Shown: positions 1 to 64,000 of the stretch, piece by piece | Layout of the letters: each line of letters begins with the position of its first letter | Position numbering within the stretch: position 1 is the stretch's first letter | Origin: a virus | Taxonomy: Duplodnaviria; Caudoviricetes | Direction: 5' to 3' (one strand) | DNA: 64,000 nucleotides | IMG/VR virus record: IMGVR_UViG_3300050034_000334 | Notes under the pieces: model-generated | Told to the model about the DNA's origin: nothing | Databases searched by the model: none | What the model saw: the letters and a program-made list of their open reading frames with translations, nothing else | Made by a program: the position numbers and the translations under genes

Positions 1-1
1 A

Positions 2-727
2 GACGACGTCACTGTCTGCAAACCTAGCCAACTCTCTAACTATGAAGCTGAAGGTTGGAGCTTAGTCTACCCCGAACAACAGTGGATTTACAAAGATGAC
101 GAAGAACGTCGTGTTCTGAAAACTGATCTTCCTCCTCTCCTCCTCGATGGTTGGGAATGCGGAAGATGCTATCGTGCTACTGATTCCACTAAACAGAAAC
201 TTTCCGATTGGAGTTTAGCCAAGCATAAACAAAGAACTGCAGAACCTAATGGTTATTCCTTCATACCTAAAGGAGATCAGCACCATCGTAGAGTCCTAGG
301 CATTTCGGAAGAAACCAAGCAAAAGATCCGTGAAACTCTCATGGGGCGTACTCTAGCACCAGAGCATGCCGATAAGGTTCGTGTTGCTACAATTGGCAAA
401 TCCTGGACCTGGTCCTTGGAATCCAGAGCAGCCAAGTCCCAATCCATGACAGGAGAGGGCAACAATCGCTTTGGCAAGCCTGGTTACTGGAAAGACAAGA
501 CCAGACCTCAGTCAACTCGTGACAAAATGTCCGCTTCTCAATCCGCTCGCACTGATAATGCCTTCTGGAAAGGTAAGGTCGGTCCACACAAAGACCATCT
601 TCAATCTCAGAAATCTCGTGACCAGATAGCTCTCAAACTCACAGGTAGAATAGCTTCTGAAGAAACTCGTCGTAAGATGCGTGAGGCCCACGCTCTAAGA
701 AAGAAACTATCAAATCCAGTAAAGTGA
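2..727 (+). CDS. Homing endonuclease C-terminal region with NUMOD3 repeats (5' end outside window)
   Basis: Frame open from base 2 to the 727 stop; repeated SEETKQKI/SEETRRKM basic NUMOD3-like motifs. Confidence 0.7.
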   Translation, partial: DDVTVCKPSQLSNYEAEGWSLVYPEQQWIYKDDEERRVLKTDLPPLLLDGWECGRCYRATDSTKQKLSDWSLAKHKQRTAEPNGYSFIPKGDQHHRRVLGISEETKQKIRETLMGRTLAPEHADKVRVATIGKSWTWSLESRAAKSQSMTGEGNNRFGKPGYWKDKTRPQSTRDKMSASQSARTDNAFWKGKVGPHKDHLQSQKSRDQIALKLTGRIASEETRRKMREAHALRKKLSNPVK

Positions 728-759
728 GCAGTATTACTATCTCGAGGAGCACAAAATCA

Positions 760-1302
760 ATGGCTCAGAAATCCTACTTGGCAAAGAGACAGATCTACTT
801 TTCAATTGGAGCAACTTATGTTCGCCCTGGTGACATCCTAACCTACGAAGAGAGTGTGTCAAGAATGACCATCTTCCGTGGTGGAGTCCTGGTCGGCTCA
901 GTTCGTCAGACAGCGACCGGAATCAAGAGTCTCCTAGCACAGAAAGTTCCTCTGATCGAAGAGATCAAGCCAACTCCGGTTGCTCCGGTTGTGGTGAAGG
1001 AAGAGCCCAAGGTTGATCCCGCTGTGCCAGAAAGATACATTGGCCACGAGGCAGAGTACTTGGCGGACACACAACGGGCACAGACCATGGACCCAGTGGT
1101 TGTTCCTGTTCCTGTAGAGAAGCCGATTGTCCTGGCTGATCTGACCAAGGCCAAGATTGCGGCTCATGCCAAGACCTTTGGTCTGGAAATTGATCCGGAG
1201 GCTTACACTAAGATTGATCTGATTGCTCGTGTGGAAAAGCACAAGGAGTCACTCAACAATCTGCCGACTATCGCCGATGATACGAGCCAAACCGACTCTT
1301 GA
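760..1302 (+). CDS. Hypothetical protein with C-terminal HeH/LEM/Rho-N-like helical motif
   Basis: GAGGAG RBS at ~744; LADLTKAKIAAHAKTFGLEIDPEAYTKIDLIARVE. Confidence 0.6.
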   Translation: MAQKSYLAKRQIYFSIGATYVRPGDILTYEESVSRMTIFRGGVLVGSVRQTATGIKSLLAQKVPLIEEIKPTPVAPVVVKEEPKVDPAVPERYIGHEAEYLADTQRAQTMDPVVVPVPVEKPIVLADLTKAKIAAHAKTFGLEIDPEAYTKIDLIARVEKHKESLNNLPTIADDTSQTDS

Positions 1303-1328
1303 GTTCTTAAGAGAGGGCATTGTGCTCG

Positions 1329-4187
1329 ATGGCAACTGTTGACACCAACCTTGATTCCGCCATATTCACTGGCAACTCTCAGTTTGTTTTCAGTGGATCC
1401 AATCTGTATGTGGTAGGAAACACCACAACGACTGGAAGTCTGGATGTATTCCTTTCAACAGATTACGGATACACCTTTACAAACGTCGGTTCTGTGACCG
1501 TTGCTGGAGATACAACCAAGGGATTTGATCCTGCTGTGTGCCTTGACTCCGGCGGGATTCTTCGCATCGTTGGAACTATCTATGGCTCAGGTGGTTCCAC
1601 CTCCCTAGGGATCTACTTCTTCAACATCAGCACACACACGTTTGCCAGCAACTCTCCATTCATAATTGTAGCGGGATCTCAGATTGGCCGCGACTACGAT
1701 GTCGCGATGCTGCCTGACTTGACGGTGATGGTCGTGTCCTCCTTGCTGAATCAGGGAGGTTTCTACGGAGAGACTGTGATGGCCTATTTCCTAAGTGCCA
1801 GCACTTCTTCTCCTGCAGTTTTGAGTTCGCATGAACTCACTTCAAGTCCATTCAGATCTGGAAACACTTTCGGAACTGTCTCGACTTTGGCAAATGCAAC
1901 TGGAGTGGAAGTCTATCTAGGATCTCACAACAAGGTTTTCACCTTCACTCCGTTCCCAGCATCCATCACTCTTTACAAATACACCCAGAGCACCACAACC
2001 TGGGCAACCAGCACCTTGACTACCATAATGTGTCAGTACATCGATGATAGAATGACCATCATTGGCGATGGCACAAAGCGGTATCTGAGTCAGTGTTTCT
2101 TCACTCAGACCAGGTACAGTCTTGTTGGAAATGCCCTGCTGGGATACAGCGCGGATTCAGGAGCCACTTGGTCATGGGAATCCTATCTTGGAACAGGACT
2201 GCAATCAATCACTGATCCTGTGATCAGTGTCGCGCCTGAAGGATTGCGTTTTTCTTATGTGGAGAAGAACTTCACTTCCACCAACACTGGCAATGTGATG
2301 AACGGAACGCTCCGTGTCAAGCTCCTGGGTGTCGCTCCTTGGTCCATCACGATTGATCCGACTTTCTACAATGTCATCACCACTTCACGTCTGAGAGGAA
2401 CCAAGGACAAACTTCTTGCAGGAATGCTCTATGCCCTGATGGGAGAAACCACCTCTGGAGATGGTCAATTCTACACAGGATACAGCGTTCCACCAGTAGC
2501 TGCCATCGCTACTTCTACGATTTCTCTTCCAAGAGGAAGCACTCTAGTTTTGGACGCATCTGCAAGCTACGATCTAAACGGAAGCCCTCTACGTTTCACC
2601 TGGTCCACCGACAACGCGGTTGTACATGTAACCCCGATTCCTGACATTACTGGAGCAGCGAATACAGCCGCCATCTTCACTCCAACGAATACAGCTGCTC
2701 CTCTTCAAACAGCCCATGTGAGCGTGGTTGTAGAAGATCTCGATTTGAATGGCAATCCTATCCATCCCTGGGATCCAGTTCATCACACACCTGCAAGTGA
2801 ATTGGCAACATGTACGGTCACGATTCCTCTTCTTCTGGCCCCGGTTATCGGATATCTGTCACCGTTCAATGTCTCTAGAGGAACAATTGTAAGGATCGCT
2901 CCAACAATCACTGACGATGCTGTTGGAGTGACTCTCAGCTATGCTTGGACTCAGGTGTCTGGCACCACGATTGCTCTGAGTGACACAGATTTTCCATTCC
3001 TGAATGTTCTAACTCAGGCGGCTCTGCTAACAGGTGAAAGCCTGGTGTTCTCTCTATCTGTAAGTGATGGAATCAATCTTCCAGTTTTCAGAAATTTCAC
3101 CATCAATGTCGCTGCTCATGCTTTTGCTGAGCCGGATACTTTCATCAGTAGAGGAGTCTGGAGCGGCAACATCGCCCAGCGTAACACAGCTGGTTCCTAC
3201 CTCTCTGATGAGAGTTGCCTTGCATCTTCTCTGAACAATTACAAGAAGTACACCATGATTGATGGCACTGAAAGAACTCTGGTTGTCACGCCAACAGACA
3301 TCATGGTGTTTAACTACAGCGGTGCCACTGATACCACTCCACAGCAGGTGATTCTTCGCAGATTCTTTCCTCCTGGATTTCTGACAGTAGTTGACGGTGT
3401 TCAAACTGAAGACGACTACACGATCATGTTGGCAAGTGACGGGAATCTCTACAAGTACACCACAGCCCCGGCCATCAACACTGACAACTATGATTCCATA
3501 ATCTACTTGCCTTCTTTGACCTCCATGACCTTTAACAAGTTGCTGTGCACCTACAATTTCAACAACACTCGAGTTCTGGCACTCAGTGGACCTCAAGGAT
3601 GCTACCTGCTCCAGATCGACAATGCCTACTTTACCACGACCATTGGCATGGCAATTTCTCCTTCATCCAAGCTCCTGTTTGGAGGATCGAATGTAGTCTG
3701 GATTCGCACCAACAACGTAGAGTCAACCATTCAGGGGAAGGTTCTGCTTGGAACTGTCCAAAATGGCAACACCTACGAAACTCTGATCGATTTGAGCAAG
3801 AGAATTATCCTTGGAACATGGGAATCGGCCAATTTGAGCAACGCGATCGTAGACTCAGGGGAAATTCTTTTCAATGCAGAGTCGAGCTACATGGGATTCC
3901 CATCTCCTCCAGTTCTGGTTTCTGCGTTGGTTGGAACCATTTCGCATTTTATCGCTCCTGTGTGGATCACCTGGACACAGAATCGCCCAGACCTGATTTC
4001 ACTGTACAACCTCTTTACCTCGAATGATGGAGGAACTTCTTGGAGTGAAGCTCTCACAGTGACCAACGGCAACCAGTTGTCTGCTATTCTCCCAATGACT
4101 CAGGGTTACACCTACCAGCTTCGAATGCGAGCAATTAACACTGATGGAGTGAGTGGATGGTCAAATGTACTGTCCGTGTCCATCTAG
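1329..4187 (+). CDS. Large beta-rich virion/tail protein (propeller-like, PKD/Ig-like and C-terminal FN3-like domains)
   Basis: ~950 aa S/T/G-rich; LDASASYDLNGSPLRFTWST and YAWTQVSG (PKD-like); YTYQLRMRAINTDGVSGWSNVLSV (FN3-like). Confidence 0.65.
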   Translation: MATVDTNLDSAIFTGNSQFVFSGSNLYVVGNTTTTGSLDVFLSTDYGYTFTNVGSVTVAGDTTKGFDPAVCLDSGGILRIVGTIYGSGGSTSLGIYFFNISTHTFASNSPFIIVAGSQIGRDYDVAMLPDLTVMVVSSLLNQGGFYGETVMAYFLSASTSSPAVLSSHELTSSPFRSGNTFGTVSTLANATGVEVYLGSHNKVFTFTPFPASITLYKYTQSTTTWATSTLTTIMCQYIDDRMTIIGDGTKRYLSQCFFTQTRYSLVGNALLGYSADSGATWSWESYLGTGLQSITDPVISVAPEGLRFSYVEKNFTSTNTGNVMNGTLRVKLLGVAPWSITIDPTFYNVITTSRLRGTKDKLLAGMLYALMGETTSGDGQFYTGYSVPPVAAIATSTISLPRGSTLVLDASASYDLNGSPLRFTWSTDNAVVHVTPIPDITGAANTAAIFTPTNTAAPLQTAHVSVVVEDLDLNGNPIHPWDPVHHTPASELATCTVTIPLLLAPVIGYLSPFNVSRGTIVRIAPTITDDAVGVTLSYAWTQVSGTTIALSDTDFPFLNVLTQAALLTGESLVFSLSVSDGINLPVFRNFTINVAAHAFAEPDTFISRGVWSGNIAQRNTAGSYLSDESCLASSLNNYKKYTMIDGTERTLVVTPTDIMVFNYSGATDTTPQQVILRRFFPPGFLTVVDGVQTEDDYTIMLASDGNLYKYTTAPAINTDNYDSIIYLPSLTSMTFNKLLCTYNFNNTRVLALSGPQGCYLLQIDNAYFTTTIGMAISPSSKLLFGGSNVVWIRTNNVESTIQGKVLLGTVQNGNTYETLIDLSKRIILGTWESANLSNAIVDSGEILFNAESSYMGFPSPPVLVSALVGTISHFIAPVWITWTQNRPDLISLYNLFTSNDGGTSWSEALTVTNGNQLSAILPMTQGYTYQLRMRAINTDGVSGWSNVLSVSI

Positions 4188-4201
4188 AGTATTAGAGGCC
4201 C

Positions 4202-5200
4202 ATGGGATTGCTAAACAAGAGCGAGCTTCTCAAAACCCTGCGCGCAATTATGGGTTTCGATGTGAATGCTTCGCCCTTCGCGGCCTTGGAACTGAAATCC
4301 GATGAACCCTGTTTCTATCGCAGTAGCCACACCGGCTTCATTCAATCCAAGAACTACGGATCTGGAAATCACACCCACATACTTCTTTCTCACCTGAGAG
4401 ACTCTCTGCAGGTTCTCAAGGATGAAGCTGTTGAGCTTTCCTTGGACGGATCTGGGGTGTTGAAACTCTCGAGCACAGACAACGTCTACGAATCCGAGAT
4501 TCGAGTTCACACAGTTCGTCCTGAACAGGCTGGACTGAAGACTCACAACATTGGCGACATCGTTCATCGGCTTCCTGCTCACGTATTCCAGGACTTTGAT
4601 GCCAGACCGTTCATCTGTGCTGCCCAGCCAACTCTGATTGACGGAAGAATCATGATGCCTACTCAGTCAGGAATTGTCGTATGGCAGGGTCCACAAGATC
4701 TCATTCCTCTCTCGCTGTATCCAAGAGAGACCATGCTCAAGTTCATTTCGAGCTCTCAGAATTTGGAGAAGGTTGTGGTCTCTTCCAAAGGATACTGGGG
4801 TGCGGTGGCTGGAGGTCTGATCTCGTTTATTTCTGGACACACTACCGGAGACACCCTCTACAAGAGTTACAACGTCTCTGGAAAGCCTTTGGACACGTTG
4901 CCGGCTGAACGTCTAATTGTGTCACTCGAAGCGGCGGCTGGTATGTGTGGAGACAACAAGATCGAGATCGACCCGTTGCTGGGTGTTGTAACCCGAGACA
5001 CCACTGGGAACCAAAGCAGATTTGCCTTCGGTAGCCATCAGGGTTGGAGCAAGTTCGCGATCACTGGAAGAACGGCCAAGGTCATTGCTGACGCCTTGCG
5101 TCAGTCATCGGACACAGACACTGCTCTGGTCTATGTTCCCACCAATCAGTCTATGCGACTGGTTCGAGGTAATTGGCAAGTGAACTTCCGAACCTTCTGA
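4202..5200 (+). CDS. Hypothetical protein, possible divergent beta sliding clamp
   Basis: 332 aa; N-terminus LNKSELLKTLRAI resembles clamp N-termini; replication-gene context. Confidence 0.35.
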   Translation: MGLLNKSELLKTLRAIMGFDVNASPFAALELKSDEPCFYRSSHTGFIQSKNYGSGNHTHILLSHLRDSLQVLKDEAVELSLDGSGVLKLSSTDNVYESEIRVHTVRPEQAGLKTHNIGDIVHRLPAHVFQDFDARPFICAAQPTLIDGRIMMPTQSGIVVWQGPQDLIPLSLYPRETMLKFISSSQNLEKVVVSSKGYWGAVAGGLISFISGHTTGDTLYKSYNVSGKPLDTLPAERLIVSLEAAAGMCGDNKIEIDPLLGVVTRDTTGNQSRFAFGSHQGWSKFAITGRTAKVIADALRQSSDTDTALVYVPTNQSMRLVRGNWQVNFRTF

Positions 5201-5955
5201 ATGACAGTATTATCAATAACATGGACACTGTCTTGCTTACTCGTCTGGCCACTATAAGAGGTCGGCACAGTCATCTTGGAACTCAGATTCTCTTCGAGGA
5301 CAGGAACATTGCTCGACTCCATGGGAAGATTGAGCAACTTGAGAAGGACAAGATCGAACTGGTCAAGGTTCAGACTCTCATTGACCGAGCCATAACGACA
5401 ATCAGCGCAAATGGGATCGGGAAGATCGAGCAGGTTGTGACTGCTGGACTTCATCAAGTCTTCGGAAACAGAGGGAATCTGCGTTTCGTAGTTGAGAAGA
5501 AAGAGGGCAAACGCGGCAACATCTACAAGCTCAAGGTACAGAAGACTCGCAAAGATGGTCTCGTGATCCAAGGAGATGTCCTCAAGTCCTTCGGCGGCGG
5601 CCTGGCAAACGTCATCAGCTTTCTTCTCCGAGTCATGATGATCAAGAAGTTCCGCTTAACCCCATTTATAGTTCTGGATGAAAGTTTCTCAAACGTCAGT
5701 GCAAACTACTTGCCACAGGTGAGTGCTATGCTAAAATCTCTCACGTCAAAACATGGATTTACAGTACTGCTTGTTACTCATCAGGCAAGAGTAGCTGAAG
5801 AGGCAGATGCTATTTACCAAGCAGTTCCCAGTGATGACGAGAATGGTTCACCTCAACTTGTGAAGACAGAATTTTCGGAGGATCTTTTTGCTAATTTACC
5901 TTCTTCAGAATCTAGCCAACAAGAAATGTTACGTGGGTCAATGGAGGGGGAATAA
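5173..5955 (+). CDS. SbcC/Rad50/SMC ATPase, C-terminal half
   Basis: Coiled coil, then signature SFGGG and Walker B FIVLDESF, LLVTH; no Walker A; start may be ATG 5221. Confidence 0.8.
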   Translation: MASELPNLLNDSIINNMDTVLLTRLATIRGRHSHLGTQILFEDRNIARLHGKIEQLEKDKIELVKVQTLIDRAITTISANGIGKIEQVVTAGLHQVFGNRGNLRFVVEKKEGKRGNIYKLKVQKTRKDGLVIQGDVLKSFGGGLANVISFLLRVMMIKKFRLTPFIVLDESFSNVSANYLPQVSAMLKSLTSKHGFTVLLVTHQARVAEEADAIYQAVPSDDENGSPQLVKTEFSEDLFANLPSSESSQQEMLRGSMEGE

Positions 5956-6514
5956 TCTTCGTCACAGATGGAGTATGCATCTGCGAGATGCCTTCAAGTA
6001 CAAAATAGATACACGGTTGGCTCGTGCAATCAGAAAATACGGTGAAGAATCCTTCACTCTCGAGATTCTCTCTTCTGCTTCATCTCCAGAAGAACTCAAT
6101 AAGTTAGAAACCTTGTGGATTGTGGTTCTGAATAGCATCAATCCAGAATTTGGGTATAACATGACTTTTGGAGGAGATTCGAGAACTCCTGATGAAGAAA
6201 CTCGAAGGAAAATTGGTGATAGCAATCGAGGACAAAAACGAGGTCCGGAAGCTCTGGCTAATCTATCCAGATGCAAGCAAGGTTCAAAACACCCTATGTT
6301 TGGAAAACATCATTCCCTGATTACTAGGAATCAGATGGCAAAATCTCACTCTGGAGTGCCTAAAGGAACTCCCAGTGAAGAGACAAAAGCAAGTATCAGT
6401 AGATCGTGCCAGGGAAGAATTCCTTGGAATAAGGGGAAGAGCGATGCTCGATACAACGCTACTCCGAAGGCTGAAGCCGAAGCCATTGGAAGAGATAATT
6501 TCGAGGCTGAATGA
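5888..6514 (+). CDS. GIY-YIG homing endonuclease with NUMOD3
   Basis: IYLLQN..KCYVGQ, GYNMT; TTG start with GGAGG RBS; overlaps both neighbours. Confidence 0.85.
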   Translation: MLIYLLQNLANKKCYVGQWRGNNLRHRWSMHLRDAFKYKIDTRLARAIRKYGEESFTLEILSSASSPEELNKLETLWIVVLNSINPEFGYNMTFGGDSRTPDEETRRKIGDSNRGQKRGPEALANLSRCKQGSKHPMFGKHHSLITRNQMAKSHSGVPKGTPSEETKASISRSCQGRIPWNKGKSDARYNATPKAEAEAIGRDNFEAE

Positions 6515-6818
6515 GTTAGTTCATCGCCATTGCAGGAAATACCTCAAGAGAAATCTCAAACCTTGCCCTTACAACTGCAAATTGGCCAAGTGGAACGGAC
6601 CCCGGCTTATTTGCTGTGAGGGTCGTAACAGCCTAGACCCAGAGAAATGCTTCAGACCAGAGAAGTTCGTGCCGATATTCACCAAGGCCGAACTGTATGA
6701 GCAATTCAAGAGTGATCTTCGAGATCCGGAGACCTTGGTTCGCGAATACCGAGATCTGGCGATTCTTTTTTGGTGCGTGGGCGCTGACGGAGACATCATA
6801 GAGGAAACGAAGAAATGA
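6444..6818 (+). CDS. Hypothetical Cys-containing protein
   Basis: ORF track (from ATG 6444). Confidence 0.5.
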   Translation: MLDTTLLRRLKPKPLEEIISRLNELVHRHCRKYLKRNLKPCPYNCKLAKWNGPRLICCEGRNSLDPEKCFRPEKFVPIFTKAELYEQFKSDLRDPETLVREYRDLAILFWCVGADGDIIEETKK

Positions 6819-6981
6819 CAGAACCTGCTCAGTTTACCGATATCGACGGATTGGAGCACCGGCGTTCTTCAGCGGCCCATCATCACCTTTAGGCGGCACA
6901 GGCCAATATTTAGGACAAGCAGAGTTATCTCTACATGGATAACCCCACAATGGACATCCTTTACAGTGCTCTGGACAGAGT

Positions 6982-7251
6982 TTAGTGAGGTAGATGGAAA
7001 TATCCAAGGATCAAAGCTCCAACCACGGTTCCCACCACTCCAATAACCATCACCAGAGTAGCTCCGGAAATCCAGATTAGAGCCGTGACTGGTGTTTCTA
7101 GTTTGGTGACCCTAGACACAAGAGATTCTCCATTTCCTTCGTACACAACCCGACGTAGAGTTTTCACATCCTCAGCGATATCTTGCACAAACTGGCAAGG
7201 TACCATGCACTTCTCAGCTATGTTAATGTTCCCGATGCCAAGTTCACTCAT
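6982..7251 (-). CDS. Small membrane protein, holin/XhlA-like
   Basis: Coiled N-terminal part, C-terminal hydrophobic helix LIWISGATLVMVIGVVGTVVGALILG. Confidence 0.5.
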   Translation of the reverse strand: MSELGIGNINIAEKCMVPCQFVQDIAEDVKTLRRVVYEGNGESLVSRVTKLETPVTALIWISGATLVMVIGVVGTVVGALILGYFHLPH

Positions 7252-7333
7252 TGTGTACGATTCTCTCTGATTGAGCCGTTGAACTGAATATCTGGCCCTA
7301 TCTATAGTCTATAGAGGAGGGCAAAGTTGAAGA

Positions 7334-7363
7334 ATACCCGATTATTAAATTCATAGAGTAGAG
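7334..7363 (+). promoter_or_regulatory. Bipartite promoter-like motif ATACCCG-N17-GTAGAG
   Basis: Matches motif recurring 15x; upstream of 7395. Confidence 0.6.
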
Positions 7364-7394
7364 AGTCCAAGACTACTGATCCCGAGGCAAAGAC

Positions 7395-7781
7395 GTGAAA
7401 GCAACAAGGGATGATTACCGCGCATTTTTCGATTATCTTGATTGTCCAGAATCTAAGACAACGGAGACAGGCTGCTCTCATGAAGATGCAGTAGTCCTAT
7501 CTCAGTTTTCTGATTTCTCTGTGCCTTCTAGGATCTCAACTATTCGTAGACGAAGCATTAGTCCACAGGCTGGAAAGGCACTATCTATCCTTGGTCATGC
7601 CATCGAGTACTTATCAGACGAATTCATACATGACTACGATGGAGTCACACAAGTAGGTATGAGTGCACAGATCAGAGCAATTCAGATACTGATGGCCGCT
7701 AACCGTCAGGTCTATTTTGAATGCCCAGAAATGCCAACAGTGATGGAAAGGATACGGAGAGTACTTCATGGGATCAGGTAA
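7395..7781 (+). CDS. Conserved hypothetical protein (Acidobacteriaceae-like)
   Basis: RRSISPQAGKALSILGHAIEYLSDEF...ANRQVYFECPE, recalled from memory. Confidence 0.55.
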   Translation: MKATRDDYRAFFDYLDCPESKTTETGCSHEDAVVLSQFSDFSVPSRISTIRRRSISPQAGKALSILGHAIEYLSDEFIHDYDGVTQVGMSAQIRAIQILMAANRQVYFECPEMPTVMERIRRVLHGIR

Positions 7782-7782
7782 G

Positions 7783-8037
7783 ATGATTCAACCCACGAAA
7801 GAAGTATACAAACTCGCTTTGGAACTTGCTTGCAAGGATACATGCAAGAATTTTCAGTACAGTCGTGATCCTGGTTACTTCATCCAATGTGCCGAACGGA
7901 TCATCACTGAGAAAAACCTCACTGTGATCGTAGTTCTACACTCGCAAAGCAGTAGGGAACACTTGCCGACAACCCTTTCTACAGCGGATCAGCAGTCCAA
8001 ACTCCAGCTGAAGTACACGCATAAAGTGTCGTTGTAA
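7783..8037 (+). CDS. Small hypothetical protein, paralogue of 50888..51046
   Basis: MIQPTKEVYKLALELAC...AERIITEK. Confidence 0.55.
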   Translation: MIQPTKEVYKLALELACKDTCKNFQYSRDPGYFIQCAERIITEKNLTVIVVLHSQSSREHLPTTLSTADQQSKLQLKYTHKVSL

Positions 8038-8195
8038 GAGTTTATGCGTGATGGAGACGATCCTATTATCAAAGAGCATCGGATGGATTGTCCACGATGC
8101 CGAGCCTAGAGTGTACTTGCTTTCGCAATCAATCACGACCAGACAGTCACTTTCTACCGATGATAAACATAGACTAGAGTACGAGTTGTTGACTT

Positions 8196-8224
8196 TTTCA
8201 TTACCTCATATAGAGGTAATGAAA
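8196..8224 (+). promoter_or_regulatory. Hairpin occluding the RBS of a homing endonuclease
   Basis: TTTCATTACCTC-atata-GAGGTAATGAAA, perfect 12 bp stem. Confidence 0.75.
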
Positions 8225-9048
8225 TGAAAGGGTACTACGTGTACATGTATCTTCGATCTAAGTCTTCTCCTAACGGAGAAATTGGAACTCCGTACTATGT
8301 TGGAAAAGGGAATGGAAGTAGAATTCAGGAGTTTCATGGAAGGCACATCGCAGTCCCAAAATCTTCAGAAAATAGACGGACGGTTTCTGAAGGGCTTAAC
8401 GAAGCTGATGCTTTTCAACTCGAGATGCTCCTCATTCATCAGTATGGTAGGATAGATCTTGGAACTGGATGCCTTCACAACCTTACCGATGGAGGAGAAG
8501 GTGCGAGAAGGTCACTTAGGAAACCTCAATCAGAGGCGTTAAAGGCTCGTAAGAGTGTGATCATGAAGGAGTGGTACTTAAAGCATGGTGTTTCAAAGGA
8601 AAGACGAGATAAGATTCGTACAACTTTAACCAGGTACTACCAGCATAATACCAATCCTCGTGCTGGATCAGTAACGTCTGAAGAACAGAAGACGAAAGTA
8701 AGTCAGGCTATGAAACAGGTATGGTCCGTTCAAGAACATCCAATGAAGGGGAAACCTAGGAGTGAATCTACTAAACAAGCCATGAGTGTGGGTATGAAAG
8801 AGTACTATAAAAATGGAGGAATACCTCCAGGATTAGGAGTTAGTCCAAGTGTACTTACACGCGAGAAAATAAGTCAAAAGTTAACAGGAGTTAAGCATTC
8901 TGAAGAAAGACGTAGACGTCGAAGTGAACAAATGAAATCTATGTGGGCCAAAAGAAAGGCAGAAAAGAATGACGGGAATCGAATGGTACCAGTCTTGGTG
9001 GCAGGACGTTCCGTTGCTTATCTCCGAGACCAATGTCATCTATCGTAA
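8224..9048 (+). CDS. GIY-YIG-type homing endonuclease with NUMOD3
   Basis: YYVYMYLR...PYYVGKG..R, LHNLTDGGEG, HSEERRRRRSE. Confidence 0.85.
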   Translation: MKGYYVYMYLRSKSSPNGEIGTPYYVGKGNGSRIQEFHGRHIAVPKSSENRRTVSEGLNEADAFQLEMLLIHQYGRIDLGTGCLHNLTDGGEGARRSLRKPQSEALKARKSVIMKEWYLKHGVSKERRDKIRTTLTRYYQHNTNPRAGSVTSEEQKTKVSQAMKQVWSVQEHPMKGKPRSESTKQAMSVGMKEYYKNGGIPPGLGVSPSVLTREKISQKLTGVKHSEERRRRRSEQMKSMWAKRKAEKNDGNRMVPVLVAGRSVAYLRDQCHLS

Positions 9049-9772
9049 GCAGATTGCTAAGGGTCTGTCAGACAAGGTTACAGCAACCAAGAAGAAGATC
9101 ATCTCCGAGCGTGGATGGGAGCCTTGCGCTCATCTGATTGAGAAGAATTTTAGTCAAACTCTTGAGGAACTGCATTTCTTCTATGTACCCAGGGGATGGT
9201 TGCCTGGGCCATGTTTTATCTTTCCTCAACGAGATCTGACGGGTGCCTTCACCCGAGCGCAGACAAGGCCCTTGTACAAAGTGGTCTACAACACAGAAGA
9301 GGGTGAGAGCACAGCCAAATACTGCGTTGCCGGTTGCAAGAAGGATGACTTCAACGGACCAATCTGGCTGGGCAATGATCCACGAACTTTACAGATGATC
9401 GTGGAATTGGGATGGGTTATCATTGTAGAAGGACCCTTCGATCTCTTGGCCTGTCGTCTTCTGTGTCCAGATACTCCTTTCCTTTGTTCCATGACCAAAA
9501 ACATCGGCGAGAGACATGAAGACTACCTTCGCATGATGGGCGTCACCAAGATATTTCTGATGTATGACAACGAAGCTCCCAAAGCAGGCAAGGATGTGGG
9601 AGCCGGAAACCTATCGATGTGGAGGATTCAGAATCACATCAAGTGGTGCCAGGTAGACGTTATCCTCTCCCCAGCGGAAGATGCTTCGGCTTGCCTTAAG
9701 AACCCTGTTAAGGCTAGACTTCTCAAATCTCGAATTCTTTCAGCAGTTCCGGTATCAGTCACTCATGAATGA
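8969..9772 (+). CDS. Primase-like Toprim protein
   Basis: IIVEGPFDLLA and FLMYDNE Toprim motifs. Confidence 0.7.
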   Translation: MTGIEWYQSWWQDVPLLISETNVIYRKQIAKGLSDKVTATKKKIISERGWEPCAHLIEKNFSQTLEELHFFYVPRGWLPGPCFIFPQRDLTGAFTRAQTRPLYKVVYNTEEGESTAKYCVAGCKKDDFNGPIWLGNDPRTLQMIVELGWVIIVEGPFDLLACRLLCPDTPFLCSMTKNIGERHEDYLRMMGVTKIFLMYDNEAPKAGKDVGAGNLSMWRIQNHIKWCQVDVILSPAEDASACLKNPVKARLLKSRILSAVPVSVTHE

Positions 9773-9992
9773 GTGGCAATTCTTTGAGGAAATGGACAGG
9801 GAAGACATGTTGTTAGCTGTTCCAGGCATCATACCGGGTCGTCCTCGATTCGGATATCCCAGTACGGAACCATGCTGGGTTTGTGGCAGGCACAATAACA
9901 ACCAGGCCGAACCTCGATTCCTCTATGTGGTCTGTGAAGATCACCAGAATGTTCCACCAACAGAGATAAACCGGAGATTCAGACCAGAGTGA
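9765..9992 (+). CDS. Hypothetical protein
   Basis: ORF, overlaps neighbours in operon fashion. Confidence 0.5.
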   Translation: MNEWQFFEEMDREDMLLAVPGIIPGRPRFGYPSTEPCWVCGRHNNNQAEPRFLYVVCEDHQNVPPTEINRRFRPE

Positions 9993-10258
9993 GTGTCTAC
10001 GTCGATCCGCTCTTCGAGTACGGAGGCAATGCGAAGCACAGTTGTCACATGTATGCCGACACCCTTGAAGAACTTCACGCCATGGCGAAGAAGATCGGGA
10101 TGAGACGTGAGTGGTTTCAGAACAAAGAGAATGGCGACCTGCCCCACTACGATTTGGTCGAGAGCAGACGAGTGAAAGCAATAATGTTTGGAGCCGTGGA
10201 ACATACCAGACATCAGATGGTTGAGTATCGAAGAGCAAGGAGAGAATCGAATGTATAA
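9989..10258 (+). CDS. DUF4031 family protein
   Basis: VYVD...SCHMYADTLEELHAMAKKIG..REWFQ...PHYDL..RR..A...GA. Confidence 0.85.
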   Translation: MSVYVDPLFEYGGNAKHSCHMYADTLEELHAMAKKIGMRREWFQNKENGDLPHYDLVESRRVKAIMFGAVEHTRHQMVEYRRARRESNV

Positions 10259-11645
10259 GCGTGGAAATTGGTCTGTGCTGGGAGTGAAGAAAAACGACAA
10301 GCTGCTGGAAGCCATCGGTCAGCCAAGGATGATGCTGGAACTATCGGCTCTGGTTGCCCTGGTGAGTTGCAAGATGAAGGAAATCACGACGTCAGGCATC
10401 AATCCATTTGCTCAGCCTCGTCTGGATGAAACCATCTATGCAGTGACCAGTGATTCCACGGACGAGCCTTCAGACTTCCTGGAAAACTTGTACCACTATG
10501 CCAAGGACACCCCGGCTGACCGGGCGATCGCGGACATCGATCCCTACCTCCCATTCGTCGGACTCAGTGAATCCGACTACAGTCTGGGCGACGAGAAGTT
10601 TGCCTTCTGGTATGTCATCAATCAGTGGAAGGACTCGAACGACGCGGCGAGCTTCAAGGAGAAGCTCTGCTACGAGAGGTTCGAACGTCCATATGCGTTC
10701 ATCAGTGGAGACGACAAGAAGCGCATCGATGCAGAAGCCTCCTCACAGACGGCCATCCTCCGCCGGCAGTTTCCGGTCTTCATTGATTTCCGGGCGGGAC
10801 TGATCTTCGCCGAGACCACTGCAGGCCCCGAGATTGAGATCCTACTCGACACCTTCAAGACCATTGGGTTGGAAATCGAAGGTCGTCACTGGGAGTTTGA
10901 CAACGATCCTCTCTGGATGTTCAAGTTCCTGAACTTCGCGGCAGAGAACACCAAGTACAAGGAAGAATTCGCCAAGCGTGCCGAAGAACTGACCATGTTC
11001 TCCAAGGGCAACATTGCGAAGCTCGAGAACAAGGCCATGGAGGCAATTGTCTCGAACTACTATTCCTTGGCCGAACTTCCCAACTCTCTGTGGGCTGGCT
11101 TGAAGGCACCGGCTCAGTTCCGTCTGCATCCAGCGAGCGACACCCCTATTGGCGCCACGACACCGAGCAATGCGTGGACCGTGCTCAATTTCACGGATGA
11201 TGCTCAAGTGTTCGCTTCGGGCGTGGTCATCCAGGAACTTTACACCAGGATCAACAAGGCTGACCAGAGCGAGAAGATCATCCGCAAGGATCTCTTCACC
11301 CTCACCATCGACCCATCCATCAACAACTTGGACTTGGGCGTGGCCTTCCTCAAGGGATTCGATCTTCCCAAGATCAAGACGGAGATCAACCGTGAAGTGA
11401 AGAAGACCAAGACCAACCTGGCAATCTCTCAGTACTGGATGCGCTGGCTCCAGGAAATGGAAGAGGCCGTCCTCACCTTCATCAGTTGTGTTCGCGACAC
11501 CCTCGAACTTTCCGGCAGCGCCAAGGCTGGTATCCTCCCCATGGATCTCGACGATGACAAGAGCGGAACCTTTGTGATGGGCACGGACGTGAGTTCCGTC
11601 AGCGATTCGCCAGCTGTGGTGTTCATCGACAAGAAAACGGCATGA
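10251..11645 (+). CDS. Hypothetical 464 aa protein, weak RdgC-like segment
   Basis: Long ORF with strong coding bias. Confidence 0.6.
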   Translation: MYKRGNWSVLGVKKNDKLLEAIGQPRMMLELSALVALVSCKMKEITTSGINPFAQPRLDETIYAVTSDSTDEPSDFLENLYHYAKDTPADRAIADIDPYLPFVGLSESDYSLGDEKFAFWYVINQWKDSNDAASFKEKLCYERFERPYAFISGDDKKRIDAEASSQTAILRRQFPVFIDFRAGLIFAETTAGPEIEILLDTFKTIGLEIEGRHWEFDNDPLWMFKFLNFAAENTKYKEEFAKRAEELTMFSKGNIAKLENKAMEAIVSNYYSLAELPNSLWAGLKAPAQFRLHPASDTPIGATTPSNAWTVLNFTDDAQVFASGVVIQELYTRINKADQSEKIIRKDLFTLTIDPSINNLDLGVAFLKGFDLPKIKTEINREVKKTKTNLAISQYWMRWLQEMEEAVLTFISCVRDTLELSGSAKAGILPMDLDDDKSGTFVMGTDVSSVSDSPAVVFIDKKTA

Positions 11646-11651
11646 GGACTT

Positions 11652-11957
11652 ATGACCGCCAAAGAAGAAGTGATTGAAATCCTCAACAGGATGAGATTCA
11701 ACAGTGAGGACTTTACTCCCGAGACCATTGCTGATGCTTTGGAAGCAGAAAATCTCATCTCAATGAACGCTCATCTCGAGGCTCTCCGTCGCATCAGTGA
11801 GGCCCTGGGCCATCCGTATAGAGGCGACACCACCAAGTCCTGTCTCGACCTGGCAGACCTTGCTGTCATCAAGATTGGAATTGGTCTTGGGAAAGAAGAG
11901 GATCTAAAGAACAATCCGTTCAGGCAGCACTGGATTGAAATGGGAATGAAGCCGTGA
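11652..11957 (+). CDS. Hypothetical protein
   Basis: GAGGA RBS, ORF. Confidence 0.6.
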   Translation: MTAKEEVIEILNRMRFNSEDFTPETIADALEAENLISMNAHLEALRRISEALGHPYRGDTTKSCLDLADLAVIKIGIGLGKEEDLKNNPFRQHWIEMGMKP

Positions 11958-12673
11958 GAGTTACCTGCATATCCGACACTCATGGATTCCAAGGCCACAT
12001 GAGGTTGCCAGATGGAGATCTACTCATTCATGCTGGCGATTTTTCTATGAATGGAAATCCCATCCAGGTCCTCAATTTCCTAGCCTGGTTTGAAGAGGTG
12101 TGTTCGAAGTTTACCTATGGCGGTATTCTGATTGCGGGTAACCACGACCTCACACTCGATCCAAATCGTTGCTCAAAGGAAAACTTTGTTCTCATCAGTC
12201 ATCTGGTTCGACAGGGCAAACACTTCAAATACCTCGAAAACTCTCATGTGATCCTACCCAATGGCATCACAGTGTGGGGAAGCCCTTACACACCCTGGTT
12301 TCTGGGACACATCTGGGCTTTCAGTCAGACTGAGGACAAGCTCCAGTTGAACTGGTGGGGAATTCCTCAGGAGGTTGACATCCTCGTGACTCATGGCCCG
12401 GTGTGGGGCATTCTAGACCAGATCATCCCCGGGAGCGGTGAACATCTGGGCAGTCCTTCACTCAGAAATCTCATCGACAGAGTCTTTCATGACATGAAAC
12501 TTCATGTTGGAGGGCACATCCACGGAGGGTACGGGATTCACCAGGATCCTCGAGATTCAAGTGGTCGAATTTTTGTAAATCCGTCTTTCGTAGACGAGCG
12601 GTATCATCCAGTGAACGATCCTATTTCTGTGGAGATCAAGGAGAGAACAAATGGCTTCATCCAGAGGATATGA
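11954..12673 (+). CDS. Calcineurin-like metallophosphoesterase
   Basis: ISDTHG, HAGDF, AGNHD, VTHGP, GHIH motifs. Confidence 0.92.
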   Translation: MRVTCISDTHGFQGHMRLPDGDLLIHAGDFSMNGNPIQVLNFLAWFEEVCSKFTYGGILIAGNHDLTLDPNRCSKENFVLISHLVRQGKHFKYLENSHVILPNGITVWGSPYTPWFLGHIWAFSQTEDKLQLNWWGIPQEVDILVTHGPVWGILDQIIPGSGEHLGSPSLRNLIDRVFHDMKLHVGGHIHGGYGIHQDPRDSSGRIFVNPSFVDERYHPVNDPISVEIKERTNGFIQRI

Positions 12674-12995
12674 ATCACGTGTTTTGAAGGAACCAGCCCC
12701 AAATCGTATACGAGAACGCGATATGGACGAGTGTTGCAACGAGGCACCCAGTCCTTCTACGGACGACAGTTTGCTGAGAACAGCAGCCAGGAATCACGAA
12801 CTTTCCTGTGACATTGCCACCCTGATCTGCAATGTTGAAGACCTCCTGTTCGAACCCCGCAAGGATGCCAGCGAGGGTAAGACGGTTGAATCTCCCAGGA
12901 CGGTCGAGACCTTCTTGAACCAGACCGGCTCAAGTCTCCATTTCACCAAGAGACGTCTTGAGGTTCTGCTGGGCAGACTGGGAAGCAAGGGATAG
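12651..12995 (+). CDS. Hypothetical protein
   Basis: AGGAG RBS, ORF. Confidence 0.55.
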   Translation: MASSRGYESRVLKEPAPNRIRERDMDECCNEAPSPSTDDSLLRTAARNHELSCDIATLICNVEDLLFEPRKDASEGKTVESPRTVETFLNQTGSSLHFTKRRLEVLLGRLGSKG

Positions 12996-12996
12996 T

Positions 12997-13959
12997 TTGA
13001 ACACAAACGTCCTCATCATTGACGGAAGCAACGCGGCCCATCGCTTCAAGGCTGTGTTGCCTCCACTGAATGGCCCTCATGGAGAGCGGGTAGAGATCAT
13101 GCTGGGACTTCTCCGCATGATCTCCTCCACAGTTCGCAACAATACTGCCCAGGAGATCTACGTCTGCTGGGACGGTGATGGATCCCGGAAGATTCGAACA
13201 GACATCGATCCTGAATACAAGGCCAATCGAGGCGACAAGAACGACTTTGAGAAGAGCATGGACAGTCTCATGCACCGTCAGGTGGAATGGTTCTGGGAGC
13301 TCTTTGGTCAATATCTGCCGCTCACTTGGATCGTCTCGAACAAATACGAAGCTGACGATCTCATCGCGATGTTCTCTCATGCCTGCAGCAAGCGCGGCGA
13401 GAAGGCCCTGATCGTCTCCAACGACAAAGACATGCTCCAGCTGGTCACCAAGGAAGTCAGCATCTACAGTCCTTCCACCGAGAAGTACTGCACGCTGGCA
13501 AACTTTGCCGAGTACAGCAAGGGATTTCCCAGCCCAGAAGTCCACTTGATGGCCAAGATCCTCATGGGTGATGGTTCGGACAACGTCAAGGGAGTGGGTG
13601 GAGTCGGAGAGAAGACCGCCATCAAGTTGCTGGAAGAGTATGGGACCCTAGACCGTCTCGTGAGTTACCAGACCCCGGCGCTCGAGAAGTTGAAGGTCGG
13701 AAGGAACATCAAGGCTGGCGTAGATCGCATCAAGATGAATCGGGAATTGATGTCGCTTTCACTTCCCTTTCACTTCCGACCGGACATGAAGTCGGTAGAA
13801 GTGAAGGAGGGAGTCTTGAATCCCGAGGCGTTTCGCAAGAGCTTGATCAAAATGGAGTTCATGTCCATCTTGGCTTCGTACACTCAGTTCATGCGCGCCT
13901 TCGAGTACAATCCAGTGTCAGAAGAACAAGAACTCTTTGATAACGAAGAGACGTTCTAG
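12997..13959 (+). CDS. 5'-3' exonuclease / flap endonuclease (PolA N-terminal / T5 D15-like)
   Basis: LIIDG, WDG, YKANR, EADDLI, SNDKDMLQL, GDGSDNVKGVGGVGEKTA. Confidence 0.93.
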   Translation: MNTNVLIIDGSNAAHRFKAVLPPLNGPHGERVEIMLGLLRMISSTVRNNTAQEIYVCWDGDGSRKIRTDIDPEYKANRGDKNDFEKSMDSLMHRQVEWFWELFGQYLPLTWIVSNKYEADDLIAMFSHACSKRGEKALIVSNDKDMLQLVTKEVSIYSPSTEKYCTLANFAEYSKGFPSPEVHLMAKILMGDGSDNVKGVGGVGEKTAIKLLEEYGTLDRLVSYQTPALEKLKVGRNIKAGVDRIKMNRELMSLSLPFHFRPDMKSVEVKEGVLNPEAFRKSLIKMEFMSILASYTQFMRAFEYNPVSEEQELFDNEETF

Positions 13960-13988
13960 TAACCCATTGAAGACTGGAACGAGTAGAG
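13959..13988 (+). promoter_or_regulatory. Bipartite promoter-like motif GTAACCC-N17-GTAGAG; ATG 6 nt downstream
   Basis: Motif match. Confidence 0.6.
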
Positions 13989-13994
13989 GGTCAG

Positions 13995-14450
13995 ATGGAA
14001 ATCGAAGTGATCACAGGCGATTGTGTCACTGGACACATCGTCGAACCTGAAGATGGCAGCAACCCCATTGGGTTCTCTGCTCGCAGTAACGATCACACCG
14101 GCTGGGTTCGTCTGACCGTTGGTCAGGATGCAAACTCAGTATCCTTCGAAGGCAAGAAGGAAGAGCTTCAGAAGTTGGTTGCCGATATGCAAGAGGTCCT
14201 GAACGACATGACCGAACCCTGGCCAGAGATATCTACCACGATGAATAACTTGCACTGGGATGGCAACCTGACTTGTGTTGAGATTGACAAAACGCACAGA
14301 CACGTAACACTTGACGATGCCGGTAGACCAGCTATAGATGGATACTGCGTGCCAGATACTGTGATTGGTCGTGCACAGCTTCAAATGGCACTACAAGCTG
14401 ACGACATTGCAGGCTTTGCTCCGCTCGCTTTGGAACACGATGATGCCTGA
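13995..14450 (+). CDS. Hypothetical protein
   Basis: ORF directly after motif. Confidence 0.6.
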   Translation: MEIEVITGDCVTGHIVEPEDGSNPIGFSARSNDHTGWVRLTVGQDANSVSFEGKKEELQKLVADMQEVLNDMTEPWPEISTTMNNLHWDGNLTCVEIDKTHRHVTLDDAGRPAIDGYCVPDTVIGRAQLQMALQADDIAGFAPLALEHDDA

Positions 14451-14682
14451 CATGAGCATGGGATCTAAGAGACCAAAGCAAATGAATTGCCGATATGAAC
14501 CGGCATATCCTGATCATGCTACGGTGTGCTTTGCTGAACATGGAGGATCATCAATGGTGGTTCATTCTATTTCACAACGATGTTCAGTAGAATACCCACA
14601 CGAATTCACAAATTGTGGCGAATTTGATCCTCCTAGAGTCTTAGCTGCCATTTTGGGAGTAGTTTCACCTCTTCTGTTCTGA
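14440..14682 (+). CDS. Small hypothetical protein
   Basis: ORF overlapping previous stop. Confidence 0.4.
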   Translation: MMPDMSMGSKRPKQMNCRYEPAYPDHATVCFAEHGGSSMVVHSISQRCSVEYPHEFTNCGEFDPPRVLAAILGVVSPLLF

Positions 14683-15562
14683 CCAATTCTTTCAATCTGT
14701 CATTGCTGACTTTTTGTGGGTTATCCTCTTCTGTTAGAACCTTGAATTTGTCTCCTAAAACAGCTTGGGCGGCTGCAAATTTGGCTTTGTTTCCGGCAGT
14801 ATAGGTCAAGGCTTCGGGTTTTATCTCAATGAACTCTCCTGTGATTGGAAGGAAGAAATCGGCAAAGAAGGTCTTTGTACCAGTTGAGGTCTGATATGAG
14901 ATTCCGTAGCATTTCTTCTCAGCAGTCTCCCAGACCACTCCTTCCTTATCAAATTTCAACATGTAGGAAAGCTCAAGGAGACTTCGAAAGTAGTGACCCT
15001 TATACCAACCACTCCACCCACAACCAGAGCCAATAGGAGAAGGCTTTCCGAACATAGGGTTGTTGGAACCGGAAGAATCCAAACTTTGCTTTTCTTTGAA
15101 TTTTGACAAACGAAGATCAGCTTCTTCTTTACCAAATTTGGAGAGCCACACAGAGTAAAACGAACGACCACTCATTGGGTTATCACTGGTCATGAGATCA
15201 CTGTGAGCCTTCTTGCGAGTTGGATTCCAAGGACGTCCTATCTTTGAGTTGACGTCTACTCTGAGACGACCAGCTTCATCTTCTCCGTACTTCTCTCTCC
15301 AAAGAGAATCCACTGATTTACCAAACATGAGGTTCTTATTCCCAGTACACGAACGATGAAATTGAGCAGCTTTTTCTAAAGCAGTATTGGAAAGACGATG
15401 ACCTTTTCTTTTGTCGCTTACGATCTTTCGAGCCTCCGTAGTCCATCGACGACTAGAGGCACATTTGCGACATATTCTGGATTCATTCATCGCCATTTGT
15501 TGTTCTCGCTGATTTTTGTGAATGACTTCACGACCACATTGAGGACAAATTCTTGGATACAT
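14633..15562 (-). CDS. Homing endonuclease with NUMOD3 and TnsA-like PD-(D/E)XK domain
   Basis: NPMSG/NPMFG, YFRSLLELSY, FFADFFLP..GEFIEIKP. Confidence 0.75.
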   Translation of the reverse strand: MYPRICPQCGREVIHKNQREQQMAMNESRICRKCASSRRWTTEARKIVSDKRKGHRLSNTALEKAAQFHRSCTGNKNLMFGKSVDSLWREKYGEDEAGRLRVDVNSKIGRPWNPTRKKAHSDLMTSDNPMSGRSFYSVWLSKFGKEEADLRLSKFKEKQSLDSSGSNNPMFGKPSPIGSGCGWSGWYKGHYFRSLLELSYMLKFDKEGVVWETAEKKCYGISYQTSTGTKTFFADFFLPITGEFIEIKPEALTYTAGNKAKFAAAQAVLGDKFKVLTEEDNPQKVSNDRLKELVRTEEVKLLPKWQLRL

Positions 15563-15618
15563 ACTAGAGAATTCGGTAGTCTCTTCCTTGAGGCAACTAT
15601 CGGGATAGGACTTATCCC

Positions 15619-16758
15619 TTGTCTCTGATAACTCACAGACCCAAGAATTTCAACGATGTTGTGGGTCAGACTCGAGCAATTCGTGTGCTCACAGCAATTA
15701 TGACCAAAGCTATCTTTATTCCAAGAGGTTTCCTACTCGAAGGGCAAGTAGGAACCGGCAAAACCTCTGTTGGCTACCTTCTTGCGAAGGCCCTGATGTG
15801 TCACAACGATCCTCTGGGCTGCAACAGTTGCCCTTCCTGCATTCTCATAGCCGAACAAGGAATTGAGCAGCACCCAGACTTCCTAGAAGTGGACGCGGCG
15901 AGCAATCGAGGGGTGGAGAACGCTCGCAACATCCTACTCCAAGCGGAGTCCTTGTCAGTTATAGGGAAGCGGCGGGTGGTGTTGATTGACGAGGCTCATG
16001 ACCTGACAACGCTGGCCTGGGATGTCTTTCTGAAGCCTTTGGAAGTGAAGGACAACAACAGCGTGTTTATCTTCGCTTCGAGCGAGGGTGATTCCATTCC
16101 CAAGACCATCCGATCACGTTGCGCCAAGGCTCGTTTCAACATCATTCCTGAGGATCTTCTGCTTGGTTTGCTCTGTAACACAGCCAATGCACACAACATC
16201 AAGTACGACATGGATGCGATGAAACTGATTGCCAGGGTGTCCAAGGGAATCGTGCGCGATGCCTACACCACTTTGGACTCGGTTGCTTCGATGGGATTGG
16301 TCACCAAGGAACTCGTACAGGCTGTCGTAGATACAAGCCTAGACGATTCATGCGTGAAGATCTTTCTCCATATCCTTCGCAAAGAGCAAATCGAGGCTTG
16401 CAAGATCTGCGACGAAGCCTGTGGTGCCAACTCTCCGGTCAAGGTCATCCAGACGATGTTTGAAGTTTATGGCAGGGCGATCTTCAAGCCAGAGGGACCG
16501 GCTCATGAAGCCATTCGAGCCGGATTGGGTAACGTATCATTGGTTACTTCAGTTTTCATAAAGTGGAGCCTGCTTTCGAGCCTATCATTGGATGCGATGC
16601 CTTTGTTCATCATCGACATGATGAACATGCTTGAACCTGAAAATAGACAGACAAACAGGCAAACGTATGTTATCTCCGGTCCTTCTAAATCAGATATGGC
16701 AGAGGAAGTACTCAATATTCGGGAGCTACTGCAGCAAACTGGTGGTCATGTCGATTAA
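15619..16758 (+). CDS. dnaX: DNA polymerase III gamma/tau-like clamp loader subunit
   Basis: HRPKNFNDVVGQ, GQVGTGKT, CNSCPSC, DFLEVDAASNRGVE, IDEAH, TIRSRC. Confidence 0.92.
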   Translation: MSLITHRPKNFNDVVGQTRAIRVLTAIMTKAIFIPRGFLLEGQVGTGKTSVGYLLAKALMCHNDPLGCNSCPSCILIAEQGIEQHPDFLEVDAASNRGVENARNILLQAESLSVIGKRRVVLIDEAHDLTTLAWDVFLKPLEVKDNNSVFIFASSEGDSIPKTIRSRCAKARFNIIPEDLLLGLLCNTANAHNIKYDMDAMKLIARVSKGIVRDAYTTLDSVASMGLVTKELVQAVVDTSLDDSCVKIFLHILRKEQIEACKICDEACGANSPVKVIQTMFEVYGRAIFKPEGPAHEAIRAGLGNVSLVTSVFIKWSLLSSLSLDAMPLFIIDMMNMLEPENRQTNRQTYVISGPSKSDMAEEVLNIRELLQQTGGHVD

Positions 16759-16869
16759 TCGAATATTTTCTTCAAATTGCTCGTTATGTGAAATTCACAG
16801 TATAGATTAGTAGCCATCGGTGTCGGTTGTTCTCTGTTAACCTTGCCTTCACCGACAACTGAGGTTACT

Positions 16870-17445
16870 ATGTCCTGCATCTACTTGCTGACTAACGTAG
16901 TGAACAAAAAAGTCTATGTTGGCAAGACAAAAGGAGATCCTCTCTTCCGTTGGAGGGAACACGTACACGATGCGAATAACGGAAGTATTCTTCCATTTCA
17001 CTGTGCATTGCGTAAGTACGGAGTAGAGAATTTTCAGTTGTCAACTTTGGTGCTTGGAGATTACTCTAGAGAAGATCTGAATAATTTAGAAAAACAGTTC
17101 ATCTCTGATTACCAATCCTACCCTCCAAATCTTGGATTTGGATACAATTCCAGCCCAGGAGGAGATGGTGGTGCAGAGATTGCACTTGGACCAAAAAGTC
17201 AAGCAACTCGTGACAAGATATCAAAATCCAGACTGGGTTATGTGGTTCCTAGAGAGCAAGTAGAAAGACAGCGAGCTAAACTACTAGGAAGAAAGCAGTC
17301 TCCTGAGCACATTAAGAAGAGATTGGCTCATCTTGGGGATAGAAACCATAAAAACCTAGGAAGAACTTTGTCACCAGAGTGGAGAGCTCACATTTCTCTT
17401 GGTCTTCTAAAATGGAACAGAAAGAAGACGGAGGTGGAGGCTTGA
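16870..17445 (+). CDS. GIY-YIG homing endonuclease with NUMOD3
   Basis: CIYLLTNVVNKKVYVGKT, GYNSSPGG, QSPEHIKKR. Confidence 0.88.
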   Translation: MSCIYLLTNVVNKKVYVGKTKGDPLFRWREHVHDANNGSILPFHCALRKYGVENFQLSTLVLGDYSREDLNNLEKQFISDYQSYPPNLGFGYNSSPGGDGGAEIALGPKSQATRDKISKSRLGYVVPREQVERQRAKLLGRKQSPEHIKKRLAHLGDRNHKNLGRTLSPEWRAHISLGLLKWNRKKTEVEA

Positions 17446-18626
17446 TCCTTTTTTATGGGGACAGAAAGGTTCTAGAAGGCCGGGTGTGGTACCTTCTCGA
17501 GCTGTCTAGTGATAAGACTGTTCAGTCTATCATGAAACGGGTCGGAAAGGCCATACCGAGCATATTTCGGGACCAATCTATAGAAATTTTCCTCCCAGTA
17601 TTTGAGCGCGATCTCGATGAGTTCGACATGCGAACTGGCAACTATATCTTTGCCAGATCCACTGGACTTACACAGTTACTTAGACTCAAGACCATAACTG
17701 GAATAGTGGGAATTGTAACTGAGGGCGAGTGTAATCGACCTTCAAAAGCCATCTTGGTTGAAGACGACTATGTTCAGCAAGTCATGTGCGATGCCAAGAA
17801 GGCATTCGATGACAGGATCTTGGGGATCAAGGTCGGCAGTTTCGTGAGGATTCTCGATGGGGAGACCCGCGACTATTGTGGCAAGGTGACTGTGATTCAC
17901 GACGGCAAGGCGGCGGTCCAGGTCGAGCTCAAGACGAAGCTGGTTATCATAGAAACACCCCTTCGAAATCTCATCAATCTTCCTCATGTCCCTCCGGAAC
18001 AGCAGGTCTTCTACTATGGACCTCTGGTGAAGGAGATGATGGACGAGCAGCAGGACAACGGTCGACTTCTGGTCGAGGAAGATCTTGAGTACGAAGATGA
18101 GATCCCGGTCGAGGTGGACATTCCTCTCATCACAGATGACATCAATCACCATTCCAGACAGAAGACCATCACGGCGCTCGCCAAGCGTTTGGTCTTTGAA
18201 GGAATCACTGAGCCGGTGCCCTTGGCTGCCAGAGTGATCACTGCCATCAAGGCTCACGAGGTCAAGGCCCCGAAGAATCTCTTCATCGTTTACTGCGTGC
18301 TGAAATCCTCTCTGATGGACAATCACTTCACCAAGATCGATCCCACGATCAAGAACTATCGCGATGTCATACACAAGTTTGGCAAGTCATACAAGTTTTC
18401 TGCCAACGACATCGCGGAGATCGATCCAGAGCTTGGCATTCCGATCACAACCATTGGTGTTTGCAATGACGGACGATCTCGTGAGGCTCGTCTCAAGAAG
18501 CTGATGATGGCTTCAAGTAGTGAACCTGAGACAGTCCTTTGCATAGTGGAACCAGAGAAAACGATCATTCGTAGTATCGAGAATGAGCCTCACGAAATGC
18601 GGTTGCTGACTGCCGGAGTGAATTGA
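17442..18626 (+). CDS. NusG-family transcription factor (NGN+KOW) with ~200 aa C-terminal extension
   Basis: WYLLEL, EIFLP, GNYIFAR, IKVGSFVRILDG..RDYCGKVTVI; TTG start with GGAGG RBS. Confidence 0.75.
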   Translation: MILFYGDRKVLEGRVWYLLELSSDKTVQSIMKRVGKAIPSIFRDQSIEIFLPVFERDLDEFDMRTGNYIFARSTGLTQLLRLKTITGIVGIVTEGECNRPSKAILVEDDYVQQVMCDAKKAFDDRILGIKVGSFVRILDGETRDYCGKVTVIHDGKAAVQVELKTKLVIIETPLRNLINLPHVPPEQQVFYYGPLVKEMMDEQQDNGRLLVEEDLEYEDEIPVEVDIPLITDDINHHSRQKTITALAKRLVFEGITEPVPLAARVITAIKAHEVKAPKNLFIVYCVLKSSLMDNHFTKIDPTIKNYRDVIHKFGKSYKFSANDIAEIDPELGIPITTIGVCNDGRSREARLKKLMMASSSEPETVLCIVEPEKTIIRSIENEPHEMRLLTAGVN

Positions 18627-19231
18627 TGGAAGTCAAGAGAGAAATTGTCCACAGGCTCACGTTTGTCAATGACTGCGGTTGCCAGTCCATACGAGAGTAC
18701 AAGGATCAGATGTGCAAGGAGCCTATGGGTGGCAGCAAGTTCACAGCTTGTGATGTCCACAAGGCCAAATCTCAGGACGTCCAGGAAATCCTGGAAATGA
18801 TGACCAATCAGGCTCTGGATAGAGAGGCTAGTAGCACCCCGGCTCCTCCTGTTCAGCATGTCTCCGGACCGGATGCTCGGTTTCCGTTATTGGGGAATGT
18901 CGTGGTCACAGAAGGCTCGAGCACTGTGGTCGCTACGGGCGGCGGAAAAGCAACGACCATGCATATGCCAAACATGCCCAAGAGGAATCCTGAAGACATT
19001 CTCAATCCTCGGACAGTTAGCCGCACAGTTGTAACCACATCCAGAAAATCCTCCAAGACAGCGGCTCCGGCTGCTCTCGATATGCATGATGAGGACGCTG
19101 CACTCTTTGCCGGCGCAGGATCGGATGCTCAGATGGATGAGGTAGAAGAGCACGAAGGTCTTACGGCTCTTCTGGACAATGGTGGCTTGGGTTCACTTGA
19201 AGATGATCCCGATCGCTCTACTTCTTCTTAG
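18623..19231 (+). CDS. Hypothetical protein (N-terminal Cys/His cluster, acidic tail)
   Basis: ORF. Confidence 0.6.
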   Translation: MMEVKREIVHRLTFVNDCGCQSIREYKDQMCKEPMGGSKFTACDVHKAKSQDVQEILEMMTNQALDREASSTPAPPVQHVSGPDARFPLLGNVVVTEGSSTVVATGGGKATTMHMPNMPKRNPEDILNPRTVSRTVVTTSRKSSKTAAPAALDMHDEDAALFAGAGSDAQMDEVEEHEGLTALLDNGGLGSLEDDPDRSTSS

Positions 19232-19535
19232 CAGCTTCTCGTCTTAGAGAATTCCAAATCCAGGTTCTCCAAGCGGATTCGGTATCTAGAATCTGACTTT
19301 TCGAAGTCGGTTGAGGAGCATCGTCACACCAGGCGAACTCCATTCCCTTTGTTGTGTGAGACACCATCACGAGGGTTCCCCTGGGAGGATCTTTCACAGG
19401 TAGACCACCATGCTTTAGATCTTGAAAGAGGAGGCGAGCTACATCCATCCAAGTGGGATCTTCTCCTAACCTGTTATGCCTGATTTTAATGGGAATGATG
19501 GAGATTTCGTCTTGAATTGGAGAACAAGTAGCCAT
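19218..19535 (-). CDS. Hypothetical protein
   Basis: ORF with GAGG RBS. Confidence 0.55.
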   Translation of the reverse strand: MATCSPIQDEISIIPIKIRHNRLGEDPTWMDVARLLFQDLKHGGLPVKDPPRGTLVMVSHTTKGMEFAWCDDAPQPTSKSQILDTESAWRTWIWNSLRREAAKKK

Positions 19536-19579
19536 ATTTATCCCTCAGAACTGGATACTCAGATTCAGCTTCCTTTCTA

Positions 19580-20534
19580 CTATCGTCTCGCGATGAAAAT
19601 CTTGTGACCCGCAGGTTTCAGCGGCTTGTTTTCCGGCCCCTTGATGTATGCTTCGATGAAGATCTTCTTGAAAGATCCATCCTTGTACGGCTGATTCCGC
19701 CAGTGTCCACTGACTTCCCATTGCCATTGCCAGTCTACCGGGTGCAGTTCGTCACTCTTGGGACGATCCTCTTCCAATCGGCGAAGGCTGATCACTCTGA
19801 CATCAGGAGAGATCTTCTCGTTGGCACGCTCGTGACGGCGGCGGGTGGGACGGTCGACGGGAACGGAAGTGTGATGAGAGAGTCGCTGGGCCATGAGATA
19901 CTGAGCAGCATACACCCAGCGCATCTCATGCTTCATGTCAGATTCGCGACCCTTCAAGTATGCTCCCATTCCAAAGGATTTGGACTCGAAGTCGTGGATC
20001 CTGTCGATCAGTTTGTCGCCTTGGGAGAGAGTGAAGTGTGACCAGCAGCCGAACCCGGTCTTTCCGGGCATATAGCTCTCGAAATCTTGGTAGCAGAGGA
20101 AGTACATCTTGGTCTCAGAGACTTTGAACCATCCCAAGGCAGAGACCCTGAGACCAGTCCCTCCAATTTCGCTCTTATAACGGGATCCTCCAGTCCAGGA
20201 TTTTGCAACTCCGGATTGGGAACTTCGAAGGGAACTTCAATCCACATCCATCCTTGGGGAGAATGGACCCAGGACATCTCGAACTCGATGTCGTCTGGGA
20301 TGGTGGATCGTGCGTTCTCTACCAGAGAGCAGAAGTTCTTGTTCATGAAGAAGGTGTCGCCGGTTTCCAATGCGTGTTGGTATGCGGGAAGAGCCTCTAG
20401 ATATGAGGATGCAGCTTTTGGCCATCCCGATTGGCAATCCTGGTGATGTGATTCCAGGCCGGTCCTCCCTCTATTCTGGCCCATTTGAGCCAACGGAAGC
20501 GGACTTCGATCGCATTGATGTACTCGCTCTTCAT
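19580..20534 (-). pseudogene. Phage hypothetical gene split into three frames by two -1 shifts
   Basis: Frames 20534-20397, 20493-20008 and ~20238-19580 overlap sequentially; C-terminal VSGHWRNQPY...IFIEAYIKGP motif. Confidence 0.6.
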
Positions 20535-20716
20535 CTTACTCTCACAATTTCTCCAGTTGGTCTCTTCTCAAGGAACTTGACACAGACGTCCCAAAATAGA
20601 GCATCGGGGTGATTCAGGTAGGCACCTGCCAGCAAGCCAAACAACAGAGCCAAAGTGGTCTGCTCGTTGGTTATCACCGCAGCGGCGATGTAGCGGCAGT
20701 CGCTAGAATCTCGCAC
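20531..20716 (-). CDS. Small hypothetical protein
   Basis: GTG start overlapping previous TAG; stop overlaps next ATG. Confidence 0.45.
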   Translation of the reverse strand: MRDSSDCRYIAAAVITNEQTTLALLFGLLAGAYLNHPDALFWDVCVKFLEKRPTGEIVRVR

Positions 20717-20877
20717 TACCAATTTCCTCCGGCAGTATCAGCTTCTCCAAACGTGCAGGGACCGCACATTCCGGTGGCAGGAACAACTGGAGTCTCGCCA
20801 CAGACTTCGCACTTTCTGGTCCAGTCTGGCGTTGTGTCAGTTTCGCGCGGCTTCTTCGTGGGTTTCTTCTTGCTCAT
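20716..20877 (-). CDS. 53 aa zinc-finger-like protein (below ORF-track cutoff)
   Basis: MSKKKPTKK...CEVCGETPVVPATGMCGPCTFGEADTAGGNW. Confidence 0.65.
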   Translation of the reverse strand: MSKKKPTKKPRETDTTPDWTRKCEVCGETPVVPATGMCGPCTFGEADTAGGNW

Positions 20878-21206
20878 TTGTTATCCAAAATTCCGGAATC
20901 GTCGATCAGGGTTTCCATCTGGTCAACTTCCTGCTTCATCTTGCGAAAGCTGGGAGAGAAGATGCAATGGATCCAATCTGGCGAATTCTGAACCAGCCAG
21001 GTCCAGGTCTTGATGTGAAGTGGTGCAGGCTTGATGCCTCGAGTGAGCAGCAACGCTGCATCACCGACTACATTGAGGGGTGCTTTGAGCTCGTACAATC
21101 TCTGAAGCCGGTCAAGTCTTGATCGAAAGACGTGGTCTGGCACCCTGAGTTCGTTCATAAACCTTTGCATAAATAGACCTCTCCATGTCTCCCCTCCATT
21201 CCTCAT
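20874..21206 (-). CDS. Hypothetical protein
   Basis: ORF; motif variant with N18 upstream. Confidence 0.55.
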   Translation of the reverse strand: MRNGGETWRGLFMQRFMNELRVPDHVFRSRLDRLQRLYELKAPLNVVGDAALLLTRGIKPAPLHIKTWTWLVQNSPDWIHCIFSPSFRKMKQEVDQMETLIDDSGILDNK

Positions 21207-21299
21207 CTACGCGAGGTCTGATCAAAATCGGGTAATCAGATGCTATCCCAAAACCGCCAGAAGATGATAGCCATTCGTTGGCGAAGTCTGTGAATTTTG

Positions 21300-21698
21300 C
21301 TAAACCTCATTTGATCCTTCTTTCTTCAACCATGAGAAGCCTTGGGTTTCTTCGTTCCAGTGACAACTGGAATCCGTTTCAGCTAACTCTCTGAGGTGAT
21401 TGGCCAAGTGAGGATTGTTCACGCTCTCCACATAGACCCCTTGATATGTCTTGCCACAGCTCTTCTTGAAGAGTTCGAAAGTCTGTTTGAAGAGGCCGCG
21501 CCCACGCATTTCCTTGATCACTGTGATATTGGCAAGGTCGATGAAGAGGTACAGGTGGCGATTCACCATGTGATGACCCTTGCGAACATAGACAGAAAGC
21601 TGTCCAGTCGTCAGCCACTCATTCTTCGCATGAGGAGAGGCAAGGAACTTCTCCAACAGAGTTCGGAGCGAACGATCCAGCTTGATGGGCTCAACCAT
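21300..21698 (-). CDS. GNAT-fold acetyltransferase-like protein
   Basis: IDLANITVIKEMRGRGLF, YVESV. Confidence 0.5.
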   Translation of the reverse strand: MVEPIKLDRSLRTLLEKFLASPHAKNEWLTTGQLSVYVRKGHHMVNRHLYLFIDLANITVIKEMRGRGLFKQTFELFKKSCGKTYQGVYVESVNNPHLANHLRELAETDSSCHWNEETQGFSWLKKEGSNEV

Positions 21699-21705
21699 AC
21701 GATCA

Positions 21706-21735
21706 CTCTACGCATCAGATGATGTAAACCGTTAG
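21706..21735 (-). promoter_or_regulatory. Bipartite promoter-like motif CTAACGG-N17-GTAGAG; ATG 7 nt downstream
   Basis: Motif match. Confidence 0.6.
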
Positions 21736-21772
21736 TGTGAAATGACTATCACAACCCAGATAGAAGGAATTT

Positions 21773-22495
21773 ATGCTCACAAAACTCCTGAACAAGTCAT
21801 CTGCAGTGAGGCCCCGGTCAGTGCTTCGTAGCACAGATCGGAATTACATGCGCCTCTTGAACGACGGTGCTCACTTCACGCGTGAGACCAGGAAGTCCAA
21901 TGGGAGCCAGCAACTTCGCTGTGTACTTTCTGATGGAGATACTAGAGTTCTCACTTCAGCAGTCTTTTATGACATGCTGGAGCGCGGCCTGATCGAGATT
22001 GGCAACACTGAAATGGGAGATAATCAAGCCACAGACTTCTTCACCATCAGTGGAAAAGGCAAGAAGATCCTTGAGGGTGAGGATCCATACGCTCCTGTGC
22101 TTCCTGAAGATGAGCCTGAGCAGACGTCAGAGATGCCTGATGAGATAGTGCCTCCGGCCCCGGAATCTCCTCTGATTCCAGCAACTGCAGGTCTGAAAGT
22201 CAATCTCTGGAAGAAAATTGCCGAGAACAGACCCAAGCTCAAAGATCTGAAAGTCATCTCTCAGGATGGTCGCTACATCGATCCTTCGGTTCCTAACAGC
22301 AACCTTGAGGTCTACACAGCATTCGTGAAGTGGAGCGATGATGGAGATGACAAGATGGCTGATGAAGAGATTGACGTCCTGGCAAAGAGCGAACTTCACG
22401 CTGAAGAGATCGCTGCTGCAGCCATGAGACAGGATTACGAGCCTGGTGGCAGGATCATCGGTATCAGACAGAGGATTCGCGGAACTTATTATTGA
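21773..22495 (+). CDS. Hypothetical protein (possible winged helix N-terminus)
   Basis: AAGGA RBS; FYDMLERGLIEIG...FTISGKGKKIL. Confidence 0.6.
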   Translation: MLTKLLNKSSAVRPRSVLRSTDRNYMRLLNDGAHFTRETRKSNGSQQLRCVLSDGDTRVLTSAVFYDMLERGLIEIGNTEMGDNQATDFFTISGKGKKILEGEDPYAPVLPEDEPEQTSEMPDEIVPPAPESPLIPATAGLKVNLWKKIAENRPKLKDLKVISQDGRYIDPSVPNSNLEVYTAFVKWSDDGDDKMADEEIDVLAKSELHAEEIAAAAMRQDYEPGGRIIGIRQRIRGTYY

Positions 22496-22551
22496 CATCA
22501 GTGATCTAGTAAAGCGATTTAACGATTGATGAACATCGGAAGGAGGCTGTT

Positions 22552-22926
22552 ATGGCCCCTATCATCACTCTAAAGAACTGGTTCCGGAAGGATTTGCGTT
22601 ATGCAAACTGGGACCGCGACGTGGAGATTCTAAAGGACACTGAAACTGAGTGCTCCATTAGAGTTTACACGGATACACACAGCTATCGCATCGGAGCCAT
22701 GGTTCGTGAAGACGGAACTGGCTATCTCGGATGTGAGGCTTCTACTCGGAAGCCCAGGGCTGGAGAAGACCACACTCGTGGCAACGATCTTCCCGATGGT
22801 CTGTTCACTCGTGCCAATTGGCAAAGTATTCTTGGTTCGATTGTGGGATATGAGCTCGTGAAGATTCATCGTGAAGTACCCAAATCACCCGGTCTAGTGT
22901 CCGAGGAATCTGTCCAGAAAGTCTGA
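22552..22926 (+). CDS. Conserved phage hypothetical protein
   Basis: AGGAGG RBS; YLGCEASTRKPRAGEDHTRGNDLPDG. Confidence 0.65.
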   Translation: MAPIITLKNWFRKDLRYANWDRDVEILKDTETECSIRVYTDTHSYRIGAMVREDGTGYLGCEASTRKPRAGEDHTRGNDLPDGLFTRANWQSILGSIVGYELVKIHREVPKSPGLVSEESVQKV

Positions 22927-23115
22927 CGCATCATAGAGTCCCAGCCGATTGGCGGCGACCTTGAGGATCACAAGCTGCTCCTTGGTGGAGTATTGCGCTT
23001 GCGGCTGCTTGGGGATCGACTCGGCAGCAACCATGCGAGGATCGCGATTCGGTAAAGGGAAAGAACAAAGGCTTGCAGGATAAGGCGTGGAAGTATCGTT
23101 ACTCTTATCACTCAT
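22894..23115 (-). CDS. Hypothetical protein
   Basis: ATG 6 nt after GTAGAG (weak -35 TTAGCTG). Confidence 0.5.
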   Translation of the reverse strand: MSDKSNDTSTPYPASLCSFPLPNRDPRMVAAESIPKQPQAQYSTKEQLVILKVAANRLGLYDASDFLDRFLGH

Positions 23116-23147
23116 GCTTTTCTCTACTGATGTGAGTTGCCAAACAG

Positions 23148-23900
23148 CTAACCACCAGTACAAAAAGGACAGATGGGACTTGTAAGGTTGCGATTAACGT
23201 GCCATCGAAGATGTGCCAACTTCTGTATCTGACCTGTTGCTGACGCTAGTTTTCCAGATTTGGAAGCGGCATATCGCTGATGTTCCGTCGTTCTTAGTGA
23301 GGAGAGTTGTCCATTTTGCACTGCTTTTTGACCGGATTTCTTTCCGTTTTTACGAGCTCTACCACTACGAACGTGATCTTTTCCAGCGGCTATTCCTGCC
23401 TTAACCTGATGCTCGTGAGTTCTTAGCCTTGCCAGGAGTCCAGATTCCACAGCGGCCTTCCCCAGCAATCTAGCATGTTCGATCTGACGTTTTCTTCCAT
23501 GCTCATACATTAGAGAGTAGTTTTCCAGTTCTTGCTCAGTTAGGTGGGAAACCCAAACTTTGCGACTAAAATTACTCATCATAAATAGAACTCTTTGAAA
23601 AGGAACATATTTTGGAGCACAGCTTGATAGAAAGTAATGAGCCTTGAAATGATTGGCCGGTGCCAGGCATATCCTGTTGTTTGGGTCATTTCTGTACTGA
23701 GGAAATTCATTCTTAGGCAGAATGTGATGAAACTCTCCAGTGTCGGCTGTACAGAGGGATTCTAAAAAAGTGAAATACGATGAAAAATCACTCTCTGATA
23801 ACCGATTAGACAAAGACTTTCGTAGATAATCAAGTATTATCACAATAGGTAATACTGTTGTGAGGAGAATATCTTGCAAATTGGGTTCACCGGCACGCAT
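23148..23900 (-). CDS. HNH homing endonuclease with GK-A-SG repeats
   Basis: EFHHILPK...NRICLAPANHFKAH; real start probably downstream of 23900. Confidence 0.75.
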   Translation of the reverse strand: MRAGEPNLQDILLTTVLPIVIILDYLRKSLSNRLSESDFSSYFTFLESLCTADTGEFHHILPKNEFPQYRNDPNNRICLAPANHFKAHYFLSSCAPKYVPFQRVLFMMSNFSRKVWVSHLTEQELENYSLMYEHGRKRQIEHARLLGKAAVESGLLARLRTHEHQVKAGIAAGKDHVRSGRARKNGKKSGQKAVQNGQLSSLRTTEHQRYAASKSGKLASATGQIQKLAHLRWHVNRNLTSPICPFCTGG

Positions 23901-24323
23901 CGCGGAATGACAGATTCACAGAAGACAGCAATAAAAAGTCTTCTCACGAAGCTGTATGCGGCGAGCTACGTCATTGATCGCGAGCACAATTTCCGCCACG
24001 GTCAATGCGTTGGTGCCGATGTTCAGTCAGCCGCTATGGCGAAGGAAATCGGATTCCGTGTAATTGCATTTCCCGGATATCCTCCCGATAACCCGACCAA
24101 CATGTCCAATCGGGGAGGGTTCGATGGCAACGATGAGGTCATGCCAGAAGGTGCTTTCCTAGAACGCGATCATCTCATCGTAGACGCTTCCACCACCATG
24201 ATTGCCACCCCGGCTCAACAGCATGAAGTCCTGAGATCTGGAACTTGGGCCACTGTTCGCTATGCTCGTAAGAAGGGCAAAATTGTGATCATCGTTGCTC
24301 CGGATGGAGAGATGTCTGTATGA
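23874..24323 (+). CDS. SLOG/DprA-Rossmann superfamily protein
   Basis: IGFTGTHRG, HGQCVGAD, RDHLIVD, SGTWATVRYARKKGK. Confidence 0.75.
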   Translation: MQIGFTGTHRGMTDSQKTAIKSLLTKLYAASYVIDREHNFRHGQCVGADVQSAAMAKEIGFRVIAFPGYPPDNPTNMSNRGGFDGNDEVMPEGAFLERDHLIVDASTTMIATPAQQHEVLRSGTWATVRYARKKGKIVIIVAPDGEMSV

Positions 24324-24505
24324 GGCGTCGTGCAGTGCACAACAAACCCTTTCTCTACTTTCGCAGTGGATACTGGTATGTTCAGATCGGAAAGAGAAAC
24401 TGGACAGCGTGGAGATTTGACTGGGCTCTCCATCTGGTGAAGGAGTACTGGCGTCGTAAGAACCTGGAACAGTTGATGAGAGAACGAGGTCATGTTGACG
24501 TATGA
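24320..24505 (+). CDS. Small hypothetical protein
   Basis: ATGA overlap. Confidence 0.45.
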   Translation: MRRRAVHNKPFLYFRSGYWYVQIGKRNWTAWRFDWALHLVKEYWRRKNLEQLMRERGHVDV

Positions 24506-24677
24506 AGTACCCAGTCTGCGCGGCCTGCAAGGGAAAGGGAGAAGTTCCTTGGAGCAGTCGATATGCCGCTGACGCCAACGGGGAATTCTCCATGTCTGGC
24601 GAGATCAGAGAAGAGAAGACCTCTGTGTGTAAAGTGTGCCATGGAACAGGAAATGGGAAACTGAATGAGAATCACTG
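24502..24677 (+). pseudogene. DnaJ-type CxxCxGxG zinc-finger peptide, frameshifted
   Basis: CAACKGKG in one frame and CKVCHGTG in the -1 frame. Confidence 0.4.
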
Positions 24678-25210
24678 AGAAGTACACTTTCTTCTATGGC
24701 ACCAACGACATCTACTCCAACTTCCACCCGGCTCCCTTTGTTACCGATGTGATCGAGCTTGGTCTGATCAAGCAGTCATTCCCCGATTCCGAGCATTACT
24801 TCATGCTCTGCAAGGCTCTCTACTTTCATGATCTTCGGACTGCCAAGCGAATCATCACTGCTGAGACTCCAGCCATCGCCAAGGCCCTGGGTCGTGTGGT
24901 GACCAACTTCAACAAAGAAGTTTGGGATGCTGCTTCCCGGGAGTGGATGGACCTGGCTTGCTATTTCAAGTTCAGTCAGAATCCGGAACTCCTCAAGCAG
25001 CTACTGTCCACCAAAGGGACCATCTTGGTAGAAGCCTCACCCACGGACACTCTTTGGGGAGTGGGCATGAATTACTACGATGATCGGATCCTTGACCCGG
25101 CGAATTGGCGCGGCAAGAACTGGTTGGGAGAGGTCCTTACGGCTCTTCGTGATCGCTATCTATCTGGATTATTGAACACAAAATACCCGATCCCCTCTAG
25201 TTCGACGTAG
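24665..25210 (+). CDS. NADAR (YbiA-like) hydrolase
   Basis: YSNFH, SEHYFMLCKA, KFSQNPEL..LLST, LVEASPTDTLWGVG, GKNWLGEVL. Confidence 0.93.
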   Translation: MRITEKYTFFYGTNDIYSNFHPAPFVTDVIELGLIKQSFPDSEHYFMLCKALYFHDLRTAKRIITAETPAIAKALGRVVTNFNKEVWDAASREWMDLACYFKFSQNPELLKQLLSTKGTILVEASPTDTLWGVGMNYYDDRILDPANWRGKNWLGEVLTALRDRYLSGLLNTKYPIPSSST

Positions 25211-25212
25211 AG
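25183..25212 (+). promoter_or_regulatory. Bipartite promoter-like motif ATACCCG-N17-GTAGAG
   Basis: Motif match upstream of 25224. Confidence 0.6.
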
Positions 25213-25223
25213 GGATCTTAGAT

Positions 25224-25784
25224 ATGAGTTCTAGATTTCAAAACGTGTACATATTCCATGGTCAGGGAGAGACTCCTGAGGGAAATCCCCTGACATTGGA
25301 AGAAATGCTCCGGGCGAGATTCCCAGGTGTGAACTACATTCGACCACTGTTGCGTCATCGAAATCCATCGGTCACCGCCAAGGATTCATTTAGGGCAGCA
25401 TCCCGCAAGACTTTCATGATTGAGCCCAAATCTTTGATCATCGGATTTGGTATGGGTGGCTTGATCGCCGCCGCGCTCCAGGAAAGATTTCCTCTTCACG
25501 AACTATCCGTCTTCGCAATTTCATCTCCCACCAACATGCCAACTCTGACCCTCAACAAGAGGATCGAGGATTGCCGTGTCGCATTATACTCTCACTTGGA
25601 CAAAGCAACAGAGAGTGCGACTGCCGGCTGGCCTGATCTCACAAACCAAGCCTACGACGTGTCTTGGATGATGTCAGCAACACATCAGAAGTACAGCGTT
25701 GCCACTGTCGTCTCAGCTTTCATGATCGATGAGTACATCGCCATAGCAGTGAAGAACGTGTTTGGAGATGACGATGCCGATTGA
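25224..25784 (+). CDS. Alpha/beta hydrolase-fold protein (YqiA-like), nucleophile Ser absent
   Basis: YIFHG, LIIGFGMGGLIAAAL. Confidence 0.6.
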   Translation: MSSRFQNVYIFHGQGETPEGNPLTLEEMLRARFPGVNYIRPLLRHRNPSVTAKDSFRAASRKTFMIEPKSLIIGFGMGGLIAAALQERFPLHELSVFAISSPTNMPTLTLNKRIEDCRVALYSHLDKATESATAGWPDLTNQAYDVSWMMSATHQKYSVATVVSAFMIDEYIAIAVKNVFGDDDAD

Positions 25785-26331
25785 ACTTAAGACAGCAATC
25801 ATTGTTGACCCGATTGGCAGTTCACTTGGAGATAGAACTCCAGAGGATGAGATCAAGCAACACATCAAGGATTTCTCCGAACTGCTTTCTCCAGCCAAGT
25901 TGAAGGTCTATTCTCCTTGGTCGTGTTATCCAGAGGATCTGCAGCCGGGAACGGACCTGGTGCTTTTCGACTACGGCGGGATGATGCTCGGGAACTCAAT
26001 GGCAGAAAAGAACTCGTGGCATCTGGTCACCTATGCTGCAGATAATCCCAGTGCTCTCGTAGTCGTTGTCAGTTCGTTCACATGGACCAACGTGATGGCC
26101 TCCGAACTGGAAGCGCGGAAAATGCTCGAGGTGCACAACATCGTGCCACGTTACTGGGAGCCCAAACGTCGCTATGGAGATGTCTTTGGTGGCGAAAAGG
26201 AACCAGATGACTGGGATTGCATCCCACAGTGGTTCCGTGACATGCACAGCCTTCCAAGAATTGACCCTTATGCGGCAACTGTAACAAAGCTAGTCACACC
26301 CAGTAAGATCAGGAGAACGAGGAAGAAATGA
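25762..26331 (+). CDS. Hypothetical protein, receiver-like fold possible
   Basis: AIIVD, TDLVLFDYG. Confidence 0.5.
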   Translation: MEMTMPIELKTAIIVDPIGSSLGDRTPEDEIKQHIKDFSELLSPAKLKVYSPWSCYPEDLQPGTDLVLFDYGGMMLGNSMAEKNSWHLVTYAADNPSALVVVVSSFTWTNVMASELEARKMLEVHNIVPRYWEPKRRYGDVFGGEKEPDDWDCIPQWFRDMHSLPRIDPYAATVTKLVTPSKIRRTRKK

Positions 26332-26558
26332 CTCTCAAGATCCCGAGAACGGGAGACGTTGTGTTCCGCATGCTCGCCGGGGAGATTGAACTGCCCCTGG
26401 TTGTCCACGTTGTTCGTGATGGCAAAGTGATCTGCGGTTCCTGGGAATTTGATCTCGCCACTGGTGCTGAGATCGATGACATGTTGGACTGGGGTCCTCC
26501 GCCCATGCAGACCGGGAGTTTCCTCCGGTTGAAAAACGGAGAAATCGAAGTTAGGTAG
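26328..26558 (+). CDS. Hypothetical protein
   Basis: ATGA overlap. Confidence 0.55.
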   Translation: MTLKIPRTGDVVFRMLAGEIELPLVVHVVRDGKVICGSWEFDLATGAEIDDMLDWGPPPMQTGSFLRLKNGEIEVR

Positions 26559-26570
26559 AAGGAGAACCAA

Positions 26571-27056
26571 ATGGCAAAAGACAAGGAAAACAAGGATTCA
26601 AATACTCGGCGGTGTTGTGCAACTGTCGCTGCGGCTCACTATCTGCACGGTCGGTTGGAACAGCAGATCGAGAGCTTTGCTTCACAGTACGATCTTCCCT
26701 CTGATGAACTCGTTTCCAGAGTGGGACTGTTGCTGGCCGGTGATTTCTTGGCAGAGCACACGGTTGCCCTCCATCGGGTGGATCTGGAAGAGGAACTTCA
26801 ACAGAAGGCGGCAGAGGCTTTCCAGGAATTCTTCCAGTCGCAGCATGCTGCGAAGAAGGTAGCCAAGAAGGCGGCCAAGAAGGAAGAGAAGGCAGCCAAG
26901 AAGCCTCATCTCGTCGCCAAGACCAAGGCAAGCTCCAGCGCTGGCAACAAGGACTACTGGGCCAAGTTGTCTCCCTTGCAGCGCAAGCGCGAAGTGGCTC
27001 GCCGCAAGAAGGTCTCGGTGGCCAAGAAGGCAGCGGCGGTCAAGGCAGCAGCCTAG
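26571..27056 (+). CDS. Hypothetical protein with K/A-rich histone-like tail
   Basis: AAGGAG RBS; KKVAKKAAKK. Confidence 0.65.
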   Translation: MAKDKENKDSNTRRCCATVAAAHYLHGRLEQQIESFASQYDLPSDELVSRVGLLLAGDFLAEHTVALHRVDLEEELQQKAAEAFQEFFQSQHAAKKVAKKAAKKEEKAAKKPHLVAKTKASSSAGNKDYWAKLSPLQRKREVARRKKVSVAKKAAAVKAAA

Positions 27057-27086
27057 TTCCTGTTCGTTCGATAGGCTGAGTGCGAA

Positions 27087-27344
27087 GTGTGCTCAGCCGT
27101 CGACACCAGAAAGGATCCTGTGATTACAGTAACTCCAAGTCAAAGTTCAACTCCACCCGATGAACAATGGGCTCAGGAAGTCTGTCTTATGGGTCGAGGA
27201 TCCAGCTGTTGCAGTTTTCTTGGCAACAATGGTCACTGGGCATGCATGAAGAAGACAGAACTCGCCTTTTCCATAAATGAACGTCGTAGACTCCATACGA
27301 TTGGCGCCATGGGCGACAACTGTGAAGGAAGATCCTTAGAGTAA
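27087..27344 (+). CDS. Small Cys-rich hypothetical protein
   Basis: CLMGRGSSCCSFL...GDNCEG. Confidence 0.5.
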   Translation: MCSAVDTRKDPVITVTPSQSSTPPDEQWAQEVCLMGRGSSCCSFLGNNGHWACMKKTELAFSINERRRLHTIGAMGDNCEGRSLE

Positions 27345-28814
27345 TCAGTTCGGCTTCTTCTCCTGCTTGAACTCATGTTCAAACATCTCTTTGGAGATAT
27401 CAGCGTCGAGCTGATTGGCTCCTCTCTGAATTGTGGGAAGTAGTGCTTTGAACTCTGGGTCAGTGATCACAGCCTGATTCTTTTCCTCGACCGTCTCTTC
27501 AATCGAAGACAGATGGTCTTCGGGGATATACTGCTCACACTCCTGCAGAATCTTCGTGAAGTCATCCATGTCCATGGGATAGTCCGGCTCGGCAAAGATA
27601 GGCTTCAACCTATCCACAATCGGCTGCCACCCTTCCCGCTCAGCATCGGTGTAGAGCAAGTAGAGCGATTGCTTGAGAGGGTTGTGGAGGATCTCATTGA
27701 TGAGCACCTGCTCCGCTGTCAGCTCGATCTCTACCTCTGGGTCAGTGTATCTCGTGATGGGTTGAACCCTGCCGGCCTTAAGATCCTTGCAGTGATTCGA
27801 TGATTCCAACTCCAACTTACGCAGTTGTTGACCCTGTCTTATTTCAAAATTCTCAGAGGCACAGTTGATCAGGTATCCGTTGATCTTCAGACAGAGATCC
27901 ATCACGTCATCTGGCCAGCTGCTGGAGTAGATGAGTTGTAAGAGACCGTCCATCTCAAGATCAGTCAGCTTGACGTTCTTGCCCAGATTGATGTTGGCGA
28001 ATCTGAGAGATTCGCGAATTGCAGGAGTGTCAAGAATCTTGGCCGCCGTGCAGCGCAGCGTGGCTCTCTGACTGAGAGCCTTCTCGAGTAGATCAATTTC
28101 CAACCAGACCTGCTTGGTCTCAGGGTCCTGACGCTGGGCATCTTCCACCACATCCCCGGTATCCAGCAGCACCCACTCCTGAACATTGGCCACAGTTGAG
28201 TAGTCATAGACCAGGCCCACAAGATCGGCTTTCATTGCCTTGAACAGAATGTTTGCCAGGAGATTGGGAGAGAACGGACCCTCCTTGGGCTTATTCATGT
28301 TCTCCGGAATCCAGTAGTTGGGACACTCCTGCCTGATGAGGTCCCAGATATACTCGTCCGACTGCTTGTACAGATCCCGGGGATGAACAAACTTGTCCTG
28401 GGTGTTGCTGGTGGCCTTCTGAAGAACCTCTCCGAAGTGACGTCCCTCTGCGATCATCTCGCTGTACTGCTCAAGATCCGCAATGGTTGACTCAGCCACC
28501 CCGGTGTCGCTGATGTACTGCTTGCCCAGACGAGTGTCTCCGCCGAACAAAGCCCTGCGATGGGAGACAAAAGCAAGTTCGACTTGTAGGAATCTGGGAT
28601 CATGAACCATATTCCAAGACGGTCCCAGGGTCTCACAATATCCCTTCTCCCCGAAGACGATGCCGTGAATGATCTTGGCATATTCGAACTCTTCCTTGGC
28701 GACTACCTCATCCTCATGGAAAAGATATACACGTTTTCCATCATCCAAGAGACCCAGCAAGTTCCGAACTAATCTGTCCACAAAAGATACCGTCCTAACT
28801 TTGTTTGACTTCAA
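27345..28814 (-). CDS. Hypothetical 489 aa acidic protein
   Basis: Long ORF. Confidence 0.7.
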   Translation of the reverse strand: MKSNKVRTVSFVDRLVRNLLGLLDDGKRVYLFHEDEVVAKEEFEYAKIIHGIVFGEKGYCETLGPSWNMVHDPRFLQVELAFVSHRRALFGGDTRLGKQYISDTGVAESTIADLEQYSEMIAEGRHFGEVLQKATSNTQDKFVHPRDLYKQSDEYIWDLIRQECPNYWIPENMNKPKEGPFSPNLLANILFKAMKADLVGLVYDYSTVANVQEWVLLDTGDVVEDAQRQDPETKQVWLEIDLLEKALSQRATLRCTAAKILDTPAIRESLRFANINLGKNVKLTDLEMDGLLQLIYSSSWPDDVMDLCLKINGYLINCASENFEIRQGQQLRKLELESSNHCKDLKAGRVQPITRYTDPEVEIELTAEQVLINEILHNPLKQSLYLLYTDAEREGWQPIVDRLKPIFAEPDYPMDMDDFTKILQECEQYIPEDHLSSIEETVEEKNQAVITDPEFKALLPTIQRGANQLDADISKEMFEHEFKQEKKPN

Positions 28815-28882
28815 GATCCTAGGCAGAACCTGCCTTCGGTTCTATTTCATGATACTCGCAAAATCCGCTTTCCAAAAGGAGA

Positions 28883-29401
28883 TTGCCTATGAATCTGGTT
28901 CACGTCAACACCTCAACCTTCATCTCACCCAGTTTGTTCGAGGATAAGAATGCATTCTATGGCAATAACTGGTACAAAGCCACCACCGTAAGCAATAGCA
29001 ACTATTTTCTCCAGGGAACTACGGTGGCCAATACCACTAAGGTTTACTTTGGCTTGAGGAATCGTGTCAACAATGTTCCAACAATTGTATCAGGAGGCAA
29101 TCCTTGGAATTGCGTATTTGTAAACAGTAACTATGATGGCTGTGCTGTAGACTCAGCAGGAGTGCTTGATGTTACCGCTACAGTCTCTATTCCACGAGGA
29201 GCTACTTCGTTGGCGGTAGTGTTTCCGCGCACAATGGCAGCAGTACCAAATAACATAAATATCTCCAATCCTAATGCAACTTGGCAACCTTCCTTTTCGT
29301 ACGGGAATGTAACAATCACTGGAATGACTATATATTTCAGTGTTGCTGCACCGTCTGCCCTTCATGTACTGTACGAGGCTGAAGTTTCACAGAACTCATA
29401 A
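28883..29401 (+). CDS. Probable structural protein
   Basis: AGGAG RBS; N/T/S-rich. Confidence 0.55.
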   Translation: MPMNLVHVNTSTFISPSLFEDKNAFYGNNWYKATTVSNSNYFLQGTTVANTTKVYFGLRNRVNNVPTIVSGGNPWNCVFVNSNYDGCAVDSAGVLDVTATVSIPRGATSLAVVFPRTMAAVPNNINISNPNATWQPSFSYGNVTITGMTIYFSVAAPSALHVLYEAEVSQNS

Positions 29402-29649
29402 TGACCCAAGACCAGCTTGCTCTCATCACGGCAAACACATTCCAGTGGCAGCAAGCTGTTGACTTCGTCCCGGATGGGTTGGCTCGGCAAATCGCCAGCG
29501 GTTACAGAAACATTCCAACTTGGGACTGTGAAAGAGTTCTGGACAGCCTGGTCGCTTTGGGAGTGCTTGAACAACAGGCCTGTGATCCTGGTACACCCTA
29601 CTGGATGAGATACTTTCGCTTGACTCAGAACTTTGCGTTCCCACTGTAG
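29401..29649 (+). CDS. Hypothetical protein
   Basis: TAATG overlap. Confidence 0.5.
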   Translation: MTQDQLALITANTFQWQQAVDFVPDGLARQIASGYRNIPTWDCERVLDSLVALGVLEQQACDPGTPYWMRYFRLTQNFAFPL

Positions 29650-29661
29650 GGGAAGCCACCT

Positions 29662-30174
29662 ATGAAGGTCTGTGTTTTCAACACCACGAACAACCTCATT
29701 CAGCCGGTCGATATTGCGTCGAGTGGTCTCACTCTGGCCAATGTGGATGTAACTTCCTCTGTTGGAAATTTCACAGTGGCTCATGGTCTCATTCAAACCC
29801 CGTCAGCAGTTGTGCTTCAGATGACTTCTAGCGGAGATATTTGGTTTCAAGATACTCCATTCGATGCCACTTATCTCTATCTGGACGCTGCGGTTGCTGG
29901 TCTAACAGCGATCGCTGCTTGTTTCCTTGGTGGAGGATTACTAACAACCTCCGTTCTTCCATTCACTCAACTTCCAGCAGTAATCGCAGTTCCAGACGGG
30001 GGAACTTCCTACCTGCTACCCACCATTCCAGGCTATCCTGCTGCTTCGTTCTACTTCGTCAACGGCATCAAGAGGCAATATGGTGTTTACTACACCATCA
30101 CTGAGGGTTTGCTCACGATATTGGCCCCATACCCACCAGAAGCGGGAGACTCACATGAAATCTACTACACCTAG
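29662..30174 (+). CDS. Probable structural protein
   Basis: FYFVNGIKRQYGVYYTI motif. Confidence 0.55.
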   Translation: MKVCVFNTTNNLIQPVDIASSGLTLANVDVTSSVGNFTVAHGLIQTPSAVVLQMTSSGDIWFQDTPFDATYLYLDAAVAGLTAIAACFLGGGLLTTSVLPFTQLPAVIAVPDGGTSYLLPTIPGYPAASFYFVNGIKRQYGVYYTITEGLLTILAPYPPEAGDSHEIYYT

Positions 30175-32830
30175 GATTTTCTTCATCTTTGCGTGCTTCC
30201 TGGCTTTGCTTGGGGTCAATGCCTCGGCGCAGACTGTCAATCCAAAGACAGATATTCGTTGGCCAGCATCATGCACTGGTACTGCGATCTACTACAACAT
30301 CGTCACAGGACTTTGCACAATTCCTCCTTCTGGTATCACCTCTATCTCAATTGCCACATCCAATGGCTTTCAGGGTTCATCGAGCGGTGGACTGAATCCA
30401 ACTCTGACCCTGAGTGTTGATTCAACTCACGTGTTGCCAGTGAATACAGGTCTAGCAACGACCTATCTTAATGGGGCAGGCACTTACACAACGCCACCAG
30501 GAGGTGGAGGCACAGTAAATTCGATCTCAGTCGCCACATCCAACGGTTTTCAGGGATCGTCAAGTGGAGGACCAACTCCAATACTGACCTTGAGTTTGGA
30601 TTCTACCCACGTCCTACCAGTGAATACAAACCTGGCAACGACCTTCCTCAATGGTGCAGGTTTCTATACAACACCTCCAGGCACTCCGTTACCTGCTACC
30701 GTGATGCAGACGAATCAGAATGAAACCTTCGGCACCTATCAATTCAATCTCGCCAATTCAACCTTGTTGACCCTACCACCAACTGTTACAGTGGCCGGCA
30801 AGGTCATCAATCAGCCAACCAGTTCAGGAACTTATGCACTGACAAGTCAACTGACAACACCACCGATCGTGATCAATGGTATTGATGACTCTCTTTCAGG
30901 ATGGAAGGGAGTTTGCGCTTACACAGCGACTGCCATCGGTACTTGGACCGGAATCACGAACACGATCACTGTCAGCAGCGTGGCTGGAACCATCGTAGGA
31001 GGTGGGTCTCAGGCGGTATGGGATGGCGGACACAGTGCTGTCAGTGCTGCAGTAGTCAGCATCGTCGGTAGCACTGTTGTTCTGACCACCAACACCCTCT
31101 CTTCGCAGCCTGGAGGAATTCAGTTGTATTTTGGCTGCAATCCTGGTGGTGACAATGTTCCAGGAGCTACTGCTCAGACTGTTGGTAACCCGACACCGTC
31201 TATAGATGGTGCCTCCATGCTGGTCTCGTTGACCACACTTCCTGTATCCACCCAGACCAACGCTCTGTGGGTATACGAAGCTGGAGCTTGCGACTCTTGC
31301 ACCAATGTAACCTCAGATTTTGAGATCTACATCAACAATGGAGCGGCTGCTGACAACATGGAGTTTGATTCGTTCATCTTTGACCATACGGATCTGCTTG
31401 ACTTCATGTGGGGCACACAGTGTAACCAGACGCTCGGAGTTTGGCAATATGCCAACAACAGCAGTCCCTGGCAGTCCACGACCGCTGCTTGCAACCTGAC
31501 CTCTGGAACATGGCATCACATTATTGAAACCTTCCACCGCGTTCCAGGAGACACAAGTTGCGGAGGAATGCCCTGCGAGTATTGGGATGACATTACGGTT
31601 GATGGAGTTGTGAACCACATCAATGCAACCTACACAGCAACAAATCTTTACACCAACTGGGCATCAGGATCTGGATTGCAGTTCCAGATCGATATCCCAG
31701 CATCAACAGGAACTGCAATCACTGTTTCTGAGAATCTTGATCAAATCCTCTTTCAGGAATCTCCCACTGCAGGCTACTGTCAGATCGCTGGCTGCACGAT
31801 GTCTGGACCGTTCCTTGTTCCGACCATCAATGGCCTGAGCGTGACCAACATTGGTATCGGAGCCGGATCTGTGAACCTTGGTGGTTCTCTGACCGCCTTC
31901 TCATCTGGCACTGGCAACTTGGCAGTCGGACCTGGAGTTCTCAATTCAAACACCACCGGCAGCAACAACGTGGGTGTTGGCCAGGGTGCTCTGTATGTCA
32001 ACACGTCTGGAACAAACAACGTGGCAGTTGGTCTTAACTCCTTGAATTCCAACACCACTGGTGGCGGAAACACTGCTGTGGGACAGGGAGTCCTGGTTGC
32101 TAACACCACTGGAGGAGCCAACACTGGCATCGGCAAGAATTCTCTCACCCAGAACACCCTGGGCGGTGGCAATACTGCTATCGGTTACCAGGCTGGATTT
32201 AACCTGTCTACACCGTTGACGAACAACAACGCCTCAACTTTCATTGGTGAAAATGCCAACACCAGCGTCGATGCTCTGTCAAATGTCACCGTCATTGGTT
32301 ACAACGCACAGGCCACCACAAGCAACACAATCATGATCGGCAACTCTGCTGTGACCGCGATGTGCTGGGCAGGTGGTCGTGCTTGCTGGTATAGCTCTTC
32401 GGGACTTCCATCCTCTGCTCTCTGCACGGTTAGCAACATCGGATCAATCTACTCCAACACAGACGGTAGCAGCCCGACCACGACGTTGTACATGTGTACT
32501 TCGGCTGGTACCTGGACCGCCAGCGCCACTGGAGGCGGCACTACAAGCACCATCTGCAGCGGGTCATTCGCTCTGAGCACAGCCCTTATCGCGGCGGGTG
32601 GTGACTATCTCAACACTCAAGCCTGCACAGGATTGCTGTCCACAGATACCATCACTCTTGATTTCAACCTTGATCCAACCTCGACTGTGGGATTCATTCC
32701 TGGTTCTGGAGCGATTCTTTCTCTCTACAAATTCCCCACAGCCGGAACCATTAACGTGTATCAGGTGAACAACACGGCATCGAGTATCACGCCAGGAGCG
32801 GTGACGGTCAATTACCGTGTCTATCGCTAG
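30155..32830 (+). CDS. Signal-peptide adhesin/fibre-like protein (tandem repeat, ConA-like domain, YadA-head-like repeats)
   Basis: MKSTTPRIFFIFACFLALLGVNASA-Q; NTAVG..L..NTTG repeats at ~31900-32350. Confidence 0.7.
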   Translation: MKSTTPRIFFIFACFLALLGVNASAQTVNPKTDIRWPASCTGTAIYYNIVTGLCTIPPSGITSISIATSNGFQGSSSGGLNPTLTLSVDSTHVLPVNTGLATTYLNGAGTYTTPPGGGGTVNSISVATSNGFQGSSSGGPTPILTLSLDSTHVLPVNTNLATTFLNGAGFYTTPPGTPLPATVMQTNQNETFGTYQFNLANSTLLTLPPTVTVAGKVINQPTSSGTYALTSQLTTPPIVINGIDDSLSGWKGVCAYTATAIGTWTGITNTITVSSVAGTIVGGGSQAVWDGGHSAVSAAVVSIVGSTVVLTTNTLSSQPGGIQLYFGCNPGGDNVPGATAQTVGNPTPSIDGASMLVSLTTLPVSTQTNALWVYEAGACDSCTNVTSDFEIYINNGAAADNMEFDSFIFDHTDLLDFMWGTQCNQTLGVWQYANNSSPWQSTTAACNLTSGTWHHIIETFHRVPGDTSCGGMPCEYWDDITVDGVVNHINATYTATNLYTNWASGSGLQFQIDIPASTGTAITVSENLDQILFQESPTAGYCQIAGCTMSGPFLVPTINGLSVTNIGIGAGSVNLGGSLTAFSSGTGNLAVGPGVLNSNTTGSNNVGVGQGALYVNTSGTNNVAVGLNSLNSNTTGGGNTAVGQGVLVANTTGGANTGIGKNSLTQNTLGGGNTAIGYQAGFNLSTPLTNNNASTFIGENANTSVDALSNVTVIGYNAQATTSNTIMIGNSAVTAMCWAGGRACWYSSSGLPSSALCTVSNIGSIYSNTDGSSPTTTLYMCTSAGTWTASATGGGTTSTICSGSFALSTALIAAGGDYLNTQACTGLLSTDTITLDFNLDPTSTVGFIPGSGAILSLYKFPTAGTINVYQVNNTASSITPGAVTVNYRVYR
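30341..30682 (+). repeat. Two ~54 aa coding repeats, 180 nt apart
   Basis: SISIATSNGFQGSSSGG...DSTHVLPVNT.LATT.LNGAG.YTTPPG x2. Confidence 0.9.
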
Positions 32831-32843
32831 GGAGATTGCTGAA

Positions 32844-34895
32844 ATGAAACAGTACCTCACACTTGCAGTTCTAGCTTTCTCTCTTCCGATGTGGGCTCAG
32901 AGCACGGTTGCAACCGGAGACTCTAGAACAGTCACTGAGCCCATCTTTCCGTCAATCTGTGCAAGAGTGAATGCAACAAAGTACATCAAGCAGACGACTG
33001 CTGTGAACATTGATCCCTGGAATTCAACATGTGGATCTACTGGAGGAACCTTTGGGATTCTCTGGTGCACTGGAGGCACGGATTATCAGCCCTCGTCTTC
33101 GTCGAGCAGCTATGTCTCGGCGGAAACTCTGGACAACACGGCTGTACAGAATGCACTGAACTCTTGTCCCAGTGGTCAGGGAGTTGAATTGATCCCGGGC
33201 ACAAGTGGTCAAAATGCTTTCGTCCTCGCGCCGTTCAGCATCGTAAACAGTTCTGGAGCAGGAGTAAATCTCATTGTTGATGCAGGCATTCACGTGTTTG
33301 CCTCGCGCAATCTGTCTGACTACGGTGGCACCAACTGTGGACTGACAACTAACTCTACCAGTGATTGCAATCACTGGATCACTTCGCCCAGCACGACTGG
33401 CGCTGGCATCTATGGCTATGGAGTGCTTGATGGACGTGGATGGTCTGCTTACATCGGGCAAACAACTCATGGATTCTATGCCAATCGCATTCTAGCCTAC
33501 TGTGATGCTCATGGTGGAGCCATAGCTGGATCTCCCGGTTGCCCGAACACAACTTCTGGTGTGAACTCTTACGGGCCAAACGGGATCAATCTGATTGGCA
33601 CAACCAATTTCACCATGTACAAGATCTCATTGTGGAACAGTGGAAACTTCCTTATTAACTGGCAGAGTGGCAATGGGTTCACTGCCTGGGATGTGAAGCT
33701 GATCGCTCCGTTCGAAGTTTCGAATACGGATGGTTGGGATCCTCTCAACTCGACTAATGGTACGTTCACTCACAGCTTCATAAGTGTTGGTGATAACCAT
33801 ATGGCTGTGAAAGCAACATCAGGAGCTTCCTCCAACATCACGTTCTCAAATTCGCAAACCGGCGCTGGAATTGGAGTGGCAATTGGCACGAATGCTACAA
33901 ACGGGATATCCAACGTCCTGGTAGATACTTTGGTGCAAAATGGAAATCTCTACAGCACTCAGAGCGCAGGAATAATGATTGGATCGAGCACCGCAGACGG
34001 TGGCCTTGTCAACAAAGTGACCTATCGGAACGTCTGCATGGTGAACGAGTACAACTCGATTCGTTTATACACCAACTATGGCGGTAACACTGGGTCAAAT
34101 ATTCCTGTCTATCAAAACATCCTGCTGCGTAACATCACTGTGTTGCCCAGTACTGCTCCCTACACCACAGGCAACTCAGGCAGATATACCTTCCAGGGAT
34201 TAAGTGGACATCCAATAATTGCCCAAATCGACAACTTGCACATCCTGGGTACAAATCAAGGTGTCGCTGCTCAGTCAGGAGTAACGACTGATCAGTACTC
34301 GGCCATATACCTTGGTCCTGGGACGGTCGATTCCACGCTTCTAACCCAGTTTTCTGGTGGTACAGGAGTCACTACCTCTGGATCCACCACTTCCACTACG
34401 CAGTACGCTTGCACCAGCACAACCTGGCAGCCACTGATTGGCGAATTGAACATCAAGACTTCGGTTTCCAACAACAATCAAACAGCGACTGTGATAGCCT
34501 TGGCTCCGTTCACCCTACAGGCCGTCCTACAGCCATCGACAGCAATCAGCACAAAGGAATCTCCGGCTCTCACAGCCTCAGTGAATTTCTATGACAATTG
34601 TTTCACAACTCCGACAAGTTGTTCACCAATCGGAACTGTTGCGCTTTCAGGAGATGGGACATATGCTGCCTATACTCTATCCAGCGGAACTTCACTGGGA
34701 ACTCACAACTACATAGCTTATTATCCAGGAGATTCGAATTATCCAGCATACACATTTGGATCAGTCACGGTCACTGCAGTAACAGCGCCACCTGCTGCAA
34801 AGTCGTATGCACCCATTGTGATTGGTGAATTGGTGACCCCGGCAGGTTTCGAACCTGCGACCCTCTGCTTAGAAGGCAGATGCTCTATCCACTGA
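32844..34895 (+). CDS. Secreted GH28 polygalacturonase-like (PehA-like) beta-helix protein with C-terminal Ig-like domain
   Basis: Signal peptide, GDSRTVTEP, DGRG, NTDGWDP, VGDNHMAVK; last 21 codons antisense to tRNA-Arg. Confidence 0.8.
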   Translation: MKQYLTLAVLAFSLPMWAQSTVATGDSRTVTEPIFPSICARVNATKYIKQTTAVNIDPWNSTCGSTGGTFGILWCTGGTDYQPSSSSSSYVSAETLDNTAVQNALNSCPSGQGVELIPGTSGQNAFVLAPFSIVNSSGAGVNLIVDAGIHVFASRNLSDYGGTNCGLTTNSTSDCNHWITSPSTTGAGIYGYGVLDGRGWSAYIGQTTHGFYANRILAYCDAHGGAIAGSPGCPNTTSGVNSYGPNGINLIGTTNFTMYKISLWNSGNFLINWQSGNGFTAWDVKLIAPFEVSNTDGWDPLNSTNGTFTHSFISVGDNHMAVKATSGASSNITFSNSQTGAGIGVAIGTNATNGISNVLVDTLVQNGNLYSTQSAGIMIGSSTADGGLVNKVTYRNVCMVNEYNSIRLYTNYGGNTGSNIPVYQNILLRNITVLPSTAPYTTGNSGRYTFQGLSGHPIIAQIDNLHILGTNQGVAAQSGVTTDQYSAIYLGPGTVDSTLLTQFSGGTGVTTSGSTTSTTQYACTSTTWQPLIGELNIKTSVSNNNQTATVIALAPFTLQAVLQPSTAISTKESPALTASVNFYDNCFTTPTSCSPIGTVALSGDGTYAAYTLSSGTSLGTHNYIAYYPGDSNYPAYTFGSVTVTAVTAPPAAKSYAPIVIGELVTPAGFEPATLCLEGRCSIH

Positions 34896-34906
34896 GCTAC
34901 GAGGCC
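34831..34906 (-). tRNA. tRNA-Arg (TCT)
   Basis: Cloverleaf, loop CTTCTAA, CCA. Confidence 0.95.
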
Positions 34907-35136
34907 ACGACTTCTTCAGGTAATGGATCGCGGCAATACTGCCTTAGATTCCGATCACAAGACCCGATGCTCTTGTAATTTATCCTACCCTCTCGCAGTG
35001 TCATGTGATTGCAATCACTGGGAGTGTCCTCATTCTCGAGACATTCATCTTCCCAGTAGCACACTGGACAGATTTCATACACATGACGCACGTCTTCGAG
35101 AGTGTGATTACCGCAACAAGGACAAGGAAATAGCAT
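34897..35136 (-). CDS. Cys-rich CPCC domain protein
   Basis: FPCPCCG...EICPVCYWED. Confidence 0.85.
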   Translation of the reverse strand: MLFPCPCCGNHTLEDVRHVYEICPVCYWEDECLENEDTPSDCNHMTLREGRINYKSIGSCDRNLRQYCRDPLPEEVVAS

Positions 35137-35149
35137 GTCTCACCAAACT

Positions 35150-35226
35150 TGGTGACCGTGGAGGGGATTGAACCCCCGACCTGCGGTTTAGGAAACCACC
35201 GCTCTATCCAACTGAGCTACACGGTC
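35150..35226 (-). tRNA. tRNA-Arg (CCT)
   Basis: Cloverleaf, loop TTCCTAA, CCA. Confidence 0.95.
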
Positions 35227-35387
35227 ATGCCTAACTTCTCTTTCAGGTACTCTCTCATCTGATACACTTCGTTCGGCTTGCACCAGATGTACACCGGACC
35301 CGTTGGTGCGGGTATAAGGCTCTCAGCAAATGCTCTTTGGAGCATCTCCAACGTGATATCTCCCGCATTGGATTGTTTCAGTTCCAT
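35217..35387 (-). CDS. Small hypothetical protein between tRNAs
   Basis: MELKQSNAGDITLEML... Confidence 0.4.
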   Translation of the reverse strand: MELKQSNAGDITLEMLQRAFAESLIPAPTGPVYIWCKPNEVYQMREYLKEKLGMTV

Positions 35388-35395
35388 GGATGTTA

Positions 35396-35471
35396 TGGTG
35401 CGCCCGAAGGGACTCGAACCCCCAACCAACTGGTTAAAAGCCAGATGCTCTGACCATTGAGCTACGAGCGC
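35396..35471 (-). tRNA. tRNA-Lys (TTT)
   Basis: Cloverleaf, loop CTTTTAA, CCA. Confidence 0.95.
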
Positions 35472-35526
35472 ACAGTGCGTTTGCCAGGCTCGTCTGAAGG
35501 TTTTCGCATTGTGACACTCCTCTCTC

Positions 35527-35674
35527 AAAACTGATCTTAGAACCGGATCAGGGATTCCGGCAGGTTGTTAGCTGATCCGGTTCCTCGATTGATCAGGAGC
35601 GTTGAACTAGGTTTACCGAACTAGACGATCCGGATTACATGAGCACGGAGTGCTCGATGCGCGAATAGCCTCAT
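35527..35674 (-). promoter_or_regulatory. Candidate third leader/attenuator-like structured region
   Basis: 17 aa ORF 35674-35621; 12 bp stem 35540-35551/35572-35583. Confidence 0.35.
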
Positions 35675-35783
35675 CCTCTGTCTGAACCTCTACCTGAACA
35701 ACTCTCCTGAACCTCTAAACTTGGGGCCGAATCGCCTCGTGCACAGACGATATCTACCTCCGACTCGGCCAACATCGGTCATC

Positions 35784-36314
35784 TCAATAGAACAGGTACT
35801 TCTTCCACTTTTCCATGCCGGCACCCATAGAACGAATCAGGTTCCGGTTGGTGTGAATGGTCAATGGACGAGGGTAGCGAATCAGTTTCATGTCCTTGAT
35901 ATCGCTCAGATCCCTGTCGCCCTTCTTCTGGTTGCAAGCCTGACAAGCCGTGACCAGGTTCTCCCAGCAGTTCCTTCCACCCTTGGACTTCGGTACAACG
36001 TGGTCCCAGGTGAGATTCTTTGCTGAGAACTGAACACCGCAGTACTGGCAGGTGTAACCGTCGCGAAGGTAGATGTTCCGTCTGCTCAACTCCTGCTGAC
36101 GGTGTGGCACCTTCCGGTACTTCACCAGCCTGACTACGCAAGGAAGAAAGAATCCTGGACGAACCAAGAGGTCATACTCTTCCTCAGACTTGGCAACTCC
36201 CTTGATTACCATGCACAGTGCCCGCTGAGCACTCGCATAGCGCAGCGGCTCGTAACTGGCATTCAGTACGAGAACCGGAGTCGACTTGATGAGAGTGTTG
36301 GTTGCGGACAACAT
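35784..36314 (-). CDS. HNH endonuclease (McrA-like)
   Basis: VLVLNASYEP, NIYLRDGYTCQYCG, DHVVPKSKGG..WENLVTACQACNQKK. Confidence 0.92.
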   Translation of the reverse strand: MLSATNTLIKSTPVLVLNASYEPLRYASAQRALCMVIKGVAKSEEEYDLLVRPGFFLPCVVRLVKYRKVPHRQQELSRRNIYLRDGYTCQYCGVQFSAKNLTWDHVVPKSKGGRNCWENLVTACQACNQKKGDRDLSDIKDMKLIRYPRPLTIHTNRNLIRSMGAGMEKWKKYLFY

Positions 36315-36374
36315 GGTGGTTTCCTTTCTTGAAAAATGGTGGAGGATCGGTCCGGAATGACTTCACCCCCAAGT

Positions 36375-37001
36375 TCAGGCTGCCGACTTGATAGAGTCTA
36401 AAATTCTCACACATCTGGTCAAGTACCTGCTTCCTGAAGAATCACTCAATCCGACTTTTCTTAATGCTTGAGAAACAGTTTCAGACGTTCTTAGAGCTTC
36501 AAGCAACTGTTCATCTGAAATTCTTCCTTCGCTACTTCTACCCACTTTGTTTCCGCAATAGGTGGGCAACTGACTGTCACAATTGGGACAAATACCTCTG
36601 AAGTTACTGCGAGAATTGTTGGATCGCACACCATCTATGTGATCTAGCCGAAGAGATATGGGTTTTCCATTCCACTCGTCAATCCCACAGATTAAGCACT
36701 TTCCTCCTTGTTCCCTTACAACCCTTTCCTTCTTACTGCCATACCCTAGATCTTCAAAGGGAGTAGCAGCTGATCTGGCGAGTATCTTGGCAGCCCGTTT
36801 CTTTATCGCCTCTGCTGACTGAGAATTTTCTCGAAAGGTGACGTACTTTTCATGATGTTCGGAGTACGCCTTCCTGCTCTTCTCACTCCTGCTCCGATTT
36901 ACCTCCGGAGTCCAGGTCCTTGAATGACTACATTTGGAAGAGCAGAAATTTCCTTCTCCGTATGAGCCATCATGTTCCTTACCACACTTCTTGCAGATCA
37001 T
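36375..37001 (-). CDS. HNH homing endonuclease
   Basis: CKKCGKEHDG...CSSKC; LDHIDGVRSNN.RSNFRGICPNCD. Confidence 0.88.
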   Translation of the reverse strand: MICKKCGKEHDGSYGEGNFCSSKCSHSRTWTPEVNRSRSEKSRKAYSEHHEKYVTFRENSQSAEAIKKRAAKILARSAATPFEDLGYGSKKERVVREQGGKCLICGIDEWNGKPISLRLDHIDGVRSNNSRSNFRGICPNCDSQLPTYCGNKVGRSSEGRISDEQLLEALRTSETVSQALRKVGLSDSSGSRYLTRCVRILDSIKSAA

Positions 37002-37006
37002 TCTAA

Positions 37007-37031
37007 GGGACTCCTTATACTAAAGAATCCC
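37007..37031 (-). promoter_or_regulatory. Hairpin occluding RBS with AGTAT in the loop
   Basis: GGGATTCTTT-AGTAT-AAGGAGTCCC. Confidence 0.65.
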
Positions 37032-37042
37032 CTAGTTCAAAT

Positions 37043-37120
37043 TGGTCGCAGTGAAGGGATTTGAACCCCCGACATCTTTCTTATGAGGAAAGCGTTCTCA
37101 CCAGGCTGAACTACACTGCG
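37043..37120 (-). tRNA. tRNA-Met/Ile2 (CAT)
   Basis: Cloverleaf, loop CTCATAA, CCA; C1-G72 paired. Confidence 0.92.
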
Positions 37121-37155
37121 ATTTATTCTTCGAACTACACTGCGATTTATTCTTC
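37108..37155. repeat. Perfect 24 bp tandem duplication spanning the tRNA 5' end
   Basis: GAACTACACTGCGATTTATTCTTC x2. Confidence 0.95.
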
Positions 37156-37156
37156 G

Positions 37157-37321
37157 TCATTTCCGTTCATCAAGTTTCTCCTGGTGGCATTCCAAACACT
37201 TCTGCTTGAGAGGCCACTCGTTGTTACACGTCGTGACCTCTGTTGAGTTGCATGAAGGACAGTGAATCGAGGCCTTATCCAGCCATGCGAGCAGTTCCTG
37301 AAACTTCCTGTCGTCCTGCAT
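37157..37321 (-). CDS. Small zinc-ribbon protein
   Basis: CPSC...CLEC. Confidence 0.5.
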   Translation of the reverse strand: MQDDRKFQELLAWLDKASIHCPSCNSTEVTTCNNEWPLKQKCLECHQEKLDERK

Positions 37322-37487
37322 ATTCGGCCTTGATGTACTCAACTTCCTTGCTGTTGCAACTCTCGAGCTTCCGCCCGACCTTCCAATCCTTCTTGCGCTG
37401 CTCGATGACAAACTGAGTCCAAGTGTAAGAAGACGAGTAACTCGACTTCTCCTCGTAGCAGCGGAACCAAAGACCGTTGAAGTTCAA
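37275..37487 (-). CDS. Hypothetical protein
   Basis: ORF. Confidence 0.45.
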   Translation of the reverse strand: MNFNGLWFRCYEEKSSYSSSYTWTQFVIEQRKKDWKVGRKLESCNSKEVEYIKAEYAGRQEVSGTARMAG

Positions 37488-37490
37488 ATA

Positions 37491-37766
37491 CTATCCGTCA
37501 TACCACGAACGAGGGACCTCCCCACCTGGGAGACTTACCTGCAGTTCTTGACAGATGAACCTTGCAACATCTTCCGGATGGACTTCTCCGTCGCTCGTCT
37601 TCTTCCAGCGACCCCGGTCGATGTTGTCTTGTGACAAACCCATCAACTCACTCAAATCCTTGTGATGCATCCGACCATCCGGAAATCTCACGAACAAGTC
37701 GGCCTTGCCAATCTTGAAGAGGAACGTCACTCCTCGAACTACGATCCTACGCATGCGGGACTTCAT
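37491..37766 (-). CDS. Hypothetical protein
   Basis: ORF. Confidence 0.55.
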   Translation of the reverse strand: MKSRMRRIVVRGVTFLFKIGKADLFVRFPDGRMHHKDLSELMGLSQDNIDRGRWKKTSDGEVHPEDVARFICQELQVSLPGGEVPRSWYDG

Positions 37767-37920
37767 GAGGACCTTTCAGTGTCTTTTCCATCCTGGAGAA
37801 GCACCCTTCGAGTTGAATCAACGCCACGACACCAACTACAGCCAGACTGACAAACATCCCCACTAAACATCCGAACAGAAAGGCAAGATGCACCAGAGCG
37901 GAAATCTCATCAGGGTTCAT
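37747..37920 (-). CDS. 57 aa membrane protein (below ORF-track cutoff)
   Basis: MNPDEISALVHLAFLFGCLVGMFVSLAVVGVVALIQL. Confidence 0.5.
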   Translation of the reverse strand: MNPDEISALVHLAFLFGCLVGMFVSLAVVGVVALIQLEGCFSRMEKTLKGPHEVPHA

Positions 37921-38137
37921 GCCATTCTGATACTGCGTTTCGCTTCTCCAGCGAACTTTTACCTGCTGCGAGAGAGAGACGGACGGTTGTCGATACGTTT
38001 CAACCCACGCTCAAAAGAGCGACATTTGATCGAGGCCAGGTGCCGGTTGACAATCCACCACGTGCCTCTTCCCAGGATAGACGCGCCTCTCCGATCAGGA
38101 CTGTTCCGACCACCGGAGACTACCCTAGACTAAACTT

Positions 38138-38545
38138 TCACCACTCGAAGTCCTTTGCAAGATGAACATTCTTCACCTGCATATTCTTCGTCGGAGTAAA
38201 TCTAAGTGTCACAGTTCCGCCTCCTTGAAATTGTTGGATCGGTAACCAGTAGCACTTTTCTGTAGCGGGCAAGTAAGCAACTACCACATCAATCTCTTCA
38301 GACGTGTACTTCTTCTTGTATCCGCTATTTCGGCATTCAGCCGATAGACCCACTTCAACAGAATCCTTCGTCAAGCTACAGCTGCAATACTTCACTTGAA
38401 CCCTGAGAAGTTCCTTTCCGTTGTCGACCACCAAGTCGTACCTGGCGTCTACAGAAGGAACGCTCACAATCCATCCCAACTCGGTGGCTCGGAGCATGAC
38501 TTTCAGCTTTCCGATCTCACCCTTTTGATGAGTGCTTGCTAGCAT
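38138..38545 (-). CDS. PD-(D/E)XK endonuclease of the group I intron-associated (I-Ssp6803I-like) family
   Basis: KGEIG, RYDLVVD, RVQVKY, YTSEEIDVVVAY. Confidence 0.85.
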   Translation of the reverse strand: MLASTHQKGEIGKLKVMLRATELGWIVSVPSVDARYDLVVDNGKELLRVQVKYCSCSLTKDSVEVGLSAECRNSGYKKKYTSEEIDVVVAYLPATEKCYWLPIQQFQGGGTVTLRFTPTKNMQVKNVHLAKDFEW

Positions 38546-38567
38546 ATCTCATCAATACTCAAAACTT

Positions 38568-38643
38568 TGGTGCGAGCGGAGGGGATCGAACCCCCGACGT
38601 CCCGGTTAAGAGCCGGTTACTCTACCAACTGAGTTACGCTCGC
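38568..38643 (-). tRNA. tRNA-Lys (CTT)
   Basis: Cloverleaf, loop CTCTTAA, CCA. Confidence 0.95.
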
Positions 38644-38747
38644 ACATCTACAAAAAGGCTCTCCGGGGAGGTGGGCCATCCCTCCATACACTCCTCGCGA
38701 AAGAGAGTGTGTCTTGCCACTATGAAACGACCGGAAACTTACAAATT

Positions 38748-38913
38748 CAACGCCGGTGCTCTATCCAGGCTGAGCTACCACCAAGCGAATGGACCGTTCC
38801 GCCGACCTTGATTCCCCTCTAGAAAAGGAATCCTGGGACTCTTAGGGCATGGTCACTTGCTCTGTCTAAACGGGTGGGTTGGATTCGGACCAACGACCAC
38901 CGGCTGCTTGTTG
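38748..38913 (-). ncRNA. Circularly permuted tRNA-like RNA (class I core, no anticodon loop, no CCA)
   Basis: 3' half (38904-38871) precedes 5' half (38784-38752); stems complementary. Confidence 0.75.
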
Positions 38914-38938
38914 GGCGGAATGATCACACCCGAATCTT

Positions 38939-39013
38939 TGGCTCCTGAGGAGGGATTCGAACCCACAACCATTCGGTTAACAGCCGAACGCTCTGCCGTT
39001 GAGCTACCCAGGA
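38939..39013 (-). tRNA. tRNA-Asn (GTT)
   Basis: Cloverleaf, loop CTGTTAA, CCA. Confidence 0.95.
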
Positions 39014-39020
39014 ACACTTG

Positions 39021-39215
39021 TTATACTGCAACTTCCTCAATCTCGATCTGAACCTTCTTGCTGCTCATCACTTCGTCAGCAACACCGAAGGCAACCTCAT
39101 AATCCTCAAATCTGGTTGCCTCGTAGCGATATCCAAACCTCAAAGTGCGGGTGATCGCAGCATCGTCTGAGATGACATAGTTCGATGTATTCGGTACTCT
39201 CAAGATGTGCTGCAT
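39021..39215 (-). CDS. Small hypothetical protein
   Basis: ORF; motif variant (N15) upstream. Confidence 0.5.
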   Translation of the reverse strand: MQHILRVPNTSNYVISDDAAITRTLRFGYRYEATRFEDYEVAFGVADEVMSSKKVQIEIEEVAV

Positions 39216-39261
39216 GACCTTACCCTCTACTCCGATTTATGAGATCGGGTACTGCTGAATT

Positions 39262-39337
39262 TGGGGAGTCTAGAGGGATTCGAACCCTCGACTACTGGTG
39301 CCACAGACCAGCGTTCTACCGCTGAACTACAGACTCC
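39262..39337 (-). tRNA. tRNA-His (GTG)
   Basis: G-1/C73, loop CTGTGGC, CCA. Confidence 0.95.
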
Positions 39338-39348
39338 ATGAAATTGTT

Positions 39349-39422
39349 TGGCTGCCTCTGTAGGATTCGAACCTACATATCCTGGTCCAGAGCCAAGTGT
39401 CCTGCCATTGAACGAAAAGGCA
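39349..39422 (-). tRNA. tRNA-Gln (CTG)
   Basis: U1-A72, loop CTCTGGA, CCA. Confidence 0.95.
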
Positions 39423-39443
39423 ACATGTGAAACCGAACTTGTT

Positions 39444-39522
39444 GGGCAGGAACGGTGGGAATCCATTGACCTCCTGGTTGGAGCCAGAAGGCGTGGAAAC
39501 CCATTCTTCCGCTGAACTGCCC
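39444..39522 (-). ncRNA. Long irregular hairpin with anticodon-like apical loop CUCCAA
   Basis: GGGCAG/CTGCCC closing stem plus stacked helices. Confidence 0.45.
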
Positions 39523-39524
39523 GA

Positions 39525-39692
39525 CCGGGCAATGACTTCTAAGCTACATTCGCCGAAGCGAATGCTGGTCAACCTTCTCACCAGATCCCCGCCGTTGAAG
39601 GCGGTGCTTTGTTCGGACTCGCCACGGAGGTTCCAGCCTCATGGGTCTGTCCTGGTCTAGTCGCACTGGCCCCTGGAAGGTCCATTGCCCGG
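39525..39692 (-). ncRNA. ~170 nt multi-hairpin RNA
   Basis: 10 bp closing stem CCGGGCAATG/CATTGCCCGG; UUCG tetraloop hairpin. Confidence 0.55.
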
Positions 39693-39737
39693 AAACTTTA
39701 TTGCACGAACGAAAAGTAGACTAAGAGGCGGTGCAAA

Positions 39738-39884
39738 CTACTTGATGAACAATCCGTCAATCACGCTCTTGGCTTTGTCTTCCGTTCTGACATAGTTCCG
39801 GACCACGTAGGTCTCGGCTATGATGCGAAAGCCGCCATCTCGTAAAGGATGAATCGTATACCCGCGATATATTGTGTCTTCCAT
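39738..39884 (-). CDS. 48 aa protein, probably leaderless
   Basis: MEDTIYRGYTIHPL; ATG 6 nt after GTAGAG. Confidence 0.55.
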   Translation of the reverse strand: MEDTIYRGYTIHPLRDGGFRIIAETYVVRNYVRTEDKAKSVIDGLFIK

Positions 39885-39890
39885 ACGAAT

Positions 39891-39920
39891 CTCTACTGGA
39901 AAACCCAGCATATCGGTTAA
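39891..39920 (-). promoter_or_regulatory. Bipartite promoter-like motif TTAACCG-N17-GTAGAG
   Basis: Motif match. Confidence 0.65.
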
Positions 39921-39925
39921 TCTTT

Positions 39926-40000
39926 TGGCGGGAAATAGAGGAATCGAACCCCTGAGTTCTGATTTGGAGGCAGACAGTTTACCAACTAGCTTAATTTCCC
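39926..40000 (-). tRNA. tRNA-Trp (CCA)
   Basis: Cloverleaf, loop CTCCAAA, CCA; one anticodon-stem mismatch. Confidence 0.9.
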
Positions 40001-40001
40001 G

Positions 40002-40571
40002 TTGAATCCAGACTTTCGGAACCATTACTGGAGGTTCCAATTGAAATCTTGCGAAAATTGCACTACTCTTCACGATGGTACTTATGGTTCTGGTCGTTTC
40101 TGTTCAATTGGCTGTGCTAGAGGCTTTGCCACCAAAGCATCTAGGTTAAAAATCAACCAAGAAGTGAGTGCTAAACTGAAGGGTAAACCTGTTCGTAATC
40201 GTAGTCCTCATAGTAAAGAAGTGAAGGAAAAGATACGCAGAAGCATCAATCAAGGATTTCAAATCAAATTCCAAAAGTGGATAGATGACTGGCTTTCCGG
40301 AAAGATACATCCCACAAGAGCCAACTATAGAGTAGTGCACAAAGCATTAGCCATTTTAAGAGGAGATAAGTGTGAACAATGCGGTTGGAAAGAGGTTCAT
40401 CCGAAAACTGGACTTATCCCAGTGCAACTTCATCATATTGACGGTGATGGAGATAACAATTCACCAGATAATGTGAAACTGTTGTGTCCAAGCTGTCATT
40501 CACTCACTCTCAATTTCATGGCTTTGAACTACTACAACAAATTGTCAAAGATCACGCCGTTGTTCGCCTGA
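40002..40571 (+). CDS. HNH homing endonuclease, antisense to the tRNA operon
   Basis: CENC..HDG...CS..C; CEQCG..QLHHIDGDGDNN..NVKLLCPSCH. Confidence 0.88.
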   Translation: MNPDFRNHYWRFQLKSCENCTTLHDGTYGSGRFCSIGCARGFATKASRLKINQEVSAKLKGKPVRNRSPHSKEVKEKIRRSINQGFQIKFQKWIDDWLSGKIHPTRANYRVVHKALAILRGDKCEQCGWKEVHPKTGLIPVQLHHIDGDGDNNSPDNVKLLCPSCHSLTLNFMALNYYNKLSKITPLFA

Positions 40572-40588
40572 GCGAATCAATTCAAACT

Positions 40589-40665
40589 TGGTCGGGCCAC
40601 TAGGGTTCGAACCTAGGACCTTGGGATTATGAGTCCCTTGCTCTAACCAACTGAGCTATGGCCCG
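40589..40665 (-). tRNA. tRNA-Ile2/Met (CAT)
   Basis: Cloverleaf, loop CTCATAA, CCA. Confidence 0.93.
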
Positions 40666-40693
40666 AACTCGAACTCGGCTCGTGCAAAAACTT

Positions 40694-40770
40694 TGGTGAT
40701 CCCGGAGGGAGTTGAACCCCCAACCTTATGGTTCGTAGCCATACGCGCTATCCAGTTGCGCCACGGGACC
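40694..40770 (-). tRNA. tRNA-Arg (ACG)
   Basis: Cloverleaf, loop CTACGAA, CCA. Confidence 0.95.
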
Positions 40771-40789
40771 ACTCTCAAAATCCATCCCT

Positions 40790-40825
40790 AAAAACCAAAT
40801 CCCGCCAGCTTGTGGGCTTGGCGGG
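40790..40825 (-). terminator. Intrinsic terminator of the attenuator for tRNA array A
   Basis: CCCGCCAAGC-ccacaa-GCTGGCGGG followed by ATTTGGTTTTT. Confidence 0.75.
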
Positions 40826-40852
40826 TGGAAACTCTGAAAATACCAGGTAGGA

Positions 40853-40948
40853 TTACGCACTACCTCCAGAATCCAGACCGCCGATGGCATGCTGATTTCG
40901 CTGCCACTGCTTATGCTGTCTCATCGAATTGGTCTGTATCTGTTTCAC
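40853..40948 (-). CDS. 31 aa leader peptide of tRNA array A (MKQIQTNSMRQHKQWQRNQHAIGGLDSGGSA)
   Basis: AAGGGAG SD, GTG start; 17 of codons 2-20 cognate to downstream tRNAs. Confidence 0.75.
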   Translation of the reverse strand: MKQIQTNSMRQHKQWQRNQHAIGGLDSGGSA

Positions 40949-41010
40949 AGTACTCCCTTGACAAATTTCATAATACTACGGTTTCCTCTGATCGGGGAAA
41001 CTATTTTTGC

Positions 41011-41134
41011 CAGTGATTACGGAATCCTTTGTAACAAAACACTCAACCATGAAGGATTCGAACCTTCGCTATGAATGCACCCAATCATGACACTGTTCAG
41101 CACCAGGGGTCTACAAAGGATTCCGTAATCACTG
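41011..41134 (-). ncRNA. Small RNA closed by a perfect 23 bp inverted repeat, contains a T-arm
   Basis: IR 41011-41033/41112-41134; GAAGG-TTCGAAT-CCTTC inside; starts just after promoter motif. Confidence 0.6.
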
Positions 41135-41143
41135 TACATTACA

Positions 41144-41173
41144 CTCTACCGAACAACTTCTCAAAACGGTTAA
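41144..41173 (-). promoter_or_regulatory. Bipartite promoter-like motif TTAACCG-N17-GTAGAG (array A operon)
   Basis: Motif match. Confidence 0.7.
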
Positions 41174-41384
41174 TGATGCCTTTAGACAGATTCAGGGAGG
41201 TACTCGCGTCTTTTATCTCCCAGCCCGGTGGCCACCAGACAATTAGAAGATTGGCCTGACGCTTTCGCTCCCTGTCACTGCTCGAGTCTATCCTGTGTAC
41301 TTTAGGAAGCAAGGCTCTGTTGGCTCCACCGCGCAATGGGTGATGAAGACCTGCCCCTCACTCACTTGTCAACTCAATGGATTC

Positions 41385-41414
41385 CTCTACGGTGGTCTGT
41401 GGAGGAACGGTTAG
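41385..41414 (-). promoter_or_regulatory. Bipartite promoter-like motif CTAACCG-N17-GTAGAG
   Basis: Motif match. Confidence 0.65.
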
Positions 41415-41426
41415 GCGGTCACTGGC

Positions 41427-42500
41427 TCATCGGTCAGTTGGGCATCGGCCATCGTTCAGACGAAGAGTGAACTGAGCGATATGAACTGGCTCATTCTCTT
41501 TGATGGCCTTCTGCCAGTAGAACTGATACTGACTGGCGTAACCTGCCAGCTGGGCATCCTCCAGTGTGAACTTCACAAAGGGGATGAGATTTTTGCCTCC
41601 CTCGATGCCGAACAAACGGGGACCAAGAGCCTTCCTGATTCTGGCATAGGTGTAGCTGATGTAGATGCCAGGACTGGTGACGTTGCACCAGTTCTCAATG
41701 TCGAGGATGGTGTTCTTCCCGACTGCAGCTGAGTTGAACTGCCAGGCCAGGACGTTCCATGCCAACTGAGGAGAGACTACAGCGTTCTCGCTGGGCTTGA
41801 TCACCTTGCTAACTTCTTCGAACAGTTCCTCAGCCGCCACAAGGTTCGCTTCTGCTCCCTCCTTCTCCCGGGAGCGCATCTTCTTGTAGTCCTTGCCCAG
41901 AACCAGACCCATCGGCTTGTGCTGATCTCCCAATCCCAGGCTCTTGAAATGTTCGTGTTGCTCATACCCTGTCAGATATAAGTCCGGAGCACAGAATTCT
42001 ACGAAGCTCAGATCGTGTGCTGCATAGGTTGGACGACCGTCAGAGCGGTATATCACGACACCGTTGAACATCTTACAGCCTTCGTACTCTCCGGTGCCGG
42101 GAGTCAGTGTGTATCCTGTGGGCGGCTTCATGTCCCTATCAAATAAGATGAATGGCTGATATCCGGAGATGTGACACCAGTTGTTGAATGCCGTGTACGC
42201 TCCCTCTTTCTCGCCAATGGTGACTCCCAGCATTGCGACTGGCTTGGCTTTGGTGATATTTGCCAGCGCGGCGGCGATTGCCAGGTTCTTGATGTGCCCG
42301 ACATGAAGGTCTTTGTTGAGGTTAGGTGAGAATCCATCCAGAGTTATCTCGGATGGTTTGGCTTTCTCAGGCCATTCCCAGACGGTTGGCGTTACATGGT
42401 AGTTGTGGTAAATACCCACAGATTCATAACGAAATCCCTTGAGATCGAGTGGAGTGAGTGAAGTGACACCAACTCCCACTTGTTCAGGTATAGGATGCAT
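41427..42500 (-). CDS. Minimal arginyl-tRNA synthetase-like class I aaRS
   Basis: FSPNLNKDLHVGH (HIGH), YRSDG.PTYAAHDL, GYEQHEHF, KMRSR (KMSKS), YISYTYARI. Confidence 0.8.
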   Translation of the reverse strand: MHPIPEQVGVGVTSLTPLDLKGFRYESVGIYHNYHVTPTVWEWPEKAKPSEITLDGFSPNLNKDLHVGHIKNLAIAAALANITKAKPVAMLGVTIGEKEGAYTAFNNWCHISGYQPFILFDRDMKPPTGYTLTPGTGEYEGCKMFNGVVIYRSDGRPTYAAHDLSFVEFCAPDLYLTGYEQHEHFKSLGLGDQHKPMGLVLGKDYKKMRSREKEGAEANLVAAEELFEEVSKVIKPSENAVVSPQLAWNVLAWQFNSAAVGKNTILDIENWCNVTSPGIYISYTYARIRKALGPRLFGIEGGKNLIPFVKFTLEDAQLAGYASQYQFYWQKAIKENEPVHIAQFTLRLNDGRCPTDR

Positions 42501-42553
42501 GAGATCTTCCTCTCCAACCACATTCTACCAGAAGATGCCGGAATAAGGCTAGT

Positions 42554-42583
42554 TTACCCGATCTCTGGTACCGCAACGTAGAG
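42554..42583 (+). promoter_or_regulatory. Bipartite promoter-like motif TTACCCG-N17-GTAGAG; ATG 6 nt downstream
   Basis: Motif match. Confidence 0.7.
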
Positions 42584-42589
42584 TGAAGT

Positions 42590-43297
42590 ATGAAAAAGAC
42601 AATCCGTCTCACCGTGGGCAATGTCGAAACCTCTGGCGCGGAAGCTATTGTCAACGCAGCGAACAGGCATCTCAAGACTGGTCGCGGTGTATGCGGTGCG
42701 ATCTATGCCGCCGCTGGCGTGACAGAGCTTGAAACCTATGTAGCAGATCACTTTGAAGGCTGCCGCACCGGCAGAGCCGTGGTGACTCCAGCGTTTGGCA
42801 TCAGCGGATCCAAGTATGTCCTCCACGCTGTTGGTCCGATCTACTCCGAATACACTCCCCTAGAGGCGGCTCGCCTCCTCCGCAAAGCCTATCACTCGAT
42901 CTTTGAACTCTGCTACTCGCTGGGAGTCAAGAATGTCGGCGTCGTGGCGATCTCGTCTGGTATCTACGGGTATCCGGTTGAAGACGTTGCGAACATCGCG
43001 GCTGACGAGGCCATGCGCACCCCTTACAAGGGCGACATCACCTTCTACGTCTGGCAGGACAATCTGGCCGTCTTCGAGAAAGCCTTCGCTTCGATCCTCA
43101 CTCCAGCAGTTCCTGTGATCGTCGATAAGTGCGCTGTATGCGATTTGCCGGCTGACCACATCGACCATATCGGCCTTCTTGGAATGGGAATTGACCATCC
43201 TTTCAAAAGTTCACTGCAGCCAGTTACACCAGTATCTGATCCTGTGGACGCGAGCACGCGCAAGGTCTTCACGATGGATGACCCAGCAGTAGTCTGA
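42590..43297 (+). CDS. Macrodomain ADP-ribose hydrolase
   Basis: AIVNAAN..L..G.GVCGAIYAAAG, VLHAVGPIY, AISSGIYGYP. Confidence 0.93.
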   Translation: MKKTIRLTVGNVETSGAEAIVNAANRHLKTGRGVCGAIYAAAGVTELETYVADHFEGCRTGRAVVTPAFGISGSKYVLHAVGPIYSEYTPLEAARLLRKAYHSIFELCYSLGVKNVGVVAISSGIYGYPVEDVANIAADEAMRTPYKGDITFYVWQDNLAVFEKAFASILTPAVPVIVDKCAVCDLPADHIDHIGLLGMGIDHPFKSSLQPVTPVSDPVDASTRKVFTMDDPAVV

Positions 43298-43301
43298 CAC
43301 T

Positions 43302-43556
43302 ATGGCGCCAACGAAGTGGAAGAAAATTCGCTGGTTCTTCAAGATCGGCACTGACTACTTTGCCCGGTCTGAGATCAAGTCTGTTCGGCAGTTGAAGACT
43401 CCGTCTCCTGATCGAGACGGAGGACCTGATCGTACCTGGATTGTGACGGTCACCCCTGAGTCAGTCGGTGGTGACCCTCGCTACAGCAAGATCTGGGTCA
43501 CTGAAGAACAGGTTGCGCCTATCCTGGTTGCTCTCGAGGAAGAGGTCAACGGATGA
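43302..43556 (+). CDS. Hypothetical protein
   Basis: ORF. Confidence 0.55.
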   Translation: MAPTKWKKIRWFFKIGTDYFARSEIKSVRQLKTPSPDRDGGPDRTWIVTVTPESVGGDPRYSKIWVTEEQVAPILVALEEEVNG

Positions 43557-43572
43557 TTGAATTAAAAGAACA

Positions 43573-43872
43573 TCAGATTAAGGTTTCTGGTCTGAGGAAG
43601 CTCAGTGCCAAGGTCCTTAGAACCAAACTACGACTTGCTCCTGGGTCTACCGCAAACATGCGAACGTCATGCAGTCTCGTAGCGAGATTCTGGAGTTTCT
43701 TGAGATCTTCTTGTATCTGCAGGTATGTATTGTAATTCACCATGACCGCCAGCTTCTCGCCCTTTGTACTTATGACGAGAACCTCTTCGGCCTCAATGGA
43801 CAAGGCGATTCGTACTGCAAAGCCGGTAACTGAGGCGGCCAAGGTCAAGGTCGACAACGACAACGCACTCAT
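43573..43872 (-). CDS. Possible Phd/YefM-like antitoxin
   Basis: EVLVISTKGEKLAVMVNYNTYLQIQEDL. Confidence 0.45.
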   Translation of the reverse strand: MSALSLSTLTLAASVTGFAVRIALSIEAEEVLVISTKGEKLAVMVNYNTYLQIQEDLKKLQNLATRLHDVRMFAVDPGASRSLVLRTLALSFLRPETLI

Positions 43873-43901
43873 ATAGGGATTCAAGATGGGGAAGTGGGAC
43901 A

Positions 43902-44126
43902 ATGATGTATCCGTGCTTAGGCTGGGTCGATATCTACGAAAGAATGCCACAGCCAGGGGATCACGTTGAACTTAGAATGTCCGACGAACCTCATGGAAAC
44001 TCGGGAAGCATATGTGGAATCACGAAAGTGAACAAGACTCCGAAGTTAGGAGAACACTGGCCAATCCCGGATCCCAGGTCAAAGGGTAGGATGGTCTGGG
44101 TTAGGTACTGGAGAAGAGTTCAGTGA
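43902..44126 (+). CDS. Hypothetical protein
   Basis: ORF. Confidence 0.45.
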   Translation: MMYPCLGWVDIYERMPQPGDHVELRMSDEPHGNSGSICGITKVNKTPKLGEHWPIPDPRSKGRMVWVRYWRRVQ

Positions 44127-44332
44127 ATTTGTCTCGTTCAGTTCAGCGTCGTGTTGCAGCCCAGAAAGGTGAGCCTGCTCCAACTTTTGAGAACAAGGCC
44201 ATAGAGGAGTCTGCAACTGGGGGAAGAATACATGAAGCAGTTGAGGCTATTCGCCAACTCAGAGAGAAGAGAAAGCTCGCTGCTCCAGTCATCCTACCCG
44301 ATCCTTCAACCGACTCAGTAGAAGATGTGTAA
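44123..44332 (+). CDS. Hypothetical protein
   Basis: GTGA overlap. Confidence 0.45.
   Translation: MNLSRSVQRRVAAQKGEPAPTFENKAIEESATGGRIHEAVEAIRQLREKRKLAAPVILPDPSTDSVEDV
44294..44323 (+). promoter_or_regulatory. Bipartite promoter-like motif CTACCCG-N17-GTAGAA
   Basis: Motif match upstream of 44353. Confidence 0.6.
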
Positions 44333-44352
44333 CTATTCAGGAGAACCCGCAC

Positions 44353-45033
44353 ATGAGTAAACTCACCGAAGCATTGCATCATATTCCTGGTGCAAACCTC
44401 GTCGTGGACTTTGACGATGATAAACCAGAACCCAGTCATCACCCCGATCGCGCTGCTGCTCCACCAGCTGCCTCTCAGGGATATCAGCCTCAGCAGCCTC
44501 AACCGGCCTCCTATCAACCCAATGCCTACACTCCAGCTGTTGGTGTAGTGGGAGTTTCCACTGTCGATCCTAACAACGATGCCTACCAGCGTCTGCTTGC
44601 CAAGACTGACTTCAAGACCTCCAAGGCTTCGGTGGTCATCGAGGGATGTCTCGCTCTTCTTGCCAATGTACCAATGGATGATCGTCTCAAGTTCAAGGCG
44701 GCGGTCGCTCAGGCCGGAGCACAGGGCATCACAGCGGACGTTATTCTGTCCACCTTTGACCAACTCAAGCAGGCACTGCAGGATGAAGGCGAGAAGTTCG
44801 CCAAGTTCATTCAGAGTCAGCTGGACAAAGAGGTCACAGGCCGGCAGAACCAGATCCAGCAGCTTACTGCTCAGGCTCAGCAGATTCAGGCTCAAATCAA
44901 TCAACTGAACGAAGATTCGTTCGCTGCTCAACAGAAGATTCAAGGCGCACAGCACACGTTCGACACCGCGTTCACTGCTCGTTCGGCTGAATTGGACAAC
45001 GAAAAAGCAACCAAGGCAAATCTACTCAATTAA
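44353..45033 (+). CDS. Coiled-coil protein, first gene of ABC-linked cluster
   Basis: AGGAG RBS; Q-rich coiled coil. Confidence 0.7.
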   Translation: MSKLTEALHHIPGANLVVDFDDDKPEPSHHPDRAAAPPAASQGYQPQQPQPASYQPNAYTPAVGVVGVSTVDPNNDAYQRLLAKTDFKTSKASVVIEGCLALLANVPMDDRLKFKAAVAQAGAQGITADVILSTFDQLKQALQDEGEKFAKFIQSQLDKEVTGRQNQIQQLTAQAQQIQAQINQLNEDSFAAQQKIQGAQHTFDTAFTARSAELDNEKATKANLLN

Positions 45034-45067
45034 CAAGTTCGCTGGGAAGGCGAAACGGAGAAACACC

Positions 45068-46120
45068 ATGGCTATGGAACTGCCCACCGTTGATACTGCA
45101 AAATCCTTCTGGTCTCGACCGGAAGGAAAAGTCGGTGCCCTTATCCTTTTGTTGATCGCGGGTCTGGGCATCTATGAATACTCACTAATCCTGCCCTGGT
45201 TTGTCACGATGCTCGAGGATACCGTTCACATGGTGTTTCTCGGATGCGTTTTGGTAGCCATGGGTTGGCTGCTGTTCAGCAAGACTTCGCACATGATGTT
45301 CCGGGTTCTCATGCGCGTCTTCACTGGCTTGTTTGTCAGCGTCTATCCGATTGAGATCATCGAAGACAAACTCACGGAGATGAAGAAACGGCGCGACAAG
45401 ATGAACGCACAGATCTCGGAGGTCTCCGGTCAGATTGTCACTCTACAACGGGTCATGACCAAGAATCATCAGGATGCTGTGCAGGGTTTCAACATGGCAC
45501 ATGCTGCCCAAGATCAGGCCGCTCGAGCCAGTGACGATGCTGAGAGACTCCGCAAGCAGCTACAGATACAAGCCAATGCGCGCAAGGCCCAGAGACGTGA
45601 GAACGCCAATGTCGGCTATGCCACACTGCTCCAGAAACTGCAGGGCATCTACAGCTTCCTGTCCAAGTACGCTGCCCACATCGACTTCTTCATCGATGAC
45701 ACCACAGACGAAGTTGAGCAGAAGAAGATCGAGTACAAGACGACCAACACTGCCTTTGGCGCCATGACCATGGCTATGAAGGTGATGAAGGGCAACGCGA
45801 CTGAAGAAGACATCTACGGCCAAGCGATGGATTACATCGAGTCCGATGTCAGCCGCAAACTGGGAATCATGGATGATCTACAACGGGTCAGCCAGAACTT
45901 CATGGATGGTCTTGACGTTCAGGAAGGTGCTGTTGACACCCAGGCTCTCCAGGCTCTCAACGATTATGAGCACAAGCTGCTCACTTCCGGCGACACTGAA
46001 CTCGCAGTGATGCTACCGGGATCAACCCCGCAGAAAGTACCAGTGGCTCGTGGGTCAGTGACAACGATGCCTTCGTTCAGCAACTCAGGCGGCGACGACT
46101 ATTCCAGTCTCCTCAAGTAA
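45068..46120 (+). CDS. Two-TM membrane protein with long coiled coil (PspA-like)
   Basis: Two hydrophobic helices then coiled coil. Confidence 0.7.
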   Translation: MAMELPTVDTAKSFWSRPEGKVGALILLLIAGLGIYEYSLILPWFVTMLEDTVHMVFLGCVLVAMGWLLFSKTSHMMFRVLMRVFTGLFVSVYPIEIIEDKLTEMKKRRDKMNAQISEVSGQIVTLQRVMTKNHQDAVQGFNMAHAAQDQAARASDDAERLRKQLQIQANARKAQRRENANVGYATLLQKLQGIYSFLSKYAAHIDFFIDDTTDEVEQKKIEYKTTNTAFGAMTMAMKVMKGNATEEDIYGQAMDYIESDVSRKLGIMDDLQRVSQNFMDGLDVQEGAVDTQALQALNDYEHKLLTSGDTELAVMLPGSTPQKVPVARGSVTTMPSFSNSGGDDYSSLLK

Positions 46121-46164
46121 CCACCGCTCAGGCGGAATTCAGCAACAGAAAGAAGAGAGAACAC

Positions 46165-46467
46165 ATGAAAATCAAGAAGGGTCCCGGAATCATATTGGGC
46201 ATCCTGGTGGTGGGTCTTGGACTGTACTTCGGTCGTCCGTTCTTACTGGCCCACCTTCCCTCCAACTTCCTCAAGAGCATCGGTGTCAGCAAAGTTGTCA
46301 TGCCTGACATCAAGGATGCAACAATCAAGAACGTCACTCCGGTTGCGTTCCCCAGCACTTCTGCAGCCGAAACCTCTGCGACTTTATTTCGCGGCGGCAT
46401 CTGGGAGTGGAATGCTCAGAGGTTGTTCATACTTAGGGTCTTGAAGTCAAAAGACCTTATAGATTGA
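46165..46467 (+). pseudogene. Truncated ABC substrate-binding protein (N-terminal ~85 aa only)
   Basis: TM anchor, IWEWNAQ, then abrupt shift to AT-rich intergenic-like sequence at ~46420. Confidence 0.55.
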
Positions 46468-46499
46468 ACAAAAGAGTATCATTGAGAAAGGTGAAAATC

Positions 46500-46757
46500 A
46501 TGACAACTGGAGTATTGGAAATCGAAGGCAATGGCCTACTGATCATGCTCGACAAAACTGGCGATTCGAGGATGCAGTGGGATCGCGATAACCCTGAAGA
46601 AGTCACCAAGGCCGAAGCTCGATTCAAGGAGTTGAAGGGCAAGGGTTATCTGGCTTACAGCGTGGGCAAGAAGGGTGACCGTGAAGGCGAGGTCATCAAC
46701 AAATTTGATCCCAGTCTTGAGCGCATCATCATGCACTCTCCGATGCAAGGAGGCTAG
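46500..46757 (+). CDS. 85 aa protein ending in di-glycine (ubiquitin-like candidate)
   Basis: ...[20 protein letters not shown]. Confidence 0.65.
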
Positions 46758-46759
46758 TC

Positions 46760-46984
46760 ATGTCGGAAGCACCTAAATACAAAGGTAAGGTCAAGTGGTT
46801 CAATAACGCCAAAGGATATGGATTCATTGGGCGTGAAGATGGGCCAGATGTATTCGTTCACTACTCGGCAATCCAGTTGAACGGATACAAAACTCTCAAA
46901 GAAGGTGATGATGTCGAGTTCGGCATTGTCGAAGGACAGAAAGGTCCCCAGGCGGATTCAGTTATTCGTTTGCAGGATGTGTAA
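46760..46984 (+). CDS. csp: Cold-shock protein (CspA family)
   Basis: [30 protein letters not shown]. Confidence 0.96.
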
Positions 46985-46998
46985 GGAGGAGATCGAAC

Positions 46999-47508
46999 AT
47001 GTGTCTTGATGCGGTCACCGAAACCTATGACCATCCTTCCACGCTGATTGTAGATGGCTGGAAGGAATTCGGAGGGTCAACCAAGCAGCCAACCTTCCAA
47101 AACTACACATACAAAGGATCCAATGTTGTCCCTCTCGACACCTGGATTCCGGCTTCCAACGAGCATTCAGCGCAAATCAAAGCCAACGACGGCAAGAAGT
47201 ATGAGCCAGGGTTTCACACCTACTTTGATGAGACCGAATTCAAGGGCATGGGCAGGTCTAATTCAAATTCATATCGCCGCGTGTTCCTCCGCAAGGTCTC
47301 TTGTCTTGGCCGGCAGTCCAGTCTGAAGACGGTTATCGCTCTGGAGATGTATGTTCCATCTGACCAGAACGGATGGCCTCCAAAGAAATCCAGGGATGAC
47401 GACGATCCCATCACTCCTATCACTCCCAGCGATCCTTCAGCGAAGAAGAGGACGCCCAGGAAGAGCATCATGGAACGCTTCAGAGGAATCACTCCGGGGA
47501 ATGCCTAA
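46999..47508 (+). CDS. Hypothetical protein
   Basis: AAGGAGG RBS. Confidence 0.65.
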   Translation: MCLDAVTETYDHPSTLIVDGWKEFGGSTKQPTFQNYTYKGSNVVPLDTWIPASNEHSAQIKANDGKKYEPGFHTYFDETEFKGMGRSNSNSYRRVFLRKVSCLGRQSSLKTVIALEMYVPSDQNGWPPKKSRDDDDPITPITPSDPSAKKRTPRKSIMERFRGITPGNA

Positions 47509-48464
47509 TGCCTAACGCCGAAGCAGTCACTCACGGATACAATCCCACTCCCTTTCCGCTCATGCTCACGGATGGAACTGCCACCACCGCACCCAATCGA
47601 GCTACCCTCGCTCCTCTCACTGTTCCTCTGGACATGTGTGTAGCTTCGAGTTGGGAACTTCCTCCAGGAGGTCCGTATGCAGGGCCTGATGCTGACCCCA
47701 ACTGGGCTGGTCTGGATCTCGTTGCGACTAACAATTCTCATCCCTACTATACCGGATGGGATTATGGAGTCGGATCAGGTCAATCGGTGGTAACCATGAA
47801 CTACAAGATCGATTACCCGACCATAACGACCACCAATGCCAGCAACTATGTGTACTATTACAACCTGGGCAACTATGAGTACACTCCGGCAGAAGCATCG
47901 GTCGTCAACGTCAAGTACAACTATCAGAACTACATGCAACAGTACCAGAACATGATGGTCCAGAACTACCAGAATTATGTGGGGAACGTGATCGTCACCA
48001 ACGATTATGTTTGCACTCCGGATCAGGTCAACTGGCAGTATGTCAATGTTTCTCCTGCCTATCACGAGTCGGAGGAACAGAAGGCTACAAGGCTGGCTGC
48101 CCAGCAGTTGCGTGAAGAGGAAGAGAAGGCTGCAGAGACTCGTGCAGAGGATCTGTTGATCGCTCTTCTTACGGACGCACAGATCCTTCAGTACCAGATG
48201 CACGGATACTTCGAAACCGAAGTCAATGACAAGATCTACCGCATCAAGAAGGGGCGGTCAGGGAATGTCGAATTGATCGAGGAAGGGAAGCCCAAGTTCC
48301 GGTATTGCGCTCATCCATCCGAATGGACTCCTAATCAGGACGTCATGATCTCCCAGCTGCTGATGCTCAAGACTGACGAAGCTCGGTTCCTGAAGACTGC
48401 CAATCGGACTGTGCTCTATCAACCGGCTGTGGCTCAGGCCATGGCAGCACTGGACAGGTTGTAG
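47508..48464 (+). CDS. Hypothetical protein with Y/N/Q-rich linker and C-terminal YCAHP domain
   Basis: AEDLLIALL..QILQY...YRIKKGRSGNV...YCAHP...DVMISQLLMLKTDEARFLKTAN. Confidence 0.7.
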   Translation: MPNAEAVTHGYNPTPFPLMLTDGTATTAPNRATLAPLTVPLDMCVASSWELPPGGPYAGPDADPNWAGLDLVATNNSHPYYTGWDYGVGSGQSVVTMNYKIDYPTITTTNASNYVYYYNLGNYEYTPAEASVVNVKYNYQNYMQQYQNMMVQNYQNYVGNVIVTNDYVCTPDQVNWQYVNVSPAYHESEEQKATRLAAQQLREEEEKAAETRAEDLLIALLTDAQILQYQMHGYFETEVNDKIYRIKKGRSGNVELIEEGKPKFRYCAHPSEWTPNQDVMISQLLMLKTDEARFLKTANRTVLYQPAVAQAMAALDRL

Positions 48465-48465
48465 C

Positions 48466-48759
48466 ATGAAACTTCACTTGAATGAATCCTCCAGGGAGAT
48501 TGTAACTGGTATGGCTGGGCTCCTTGGAGGACGCGTCATCGCGGTCTATTCCAGCAAGAGCGCGGCGGAAGAGATTGTCCGTCTCGTGAATGGAAGTGAA
48601 GCCCAGCTGGCTGCGCTCACAGGAGTGAAAGCCTGGTTTCAGAAGTTGGAAGATGACACTGATGACATGGATCCTCTCAAGGCCATGCGTCAACTCTATC
48701 ATGCTCCGGTTCATGCCATGCTGGACAAAGGGATCGCTGCCACCAAAAAGAGTCGTTAA
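48466..48759 (+). CDS. Hypothetical protein
   Basis: ORF. Confidence 0.55.
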   Translation: MKLHLNESSREIVTGMAGLLGGRVIAVYSSKSAAEEIVRLVNGSEAQLAALTGVKAWFQKLEDDTDDMDPLKAMRQLYHAPVHAMLDKGIAATKKSR

Positions 48760-48785
48760 CCGATCTCATTGCTGAGTCGGTAGAT
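48756..48785 (+). promoter_or_regulatory. Bipartite promoter-like motif TTAACCG-N17-GTAGAT
   Basis: Motif match. Confidence 0.65.
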
Positions 48786-48884
48786 CGAGTCTACAACAGA
48801 AAGCATTCTCAAAGAGTACCGTGCGAGCTTAGGCTCAAAACTCATGAGGCGGAGGGTATGAGGGTGCTTTCTGTTGTAGATTCG
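48786..48884 (+). ncRNA. Structured 5' leader/small RNA closed by a 15 bp perfect (21 bp with GU) stem
   Basis: CTACAACAGAAAGCA/TGCTTTCTGTTGTAG with three inner hairpins. Confidence 0.5.
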
Positions 48885-48898
48885 TCAATGGAGAAACA

Positions 48899-49687
48899 AT
48901 GCACGTCGTCAAAAGAATGATCACCCCTAACGGGAAACTCGACAAGAGAACTGTTTCGGCTATGATAGTGGTCGAGATTGCGATCTTTGCAGCAGTGTGG
49001 GTGACTTCACCCTTCGTGTTCCTTCCAAAGCCTCAGGATGTCCTCAGCGCCATGGGTGACCTATGGCAGCAGGGTTTGGCCCTGGAACTCATAACGAGCC
49101 TCACGCTCAACTTCCAGGCTCTCCTGGTGGCCTCGCTCCTCTCTCTGGTCATGGCTTATCTCGGCACCGTGCCCCTCTTCCGACCTGCCATTCAGATGAT
49201 AGGCAAGCTGAGATTTCTGAGCATGGTCGGGTTGACATTCTTCTTCACCCTGATGACGAACTCAGGTCACCAACTCAAGTTGTCTCTCCTGGTATTCTCA
49301 GTCTCGGTCTTCTTCGTGACTGGCATGGTGGATGTGATCAATTCCGTTCCCAAGGAGAAGTACGATCTATGTCGAGTCCTTCACATGGGACCCTGGCGGA
49401 CTCTCTATGAGGCGGTCATCCTCGGTCAGTTCGACAAAGCCTTCGATGTACTCAGGCAGAACGCGGCCATCGGCTGGATGATGCTCTCCATGATTGAGGG
49501 CATGAGCCGTTCGGAGGGTGGAATTGGCGCGATGCTGATGACCCAAAACAAGTATTTCCATCTATCCGAAATCATGGCCATTCAGATAATCATCCTGGTC
49601 CTTGGCTTGCTCCAAGACTTCGTTCTCGGCTGGCTGAAGAGTCTGGTATGCCCATATGCCAATCTTGTACTGGAGAATAACAAATGA
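48899..49687 (+). CDS. ABC transporter permease (NitT/TauT family)
   Basis: FLPKPQDVL, multiple TMs, EAA-like loop, EGGIGAML. Confidence 0.85.
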   Translation: MHVVKRMITPNGKLDKRTVSAMIVVEIAIFAAVWVTSPFVFLPKPQDVLSAMGDLWQQGLALELITSLTLNFQALLVASLLSLVMAYLGTVPLFRPAIQMIGKLRFLSMVGLTFFFTLMTNSGHQLKLSLLVFSVSVFFVTGMVDVINSVPKEKYDLCRVLHMGPWRTLYEAVILGQFDKAFDVLRQNAAIGWMMLSMIEGMSRSEGGIGAMLMTQNKYFHLSEIMAIQIIILVLGLLQDFVLGWLKSLVCPYANLVLENNK

Positions 49688-49962
49688 ACCCTCTCATGCA
49701 GCAGTTTCTTCACCTGGATTTTGGCTCTGGTGCATTTTGGATCATCATGACCGCTGTTGGCGGCCTGGTCTCCATGGGACACACGCTCATCAACAAGAAG
49801 TATCCCGGGCACCGGCACACCTTTGACCCCAACAAGTGGGAGATGACCAACGAGATTGAGTATGTCGACGATAGCATCGACAAGTTCTACATCAACACCT
49901 GCTTGGGCTGTGGAATGCTCATAGAGAAGACAATCGAGATTGAATCCAAGTCAGAGGAGTAG
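49684..49962 (+). CDS. Small membrane protein inserted between permease and ATPase
   Basis: ORF with one TM. Confidence 0.5.
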   Translation: MNPLMQQFLHLDFGSGAFWIIMTAVGGLVSMGHTLINKKYPGHRHTFDPNKWEMTNEIEYVDDSIDKFYINTCLGCGMLIEKTIEIESKSEE

Positions 49963-49964
49963 GA

Positions 49965-50819
49965 ATGTTCGTTCAGTATGAGTACAAAGAGACACTCTTG
50001 AAATTGGATAATTTGTGTCTGAATTTTGGGCCGAAGCCAATTCTCAAGGGAGTATGTGCTGAGATCAAGGATATCTACATTCCTGGCAGAACGACAGGTC
50101 AAATTGTCGGATTCCTTGGCCCATCCGGAGTTGGTAAGACTCAGTTGCTTCGTCTTCTGGCTGGCCTGCATGACCCCACCAGCGGACAGGTTCTTCTTGC
50201 TAATGGAGCAGAGACTGGCAAATACGACGGAACCTTTCATCCCGTGTCTGCTGGAGAAGTCGGAGTTGTGGCTCAGAACTACCCTCTGTTCGAGCATCGT
50301 TCGGTATTTGGCAACCTGATGTTGCCGGCGCTCGCTCATGAACAGAATCGTGCAACAGCCAAGGATACGGTCCTCACTCACCTGGACAAGTTCGGGTTGC
50401 TTGACAAGAAAGATCTCTATCCCTGTCAGCTTTCTGGCGGTCAGCGCCAGCGGGTTGCCATTCTCCAAATGATCATCTGCAAAGAGAGATTCATTCTCAT
50501 GGATGAACCTTTTTCTGGACTTGATCTGATTGCCATTGAAACCATCATGGAGACTATTCAGGAGGCAGCAAACTTGCGTGAGGACAACACTGTTATCATT
50601 GTCACTCACGACGTCACAGCGGCTGTCTCGATTGCCGACCACATCTGGCTGCTGGGTAGGGACCATGATGCTGAGGGCAAGGTAATTCCTGGTGCACGCA
50701 TTGTCGAAACTTACGATCTGCTCGCTCGTGGTCTTTGTTACGAGCCGGGAATTATCACTGCCAATCACGGGTTCACAGACACAGTGCGTGAAATCAAAAC
50801 CAGATTCAGAACTCTATAA
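49965..50819 (+). CDS. ABC transporter ATP-binding protein (NitT/TauT family)
   Basis: GPSGVGKT, LSGGQRQR, ILMDEPFSGLD, VTHD. Confidence 0.95.
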   Translation: MFVQYEYKETLLKLDNLCLNFGPKPILKGVCAEIKDIYIPGRTTGQIVGFLGPSGVGKTQLLRLLAGLHDPTSGQVLLANGAETGKYDGTFHPVSAGEVGVVAQNYPLFEHRSVFGNLMLPALAHEQNRATAKDTVLTHLDKFGLLDKKDLYPCQLSGGQRQRVAILQMIICKERFILMDEPFSGLDLIAIETIMETIQEAANLREDNTVIIVTHDVTAAVSIADHIWLLGRDHDAEGKVIPGARIVETYDLLARGLCYEPGIITANHGFTDTVREIKTRFRTL

Positions 50820-50887
50820 ATTGGCCATTTTCTGAGTTTGGCAGTATTGGGCAAACGCATGGAGGAATCTCAGTCATGCGGCGGAAG

Positions 50888-51046
50888 ATGATTCAGCCCA
50901 CGAAGGAGATATACAAGCTGGCATTGGAGCTTGCTTGCCGAAACGCTGGAAAGAATTTTCAGTACAATCGTGACGCTGGATATTACATTCAATGGGCTGA
51001 ACGGATCATCACTGAAAAGGAAAAGAAGAAAACCTTAAAAACTTGA
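50888..51046 (+). CDS. 52 aa paralogue of 7783..8037
   Basis: MIQPTKEIYKLALELAC...AERIITEK. Confidence 0.55.
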   Translation: MIQPTKEIYKLALELACRNAGKNFQYNRDAGYYIQWAERIITEKEKKKTLKT

Positions 51047-51106
51047 ATCCCCAGTATCATAGCGATGGAGCCGTTGCTCTACAAATCAAACTGAGGATAA
51101 TCCAAA

Positions 51107-51379
51107 ATGTCGACCACACCAGTCGTACCTATTGGCCCACCTGAAAAGGTCAAGCTGTCACCCTCCCAACAGAAGTATGTCGCCCTCCTACAGAAGAAAG
51201 TCCTCGACTACCAGGCCTCGGCTCAGTCCGAACTGAATCGCTTGACCGGTCATCTGCAGGACGCCCTGGCCTATGTCCGCGAAGAGCTCGGAATTCCGGA
51301 GGGTCATCCGTATTCCCTGACTGAAGATGCTTCGCATCTGGTCCACACTCCTCCTCCCGCTCCAACAACCGAACAGTAG
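51107..51379 (+). CDS. Hypothetical protein
   Basis: GAGGA RBS. Confidence 0.6.
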   Translation: MSTTPVVPIGPPEKVKLSPSQQKYVALLQKKVLDYQASAQSELNRLTGHLQDALAYVREELGIPEGHPYSLTEDASHLVHTPPPAPTTEQ

Positions 51380-51381
51380 AG

Positions 51382-51666
51382 GTGGAATACGTGGTGCTCA
51401 TTCTCCTAGTTTGCGGGTTGGCCGGTCTCTTCTTAGGATTTGGAGTGATCTCAGGAGTCTATTTGGCGCAATGGGTATGGAAGAAGCTGCGCCAACCCAC
51501 GGAGAGGGAGATGTATGTCTGGGAATGTTGTGTGTGCCGTTATCGAGTGCAGTCAAATCACGACCTTCACATCAACGATAGACTGATTTGTGTGCAATGT
51601 AATGCTGAGATGGAGCCTTACGTTCCAAAACAGCAGTCTGATGCTACAACAGTCGTTCTCAGCTAA
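51382..51666 (+). CDS. Membrane-anchored zinc-ribbon protein
   Basis: TM, then CCVC..CVQC. Confidence 0.55.
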   Translation: MEYVVLILLVCGLAGLFLGFGVISGVYLAQWVWKKLRQPTEREMYVWECCVCRYRVQSNHDLHINDRLICVQCNAEMEPYVPKQQSDATTVVLS

Positions 51667-51674
51667 GGAAAGTC

Positions 51675-51881
51675 ATGCCCTTTCCCAAAACATTTGATGA
51701 CCTCAAAGCAGCCGGATACACTTTCCTGGACGATGCCACTTGTCGGGATTGCGGAGAAGAGATAGAGTGGTGGGAAACTCCCAATGGGAAGAAGATGCCC
51801 ATCGACCACATGACTCGTGGTTCTGATCCTGTTAGAGTTCATTTTGACACCTGTGCAGAGAGATCCGACGACAAATGGTGA
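51675..51881 (+). CDS. Small zinc-finger protein
   Basis: CRDCGEEIEW..TPNGKKMPID...HFDTC. Confidence 0.6.
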   Translation: MPFPKTFDDLKAAGYTFLDDATCRDCGEEIEWWETPNGKKMPIDHMTRGSDPVRVHFDTCAERSDDKW

Positions 51882-52037
51882 GCGAAGAACTGTTCCCGAG
51901 ATGAGGAGGCTGAAATGGGTGGTGGACCAGAATGCAGCGTTGAATCGGTGAGAATGTACTTGTATGGAAATATAGAAGGTCCTGGAAAAACCCAGTATCA
52001 GAGGCAAAGCAGTAAAATTGATCACCAGGAGTTTCCC

Positions 52038-52325
52038 ATGGACTTTAGTTCACTTTCGTCGAATTCCGTTATTCGCTTTGCCGCCACAATGATTGCTGTA
52101 GATCATGGAGAGAGCAATCTCAAGACCGACAAAAAAGAGGTTCGGAGAGAGGTTCTCGATCTGGCCAAGAAGTTGACCGGATTGAAACACAGCAAGCTGA
52201 TGACCGCTGATCGCATCTATATCAACTCTACCTTGACACCTACAATGGCAAGGATGAGTACGACAGCCGAGTCAATGACAATCCCGAACTTTGGGAAGAC
52301 TTCTGTGTTCGGCTTTATCGTGTAA
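52038..52325 (+). CDS. Hypothetical protein
   Basis: AGGAG RBS before ATG 52038. Confidence 0.5.
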   Translation: MDFSSLSSNSVIRFAATMIAVDHGESNLKTDKKEVRREVLDLAKKLTGLKHSKLMTADRIYINSTLTPTMARMSTTAESMTIPNFGKTSVFGFIV

Positions 52326-52442
52326 CCAACTAGCAGGATTGCATCGAGGGACCGCAGGGTGCTCACAAGTACAGTCGAAGGCTAACATCCGGGAGTTGTG
52401 GTCCAGGACCAAGCGGCTGACTGCGGTTCGCCAAAGGAGCAT

Positions 52443-52748
52443 ATGGACGAGTTGTTCAGAATCGATGAGAATGGGCAGAAGTGGGTCACCGCTACTGATG
52501 GGAAAGAGTACAAGGTGACCGGGTATCCTGGCCAAGTGAAGTCAGGATACATGTGTGCTGTTGATTTCCAGCATGAGGTCGGAGAGGCTCCCCAAACCGG
52601 ACCAATCTGTGCGAGTCTAGAGAGTTTGTTTGCGGCGAAACCCTGCATCTCAGAATGCGGCTGGGTTCGAGTTCTCGTGATCGGAGTGGAGTTTGGGAAG
52701 CCAACAGTGGATCTCACTGTCCCAGAGAAAGAGCCAACTATCCAATGA
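52443..52748 (+). CDS. Hypothetical protein
   Basis: AAGGAG RBS. Confidence 0.5.
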   Translation: MDELFRIDENGQKWVTATDGKEYKVTGYPGQVKSGYMCAVDFQHEVGEAPQTGPICASLESLFAAKPCISECGWVRVLVIGVEFGKPTVDLTVPEKEPTIQ

Positions 52749-52912
52749 GCTATATGCAATTCCAGCAGCGTTGCAAAGCCTGTCAGAAGTCCTGGAACGC
52801 TGCGTTTGGAATTGTCCCTCTGGATCGATTCATGGAGGCTATCATCATTCGTGATACGCGCTGGCTCGGGCAGGAACGCCGCAAGGCTGAGCGCAGAAAA
52901 GGGGAACTGTGA
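52745..52912 (+). CDS. Small hypothetical protein
   Basis: ATGA overlap. Confidence 0.4.
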   Translation: MSYMQFQQRCKACQKSWNAAFGIVPLDRFMEAIIIRDTRWLGQERRKAERRKGEL

Positions 52913-53716
52913 GCTGCTCTTATCACAAAGAAGGTTGTGCATCTACTGGACAAGTGATTGGCGGAAAGTGGATTTGCCTTAATCATATGCCCGGCGAATT
53001 TAACGCCCTGCAAGCCTCACACGAGGAACTGGTAAAGGCGCTGAAAGAGGCGCGGGGTTACCTCGCCAATTATTCGCGCAGGGAAATGTGGGGAACCGAT
53101 GGCGACGACGATGTAAAACACGCTCAGGACGTTATTGTTGTCGCCCTAGCTAACGCGGCGAAGCTGGCCCCAACCCGTACCCAACCCGTACCAAAAGTGA
53201 GGCGAAATGACTGCTCTACTAGTCCTGTCCGCGCCCACCATGTTGGCCGTGGCTGTCGTTATCTTTGTCTACGTCTCCGGCCTGTGCCGGGGGAAGAAGG
53301 GTGCGCTGTGATTGGTGACGACTTCCACTCTCATCTTGACGAATGCCAACGGTGCAGAGAGGACGTATTTAATCTCTGTCCTGTAGGAATCAAACTCCTA
53401 ACAGACGCAGTGAAGACCATCGATGATCCCATGATGCGCGGACTTGTGCAGTGGAATCACATCGTACAAAGGGAGGACCGCAATGCCAGTTGAACGTCTC
53501 GACAAACTGATGATCGATGCGACCGGCCATGGCTACTACCAAGCAGACGACGCCGATCCCGACGAGGCCGTTACGCCCTATGCCAAAGCACGTGCCAGGG
53601 AGGATGCGCTACTAAAGGCGCTGAAAGCAGTTCTGGATCTCCACTGCTCTATGGATATGGGCGAAACTTCTACGCAAGCGCGGCTACTCATCCGCGAGAT
53701 CAAGGCCACCCGATGA
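52909..53716 (+). other. Mosaic patch of short ORFs resembling temperate-phage early genes
   Basis: ORFs 52909..53493 and 53483..53716; repeated AAAGGCGCTGAAAG (LVKALK/LLKALK). Confidence 0.45.
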
Positions 53717-53889
53717 CACTCCGCAACGGCTCCTGGACCAACCGAACCGACCCGATGTACGACCACTCCCACGAGTACCGTTCATCCACTGTACCGCGTC
53801 GTTACGTTAACGGAACCACCATTTTCTGCGCTATTATTCTAGTTGTGTGGGGAATCGTAATCATTTTCAAGCACTAAAAAAGGAGAAAT

Positions 53890-54144
53890 ATGGCAAACGA
53901 ATTAACGATTATCAACCCAATGACCATCGGCAAGGAACTTCAGAAGTACGAAGTTCAAATGGAAAAGGCTTTGCCGCTTCATATGTCAGCGGCAAGAATG
54001 GCGAGAATTGCGCTTACATCCTTGCGTGTTAACCCAAAGTTGTGTGGCTGCACACGAGAATCATTTTTTGGTTCCTTGATGGCTGCTTCGCAAAGTCATC
54101 AGAGGGCCGTCAGGCATTGGCGGAGGGAATCAGATTTGAACTGA
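53890..54144 (+). pseudogene. recT: RecT recombinase N-terminal fragment
   Basis: MEKALPLHMSAARMARIALTSLRVNPKL..CTRESFFGSLMAASQ, truncated at ~54092. Confidence 0.8.
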
Positions 54145-54205
54145 TGGAACCTTTCGGTTCGGCACGTTAGCAGTGTGCTGGATTAAACCGCTCTCCCATC
54201 CCTCC
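54118..54205 (-). tRNA. tRNA-Ser (GCT)
   Basis: Long variable arm, loop CTGCTAA, G73, CCA. Confidence 0.95.
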
Positions 54206-54216
54206 GTTGTAAACTT

Positions 54217-54299
54217 TGGTGCCCAGAAAGGGGATCGAACCCTCACGATTTCTCAACGGTTTTTAAGACCGCAGCGTCTGCCAGTTTCGCCATCCGGGC
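54217..54299 (-). tRNA. tRNA-Leu (TAA)
   Basis: Loop CTTAAAA, A73, CCA. Confidence 0.95.
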
Positions 54300-54647
54300 A
54301 CGAACCTTACCTGTGTTTCTTCCACAAAATGTGAGAAGTTGACTGTCGCAGTTGGGACAAACCTTTCTCATGTTCTCCCGACGGCAATCTCGCTTTCTCC
54401 CATTGATGTGGTCAATTCTCATTACCAGAACTTGACCGTTCCACATTCCTGTCAAGCCACAGATCGTACAAACTTCTGGAAGTTCTTCTCTGAATCGATC
54501 TTTGGCTGCTTGTAGATGTTCAGAGTTGTCTACAAACACCACAGAGTCTAATAACTTGAGTCTGTGAGATGTCGTGCCAGGTTTCCAAGGTTTTCCACCT
54601 GGCACTCTTCTGGAATCAAATCCATTGCTAAATGGCTTTCCACTCAT
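54243..54647 (-). CDS. HNH homing endonuclease whose 3' end runs into tRNA-Leu(TAA)
   Basis: CTICG..IDHINGRKRD.RRENMRKVCPNCD. Confidence 0.85.
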   Translation of the reverse strand: MSGKPFSNGFDSRRVPGGKPWKPGTTSHRLKLLDSVVFVDNSEHLQAAKDRFREELPEVCTICGLTGMWNGQVLVMRIDHINGRKRDCRRENMRKVCPNCDSQLLTFCGRNTGKVRARMAKLADAAVLKTVEKS

Positions 54648-54667
54648 GCTTCTTAGAATACTGCCAT

Positions 54668-54877
54668 CTAGGCTTCAACCTCACAAGTTGTTCCACCACC
54701 AGGGCATGCCGGGAGGAGGCACTCTGCCCCTTGTTTTACGAGGTGAATTGCCCCGTTCCCCAGTCTTGCCGATTTGAAAACTAATACTCGAGCCATGTTC
54801 TGACAATGGCTGCACAAAATCGGGTGCTCCAAATGAGCGTGGTCTACAGGAAACTTCACTAGATTGGCCATTCTCAT
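54668..54877 (-). CDS. Small hypothetical protein (CxxC)
   Basis: ORF with GAGGAG RBS. Confidence 0.45.
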   Translation of the reverse strand: MRMANLVKFPVDHAHLEHPILCSHCQNMARVLVFKSARLGNGAIHLVKQGAECLLPACPGGGTTCEVEA

Positions 54878-54976
54878 TCTCCTCAGTGATTATGGTTCGG
54901 ACAGTAATCATGTCCAAACCCTACTCTTTGTTGAACTGCATGAAAGGTCAAAGTAGCTCTCTGCAGCTTAATCTTT

Positions 54977-55061
54977 TGGTGCCGATGGCCGGGATCGAAC
55001 CGGCACGCCCGAAGACACTGGCTTTTGAGACCAGCGCGTCTTCCAATTCCGCCACATCGGC
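54977..55061 (-). tRNA. tRNA-Leu (CAA)
   Basis: Loop CTCAAAA, CCA. Confidence 0.95.
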
Positions 55062-55075
55062 ACATTTCAAACCTT

Positions 55076-55160
55076 TGGTGCCCGATAAGAGACTCGAACT
55101 CTCACGCCTTGCGACAACAGATCCTAAGTCTGCCGCGTCTGCCAATTCCGCCAACCGGGC
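55076..55160 (-). tRNA. tRNA-Leu (TAG)
   Basis: Loop CTTAGGA, CCA. Confidence 0.95.
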
Positions 55161-55173
55161 ACTTACTAAACTC

Positions 55174-55329
55174 TTGTACGAACGAATGACGAGATGGGAA
55201 ATGCCTTTCGGCTACCGCTGCCTTTGCCAGCTTGGCTACTCCCCGTCATGGTCGGGGAGACAGGACTCGAACCTGTGAAGACTTTCGTCGGCGGTTCCAA
55301 GATAACCCACTACTCTACGGCTCGTACAA
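55174..55329 (-). ncRNA. Circularly permuted class II tRNA-like RNA with internal ACCA
   Basis: 3' half (55295-55249), TGA linker, 5' half (55245-55214); 8 bp terminal stem. Confidence 0.85.
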
Positions 55330-55333
55330 AACT

Positions 55334-55422
55334 TGGTCGGGATGAAGGGAGTCGAACCCTCACGCTACTTGATTTCGCTCGTGGACCTGAACCACGCGTG
55401 TCTGCCATTTCACCACATCCCG
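55334..55422 (-). tRNA. tRNA-Leu (CAG)
   Basis: Loop TTCAGGT, CCA. Confidence 0.95.
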
Positions 55423-55441
55423 AAACTCTACTTCAAAACTT

Positions 55442-55528
55442 TGGTCGGAGCGAAGGGATTCGAACCCTCCCGATGTTGCCACCATGAGCACCTCAAGCTC
55501 ACGCGTCTGCCAGCTTCGCCACGCTCCG
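55442..55528 (-). tRNA. tRNA-Leu (GAG)
   Basis: Loop TTGAGGT, CCA. Confidence 0.95.
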
Positions 55529-55534
55529 ACATCT

Positions 55535-55750
55535 TCAAACTTCTGTTCTCACACTCTTGGGGAGATCCAACCCCCATCCACGTTGAATATTCTCCGAGTC
55601 CGTGGTCATGAACAACTCTTTGACCTTCCATCGGTCACTCGGATCCTTATCAAGATCTACCTCAACACCGGGCCTCAGTCGACGGTCAGCAGGCAGCCAG
55701 GTGATCATGTGGCTAGTTCCCTGTTGGATTAGTGCCTGAATCAGCTTCAC
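55535..55750 (-). CDS. Small hypothetical protein between tRNAs
   Basis: AAGGA RBS, GTG start. Confidence 0.55.
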   Translation of the reverse strand: MKLIQALIQQGTSHMITWLPADRRLRPGVEVDLDKDPSDRWKVKELFMTTDSENIQRGWGLDLPKSVRTEV

Positions 55751-55769
55751 GGTGTTCCTTTCAAATCTT

Positions 55770-55861
55770 TGGTGCAAGCGGAGGGATTTGAACCCCCAAT
55801 GTTAGCTGCTAGAGCGGCAGATTTACAGTCTGCTGCGACCAACCGTATTCGCCTCGCTTGC
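55770..55861 (-). tRNA. tRNA-Tyr (GTA)
   Basis: Loop CTGTAAA, long variable arm, CCA. Confidence 0.95.
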
Positions 55862-55863
55862 AC

Positions 55864-55890
55864 AAACAAAAACCACTCCCGGAGGAGTGG
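55864..55890 (-). terminator. Intrinsic terminator of the attenuator for tRNA array B
   Basis: CCACTCC-tccg-GGAGTGG-TTTTTGTTT ending 2 nt before tRNA-Tyr. Confidence 0.85.
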
Positions 55891-55918
55891 CTCTTGTGAA
55901 CTTGGTTTTGAGGTCGTC

Positions 55919-56011
55919 TTATATGCCTCTCCACCTTGCCACAGAGCCACTCGGCAAGCTAAGGTAATAGCTTGACAGTGACGGGGACGAAGATAGAGAC
56001 AGTAAACGCAT
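55919..56011 (-). CDS. 30 aa leader peptide of tRNA array B (MRLLSLSSSPSLSSYYLSLPSGSVARWRGI)
   Basis: GAGG SD 9 nt upstream; 16 of codons 3-19 are Leu/Ser/Tyr. Confidence 0.8.
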   Translation of the reverse strand: MRLLSLSSSPSLSSYYLSLPSGSVARWRGI

Positions 56012-56038
56012 GACGAAATTCCTCACTCTTACATGATA

Positions 56039-56068
56039 CTCTACTGAGCGGAAAAGTAAAGCGGTTAG
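56039..56068 (-). promoter_or_regulatory. Bipartite promoter-like motif CTAACCG-N17-GTAGAG (array B operon)
   Basis: Motif match. Confidence 0.7.
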
Positions 56069-56073
56069 GAAAA

Positions 56074-56316
56074 CTATTTTCCCGTGACGACGGATTTCTC
56101 TTTACGAGTGGCACTATTGGCAATGTCTTCATACTCGAATTCTTGGAGTTTGTGAAGGTTCTTCATCTGAAAACGAACACCCTGGGCTGCCGTGATCTCC
56201 TCATATCCTGTGGGAGTAGCTTCACCACGATAGATCTGGAGGAGAGGTCCTCCCTCAACAGGAAAAGCAATCAGGGGGAAATCTCTCATGTAGGCAGTTA
56301 GCTGATCGTCTTCCAC
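56074..56316 (-). CDS. Hypothetical protein
   Basis: ORF. Confidence 0.45.
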   Translation of the reverse strand: MEDDQLTAYMRDFPLIAFPVEGGPLLQIYRGEATPTGYEEITAAQGVRFQMKNLHKLQEFEYEDIANSATRKEKSVVTGK

Positions 56317-56320
56317 CAGG

Positions 56321-56641
56321 TTGTCTTCGTTAAATTCTTCACCAGACTCTTCCTCTCATCAAGAGTACCAACACGACGAGATCAAGGTCAAAGGTCGCAA
56401 GTTTCACTCCGACCAGTACCTGGCGACGGTTGAGCATCCCATTCCTCCTGCCGGCGAATATCGTGTGACCCGCACCAGCTATGGCGGCGGCGGAACAGGC
56501 ATGGGTCCCCATGACGTCTTTCCGGACGGTCATCGCGTGTATGCCAAGCCGGTCAATGCCGACGAGCCACTCATCTCATTCTATCAGACCGGCTGCTTCA
56601 CGGCCATGATCGAAAATCCCAAGATTGTTTCAAGAGTCTGA
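56321..56641 (+). CDS. Hypothetical protein
   Basis: GGGTGMGPHDVFPDGHRVYA. Confidence 0.5.
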   Translation: MSSLNSSPDSSSHQEYQHDEIKVKGRKFHSDQYLATVEHPIPPAGEYRVTRTSYGGGGTGMGPHDVFPDGHRVYAKPVNADEPLISFYQTGCFTAMIENPKIVSRV

Positions 56642-56680
56642 ATTCCTGTTCCTTCGTAGGAGTGGAAAATGAAATCAAAA

Positions 56681-57040
56681 CTACTGAAGACAGCTGCTGG
56701 GGAAGAGTATGCTGTATTTCTTGGTGGAGATGATCAAAGCGAGGGTGGCCCTGTGATCTCCACCGGGATAACAGGTACTCTTGAGCAGATATTTTCGAGA
56801 ACCGATCATTTGTACACCCGACTCAGTGAATTGGAGGTCTACTTCACGAATGTTGACCTTGCGAACTCCGTCGTCTTCTAGACCTTCCAGAAACTTCTGA
56901 TCCACCAGTAGATATACATTGCCAAAGTAGTCTGGAGGAATGGTGACTGTTGCTTCATAGGGAGTATGTCCCTCTTTGGCGACTCGAACATGGTCACCTA
57001 GATCAACGGCGAGAGGAGGAAACCTTAGAATCTTTGCCAT
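56681..57040 (-). CDS. Hypothetical protein, probably leaderless
   Basis: ATG 7 nt after GTAGAT of motif 57048..57077. Confidence 0.55.
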   Translation of the reverse strand: MAKILRFPPLAVDLGDHVRVAKEGHTPYEATVTIPPDYFGNVYLLVDQKFLEGLEDDGVRKVNIREVDLQFTESGVQMIGSRKYLLKSTCYPGGDHRATLALIISTKKYSILFPSSCLQ

Positions 57041-57047
57041 GAATGAA

Positions 57048-57077
57048 ATCTACTCTCTTTTGCATATAATCGGTTAG
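57048..57077 (-). promoter_or_regulatory. Bipartite promoter-like motif CTAACCG-N17-GTAGAT
   Basis: Motif match. Confidence 0.65.
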
Positions 57078-57121
57078 CGGAGCCAGTATCAAGAGTTGGT
57101 CATTGCCGATTGGAGATCAGA

Positions 57122-57454
57122 ATGAAACGTACTATCCTCTTTGTACTGCTGTTCATCGCCTCCGTGTGTGTAGTCACAGCACAGGATAAACCTGTTGTAA
57201 ATAGAGTTGTTCCAACTGCCGCACCACCAATCCTTGGCACCGCTGATCGCCTTGCTCTCCAGGGCTTAGAGAAGATCAAGGCTGATGCTCAGAAACAATG
57301 GAGCGAGGCCAACGATCAGGAATTCGCTGTCATGCGTGAATGGCAAGTTGCTCATCCAGGCTGGCATGTCTTCTACAATCCTCAGGGCGACGCCAAGAAC
57401 TTCACTATCGTGCAGGACGAGAAGCCCAAGACGAAGGTTGAAGAGAAGAAGTAG
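57122..57454 (+). CDS. Secreted hypothetical protein
   Basis: MKRTILFVLLFIASVCVVTA-Q signal peptide. Confidence 0.65.
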   Translation: MKRTILFVLLFIASVCVVTAQDKPVVNRVVPTAAPPILGTADRLALQGLEKIKADAQKQWSEANDQEFAVMREWQVAHPGWHVFYNPQGDAKNFTIVQDEKPKTKVEEKK

Positions 57455-57491
57455 TCTTCTGTCTTCTGGACTCATAGTGGAGGGTCATGCT

Positions 57492-58268
57492 ATGAGTCTG
57501 GAAAAGGTTGTTCTGCCGGGCAAGCGTCTCGGATGCAAAGCCAAGAAGATCGATTCAAGAACTCTGAAGATGGCCAAGTATTTGGCATCTGGTCTACCTC
57601 CAGCGCCTCCTTCTGTCGATTGGACCAAGAGCATCACTGTTTGGGGCATGATGCTTAACGACCAGCTTGGCTGTTGCACTATTGCCGGCCTCGGTCATGC
57701 AATTCAAACCTGGGTAAGCAACGCCAGCATGCCAAATGCTGACACCCTGAATGTCACTGATGCCGAGATTCTGAAAGGATACGAGGATTTCGATGAATAC
57801 AACCCTCAAGATCCTTCCACTGATCAGGGCGGCATTGAGCTCGATGTGCTCAATGATTTCAAGAAGCAGGGATTCGCTGGCGCCACACTCTCTTCATTCG
57901 TTTCAGTGAACGTGAAGAACCTGGCAGAAGTTCGTCAGGCGATTGATCTATTTGGTGGGGTCTACATCGGAGTGGAGCTTCCGCTCTCGGCACAGGGTCA
58001 GACTATCTGGGATGTGATTCCAACGGATCCTGGTGAATCTAACCTGGCTGGATCATGGGGTGGTCACTGTGTGTGGGTGCCCAAGTACGATGAGACGAGC
58101 TTCACTTGCATCACATGGGGTGCACCACAAAAGATCACCGTGGAATTCTGGAAGGCGTATGTCGACGAGGCTTATGCTCTGCTCAGTCCACAGTGGATAG
58201 AAGCCATTCCACCAGTGGGTCGCTTTGATCTTGCAACCCTCCAGGCAGACATCGCACAGATCGGCTAG
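57492..58268 (+). CDS. Papain-like (C1-type) cysteine peptidase
   Basis: NDQLGCCTIA, WGGHCV, ITWG. Confidence 0.7.
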   Translation: MSLEKVVLPGKRLGCKAKKIDSRTLKMAKYLASGLPPAPPSVDWTKSITVWGMMLNDQLGCCTIAGLGHAIQTWVSNASMPNADTLNVTDAEILKGYEDFDEYNPQDPSTDQGGIELDVLNDFKKQGFAGATLSSFVSVNVKNLAEVRQAIDLFGGVYIGVELPLSAQGQTIWDVIPTDPGESNLAGSWGGHCVWVPKYDETSFTCITWGAPQKITVEFWKAYVDEAYALLSPQWIEAIPPVGRFDLATLQADIAQIG

Positions 58269-58711
58269 AATCTTTGCCAAGGAACGTCTGCTTCATCGTC
58301 TTCGGATTTTCCAACGAAGCGGACAGCTGCCTGAAAACTGGGCAAATCATTGAGAAGATCTGCTACGGTATACAGATCTTCTAGATTGTCTCCAAACTTT
58401 GGCGGAAGAAGGCTCAGTTGCATGTCTTCTTTCGCTTCGGGCCAAGCTACATTCCAGCGAGTCTCCCAGCCACAAATCCGGCGGCCATATTCGTAGACCT
58501 TGACATAAGGCCCACACCAGCCCACAGGAAATTGCCAGCTGAAACATAGCCAGGTCCAGATGGATCCGCATTGGTCAAGACGATGGTACTTCTTGACCTT
58601 CGTGCTATGGAGAACCAGAGGCTTTGGAATCAGCTTGAAATACACCCAGACCATGAGACCAATCACGGATGCACTCAGTAAGAAACTTACGATGAGTCGG
58701 CTAAGAATCAC
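58265..58711 (-). CDS. Membrane-anchored hypothetical protein
   Basis: N-terminal TM. Confidence 0.5.
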   Translation of the reverse strand: MILSRLIVSFLLSASVIGLMVWVYFKLIPKPLVLHSTKVKKYHRLDQCGSIWTWLCFSWQFPVGWCGPYVKVYEYGRRICGWETRWNVAWPEAKEDMQLSLLPPKFGDNLEDLYTVADLLNDLPSFQAAVRFVGKSEDDEADVPWQRF

Positions 58712-58802
58712 TTTGTCTTCCTTTCTTCTTGAGGGTATTGATCGTCCTCACCAGGTCGCTCACACAGGTCGTTGAAGAACTTTCCCATTCTTTTGATGAC
58801 AG

Positions 58803-59969
58803 TTACAGTCCCAGGATGCGTTCAACCTCGGCATCGATGGCGTTCTGCTTGTCGCTGACGGTCTCGGTGACCACCTCGACCTCGTCTTCCGCTTCCATGA
58901 CCGCCGTGCTGGTCTGGGGTTCGACAGCGAACGAGACCTGAACATTGGAGCCACGGAAAGGGTTGTTGGCGGTCGCGGCCAGAACGACTTCCAGAGCCTT
59001 GGACTTCTGCTCGTCGCCAGAGCCGAACATTGCCGCTTCGGCGCGAGCCGTTTCCTTGGTGTATCCAGGCTTCACGCGGATGCCAGTGCGGAAGTGATCG
59101 CTGTATTCGGTGATTGCGTTCAGGAGGTTGTATGCCGATCCGCGAATCTCGGGAATGGCGTTGCCGTCATTGGATTCGAACAGTTCGAGGATCTTCATGA
59201 TAATGCGCTCGCGACGAGTTACTGCCTTGCCGTCTGCGGAGATCGGAAACATCGTGTTGACGACGGTCAGGACCGTTTCCTTGGTCATCTGACGTTCTGC
59301 CAGAGAGTTCAGCTTGATTTCCAGGAGTTCAGCATTCATGATCGCGCCATTCATCAGCATCTTGGCGTCTTCCATGCGCTGTTTGATCTCCTTGGTGTGG
59401 CGGAGGAACAACGTGGAGCCATTGCCGACGAGGGCCATGTTCAGGGTGTTCTCGCAGACCACGCGAGTCGAAGTGATCTTCGCGGTGCCGGAGGCCAGAC
59501 CGTTGTGGGCGTTGGTGAAGAGCAGGTAGTTCTGGGAGATGTCGTTCGTGCCGGCGATGCGGATGTCCTGAGGAAGACGAGCCATGGTCCAAATGCGCTC
59601 ACCCTTGCCCAGTGCACCGGCGGATTCATAGTGCGAGCCGGAACCTTCCAGCAGCGCGTCGACGAAATCGAAGGCATAACGATTTTGGATCGGAGTGTAG
59701 TCCTTGCCAACGTGGCCCAGGTACTGTCCGTCTGAGTCGCGGTAGATGCCGAATGTGTTGAGGAGAACCTCGGAGACGTTCGTGATGGGATTGATCATCG
59801 TAATGGGGTGCTTGCTGACGGTCCAGTCCAGGTGAGCCAACTTCATGGCCTCTTCCCAGGTGACTGCACCGGGAGTGCGCTGACCCAGCAAGTGCCAGGC
59901 TGCCTTGCGATCGCCCACGCAAAACATTGCGTCTTCGCCTTCTGCGGTGTGTTCAATGTTGTGTGCCAT
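58803..59969 (-). CDS. DUF932 (phage/plasmid-like TIGR03299) protein
   Basis: MAHNIE..AWHLLG, YTPIQNRYAFDF, ESAGALGKGERIW, TRVVCENTL. Confidence 0.9.
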   Translation of the reverse strand: MAHNIEHTAEGEDAMFCVGDRKAAWHLLGQRTPGAVTWEEAMKLAHLDWTVSKHPITMINPITNVSEVLLNTFGIYRDSDGQYLGHVGKDYTPIQNRYAFDFVDALLEGSGSHYESAGALGKGERIWTMARLPQDIRIAGTNDISQNYLLFTNAHNGLASGTAKITSTRVVCENTLNMALVGNGSTLFLRHTKEIKQRMEDAKMLMNGAIMNAELLEIKLNSLAERQMTKETVLTVVNTMFPISADGKAVTRRERIIMKILELFESNDGNAIPEIRGSAYNLLNAITEYSDHFRTGIRVKPGYTKETARAEAAMFGSGDEQKSKALEVVLAATANNPFRGSNVQVSFAVEPQTSTAVMEAEDEVEVVTETVSDKQNAIDAEVERILGL

Positions 59970-60001
59970 GTTTGGTATTCCTTTCTGGTTCGATTGTGAA
60001 C

Positions 60002-60448
60002 TTACATGAGTTCTCTACTGAGTCGAAACTCGGATCGGTTAGTCGAAACACCAAGGTCTGGATCTGGATAGGCGAACTTGGTTCCGAATTCCTTCATCAG
60101 CTCGACCTGCTCGTTCACCAGATGCTGAGACCAGTTCCGTGAATCACCCGGATGCTGGGCAACTGCGACGAAGAGCGTGTTCGGGTCTCCACCGCTCATC
60201 ATGGGCTTGATACCAGTCACCTGACCCAAGCCACCAACCACATCGTCTTCTCCGTGGTCGATGTAGAGACTTGTGGCAACATAGATGTAGTCGCCAATCT
60301 TGGGAACCCAGGGTTTGCCGGACTTGATCAGCTTACGGAGGACCGAGAGCTTCTTTTTGTCGAGTTGATTCTCGTCCGCGTGAGCCTGAGCCTTGGTGGG
60401 GAAAGTTTTCCCGGTGCGTTCACTCTGGAACCGTTTGACTTCAATCAT
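60002..60448 (-). CDS. Hypothetical protein
   Basis: GGAGG RBS. Confidence 0.6.
   Translation of the reverse strand: MIEVKRFQSERTGKTFPTKAQAHADENQLDKKKLSVLRKLIKSGKPWVPKIGDYIYVATSLYIDHGEDDVVGGLGQVTGIKPMMSGGDPNTLFVAVAQHPGDSRNWSQHLVNEQVELMKEFGTKFAYPDPDLGVSTNRSEFRLSRELM
60013..60042 (-). promoter_or_regulatory. Bipartite promoter-like motif CTAACCG-N17-GTAGAG
   Basis: Motif match upstream of 59969. Confidence 0.65.
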
Positions 60449-60692
60449 TGGGACCCTCCGGTGGAAATATCTTGAGCCAGCATGTGGGGCAGTAGCCAGA
60501 GATCAATTGCTCACGAACCTCTTTGGATATGGATTTGAGAGCACGCTGGATGAGTTGACCGTTCTGCCAGTCAGTGAACTCGCTCTCAGGAATGTAGAGA
60601 CGAGTGCTTTCCTTGCATTTTGGACAGGTCGTCAGTACAACGACACACCAGACGCCGTCATGATCTGTTTCATCTATGCAACTGAATGGCAT
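60441..60692 (-). CDS. Zinc-finger hypothetical protein
   Basis: CPKC...REQLISGYCPTCW. Confidence 0.6.
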   Translation of the reverse strand: MPFSCIDETDHDGVWCVVVLTTCPKCKESTRLYIPESEFTDWQNGQLIQRALKSISKEVREQLISGYCPTCWLKIFPPEGPND

Positions 60693-60919
60693 TATTCTTC
60701 CTTCTTTCCTGTGCGAGCGAGTCGCTCCGCTTCCAAGCAAAGGATGGCTTTCTTGTACAGTTCATCCTTCGCAACCAGGGACTTGTAGGCTTTCTCAGAG
60801 GCAGCTTCGCGGCTCGACCCTGAGATGACAAGAGCGTCCATGATCTTGGCATGGACAGTCAGGTTGTGACGTACTCGCCGATCGTTTGTCTTGTAGTCGC
60901 GATTGTTTCCGAGGCCCAT
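60692..60919 (-). CDS. Hypothetical protein
   Basis: TAATG overlap. Confidence 0.55.
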   Translation of the reverse strand: MGLGNNRDYKTNDRRVRHNLTVHAKIMDALVISGSSREAASEKAYKSLVAKDELYKKAILCLEAERLARTGKKEE

Positions 60920-61179
60920 TAGAGTCCTCTTTCCTTGGCGATGCCGGTCGGTTTCCAGTACAGCGCCTTTGCGGATTCAGGGTGGAGATCGTCTACCGTA
61001 CTTACGATGGGACGATCCCATTCTGGGCGCATGAACAGTAGAGGAACCTTTGAGGTTGAGCAGGGTGGGTTGATGCGATATTCCGTCCAGCCATCCTCTT
61101 CAAGAGCCAGACAGGCATCGGAGAAGCGAGCCTGATAGTCGCTTCTCCATTCGTGCTTGATATGTGCTACAGGAAACAT
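60919..61179 (-). CDS. Hypothetical protein
   Basis: AGGAGG RBS. Confidence 0.55.
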   Translation of the reverse strand: MFPVAHIKHEWRSDYQARFSDACLALEEDGWTEYRINPPCSTSKVPLLFMRPEWDRPIVSTVDDLHPESAKALYWKPTGIAKERGL

Positions 61180-61188
61180 TGTCCCCTC

Positions 61189-61902
61189 CTACTGGATCGA
61201 GATGTATGCCGGTTGATTGCCGTGAGGAGCGGTGCACCAGGTCAGGTACGAAGGATCGTACTTTCCAGGAGCGGCGGCAACCGCAGCCTTGAACTTGCCG
61301 ACCGTGCCCACGCTGGCGAGCAGATCGAATGTGTTGGCAGCCTTGGAACCAGCCTTATACGGATTGGTGGAAGTCAGGGTGACGATGCGAGCCGAATCGG
61401 CAAATCCCTTCTTGGCGACGGGAGCCTTGGGAGCAGGAATCGGAGGAACTGAAACTGGCACATTGCCGAAGAGCGGTGCCGGCACAACAGGAGCCGGTCC
61501 AACGCGGAAGTGTTTCAGAGCCATCTTGACGTCTTCGTCCCGATACAACATGACCTTGCCGGTGCGGGTGTTCTTGCCCACGATGGGATAGGTCGTGCGC
61601 TTAGGTTCGATGCCGATGATCTGGATCTCTTCGCCACGGACAATGAACTTGGCATTGAAGTCGCTGGGATCAAGGCCAAACATGTGGCAGTACTTGGGGA
61701 AGTTGAGTGCCCGCATATCGACCGCCGCGCCACTTGTGGTGACCGACAGGATTTCGAGTTTCATGTTTCCGCTGTTACCGTCACGATCGTATGAGGCACC
61801 CGCACCCTTGATGGTCACGCCATGCTTTTGGCCAACGGACAGGAGGGCTGCGTCGATATCGATCCGGAGAGCTTTCAAGAGTGTTACTTCAATCTTCGCC
61901 AT
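61189..61902 (-). CDS. Hypothetical protein, probably leaderless
   Basis: ATG 6 nt after GTAGAG. Confidence 0.65.
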   Translation of the reverse strand: MAKIEVTLLKALRIDIDAALLSVGQKHGVTIKGAGASYDRDGNSGNMKLEILSVTTSGAAVDMRALNFPKYCHMFGLDPSDFNAKFIVRGEEIQIIGIEPKRTTYPIVGKNTRTGKVMLYRDEDVKMALKHFRVGPAPVVPAPLFGNVPVSVPPIPAPKAPVAKKGFADSARIVTLTSTNPYKAGSKAANTFDLLASVGTVGKFKAAVAAAPGKYDPSYLTWCTAPHGNQPAYISIQ

Positions 61903-61908
61903 GAGCTT

Positions 61909-61938
61909 CTCTACGGAACTCATGCGAGAAACGGTTAG
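61909..61938 (-). promoter_or_regulatory. Bipartite promoter-like motif CTAACCG-N17-GTAGAG
   Basis: Motif match. Confidence 0.7.
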
Positions 61939-62822
61939 GATGGATTGAACTTCAAATTCCTTCCCGCTTCGAAGTATTCCCAAGGATCCTTGAACTCGTC
62001 ATTCAGGAATCTAACTTTGTATCCTTCTCGCTGAAGACGCTGGGAGTATTTCAGTCCGGTCTCATCAGAGTCGAGGAGGAAGATGATGTCAAGTCCTTCC
62101 ATGAACTTGAAGTGAGCCTCCGAAGCGAAGGCAGATCCCAATCCTACGCTCTGTCCTTCCTCCATGAGATCACAGGCGATGTGATCGTATAGACCTTCGA
62201 CGACATAGACCGGCTTGGAGGGGTCAACCTTCTGAAGTCCAAAGGTGGCTTGTCTCCCATGAGAGAAAAGCCACTTACACATGAGACTGCTGATGTGATC
62301 GTCCACGAAGCGGAAGACCAGGCAGTTCAGATTTCCCTGTCGATCGTAGCTGGGGCAGGTCATGAACTCTTCTTGAGTGAGGTCGACAACGAATCCCAGG
62401 TTGGCCAGGATAGCACTTGAGATAAGCATCGCATCCCGGTTGAATGGAAAGTAGTTCTTCCATGACGTATACTGATGGGGTTCCCATTTCCAGCTGGAGA
62501 TTCCGTAGTTCGGAGCGACCTCGAGTGGAAACTTCCGGTCGGTCAGAAATTTGGTCACCCGTTCACTGATGGGTCGACTCAGGAAGGCCATAGTCTCTTC
62601 AAGCGAGATTGGTGGGTAGTGGGGAGTGTAAGGAATCTTCATGCGTTGGGCGATGTGGGCAGCATACTCAGGGAAGACAGTATGGACATCCAGCATCTCC
62701 TGAATCCCATCGGTTCCCACTATGGCCTTGATGATGTCGTCATCGTCTTCATTGACGAAGTACTCAAGAAGTGGGCAAGGATCAATGAACAGTTTTTTGA
62801 CAAAGGATTTAGTCTTTCCCAT
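61935..62822 (-). CDS. Second Toprim primase-like protein
   Basis: VYVVEGLYDHIA, IIFLLDSDETG, FKDPWE. Confidence 0.75.
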   Translation of the reverse strand: MGKTKSFVKKLFIDPCPLLEYFVNEDDDDIIKAIVGTDGIQEMLDVHTVFPEYAAHIAQRMKIPYTPHYPPISLEETMAFLSRPISERVTKFLTDRKFPLEVAPNYGISSWKWEPHQYTSWKNYFPFNRDAMLISSAILANLGFVVDLTQEEFMTCPSYDRQGNLNCLVFRFVDDHISSLMCKWLFSHGRQATFGLQKVDPSKPVYVVEGLYDHIACDLMEEGQSVGLGSAFASEAHFKFMEGLDIIFLLDSDETGLKYSQRLQREGYKVRFLNDEFKDPWEYFEAGRNLKFNPS

Positions 62823-62827
62823 GCATT

Positions 62828-63403
62828 ATGGGTACTCACTTTCTTATGCCCTGCGCCATTTCGCCTCGTGAATTTCCGAAAGTCGTCAACGACCTTGAGA
62901 GGTTACACTTCTCATCGAATGTCCAGTCTGTCTTCAAGAAAGAGTCGAATACCAATCCGGCTCTCATTGTGAAGATGATGGAAGCTGTTCCACGTAACCA
63001 GCGTGTGAGGAACGGAACGCAAGAGGAAACTCTCATCAGAGGAGGAGATCCACTTGCTTTGCTCAAGTACATGGATCTCGTGGGTATCGGAGAGTGGCCT
63101 GCTGCTGAAGATACTCTCGCAACCTCAGTGAAGAGTGCGATCGGATATGTCGAGCAGATAGGCAACAAACCATTCCCCAAGGGAGAGCCTCAAATCGCGA
63201 CCCAGGCCAACCTGGCCTTCTGGTATGCCACTGAGGTTCTGAAGACAAGATTTCCTGCCGGCGAGCCAGCTATCAAGACAAGACCCAAGATCTGGGCTGC
63301 CTACGTCGAGGAGCTAGAAGAAATGGGTCAAGATTTGCCTGAACAGGATTGGGAAGAACTGCCTGGGATCACAGTTGAGCCACCCAAGAAGAGGAGACCA
63401 TAA
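62828..63403 (+). CDS. Hypothetical protein
   Basis: ORF; YATEVLKTRFPAGEPAI. Confidence 0.6.
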   Translation: MGTHFLMPCAISPREFPKVVNDLERLHFSSNVQSVFKKESNTNPALIVKMMEAVPRNQRVRNGTQEETLIRGGDPLALLKYMDLVGIGEWPAAEDTLATSVKSAIGYVEQIGNKPFPKGEPQIATQANLAFWYATEVLKTRFPAGEPAIKTRPKIWAAYVEELEEMGQDLPEQDWEELPGITVEPPKKRRP

Positions 63404-64000
63404 TGCCTAGATTCATGTCAAGTCTCCTGAAGGACGCTGCCTCCAATGCTGTCATCAAAGAGGCACAGGCTCGGTTCGGCGGCAATCCTGATTTTCCGAA
63501 GGATGAGATCGGCGTCTCGCGCCTGTTTAGTCGTCTAGACAACCTGGTGCCCAAAGAAGTTCAGGCCTCTGGAATCGGCAAGCAGATCTACTTCTTCCTG
63601 CTCAAGTTGCTCTTCAAAGAAACTCCTCCCGGATTCGTTCTGGGAGAGGATGACTACAAAGTCAAGCCTCTGATCAAATCCTATTGCAACGCTCTAGACA
63701 AACAGCAGCTGGCTGCTCAAGATCGTAGTCTCGACAGATACCGCAACCTTGAGGAGCTAGAGACCACGCTGGAGGCTATCGAGGAGAAGAAGGTTCCCAA
63801 GCTGGAGGAAGGCAAGAAGTCCGTCTACACTCCACAAGAGGAAGCAATCATCAAGAAGGGATCGAAGATCATCTACGACAGCGGCGGCTGGACAGTTTAC
63901 AAGTGCCCACAGTCCTCTGCTCCGGATGTCCTGGCTGCTGTTAAGCTCCTTTGCGATAACCCTCGGCATCATGTTTCTTGGTGCGTGGGAAGAGGAGCGA
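63403..64000 (+). CDS. Hypothetical protein, truncated by window end (PcfJ-like WC motif possible)
   Basis: Open frame MPRFMSS...HVSWCVGRG. Confidence 0.6.
   Translation, partial: MPRFMSSLLKDAASNAVIKEAQARFGGNPDFPKDEIGVSRLFSRLDNLVPKEVQASGIGKQIYFFLLKLLFKETPPGFVLGEDDYKVKPLIKSYCNALDKQQLAAQDRSLDRYRNLEELETTLEAIEEKKVPKLEEGKKSVYTPQEEAIIKKGSKIIYDSGGWTVYKCPQSSAPDVLAAVKLLCDNPRHHVSWCVGRGA

What the first reader, a model, noticed from the sequence alone, without database searches (positions are those of the whole stretch)
38748..38913. Second permuted tRNA mimic (class I, acceptor capped by an ~86 nt domain)
Seen (minus strand): GCCGG-TGGTC-GTTGG-TCCGAAT-CCAAC-CCACCCG (38904-38871), an ~86 nt hairpin-containing insert (e.g. 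GATTCC...GGAATC), then TTGGTGG-TA-GCTC-AGCCTGGATA-GAGC-A-CCGGC (38784-38752). The anticodon stem pairs 5/5 and extends via CAAC/GTTG after an AAGCA bulge; the acceptor pairs 5 WC + 1 GU + 1 mismatch; there is no CCA. The D-loop has an Arg-like A20. The T-arm, acceptor, D-arm order is the YrlA-type layout. One such element in each attenuated array suggests a deliberate class of elbow-mimic RNAs.
Basis: partly seen in the sequence, partly recalled or inferred. Interest (0 to 1): 0.8.

Follow-up and report, generated by a model that had tools for sequence, protein, structure and literature searches.

The report
Anticodon-less tRNA-Arg mimic in phage
Among the tRNA genes of an uncultured peat-soil jumbo phage sits a back-to-front arginine-tRNA look-alike with no anticodon and a sealed acceptor end, which recurs in the phage's only cultured relative and is probably a non-decoding tRNA decoy or scaffold related to bacterial Y RNAs.

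Summary
The 3' half of a tRNA comes first, then 86 nt, then the matching 5' half. There is no anticodon loop and no CCA.

- **Real tRNA body:** un-permuted in silico, ARAGORN calls it a tRNA (0 of 200 shuffles).
- **Arginine type:** positions 8-48 equal the common bacterial tRNA-Arg(UCU) core.
- **Independent model:** a covariance model built from 14 permuted modules of other phages ranks it first in the window (51 bits).
- **Relatives:** the same design recurs in the cultured jumbo phage Tunturi_5 (unannotated, PP885688.1:253899-254012) and in uncultured phage L018. It has the GGAUA D loop, a 5-bp closing helix, no CCA and a 48-114 nt cap, with compensatory stem changes. L083 holds an altered homologue.
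- **Not an Rfam YrlA member:** the layout is YrlA-like, but there is no hit and no Ro-binding handle, although sister Y-like RNAs in this genome have one. No TROVE gene lies in the 187-kb record or in Tunturi_5's complete genome.

Most likely it is a Ro-independent, non-decoding tRNA-Arg mimic transcribed with the tRNA operon. Its decoy or scaffold role is inferred, and a decaying relic remains possible. The scan has noted YrlA-like permuted mimics before, in many phages and in this window. I rate it a new variant of a known kind.

The parts
38905..38938 (-). 34-nt leader between the CCA of tRNA-Asn and the closing stem. It contains GCCCAACAAGCA; CAAC (38913-38910) can pair with GUUG (38751-38748) across the AAGCA bulge.
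   Evidence: The leader motif GCCCAACAAGYAG is conserved upstream of the homologous element in L083 (local score 24, 0 of 2000 shuffles; 1 of 6 orphan T arms tested). The CAAC/GUUG pairing is not conserved in L083 or Tunturi_5.
38900..38904 (-). GCCGG, the 5'-proximal strand of the closing helix; it corresponds to the 3' strand of a tRNA anticodon stem.
   Evidence: Pairs 5/5 with CCGGC at 38756-38752. It is identical to the anticodon stem of common bacterial tRNA-Arg(UCU).
38895..38899 (-). Variable loop UGGUC; C48 can form the Levitt pair with G15.
   Evidence: The same UGGUC occurs in bacterial tRNA-Arg(UCU).
38878..38894 (-). T arm GUUGG-UCCGAAU-CCAAC, with C instead of U at position 55.
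   Evidence: The identical 21-mer occurs in real phage tRNAs and in the YrlA-like RNA of L018. All 30 phage tRNA genes whose T loop the pattern parsed have U54-U55.
38871..38877 (-). Acceptor 3' strand CCACCCG, followed by UUUA and not by N-CCA.
   Evidence: 30 of the phage's 31 tRNA genes encode CCA.
38785..38870 (-). 86-nt cap that seals the acceptor end. It is predicted to form an irregular hairpin with a 10-bp GAUUCCUUUU/GAGGGGAAUC tip.
   Evidence: MFE -21.5 kcal/mol. No Rfam match. Weak word sharing with the Tunturi_5 cap: UAGACAGA, GAACGG, GUCCAU; 6-mer p about 0.02. One strain variant has G>A at 38800.
38778..38784 (-). Acceptor 5' strand UUGGUGG.
   Evidence: Pairs with 38871-38877: 5 Watson-Crick pairs, 1 GU and 1 mismatch.
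38757..38777 (-). U8 A9, D arm GCUC-AGCCUGGAUA-GAGC (G18 G19 A20) and A26.
   Evidence: GGAUA is found only in the 3 phage tRNA-Arg genes. The best annotated GenBank phage matches are tRNA-Arg, 17 of 17 listed. A strain variant deletes the CC at 38768-38769 and keeps G18 G19.
38752..38756 (-). CCGGC, the 3'-proximal strand of the closing helix; it corresponds to the 5' strand of a tRNA anticodon stem.
38748..38751 (-). GUUG, a possible 4-bp extension of the closing helix.
   Evidence: Read from the sequence. It is not conserved in the homologues.
38939..39013 (-). Upstream neighbour tRNA-Asn(GUU), with encoded CCA.
38568..38643 (-). Downstream neighbour tRNA-Lys(CUU). About 104 nt with two hairpins lie between it and the element.
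55171..55332 (-). Sister element: a class II permuted tRNA-like RNA with encoded ACCA and the Y-RNA-like handle UUUGUACGAGCCGU...UUCGUUCGUACAA.
   Evidence: Rfam YrlA 22.6 bits; R1 37.5 bits.

Best explanation
The element is a functional, non-decoding tRNA mimic of the YrlA design. It is a circularly permuted tRNA-Arg(UCU)-type body transcribed as part of the phage tRNA operon. Shown: the order is closing-helix strand, variable loop, T arm, acceptor 3' strand, 86-nt cap, acceptor 5' strand, D arm, closing-helix strand. All nucleotides that build the tRNA elbow and core are present except U55 (here C). There is no anticodon loop and no free CCA end, so the transcript as encoded can neither decode nor be charged. 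Inferred: it folds into the tRNA L shape, with the anticodon arm replaced by a short closed helix and the acceptor arm prolonged by the cap. Inferred: it works by being bound as a tRNA-Arg look-alike by proteins that read the D loop (A20), the elbow or the core, as a decoy or scaffold in the phage-host contest over tRNA damage and repair. The phage carries its own RNA ligase and CCA-adding enzyme. Unlike its sister RNAs in the same genome it has no Ro-binding handle, so it probably acts without Ro60. I give about 0.55 to 'functional tRNA mimic of this design'. The specific decoy or scaffold role taken alone is no better than about 0.3.
For: - **tRNA body:** ARAGORN calls it a tRNA after in-silico un-permutation, against 0 of 200 shuffles.
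- **Independent model:** R1, built from 14 permuted modules of other phages, ranks it first in the window at 51.1 bits.
- **Family covariation:** 91% of cells pair, against about 42% for slid controls. The closing helix, which my selection did not enforce, pairs in 75% of cells, and its inner two pairs covary.
- **Same design elsewhere:** Tunturi_5 has CCCGG/CCGGG, AGGUC, a 5-bp acceptor with 2 mismatches, no CCA, a 48-nt cap and the D loop AGCUGGAUA; it scores 53.7 bits and is not part of any called tRNA. L018 has GGGGU/GCCCC, a 114-nt cap and the D loop AAUGGAUA.
- **Compensatory changes:** across the three, the closing, T and acceptor stems all differ yet still pair, while the D arm stays fixed.
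- **Age:** Tunturi_5 is the only GenBank phage that matches a window tail protein, at 30.7% identity, so the design has persisted across deep divergence.
- **Leader homologue:** L083 carries a homologue with the conserved leader GCCCAACAAGYAG and a compensated closing stem ACGGG/CCCGU.
- **Arg identity:**
- **Context:** sister permuted modules exist in the same genome, as do a phage RNA ligase and a CCA-adding enzyme. Tunturi 5 is reported to encode a tRNA nucleotidyltransferase and a tRNA splicing ligase (PMC11924767).
- **Strains and RNA libraries:** the element is identical in a strain whose neighbouring tRNA-Lys differs at 22 positions, and it lies inside contigs of two metatranscriptome libraries. 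This is weak, because DNA carry-over is not excluded.
Against: - No function, binding partner or processing has been measured.
- Folding energy is no better than for shuffles: z -0.69 for 171 nt and +0.75 for 295 nt.
- The cap shows no firm conservation.
- C55, the U2xC71 mismatch and the missing CCA could be signs of decay.
- R1 is not specific. Junctions of tandem tRNA genes reach 45 bits, so the model shows a permuted tRNA body, not function.
- Only three or four relatives are known, and the L083 copy has an altered acceptor and D region.
- One Y-like RNA in this genome is visibly truncated relative to L012, so such elements do decay here.
- There is no Rfam YrlA hit and no handle.
Confidence: 0.55

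Rival explanations
1. It is a decaying relic. It could be the junction of a former tandem pair of tRNA-Arg(UCU) genes, or a dead Y-like RNA, that lost the outer halves. It would be transcribed only because it lies inside the operon, and would have no function of its own.
For: - Junctions of tandem tRNA genes look very similar to the model (45 bits), and most long-gap pattern hits in IMG/VR were tandem isoacceptors.
- Four homing-endonuclease-type ORFs sit in this array and could drive rearrangements.
- C55, the acceptor mismatch and the absent CCA differ from all real tRNAs of the phage.
- There is no thermodynamic signal, and the cap is not firmly conserved.
- A truncated Y-like RNA exists in the same genome.
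Against: - Both ends stop exactly at the stem boundaries, and no vestige of an anticodon loop or of the missing halves is seen.
- The sequence after the acceptor lacks the N-CCA-AAGUUU signature that follows the phage's tRNAs.
- The same odd design, with compensatory changes, is kept in Tunturi_5 and L018, and the leader is kept in L083.
- All tertiary-contact nucleotides but one are intact.
Confidence: 0.2
2. It is the precursor of a two-piece tRNA-like RNA. RNase P would cut before U1 and a 3' nuclease would remove the cap. The phage or host CCA-adding enzyme would then add CCA, as happens to Mycobacterium smegmatis YrlA. The nicked molecule, held together by its stems, might even be arginylated for a use outside the ribosome.
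For: - M. smegmatis YrlA is cut by RNase P and receives CCA in vivo (PMC4201824).
- The phage encodes a CCA-adding-type enzyme although 30 of its 31 tRNA genes already carry CCA.
- The body carries the major ArgRS identity nucleotide A20. That is established knowledge for E. coli tRNA-Arg; its presence here is shown.
- The sister elements encode CCA followed by 3-6-nt linkers.
Against: - The acceptor has only 5 Watson-Crick pairs plus U.G and a mismatch next to the would-be cleavage site. Chen et al. saw RNase P cutting only for a 7-bp stem.
- Position +1 is U and -1 is C.
- ArgRS also needs C35, which is absent.
- No read ends could be examined, because only contigs were available.
Confidence: 0.12
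3. It is a conventional Ro60/Rsr-bound Y RNA (a true YrlA) whose handle is too divergent to recognise. It would use a Ro60 encoded by the host or by the unsequenced part of the phage genome.
For: - Sister RNAs in the genome carry a Y-RNA-like handle.
- The record is only about 60% complete.
- The YrlA core model matches the Tunturi_5 element at 29.7 bits.
Against: - There is no Rfam YrlA hit even at E 10.
- No GNCGAA-type motif and none of the phage's own ACGAGCCGU handle lies in the flanks.
- The Tunturi_5 match covers model positions 23-85 only, which is the core without the handle.
- Tunturi_5's complete genome has no TROVE match at E 1.
Confidence: 0.08
4. It is a genuine permuted tRNA gene. 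As in Cyanidioschyzon merolae, it would be circularised and re-cut to give a decoding tRNA.
For: The gene order (3' half, linker, 5' half) is the same, and the phage has an RNA ligase.
Against: - No anticodon loop can be assembled from the flanks. The candidates lack U33 or a purine at position 37.
- There is no bulge-helix-bulge motif and no CCA.
- No splicing endonuclease is known in bacteria (general knowledge).
Confidence: 0.02

Closest known systems
YrlA (Y RNA-like A; Rfam RF02553; Chen et al. 2014, PMC4201824; Wang et al. 2018, bioRxiv 10.1101/312249)
   Same: A permuted tRNA-like domain in the order T arm, closed acceptor stem, D arm. The anticodon arm is replaced by a helix that closes the junction, and the tRNA tertiary nucleotides are kept. 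YrlA is known from bacteria and 22 phages.
   Different: There is no GNCGAA/Ro-binding stem and no Ro60 gene nearby. The cap is 86 nt instead of a few nucleotides. Position 55 is C, so no pseudouridine 55 is possible. The body is an exact tRNA-Arg(UCU) core. The element gets no Rfam match, against a gathering score of 69 bits.
Sister Y-like RNAs of the same phage (window 55171-55332; genome 154075-154219)
   Same: Same genome, same strand, inside tRNA arrays, with the same permutation.
   Different: The sisters carry the handle UUUGYACGAGCCGU...UUCGUUCGURCAA, an encoded N-CCA and 3-6-nt linkers. Their bodies are class II or Asp/Glu-like, not Arg-like.
Unannotated element of Tunturiibacter phage Tunturi_5 (PP885688.1:253899-254012) and of uncultured phage L018 (L018:4664-4842, minus)
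   Same: An Arg-type D loop GGAUA, A26, a 5-bp closing helix, a 5-6-bp acceptor with terminal mismatches, no CCA, a long cap (48 and 114 nt), no handle, and a position inside a tRNA array.
   Different: They have a canonical UUCGAAU T loop, different stem sequences (compensated), different cap sequences and different neighbouring tRNAs.
Mycobacterium smegmatis YrlA processing (PMC4201824)
   Same: A capped acceptor that could be opened by RNase P and completed by CCA addition.
   Different: That RNA has a 7-bp acceptor stem and binds Rsr. Processing here is untested.
Circularly permuted tRNA genes of Cyanidioschyzon merolae and Thermofilum pendens (from general knowledge; reviewed in PMC4090602)
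   Same: The 3' half is encoded upstream of the 5' half and joined to it through the acceptor end.
   Different: Those genes regain a full anticodon loop by bulge-helix-bulge cleavage and ligation, and they decode. This element has no loop and no such motif.
Two-piece (permuted) tmRNA (from general knowledge; Rfam tmRNA_permuted RF04321 matched another site in L007)
   Same: A permuted gene in which the T arm and acceptor 3' strand precede the acceptor 5' strand, with an intervening segment.
   Different: tmRNA has CCA, G3.U70, no D stem and a tag reading frame. ARAGORN finds no tmRNA in this genome.

Membership tests
YrlA (Rfam RF02553) | Score at or above the curated gathering threshold (69 bits) | tested here: not met
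   No match at E up to 10 in 291 nt or in the whole record. Related phage elements reach only 22-41 bits.
YrlA (Rfam RF02553) | tRNA-like domain in the order T arm, closed acceptor stem, D arm, with a closing helix | tested here: met
YrlA (Rfam RF02553) | GNCGAAN0-1G motif / Ro-binding stem near the 5' end (PMC4201824) | tested here: not met
   No such motif is seen in the 34-nt leader, by reading its sequence. The phage's own handle words ACGAGCCGU and UUCGUUCGU occur at other sites only.
YrlA (Rfam RF02553) | Encoded within about 4 kb of a Ro60/TROVE gene on the same strand (PMC4201824) | tested here: not met
   No TROVE match in the 187-kb record, which is about 60% complete and therefore inconclusive on its own. 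There is also none at E 1 in the complete genome of Tunturi_5, which carries the same kind of element.
YrlA (Rfam RF02553) | tRNA-type modifications (pseudouridine 55, dihydrouridine) and Rsr binding | not testable with these tools
   C at position 55 excludes pseudouridine 55. The rest needs experiments.
Canonical decoding tRNA | 7-nt anticodon loop and a free acceptor end with (addable) CCA | tested here: not met
   ARAGORN and Rfam tRNA do not call it. There is no loop between the stem strands and the acceptor is sealed.
   51.1 bits, E 5e-13, model positions 1-72, top hit of the window. Caveat: tandem tRNA junctions reach 45 bits.
Arg-type long-capped subgroup (Tunturi_5, L018, this element) | GGAUA D loop, A26, 5-bp closing helix, no CCA, cap of 48 nt or more, no handle | tested here: met
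Permuted tRNA gene (C. merolae type) | Bulge-helix-bulge junction that restores an anticodon loop | tested here: not met
   Inspection of the flanks: there is one 5-nt bulge on one strand only, and no loop with U33 and a purine at position 37 can be formed.
Permuted tmRNA | Detection by ARAGORN or Rfam tmRNA models; CCA; tag reading frame | tested here: not met

The most novel reading that the evidence does not exclude
Jumbo phages of Acidobacteriota keep a dedicated, Ro-independent copy of the host-type tRNA-Arg(UCU) body with the anticodon removed. It would act either as an uncleavable decoy that titrates a host factor aimed at tRNA-Arg (an anticodon nuclease, a modification enzyme or ArgRS), or, after RNase P cutting and CCA addition, as a two-piece arginine acceptor used outside translation.
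Probability: 0.12. Interest if true: 0.85.

Novelty: new variant of a known kind. Interest (0 to 1): 0.5.

Why it matters
tRNA mimics of the YrlA type are known, but only as partners of Ro60, and what their tRNA-like domain does is still open. This is a variant stripped to the tRNA body alone. It has a precise amino-acid identity (Arg, UCU type), no Ro handle and no Ro60 gene, and it has been kept in distantly related jumbo phages. That points to a job for the tRNA shape itself. Because the same design sits unannotated in a cultured phage-host pair (Tunturi_5 on Tunturiibacter psychrotolerans), the question can be tested directly at the bench. The finding also warns that phage tRNA arrays hold structured RNAs that tRNA finders and Rfam both miss.

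Tried and rejected
- **Rfam at permissive threshold** on the element gave only a spurious lncRNA match.
- **Folding energies** are no better than shuffles.
- **Terminators:** no terminator-like site lies on the element's strand nearby.
- **Relatives through the ArgRS-like protein:** The search for related loci found nothing. Seven contigs fetched through its homologues mostly lacked tRNA arrays; only L083/L084 and L088 had them.
- **IMG/VR scans for a C55 T loop plus D arm at 51-112 nt** returned almost only tandem isoacceptor tRNAs.
- **A 17-nt identity with L012** lies in a coding region and I treat it as chance.
- **A shared GCGGAA/GAGCAA motif** that I saw by eye between this cap and the caps of L058, L022, L108, L104, L018 and L060 failed a shuffle test (p 0.12-0.98). 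Only the Ala-linked caps are related to each other.
- **A Ro-like bulged helix in the cap** (GGUC-C-AUU with AGUGACC) has no comparative support.
- **ArgRS-like partner:** the gene is absent from Tunturi_5. By its matches to ArgRS models, the protein lacks the N-terminal part that precedes the HIGH motif in full-length ArgRS.
- **Circularisation to a decoding tRNA, and an attP copy of a host tRNA:** no anticodon loop and no identity through the 3' end.
- **A 20-nt stretch (38677-38695) without cover in one RNA assembly**, and the contig ends there, are not interpretable.
- **RtcB and RlaP** are not in the held record.
Full report
**Setting.** The window is the minus strand of positions 47308-111307 of a 187,058-base IMG/VR virus record, estimated to be about 60% complete. 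ARAGORN finds 31 tRNA genes in the record, all on one strand and grouped in arrays; 18 lie in the window. The finding lies between tRNA-Asn(GUU) (38939-39013) and tRNA-Lys(CUU) (38568-38643). The only GenBank phage that matches a 955-aa window protein is the cultured jumbo phage Tunturiibacter phage Tunturi_5, at 30.7% identity over 98% of the protein. Tunturi_5 infects an acidobacterium from tundra soil (PMC11924767). Public runs that hold the stretch are peat, permafrost and wetland metagenomes.

**The observation.** Reading the minus strand:
- GCCGG, UGGUC, the T arm GUUGG-UCCGAAU-CCAAC and CCACCCG occupy 38904-38871.
- An 86-nt insert follows at 38870-38785.
- UUGGUGG, UA, GCUC-AGCCUGGAUA-GAGC, A and CCGGC occupy 38784-38752.

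The two outer pentamers pair 5/5. The acceptor strands give 5 Watson-Crick pairs, one U.G pair and one mismatch. UUUA stands where N-CCA would be.

This is not chance, on four counts:
- When I joined the 5' half, any 7-nt loop and the 3' half in silico, ARAGORN called a tRNA every time. It called none of 200 versions with shuffled halves.
- A T-arm scan of the whole record found four T arms outside called tRNAs, all on the tRNA strand and none on the other.
- A loose full descriptor gave 4 hits in 40 simulated genomes scanned on both strands.
- All tertiary-contact positions of a tRNA are present (U8, A14, G15-C48, G18, G19, A21, G53-C61, U54-A58, C56). The one exception is U55, which is C.

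The element also differs from every real tRNA gene of the phage. Thirty of the 31 encode CCA, and all 30 whose T loop was parsed have U54-U55.

**Identity of the body.**
- The D loop GGAUA (A20) occurs in all three tRNA-Arg genes of the phage and in none of the other 28 tRNA genes.
- The best annotated GenBank phage matches of the 5' half are tRNA-Arg, 17 of the 17 annotated rows listed.
ARAGORN called 112 of these as tRNAs, and 109 of the 112 are tRNA-Arg, most often with anticodon UCU.
- Set beside these genes, the element equals the common bacterial tRNA-Arg(UCU) from position 8 to position 48 with the anticodon loop removed: UA-GCUC-AGC(C)UGGAUA-GAGC-A-CCGGC ... GCCGG-UGGUC. Only the T and acceptor stems differ.

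So the element is a permuted tRNA-Arg(UCU) body without a loop.

**Relation to YrlA.** The order T arm, closed acceptor, D arm is the one described for YrlA, the tRNA-like Y RNA of bacteria and some phages (PMC4201824).

The same genome holds clear Y-like RNAs. The element at window 55171-55332 and another at genome 154075-154219 are permuted tRNA bodies with an encoded N-CCA and 3-6-nt linkers. They are framed by a shared handle, UUUGYACGAGCCGU on the 5' side and UUCGUUCGURCAA on the 3' side, and the two sides pair with each other. By my recollection (not a tool result) this handle resembles the Ro-binding region of Y RNAs. Further copies of the handle occur elsewhere:
- as a bare hairpin at window 39701-39738;
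- in front of tRNA-Met at window 40666-40693;
- in a copy after the Pro/Phe array that is truncated relative to the intact version in L012.

The Rfam YrlA model gives 22.6 bits for the first sister. It gives 32-41 bits for related elements in other phage contigs. All of these are below the gathering score of 69.

The finding itself gets no YrlA match at E up to 10. It contains none of the handle words, and no GNCGAA-type motif is visible in its leader. No TROVE domain is encoded in the held record.

The element is therefore YrlA-like in layout, but it fails the tests for membership.

**A wider family, and close counterparts.** A descriptor scan of all fetched loci found many permuted tRNA bodies that are not part of any called tRNA. 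They sit in phage tRNA arrays, often directly after the CCA of the preceding tRNA. Most caps are 3-23 nt long. Several are long (54-114 nt), and those lack CCA.

On an alignment of 14 such modules, none from this genome:
- 91% of cells form standard pairs, against about 42% when partners are slid.
- 18 of 21 pairs show changes on both sides.
- My selection enforced the T, D and inner acceptor stems. The closing helix was not enforced, yet it pairs in 75% of cells, and its two junction-proximal pairs covary.

The covariance model R1 built from this alignment ranks the finding first in the whole window (51.1 bits, E 5e-13, full length). R1 is not specific, however. The junction of the adjacent tRNA-Gln and tRNA-His genes scores 45 bits, so R1 certifies a permuted tRNA body and nothing more.

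Three elements share the particular design of the finding.
- **Tunturi_5, PP885688.1:253899-254012.** It is unannotated and lies after tRNA-Val. It reads CCCGG-AGGUC-GCCAG-UUCGAAU-CUGGC-UUCACUA, a 48-nt cap, then ACGUGAG-UA-GCUC-AGCUGGAUA-GAGC-A-CCGGG. That gives a 5-bp closing helix, a 5-bp acceptor with two terminal mismatches, no CCA and the Arg D loop. It scores 53.7 bits with R1, the best hit in that genome. The Rfam YrlA model matches it at positions 23-85 only, which is the core without the handle (29.7 bits).
- **L018:4664-4842 (minus).** It has GGGGU/GCCCC, a 114-nt cap, no CCA and the D loop AAUGGAUA.
- **L083:7623-7720.** This phage's ArgRS-like protein is 55% identical to the window's. 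The element shares the leader GCCCAACAAGYAG with the finding (local score 24, reached by 0 of 2000 shuffles; 1 of 6 orphan T arms tested). It has a compensated closing stem ACGGG/CCCGU, but its acceptor and D region are altered.

Across the finding, Tunturi_5 and L018, the closing, T and acceptor stems all differ in sequence yet stay paired, while the D arm and A26 stay fixed. The 5' halves of the finding and of the Tunturi_5 element are each other's best match (0.88, against at most 0.80 to any real tRNA of either phage). Because both also resemble the general tRNA-Arg consensus, this is only mild support for common descent.

**The cap.** The 86-nt insert is predicted to form an irregular hairpin. 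Nothing confirms that fold.
- It has no Rfam match.
- It has no significant similarity to six other long caps (p 0.12-0.98).
- It shares only a few words with the Tunturi_5 cap: UAGACAGA, GAACGG and GUCCAU (6-mer p about 0.02, 8-mer p about 0.05).

A separate group of long-capped mimics that follow tRNA-Ala in GC-rich phages does have a conserved cap motif, AGUACGCGUWGCGGAA. That group is not related to this cap.

**Expression and variation.** Contigs assembled from two metatranscriptome libraries of different studies contain the whole element. One spans 38696-39156 with no difference, and one spans 38449-39179. The tool warns that DNA can be present in such libraries, so this is only a weak sign of transcription.
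- In the second library's strain, the neighbouring tRNA-Lys differs at 22 positions while the element is identical.
- A DNA strain variant carries a 2-nt deletion in the length-variable part of the D loop (38768-38769), which leaves G18 G19 intact. It also carries one G>A change in the cap, at 38800.
- A 44-nt block (38770-38813) matches other contigs with four differences. That hints at a further relative, which I could not fetch.

**Partners and context.**
- The 364-aa gene upstream of the array (41427-42521) is a minimised ArgRS-like protein. It keeps the HIGH motif but lacks the N-terminal part that precedes that motif in full-length ArgRS, and that part is the region known to read A20. 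Its family is widespread and often sits next to an RNA ligase gene.
- Tunturi_5 has the mimic but no such protein and no TROVE protein in its complete genome. Neither can therefore be an obligatory phage-encoded partner.
- The record does encode an RNA ligase (PF09414) and a CCA-adding-type nucleotidyltransferase. Tunturi 5 is reported to encode a tRNA nucleotidyltransferase and a tRNA splicing ligase (PMC11924767).
- This places the mimic in a tRNA maintenance and repair setting, as for bacterial YrlA in the rsr-rtcBA operon (PMC7790460, listed).

**Most likely explanation.** I take the element to be a functional, non-decoding tRNA-Arg mimic of the YrlA design that acts without the Ro handle (about 0.55).
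- *Shown:* the permuted tRNA body, its Arg(UCU) identity, the lack of an anticodon loop and of CCA, and the recurrence of the design with compensatory changes in distant relatives.
- *Inferred:* the L-shaped fold, co-transcription with the array, and binding by proteins that read the tRNA-Arg D loop, elbow or core, as a decoy or scaffold in the contest over tRNA damage and repair.

The rivals:
- A decaying relic of tandem tRNA-Arg genes or of a Y-like RNA (about 0.2). C55, the acceptor mismatch, the unconserved cap and a truncated sister element favour it. The exact stem boundaries, the lack of vestiges and the conservation in relatives count against it.
- A precursor opened by RNase P and completed by CCA addition, as in M. 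smegmatis YrlA (about 0.12).
- A true Ro-bound Y RNA with an unrecognisable handle (about 0.08).
- A permuted gene for a decoding tRNA (about 0.02).

**Novelty.** In the held paper library I found YrlA, including phage copies (PMC4201824), but no description of permuted tRNAs in phages beyond it. This scan has noted YrlA-like permuted mimics in many other phages and in this window. What is new here is the variant: no handle, an exact tRNA-Arg(UCU) core, no CCA and a long cap, shared with a cultured phage in which it is not annotated. I rate it a new variant of a known kind, of moderate interest. It is directly testable in Tunturi_5.

Noticed in passing
window 39701-39738 (-) and 40666-40693 (-); genome 182906-183109 (outside the window): Further copies of the Y-RNA-like handle UUUGYAC(AC)GAGCCGU / UUCGUUCGURCAA. 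One is a bare hairpin without a tRNA-like insert. One is a 5' handle directly in front of tRNA-Met(CAU). One Y-like RNA after the Pro/Phe array is cut off in its T arm by a deletion of about 1.8 kb relative to the intact copy in L012 (L012:9787-9910).
   Followed up: partly
window 41017-41128 (-): A perfect 17-bp inverted repeat (UUACGGAAUCCUUUGUA / UACAAAGGAUUCCGUAA) encloses about 78 nt that contain a canonical T arm (GAAGG-UUCGAAU-CCUUC). It is not a called tRNA and has no Rfam match. It lies between the ArgRS-like gene and the tRNA array.
   Followed up: no
after most tRNA genes of the record, e.g. window 38930-38938 (-): The CCA of most phage tRNA genes is followed by a conserved AAGUUUUG / AAGAUU / AAGGUUUG motif. 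It may be a processing signal.
   Followed up: no
window 38575-38640: In one metatranscriptome-derived strain the tRNA-Lys(CUU) gene differs at 22 positions plus 2 insertions, while about 540 nt further on, including the mimic and tRNA-Asn, are identical. This looks like cassette-style replacement of a single tRNA gene.
   Followed up: no
L083:6435-8013 and 16206-17703: A related phage carries pairs of isoacceptor tRNA genes (Trp, His, Arg, Asn, Lys). In each pair one copy is of ordinary length (74-77 nt) and the other is 80-91 nt. Where I inspected a long copy (tRNA-Arg acg), the extra length is a hairpin in the variable region (...GAACGAAAGUUC...).
   Followed up: no
L022:2838-2975 (-), L058:3276-3393, L108:3988-4106, L104:1200-1318, L113:8656-8821: A family of long-capped, CCA-less permuted tRNA mimics in GC-rich phages. 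In the three clearest members (L022, L058, L108) the mimic starts directly after the CCA of a tRNA-Ala gene. The caps share the motif AGUACGCGUWGCGGAA. Rfam has no match for the L022 member.
   Followed up: partly
L088:515-4268: Near the ArgRS-like gene and a tRNA array, a related contig encodes an 840-aa protein with major-vault-protein shoulder and Vault_3 domains, and an RlaP nucleotidyltransferase.
   Followed up: no
window 41427-42521 (-); L081, L085: The minimised ArgRS-like protein (364 aa) has 257 homologues of about 300-570 aa in metagenomes. In two fetched contigs it is immediately followed by an RNA ligase gene (PF09414).
   Followed up: partly
L016:1870, L017:11784, L019:8152: Ordinary-looking phage tRNA genes (anticodons read by eye as Met, Asn and Ile) from unrelated contigs share the exact 21-mer GGUCGUUGGUCCGAAUCCAAC. 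So a T loop with C at position 55 is used in tRNAs that are otherwise canonical.
   Followed up: no
window 35784-36314, 36375-37001, 38138-38545 (-), 40002-40571 (+): Four homing-endonuclease-type ORFs (HNH, and PD-(D/E)XK family PF11645) are interspersed among the tRNA genes of this array.
   Followed up: no

Follow-up and report, generated by a model that had tools for sequence, protein, structure and literature searches.

A codon-mirroring leader ORF ahead of a phage tRNA array and its likely role in transcription attenuation

Introduction

The usual view is that tRNA genes are controlled at their promoters alone, through growth rate and the stringent response, and why and when phages express sets of tRNAs remains an open question. 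A 187-kb virus record from peat metagenomes (IMGVR_UViG_3300050034_000334; Duplodnaviria, Caudoviricetes) poses that question in an unusually specific form, as one of its tRNA arrays lies behind a short ORF composed largely of codons that the array's own tRNAs would read, with a terminator-like hairpin between the two. Could this ORF be the leader of an attenuator, through which the demand for a group of tRNAs governs their transcription? An initial annotation, made by a model without database searches, had proposed such an attenuator. The analysis presented here shows the anatomy of the locus, its codon match, its recurrence and its covariation across relatives; the regulatory steps that would connect them are inferred, and we mark them as such where they arise. 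Coordinates refer to the window, the 64,000-nucleotide stretch of DNA that was analysed, unless whole-genome coordinates are stated.

Results

Anatomy of the leader region

A promoter-like motif, a Shine-Dalgarno sequence, the leader ORF, a hairpin, a T-rich tail and a tRNA-Arg gene follow one another on the minus strand in that order, as listed below.

41007..40970, minus strand: promoter-like motif, AAAATAGT at 41007-41000, a 24 nt gap, then TATTAT at 40975-40970
40971-40945, minus strand: upstream ORF (uORF) of 8 codons, ATG to TGA, the TGA overlapping the leader GTG
40959-40953, minus strand: Shine-Dalgarno sequence AAGGGAG, 4 nt ahead of the GTG
40948-40853, minus strand: leader ORF of 31 codons with a GTG start and a TAA stop (40855-40853)
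40945..40889, minus strand: regulatory codons 2-20, of which 17/19 are cognate to 10/11 downstream tRNAs
40936..40902, minus strand: segment 1, CAGACC ... GTGGCA, which pairs with segment 2 in free RNA
40889..40861, minus strand: segment 2, the putative 5' antiterminator strand, with TGCCAT (40889-40884), GGCGG (40882-40878), GGTCTG (40879-40874), TGGA and TTCTGGAGGTA
40842..40819, minus strand: segment 3, with TATTTTCAGAG, TTCCA and CCCGCCA, the putative 3' antiterminator strand and terminator 5' arm
40825..40790, minus strand: terminator-like hairpin and tail, 7+2 pairs, -17.4 kcal/mol
40770..34831, minus strand: array of 11 tRNAs with interspersed homing-endonuclease genes

The promoter-like motif occurs in identical form before the leader of the Val/Gly/Asp/Ala/Glu array of the same genome, and variants of it precede the leaders of the other two arrays and that of a metagenomic relative, contig L013. 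Promoter function, with a transcription start at the motif near 40970, is an inference and has not been shown. Attenuators call for a short translatable ORF, and the leader ORF meets this criterion; its translation is inferred from the Shine-Dalgarno sequence and GTG, and from the fact that the L013 orthologue was called as a gene. The initial annotation had described the ORF, its GTG start and 4-nt spacing, the overlapping uORF, the codon list with its six CAG codons and the absence of matches in codons 21-31, all of which held. We rejected the uORF as a functional unit: its ATG lies inside a conserved TATTATG motif that is also found at the Val/Gly/Asp/Ala/Glu leader, and there is no such uORF before the L013 orthologue. 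It is probably no more than a piece of the promoter-like motif.

The arms of the hairpin are CCCGCCA (40825-40819) and TGGCGGG (40807-40801), with two further inner pairs, and the T-rich tail ATTTGGTTTTT extends to 40790; tRNA-Arg(acg) begins at 40770, 19 nt on. An attenuator requires an intrinsic terminator at this point, ahead of the first tRNA gene, and the hairpin with its tail fits the requirement, with termination itself inferred from sequence alone. A consensus terminator scan missed the hairpin at 40825-40790, as its rule admitted only loops of 3-8 nt. A promoter would not fit into the 19 nt between the T-run and tRNA-Arg, and transcription of the array must therefore pass through the terminator.

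The array encodes, in order, Arg(acg), a tRNA with a CAT anticodon, Trp, Gln(ctg), His, Asn, Lys(ctt), a second CAT tRNA, Lys(ttt), Arg(cct) and Arg(tct). Four endonuclease genes lie among the tRNAs (35784-36314, 36375-37001 and 38138-38545 on the minus strand and 40002-40571 on the plus strand), three of the HNH type and one of the PD-(D/E)XK type. Internal promoters within this 6-kb array with its endonuclease genes are not excluded.

The leader codons mirror the array

Codons 2-20 read AAA CAG ATA CAG ACC AAT TCG ATG AGA CAG CAT AAG CAG TGG CAG CGA AAT CAG CAT. All except ACC and TCG can be decoded by tRNAs of the array (17/19), and 10 of the 11 array tRNAs find a cognate codon in the leader, Arg(cct) being the sole exception. 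By comparison, none of codons 21-31 belongs to the array codon set. The count, which the initial annotation had also given, holds under standard wobble, with inosine at position 34 of Arg(acg) and with one CAT tRNA taken as Ile2. Reading of A34 in Arg(acg) as inosine is standard bacterial biology. The Ile2 identity is plausible and unproven: the CAT tRNA at 40665-40589 shares 82.6% identity with an E. coli plasmid CAT-anticodon tRNA that RefSeq annotates as tRNA-Ile, and the second CAT tRNA resembles elongator Met.

The earlier annotation had suggested weighing the match against genome codon usage. The array codon set accounts for 0.238 of genome coding usage, giving a binomial probability of 2.6e-9 for at least 17 matches in 19. 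Across the six frames of the whole 187-kb genome, codons 2-20 are the sole stretch to reach 17 among 374,004 windows of 19 codons, and this best-matching stretch lies 175 nt upstream of the array on the same strand. The leader likewise ranks 1 of 2,822 short ORFs (15-60 codons). The match between codons and anticodons is far beyond chance. The exclusive use of CAG for glutamine (6/6 codons) is not significant on its own, since CAG makes up 65% of Gln codons (P ~0.075).

RNA folding and the proposed switch

The free RNA folds with CAGACC paired to GGUCUG and GUGGCA to UGCCAU, and with the terminator formed; the 1:2 pairing required of attenuators is therefore present. When the 5' part is masked in ViennaRNA, GGCGG...TTCTGGA pairs with TTCAGAG...CCCGCC, the very pairing that the initial annotation had proposed alongside the terminator at 40825-40790, so that both of these claims held. 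The resulting long hairpin (40882-40820) carries the stop codon in its apex and has a stability of -26.3 kcal/mol with its GGCGG:CCGCC base helix and -15.6 without it, compared with -17.4 kcal/mol for the terminator alone.

The antiterminator is the least convincing part of the case. When a ribosome footprint is included in an equilibrium folding model, the probability of the terminator is ~1 at every ribosome position on the leader, and any switch must therefore be kinetic. The structures point the same way, as the competing base helix has just five G-C pairs and the terminator's inner AGC/GCT pairs provide a toehold. The terminator of the E. coli trp leader is likewise more stable than its antiterminator. 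A longer alternative helix is also possible, in which the stretch ahead of the terminator pairs with the stretch just before tRNA-Arg. The leaders of the Tyr/Leu/Ser and Val/Gly/Asp/Ala/Glu arrays of the same genome behave differently: each contains a 10-nt stretch within the ORF that is perfectly complementary to the terminator 5' arm, and in the same footprint model both switch cleanly, with a low terminator probability when the ribosome stalls at regulatory codons and a high one near the stop and in free RNA. Of the three clear cases in the genome, the antiterminator studied here, inferred as it is without experiment, is the weakest.

Matched leaders precede all four arrays of the genome

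ARAGORN finds 31 tRNAs in the 187-kb record, arranged on one strand in four arrays (whole-genome coordinates 55447-57190, 70538-76477, 153994-156223 and 181579-182182). Within ~200 nt upstream of every array lies a short ORF enriched in that array's own codons. Leu/Ser/Tyr codons precede the array of Tyr, Leu x5 and Ser; Val/Gly/Ala/Asp/Glu codons precede the array for those amino acids; and Pro/Phe codons precede an array of Pro, Phe, Pro and Pro. The leaders cover 7/7, 10/11, 9/9 and 4/4 of their own tRNAs, 30/31 in total, and the true assignment of leaders to arrays ranks 1 of 24 permutations. A hairpin and T-run stand right before the first tRNA in 3/4 arrays; no obvious terminator was found for the fourth array leader, which is the weakest case. 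One sister leader also lies in the window:

55919..56011, minus strand: sister leader ORF of the Tyr/Leu/Ser array, with a 10-bp perfect antiterminator and an unrelated peptide

The initial annotation had claimed that this leader shares the logic of the one studied here with no relationship in sequence, and had predicted leaders before the remaining arrays. The first claim held, with the qualification that the antiterminator of the sister leader is the stronger; the second held for Gly/Ala/Val/Asp/Glu and for Pro/Phe codons.

Several further observations concern these arrays. Their tRNAs are sorted by type, with long-variable-arm tRNAs together, tRNAs for GNN codons together and Pro with Phe. 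Six of the codons in the Tyr/Leu/Ser leader are TCN Ser codons, and ARAGORN finds only Ser(gct) in its array; the counterpart array in the cultured phage Tunturi 5 carries Ser(gga) and Ser(cga). Possibly, TCN-reading tRNAs were lost from the array or are present in an unusual form. A close relative (contig L002, genome G001, ~250-940) has an identical Pro/Phe leader peptide, with an insertion of ~540 nt between that leader and the first tRNA-Pro.

An orthologous leader in a metagenomic relative

Relatives of the leader proved scarce. Megablast of the region against the phage collection gave no match, and in viral_contigs none was found either with four DNA patterns (the tRNA-Arg block, the Shine-Dalgarno sequence with the first codons, a tRNA-Pro block common with Tunturi 5, and the leader blocks) or through the arginyl-tRNA-synthetase (ArgRS)-like protein encoded upstream. 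Among homologues of that protein, P0002, P0008, P0022, P0031 and P0035 did not adjoin tRNA arrays; only P0026 did, within a similar array on L013, a 134.7-kb metagenome contig. This array comprises Trp, His x2, Arg(ccg), Arg(acg), Trp, Asn x2, one CAT tRNA, Gln(ctg) x2, Lys(ctt), Arg(tct), Arg(cct) and Lys(ttt) x2. Ahead of it stands the orthologous leader:

L013:6272-6373: leader ORF, called by the depositor's gene caller as a gene of 33 aa and followed by a terminator

Its ATG start follows AAGGA after a 6-nt spacer, and 15/18 of its regulatory codons match its own array. The differences between the two leaders follow the tRNAs: L013 has both a CGG codon and Arg(ccg), and the leader studied here and its array have neither; the L013 leader has no ATA codon and its array only one CAT tRNA, the identity of which is unclear. 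The set of regulatory amino acids is retained, and amino acid changes fall at the two unmatched positions, where Thr (Ala in a natural variant) is replaced by Ser and Ser by Pro.

The DNA blocks AAACAG, CCAAT.CGATG, AGCGAAATCAGC, GGTCTG and TGGAGG are common to both leaders. The C-terminal part of the peptide is not conserved, and the nucleotide blocks GGTCTG and TGGAGG within it are kept. The L013 terminator differs in sequence (CCCTAGCC/GGCTAGGG), and an upstream strand at the same codon positions, GCTATGGGTC, pairs with it; in L013 the base helix contributes -15.3 kcal/mol, compared with -14.5 for the terminator. The antiterminator strand has therefore changed together with the terminator, although this is a single compensatory comparison. 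A pattern scan of metagenomes returned 12 loci, six of them chance hits and six true; as the true loci represent only two leader types, formal covariation statistics were not possible.

Codon-matched leaders in cultured phages

The nearest cultured relative is Tunturi 5, a 309-kb jumbo phage of the acidobacterium Tunturiibacter, the clamp loader of which is 40.6% identical; an acidobacterial host for the peat jumbo phage is inferred. Tunturi 5 has three arrays, each behind a matched ORF and a terminator, with 38/40 tRNAs represented in their own leaders and the true assignment ranking 1 of 6. Its tRNAs are partitioned differently from those of the peat phage, and the leaders follow the partition. 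Cys codons are confined to the leader that precedes the array with tRNA-Cys; Gln/His/Asn codons have shifted with their tRNAs to the leader shared with Thr/Pro/Ala/Phe/Gly; and the leader of the Trp/Met/Lys/Arg array includes Asp/Glu/Val/Gly codons, the tRNAs for which that array holds. Across the two phages, all seven leaders match only the array that they precede. Orthology between the leader studied here and the T3 leader of Tunturi 5 was considered and rejected, as the global alignment is unreliable and only the Shine-Dalgarno sequence and first four codons are shared.

The Caulobacter phage phiCbK carries depositor-annotated terminators immediately ahead of tRNA blocks, and the ORFs before two of these terminator-headed blocks cover 9/9 and 8/8 of the block tRNAs. 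The Tunturi 5 paper (PMC11924767) lists tRNAs and contains neither the word leader nor attenuation, and the phiCbK genome paper (PMC3556154) likewise makes no mention of leaders or attenuation. What these leaders have in common with ours is the succession of elements, from a promoter-like motif through a matched mini-ORF and a terminator to the tRNA block; they differ in having unrelated peptide and RNA sequences and other sets of tRNAs in each unit.

Natural variation and genomic neighbourhood

The stretch occurs in runs from peat, wetlands and fresh water. A single natural variant was seen across the leader region, a minus-strand A>G at 40933, which turns ACC into GCC at unmatched codon 6 and keeps the pairing of segments 1 and 2, with G-U in place of A-U. 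In one metagenome run, the leader and first tRNAs show 1 difference in 492 nt, as against 10 in 289 nt in the adjacent stretch, 41134-41422. As a separate observation, a strain (L022 4850) with the Thr6Ala leader variant and a similar array has an extra Arg(ccg) tRNA and no CGG codon in its leader. Contigs from two metatranscriptome libraries bridge the leader, terminator and first tRNAs, although carry-over of DNA is not excluded and such contigs cannot reveal where transcripts end. They end where DNA-library contigs end, at a 23-bp inverted repeat near 41100, and therefore do not reveal a transcript start.

This repeat belongs to an element at 41011-41134 (minus strand), directly upstream of the promoter-like motif, in which a perfect 23-bp inverted repeat surrounds ~78 nt and encloses a tRNA T-arm-like hairpin (GAAGG TTCGAAT CCTTC); its fold has a stability of -56.8 kcal/mol (z = -6.8), and it has no Rfam match. 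A different long hairpin occupies the equivalent place before the Val/Gly/Asp/Ala/Glu leader. The element might be a terminator, an insulator or a rearranged tRNA-like RNA, none of which is more than a possibility.

Further upstream, 41427-42521 (minus strand) encodes the compact ArgRS-like protein (its database twin has 394 aa), just ahead of the array, the first gene of which is tRNA-Arg. Its homologues number 257, measure ~300-450 aa and in many cases lie on contigs of 100-650 kb; one relative carries the gene inside its tRNA array. Divergent from this gene, 42590-43297 (plus strand) encodes a Macro-domain protein (Pfam E = 7e-29).

Discussion

A model for attenuation of a tRNA operon

We propose that the locus is a ribosome-mediated, leader-peptide transcription attenuator placed before a phage tRNA operon, a reading that we consider likely (probability about 0.77) in the absence of any experimental evidence, with the promoter, leader translation, termination and switch all inferred. 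In this model, transcription would start near 40970 and the 31-codon leader would be translated behind the moving RNA polymerase. Smooth translation to the stop at 40855-40853 would place the ribosome in the middle of the long hairpin (40882-40820), its GGCGG:CCGCC base helix would fail, and the terminator (40825-40801) would form and halt transcription 19 nt before tRNA-Arg. Conversely, a ribosome slowed at any of codons 2 to ~17 would cover segment 1 and leave segment 2 free, so that the long hairpin would tie up the 5' arm of the terminator and polymerase would read through into the array. The slowing codons (AAA, CAG, ATA, AAT, ATG, AGA, CAT, AAG, TGG and CGA) would each be read by an array tRNA. 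The result would be negative feedback, in which the tRNA set is made when decoding of exactly the leader codons is limiting, whether host tRNAs are scarce, degraded, cleaved or uncharged, and is turned off when supply is adequate. The earlier label of tRNA-integrity sensor held only in part; it too is an inference, and the element would respond to slow decoding whatever its origin. Against an attenuator stand the GTG start with its short spacer, the lack of a codon for Arg(cct) and the two unmatched codons, ACC and TCG.

Alternative explanations

The rival that survives best is that the leader does sense codons and that its output is something other than termination, such as Rho access, RNase processing or the stability of the tRNA precursor, with the hairpin serving as a processing or stability element. 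In its favour, the equilibrium model yields no terminator switch for this leader, the longer helix that reaches to tRNA-Arg is possible, and the fourth array leader is without an obvious terminator. However, canonical GC hairpins with T-runs precede three arrays here, three in Tunturi 5 and the one in L013, and phiCbK has annotated terminators; the upstream strand covaries with the terminator 5' arm in L013; and the Tyr/Leu/Ser and Val/Gly/Asp/Ala/Glu leaders switch cleanly in the same model. We therefore regard this alternative as unlikely.

Less likely still is that the ORF encodes a small functional protein, with the hairpin as its own terminator and the codon match as a side effect of a polar, basic peptide. 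Indeed, gp308, the counterpart in Tunturi 5, is listed as a hypothetical protein, and the L013 leader was called as a gene. However, the C-terminal third is not conserved as a peptide whereas its nucleotide blocks are, all seven leaders in the two phages match their own arrays alone, and the tRNAs would be left without a promoter of their own given the 19-nt gap. Finally, a chance pairing of a random short ORF with an ordinary terminator is all but excluded: short ORFs are plentiful and the frame was picked by a reader who had already viewed the sequence, but the genome-wide best of all the windows scanned lies directly before its matching array, and the arrangement recurs at every array and in other phages.

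Relationship to known systems

The proposed attenuator has clear precedents in amino acid operons. Multivalent attenuators are well known, with Ile/Val/Leu codons in the ilvGMEDA leader and Thr/Ile codons in the thr leader, alongside trpL, hisL and leuL. Shared with these are a promoter-proximal short ORF holding several kinds of regulatory codon, the 1:2 and 3:4 segment pairings with a putative 2:3 pairing, a terminator before the first structural gene, and, in the proposed model, termination as the default that follows smooth translation of the leader. The amino acid operon attenuators control enzymes, whereas this phage-encoded leader precedes tRNA genes; in place of runs of a single codon it addresses ~10 anticodons and 8 amino acids, most of them with just one or two codons, and is matched at the level of the anticodon, with CAG alone accompanying Gln(ctg) and ATA accompanying an Ile2-like tRNA.

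Closer in target is the pheM leader, which attenuates E. coli pheST, encoding phenylalanyl-tRNA synthetase, in response to one amino acid and with a protein product. Like the proposed element, it is a case of leader-peptide attenuation of a translation component and reads the supply of charged tRNA. T-box riboswitches also let tRNA status set a terminator or antiterminator upstream of translation-related genes; they differ in binding uncharged tRNA directly, with no need for an ORF. Searches of the window gave no match to the Rfam leader families (Trp, His, Leu, Thr and Phe) or to T-box, and only tRNAs at gathering scores; at E<=1, nothing relevant emerged in 40760-41430. Among phage answers to tRNA depletion, the T4 repair of tRNAs against PrrC and nuclease-resistant phage tRNAs provide repair or replacement functions. 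Both these systems and the proposed attenuator would keep decoding capacity up during infection, and T4-type systems are not known to include a demand-sensing regulator of phage tRNA genes.

The full-text literature searched yielded no account of tRNA genes controlled by a leader peptide, in phage or elsewhere. As far as that search shows, the mechanism of attenuation is known, while the tRNA-gene target, the many-codon mirror design and the phage setting are new.

Implications for phage tRNA genes

If the model is correct, this would be the first known attenuator of tRNA genes, a many-input OR gate as opposed to a sensor of one amino acid. The way in which phage tRNA genes are grouped would then also be accounted for, with one shared sensor for each group. 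More broadly, it seems likely that codon-mirror leader attenuators form a general, undescribed class of phage regulator that makes tRNA arrays demand-driven units, with homeostatic tRNA expression answering host shut-off and possibly tRNA-cleaving defences, in unrelated lineages with culturable hosts (Tunturiibacter and Caulobacter). The design is carried by two cultured phage-host pairs and can therefore be put to the test at the bench, where, if the model holds, it would provide a direct readout for codon-usage mismatch, host tRNA decay or anticodon nucleases as the triggers of phage tRNAs.

Follow-up and report, generated by a model that had tools for sequence, protein, structure and literature searches.

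A perfect 23-bp inverted repeat, the longest in the 187-kb IMG/VR record of a jumbo phage from peat soil, stands at the predicted 5′ end of the transcript of a tRNA array. The DNA analysed here, a stretch of 64,000 nucleotides that we refer to as the window, comes from the reverse strand of this record, the completeness of which is estimated at ~60%. The window contains 18 tRNA genes, which form two arrays and all lie on the minus strand. Array A consists of tRNA-Arg(ACG) at 40770-40694 and ten further tRNA genes, and in the minus-strand sense the hairpin formed by the repeat is found just upstream of it. As the leading, though tentative, explanation, we propose that the hairpin is a lineage-specific, double-stranded module at the 5′ end of the RNA that may be cut by host RNase III, a step that would release a Y-shaped RNA of ~100 nt and open the transcript. 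The perfect helix lies just behind the promoter and persists in three haplotypes of the phage, and it is absent elsewhere in the collections searched. Should the helix, here termed P1, act as an RNase III entry site or as a cap-like shield of the 5′ end, it would reveal a way in which jumbo phages can mature or stabilise a tRNA operon gated by a leader, with 5′ processing acting as a third layer on the promoter and the leader-peptide attenuator of array A.

Structure of the hairpin

On the minus strand, the 5′ strand of P1 occupies positions 41112-41134 and the 3′ strand positions 41011-41033. The two 23-nt arms, of which the one at 41011-41033 is CAGTGATTACGGAATCCTTTGTA, are 100% complementary and are separated by a spacer of 78 nt, which confirms the perfect 23-bp stem and 78-nt loop that the initial annotation had described at 41011-41134. 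All 23 pairs are Watson-Crick pairs with no G·U among them, and the helix can be extended to 25 bp by a G-C and a G·U pair below a bulged A. When perfect inverted repeats of 14 bp or longer whose loop does not exceed 200 nt are counted throughout the 187-kb record, there are just two, this one and another of 16 bp. In composition-preserving block shuffles of the record (n=20), a perfect repeat never exceeded 14 bp, and by our own arithmetic about 5e-7 such 23-bp repeats would be expected by chance. Each strand of the element folds much more stably than shuffled sequences (minus strand, z -6.3; plus strand, z -7.5); the structure of the 243 nt upstream is not unusual (z 0.1).

Folds could be compared between the window and L049, a 10.6-kb contig that is 98-99% identical to the window and was recovered in a single metagenome scan seeded with the ArgRS-like protein encoded next to the element. 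In both variants the minimum-free-energy (MFE) fold is Y-shaped. Branch A of the loop (41079-41111, minus strand) is predicted to form an ACCC/GGGU helix and the hairpin UGGUGCU-GAAC-AGUGYCA (AGUGUCA in the window) in both MFE folds, and branch B (41039-41078, minus strand) a 7-bp helix, GCAUUCA/UGAGUGU, followed by a 4×4 internal loop and a T-arm. A hand-drawn alternative that resembles a cloverleaf is 14 kcal/mol worse. P1 stays an independent domain when the full 367-nt leader is folded.

Downstream of the element come, in order, a small hairpin (41002-40980) that is terminator-like on the plus strand, an 8-codon mini-ORF, a 31-codon leader ORF, the terminator of this leader ORF, and tRNA-Arg. 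The mini-ORF (40945-40971, minus strand) encodes MKFVKGVL and its terminal GTGA overlaps the GTG start of the codon-matched 31-codon leader ORF, an overlap that suggests translational coupling ahead of the attenuator. Two simple identities for the element itself were rejected. It is not an intrinsic terminator, since no U-tract follows P1 (GCAAAAAUAG) and a minus-strand scan for terminators finds none there. Nor is it a coding mini-gene: an ATG at 41139 opens a frame of 40 codons, in which both substitutions found in L049 are non-synonymous and the L049 insertion shifts the frame.

Promoter class and predicted RNA start

The phage uses a putative promoter motif, TAACCG-N17-GTAGAG, of which the record holds 18 copies compared with a mean of ~1.4 in shuffles. 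Seventeen of the copies lie on the gene-rich strand, and the spacing is identical in 16 of the 18. An ATG located exactly 6 nt past GTAGAG opens an ORF at 9/18 promoters, a hand count that comprises seven promoters at which this is the first ATG and two with a second ATG at that offset. At the seven ATG-offset promoters that were measured, the ORFs are 48-446 codons long. The fixed 6-nt offset points to leaderless mRNAs, and the start site was therefore placed at that offset. A hairpin is present at the RNA start of only 3 of the ~8 promoters that are not leaderless. Within the window, copies of the motif are found on the minus strand at 41143-41172, 41385-41413, 56038-56067, 60013-60040, 39891-39918 and 61909-61936, and on the plus strand at 13961-13988.

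The copy at 41143-41172 precedes the hairpin. Its -35-like half, TAACCG, lies at 41167-41172 on the minus strand and is what the initial annotation had called the 41173 motif, and its -10-like GTAGAG together with the initiation region (GTAGAGTGTAATGTA) lies at 41135-41149 on the same strand, with a predicted start at G41137. Transcription of array A would thus begin at ~41137, 3 nt before the hairpin (C41134), and the first hairpin arm spans +4 to +26 of the promoter. The initial annotation had described a repeat that begins ~3 nt past the start site, in a promoter-proximal 5′ leader of array A on the tRNA strand; this description agrees with the promoter class, which puts the predicted start at 41137 and not elsewhere. 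When the RNA is folded from 41137, its first two nucleotides are paired and nucleotides 3-8 have a mean pairing probability of 0.83. The 15-mer GTAGAGTNTNATGTA occurs exactly twice in the window, once directly before the leader of each tRNA array.

A consensus scan found no standard sigma-70 promoter at the element, where the phage-specific motif replaces it. Searching with the promoter pattern returned only a variant of array B, and the motif is absent from Tunturiibacter phage Tunturi 5 (309 kb), the sole cultured relative of the peat phage (PMC11924767). The promoter consensus, which allows transcript starts to be predicted across an uncultured genome, is a more solid by-product of the analysis.

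The promoter and the type of leader recur at array B, where no such hairpin is present, and the hairpin module is therefore dispensable for a leader-gated tRNA array. Around the predicted start, ATG-TAA, a start followed by a stop, is found at array B (56030-56036) and at 60013-60020, both on the minus strand; array A has ATG-TAC. Two further promoters outside the window are followed by unusual sequence. At the promoter at G000:151026 (L085:426-600, corresponding to G000:C1:151025-151200), a rod-like hairpin of ~90 nt extends from nt 3 (z -4.6); its 3′ strand overlaps a competing hairpin, CCAACG-AAAG-CGTTGG, a 23-codon mini-ORF comes next, and Rfam gives no match to the rod-like hairpin. At the promoter at L084:668-740 (G000:C1:36467-36540), GGGGAATCGAACCCC at +3 is the antisense image of a tRNA T-arm and part of an acceptor. 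ARAGORN finds no tRNA at L084:668-740, which is probably a further tRNA scrap beside a promoter.

Possible processing by RNase III

Bacterial RNase III cleaves double-stranded RNA from a length of ~20 bp upward and is not very selective for sequence. P1, with 23 perfect pairs, is an uninterrupted duplex of about two turns or more, as expected of a near-ideal RNase III substrate, and release by this enzyme is physically plausible for a helix of this length. In the mechanism that we propose, transcription from TAACCG-N17-GTAGAG would begin at ~41137 and the RNA would start almost flush with P1, which would close the Y-shaped 78-nt domain, one branch of which ends in a tRNA-derived T-arm. Host RNase III would then cut P1, whose duplex runs without a break for more than two helical turns, and the cut would detach an RNA of ~100 nt made up of upper P1 and the Y domain. 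The leader-peptide attenuator and the tRNA precursor downstream would gain a monophosphorylated 5′ end. Before cutting, P1 could shield the triphosphate end from 5′-end-dependent decay, and hairpins at RNA 5′ ends are known to hinder attack by RNase E, RppH and RNase J. We infer the exact start site, a cleavage of the helix by RNase III and any gain that the phage would draw from it, with P1 as the functional part of the element. A search for a phage RNase III gene in the 187-kb record (~60% complete) found none, and the host enzyme is assumed to act.

In favour of such a module, P1 is perfect and unique in the genome, and all three local changes among the strain variants fall inside the loop. 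Weak support comes from two other hairpins of the same genome, the one that extends from nt 3 at the 151026 promoter and the one at 48786-48884. The latter, with 26-nt arms that are 88% paired and a 47-nt loop, is the second-longest hairpin in the genome. Two co-directional plus-strand genes, separated by 140 nt, flank this hairpin, and 10 nt lie between its end and the ribosome-binding site that follows. We regard it as a candidate site of processing or stabilisation between cistrons; phage RNase III sites typically lie between co-directional genes. Against the module, array B does without the hairpin, few of the promoters that are not leaderless have one at the RNA start, and a perfect helix with no G·U pairs would also be expected of a recent inverted duplication at the DNA level.

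Known RNase III processing stems include the early-mRNA sites of phage T7 and the long stems that enclose 16S and 23S rRNA in operon transcripts. Like these, the phage element has a long duplex formed by the flanks of an RNA domain in a polycistronic precursor, located at a module boundary, and its 23 pairs suffice for double-strand cleavage. In contrast to the T7 and rRNA stems, it is positioned at the very 5′ end rather than between cistrons and encloses just 78 nt, and its cleavage is predicted. Stabilising hairpins at RNA 5′ ends, such as those of the E. coli ompA 5′ UTR and the Bacillus 5′ stabilisers, are short. The element shares with them a helix within ~3 nt of the predicted 5′ end, in a geometry that would block 5′-end-dependent decay. 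However, a 23-bp helix that closes a branched 78-nt domain exceeds what stabilisation needs and should attract RNase III.

A tRNA-type T-arm in the loop

Branch B ends in a canonical T-arm, GAAGG-UUCGAAU-CCUUC (41067-41051), on the minus strand, which is the sense strand; on the plus strand the loop reads AUUCGAA and is not a T-loop. Because every other copy of the 11-mer GGTTCGAATCC in the window belongs to one of four real tRNA genes, the T-arm appears to be derived from a tRNA and not to have arisen by chance. The initial annotation had noted a T-arm without a full cloverleaf, and this is borne out: ARAGORN reports no tRNA, and the Rfam tRNA model (RF00005) gives 15.7 bits compared with a gathering threshold of 29. 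The parts that align to RF00005 are confined to the T-arm and a weak 7-bp 'acceptor', with the D and anticodon arms replaced by insertions of 26 and 28 nt. In the element, the T-arm is followed by AUGGUUGAGUG with no CCA, and a tRNA was rejected as the identity of the element. An encoded CCA terminates 18/18 tRNA genes of the window. At most of these genes the CCA is followed by a conserved trailer, AAGTTT(T), as at 40687-40693, 38561-38567 and 55763-55769, which may be a common 3′ processing signal. No parent tRNA emerged from comparison with the genome's 31 tRNAs, to which the best local alignment is no better than that of shuffled flanks (P 0.26). An 8-mer, GAATCCTT (AAGGATTC on the other arm), is common to the arms of P1 and the T-arm.

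The T-arm suggests another explanation, in which the element is a trans-acting tRNA mimic or Y-like small RNA whose topology is unpermuted like that of Yrn1 from Deinococcus radiodurans, where a long terminal stem replaces the acceptor stem, hairpins lie inside and the T-arm comes last. Once released from the tRNA precursor, such an RNA would either associate with a tRNA-binding protein, Ro60-like or other, or act as a decoy for an enzyme or nuclease that recognises T-arms. Yrn1 has an unpermuted arm order and is co-transcribed with tRNA, and YrlA-type Y RNAs carry a Ro-binding motif near the 5′ end and have a Ro60 gene nearby (PMC4201824). The element resembles Yrn1 and YrlA in that its ends pair into a long stem around a tRNA-type T-arm and in its co-transcription with tRNAs, and the order of its arms (stem, hairpins, T-arm, stem) matches that of the unpermuted Yrn1 (Chen et al. 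2014, PMC4201824). The T-loop is canonical on the sense strand, and clear YrlA-type mimics sit within the phage's own tRNA arrays, for example at 55161-55333, where the order is the permuted T / closed-acceptor / D.

Several features nevertheless make a Yrn1-like RNA unlikely. The element lacks a D-arm and a closed acceptor hairpin, and no D-loop-like GG partner is present at the D-arm position. From the T-arm to P1 there are only 17 nt, which leaves no room for an acceptor hairpin and a D-arm, and the mimic at 55161-55333 is quite different. YrlA (RF02553) gives no match at the gathering threshold or at E <=10, nor does Rfam overall assign the element to any family. The Ro-binding motif, GNCGAAN0-1G or of the GGUCCGA type, is absent from the 5′ arm, and the 187-kb record (~60% complete) gives no match to a TROVE (Ro60) gene. 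Furthermore, the T-stem is damaged in two of the three haplotypes, and no other part of the region changes as fast as the loop. The suggestion of a third tRNA mimic in the initial annotation is correspondingly weak: the element does not have the permuted order of the phage's mimics, belongs to no Rfam family and shows no parent tRNA beyond the T-arm, and its loop, with a T-stem insertion in 2/3 haplotypes, is the most variable part. On present evidence, the element is not to be counted among the phage's Y-RNA-like mimics.

The two explanations could also be combined in a purpose-built precursor, in which RNase III would free a ~100-nt Yrn1-like mimic from the 5′ end of the leader-gated tRNA operon, and the mimic would work in trans: a host enzyme that binds tRNAs, or a defence nuclease that targets them, would meet it as a T-arm decoy or scaffold. 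Production of the mimic would then be coupled to the promoter that supplies the phage tRNAs, but we consider such a precursor highly improbable. Plant mitochondrial t-elements offer a further comparison. They are acceptor and T-arm structures that serve as cleavage signals for RNase P and RNase Z. Like them, the element presents a partial tRNA shape, a T-arm on a helix, within a longer transcript, where it possibly marks a processing site. Unlike in the t-elements, a 4×4 internal loop splits the helix from the T-stem, and there is neither a 12-bp coaxial stack of acceptor and T stems nor a CCA/discriminator context.

Variation and distribution of the element

The element was found in only two other strain variants, L049 and the P0121 haplotype, both ~99% identical to the window. 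The initial annotation had made its reading depend on conservation of the repeat, and the repeat is kept in these close variants: both arms of L049 are identical to those of the window, and P0121, a haplotype known only from a spurious antisense ORF, shows no amino-acid change along the arms. However, zero changes over 46 arm positions is the chance level at ~1% divergence, where ~0.5 would be expected, and the persistence of the arms says little at this distance. L049 and the window differ at 8 of 772 aligned bases, and three of these differences fall within the 78-nt loop (binomial P about 0.04). In L049, a G to T change at 41111 removes a possible 24th pair (G·U), and a T to C change at 41090 converts a G·U to a G-C pair in the branch-A hairpin (AGUGYCA). 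A C inserted at 41067 in L049 and P0121, two of the three haplotypes, reduces the T-stem to 4 bp. P0121 has the T-to-C change together with the insertion and keeps the G of the window. Judging from these variants, the T-arm is not maintained within the population, and the loop changes no more slowly than the sequence around it. The T-arm is most readily taken for an inheritance from a tRNA-like ancestor and not for an active site.

Searches for relatives covered several collections. Megablast and blastn comparisons with phage records returned tRNA-Arg matches only. In IMG/VR, neither the two arms as a pair, nor one arm alone, nor the T-arm together with its flank had a match, and the same holds for the tRNA-Arg and leader patterns. 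An 18-mer from the arm is present in 596 Gb of GTDB prokaryote genomes as 14 single copies, which compares with ~17 expected by our own arithmetic and is at chance level. A covariance model of the element (R1) identified no relative in Tunturi 5 or in 33 IMG/VR huge-phage records, where the best score was 18.8 bits (E 0.11). Synteny was followed through ArgRS-like relatives at 43 viral loci, the closest of which have no downstream tRNA arrays or similar hairpins. A search for antisense targets found no more complementarity elsewhere in the genome than expected by chance. As far as searched, the element appears to be confined within these collections to its own strain variants.

This distribution bears on the explanation that the repeat acts in DNA as a pair of inverted protein-binding sites. 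These could be transposon-like terminal repeats that bound a miniature mobile element, or two operators that are spaced by 101 bp and fold the DNA just downstream of the promoter into a loop. Identical arms do resemble terminal inverted repeats or paired binding sites, promoter positions +4 to +26 make up the first arm, and the arms begin with CAGTG, with TA following one end. However, the repeat is present as a single copy in 187 kb, its arms are absent from IMG/VR, and the arm 18-mer is found in prokaryote genomes only as single copies at chance level. There is no target-site duplication at the ends, neither arm is itself palindromic, and no transposase or invertase gene was found nearby. 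We regard an element that acts at the DNA level as very unlikely. A MITE in particular was rejected: inverted repeats are present, but there is no target-site duplication, the genome has one copy and IMG/VR has none.

The same data also fit a young neutral relic, in which a recent inverted duplication, or a template-switch 'palindrome correction', trapped between its arms a fragment of a tRNA or tRNA mimic, represented by the T-arm, and the element is transcribed only through its position behind the promoter. We regard this explanation as somewhat doubtful, and nearly as likely as the RNase III module. Perfect arms without G·U pairs are typical of DNA-level events, and the 8-mer that the arms have in common with the T-arm hints at a local duplication. 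A relic would fit with a loop that holds three of the eight differences from L049 (P about 0.04), including the insertion that damages the T-stem in two of three haplotypes, and with the lack of a homologue in Tunturi 5, in the 33 other huge-phage records and in the scanned collections. Moreover, array B works without a hairpin, other tRNA scraps lie near promoters of this genome, and both indels and homing-endonuclease genes have a hot spot in this region. On the other hand, a parent tRNA is not identifiable. The exact placement at +4, with a helix that can be extended to the very 5′ end, would be a coincidence, and 124 extra nucleotides have been kept in three haplotypes between the promoter and the leader-peptide switch.

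The ArgRS-like gene and mosaicism of the tRNA region

Compared with P0001, the ArgRS-like ORF at 41427-42521 (minus strand) is missing its last 46 conserved codons. An intron or insertion in this gene was considered and rejected, as the missing exon was sought in the window and the genome and not found, and the cause is a plain 901-bp deletion. The deletion lies at 41457/41458, 323 nt upstream of the element, and corresponds to L049:6044-6944. Along with the last 46 codons of the 394-aa ArgRS-like protein, it takes three small ORFs that encode a 57-aa protein with a Cys-X2-Cys pair, a 64-aa protein and a 143-aa membrane protein. The 'minimised' ArgRS-like gene is a truncated allele of this strain, and the deletion is unrelated to the element, which did not break the gene by inserting into it. 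Along with the promoter consensus, this truncation is one of the two more solid by-products of the analysis.

Other rearrangements are found nearby. A segment of ~174 bp at 43626-43799 has the opposite orientation to its flanks in L048 and L049, with ~1.5 kb of extra DNA adjoining it in L049. Clear flanking inverted repeats were not found at this segment, which may be an inversion or a recombination hot spot. After tRNA-Arg(ACG), L049 has within L049:7716-8423 a tRNA-Met(CAT) that differs from that of the window, together with an ORF of 182 aa that resembles a GIY-YIG endonuclease by eye; the window has its own tRNA-Met within 40578-40688. Genes for HNH and PD-(D/E)XK endonucleases are dispersed through array A, and the tRNA arrays are probably mosaics shaped by homing endonucleases.
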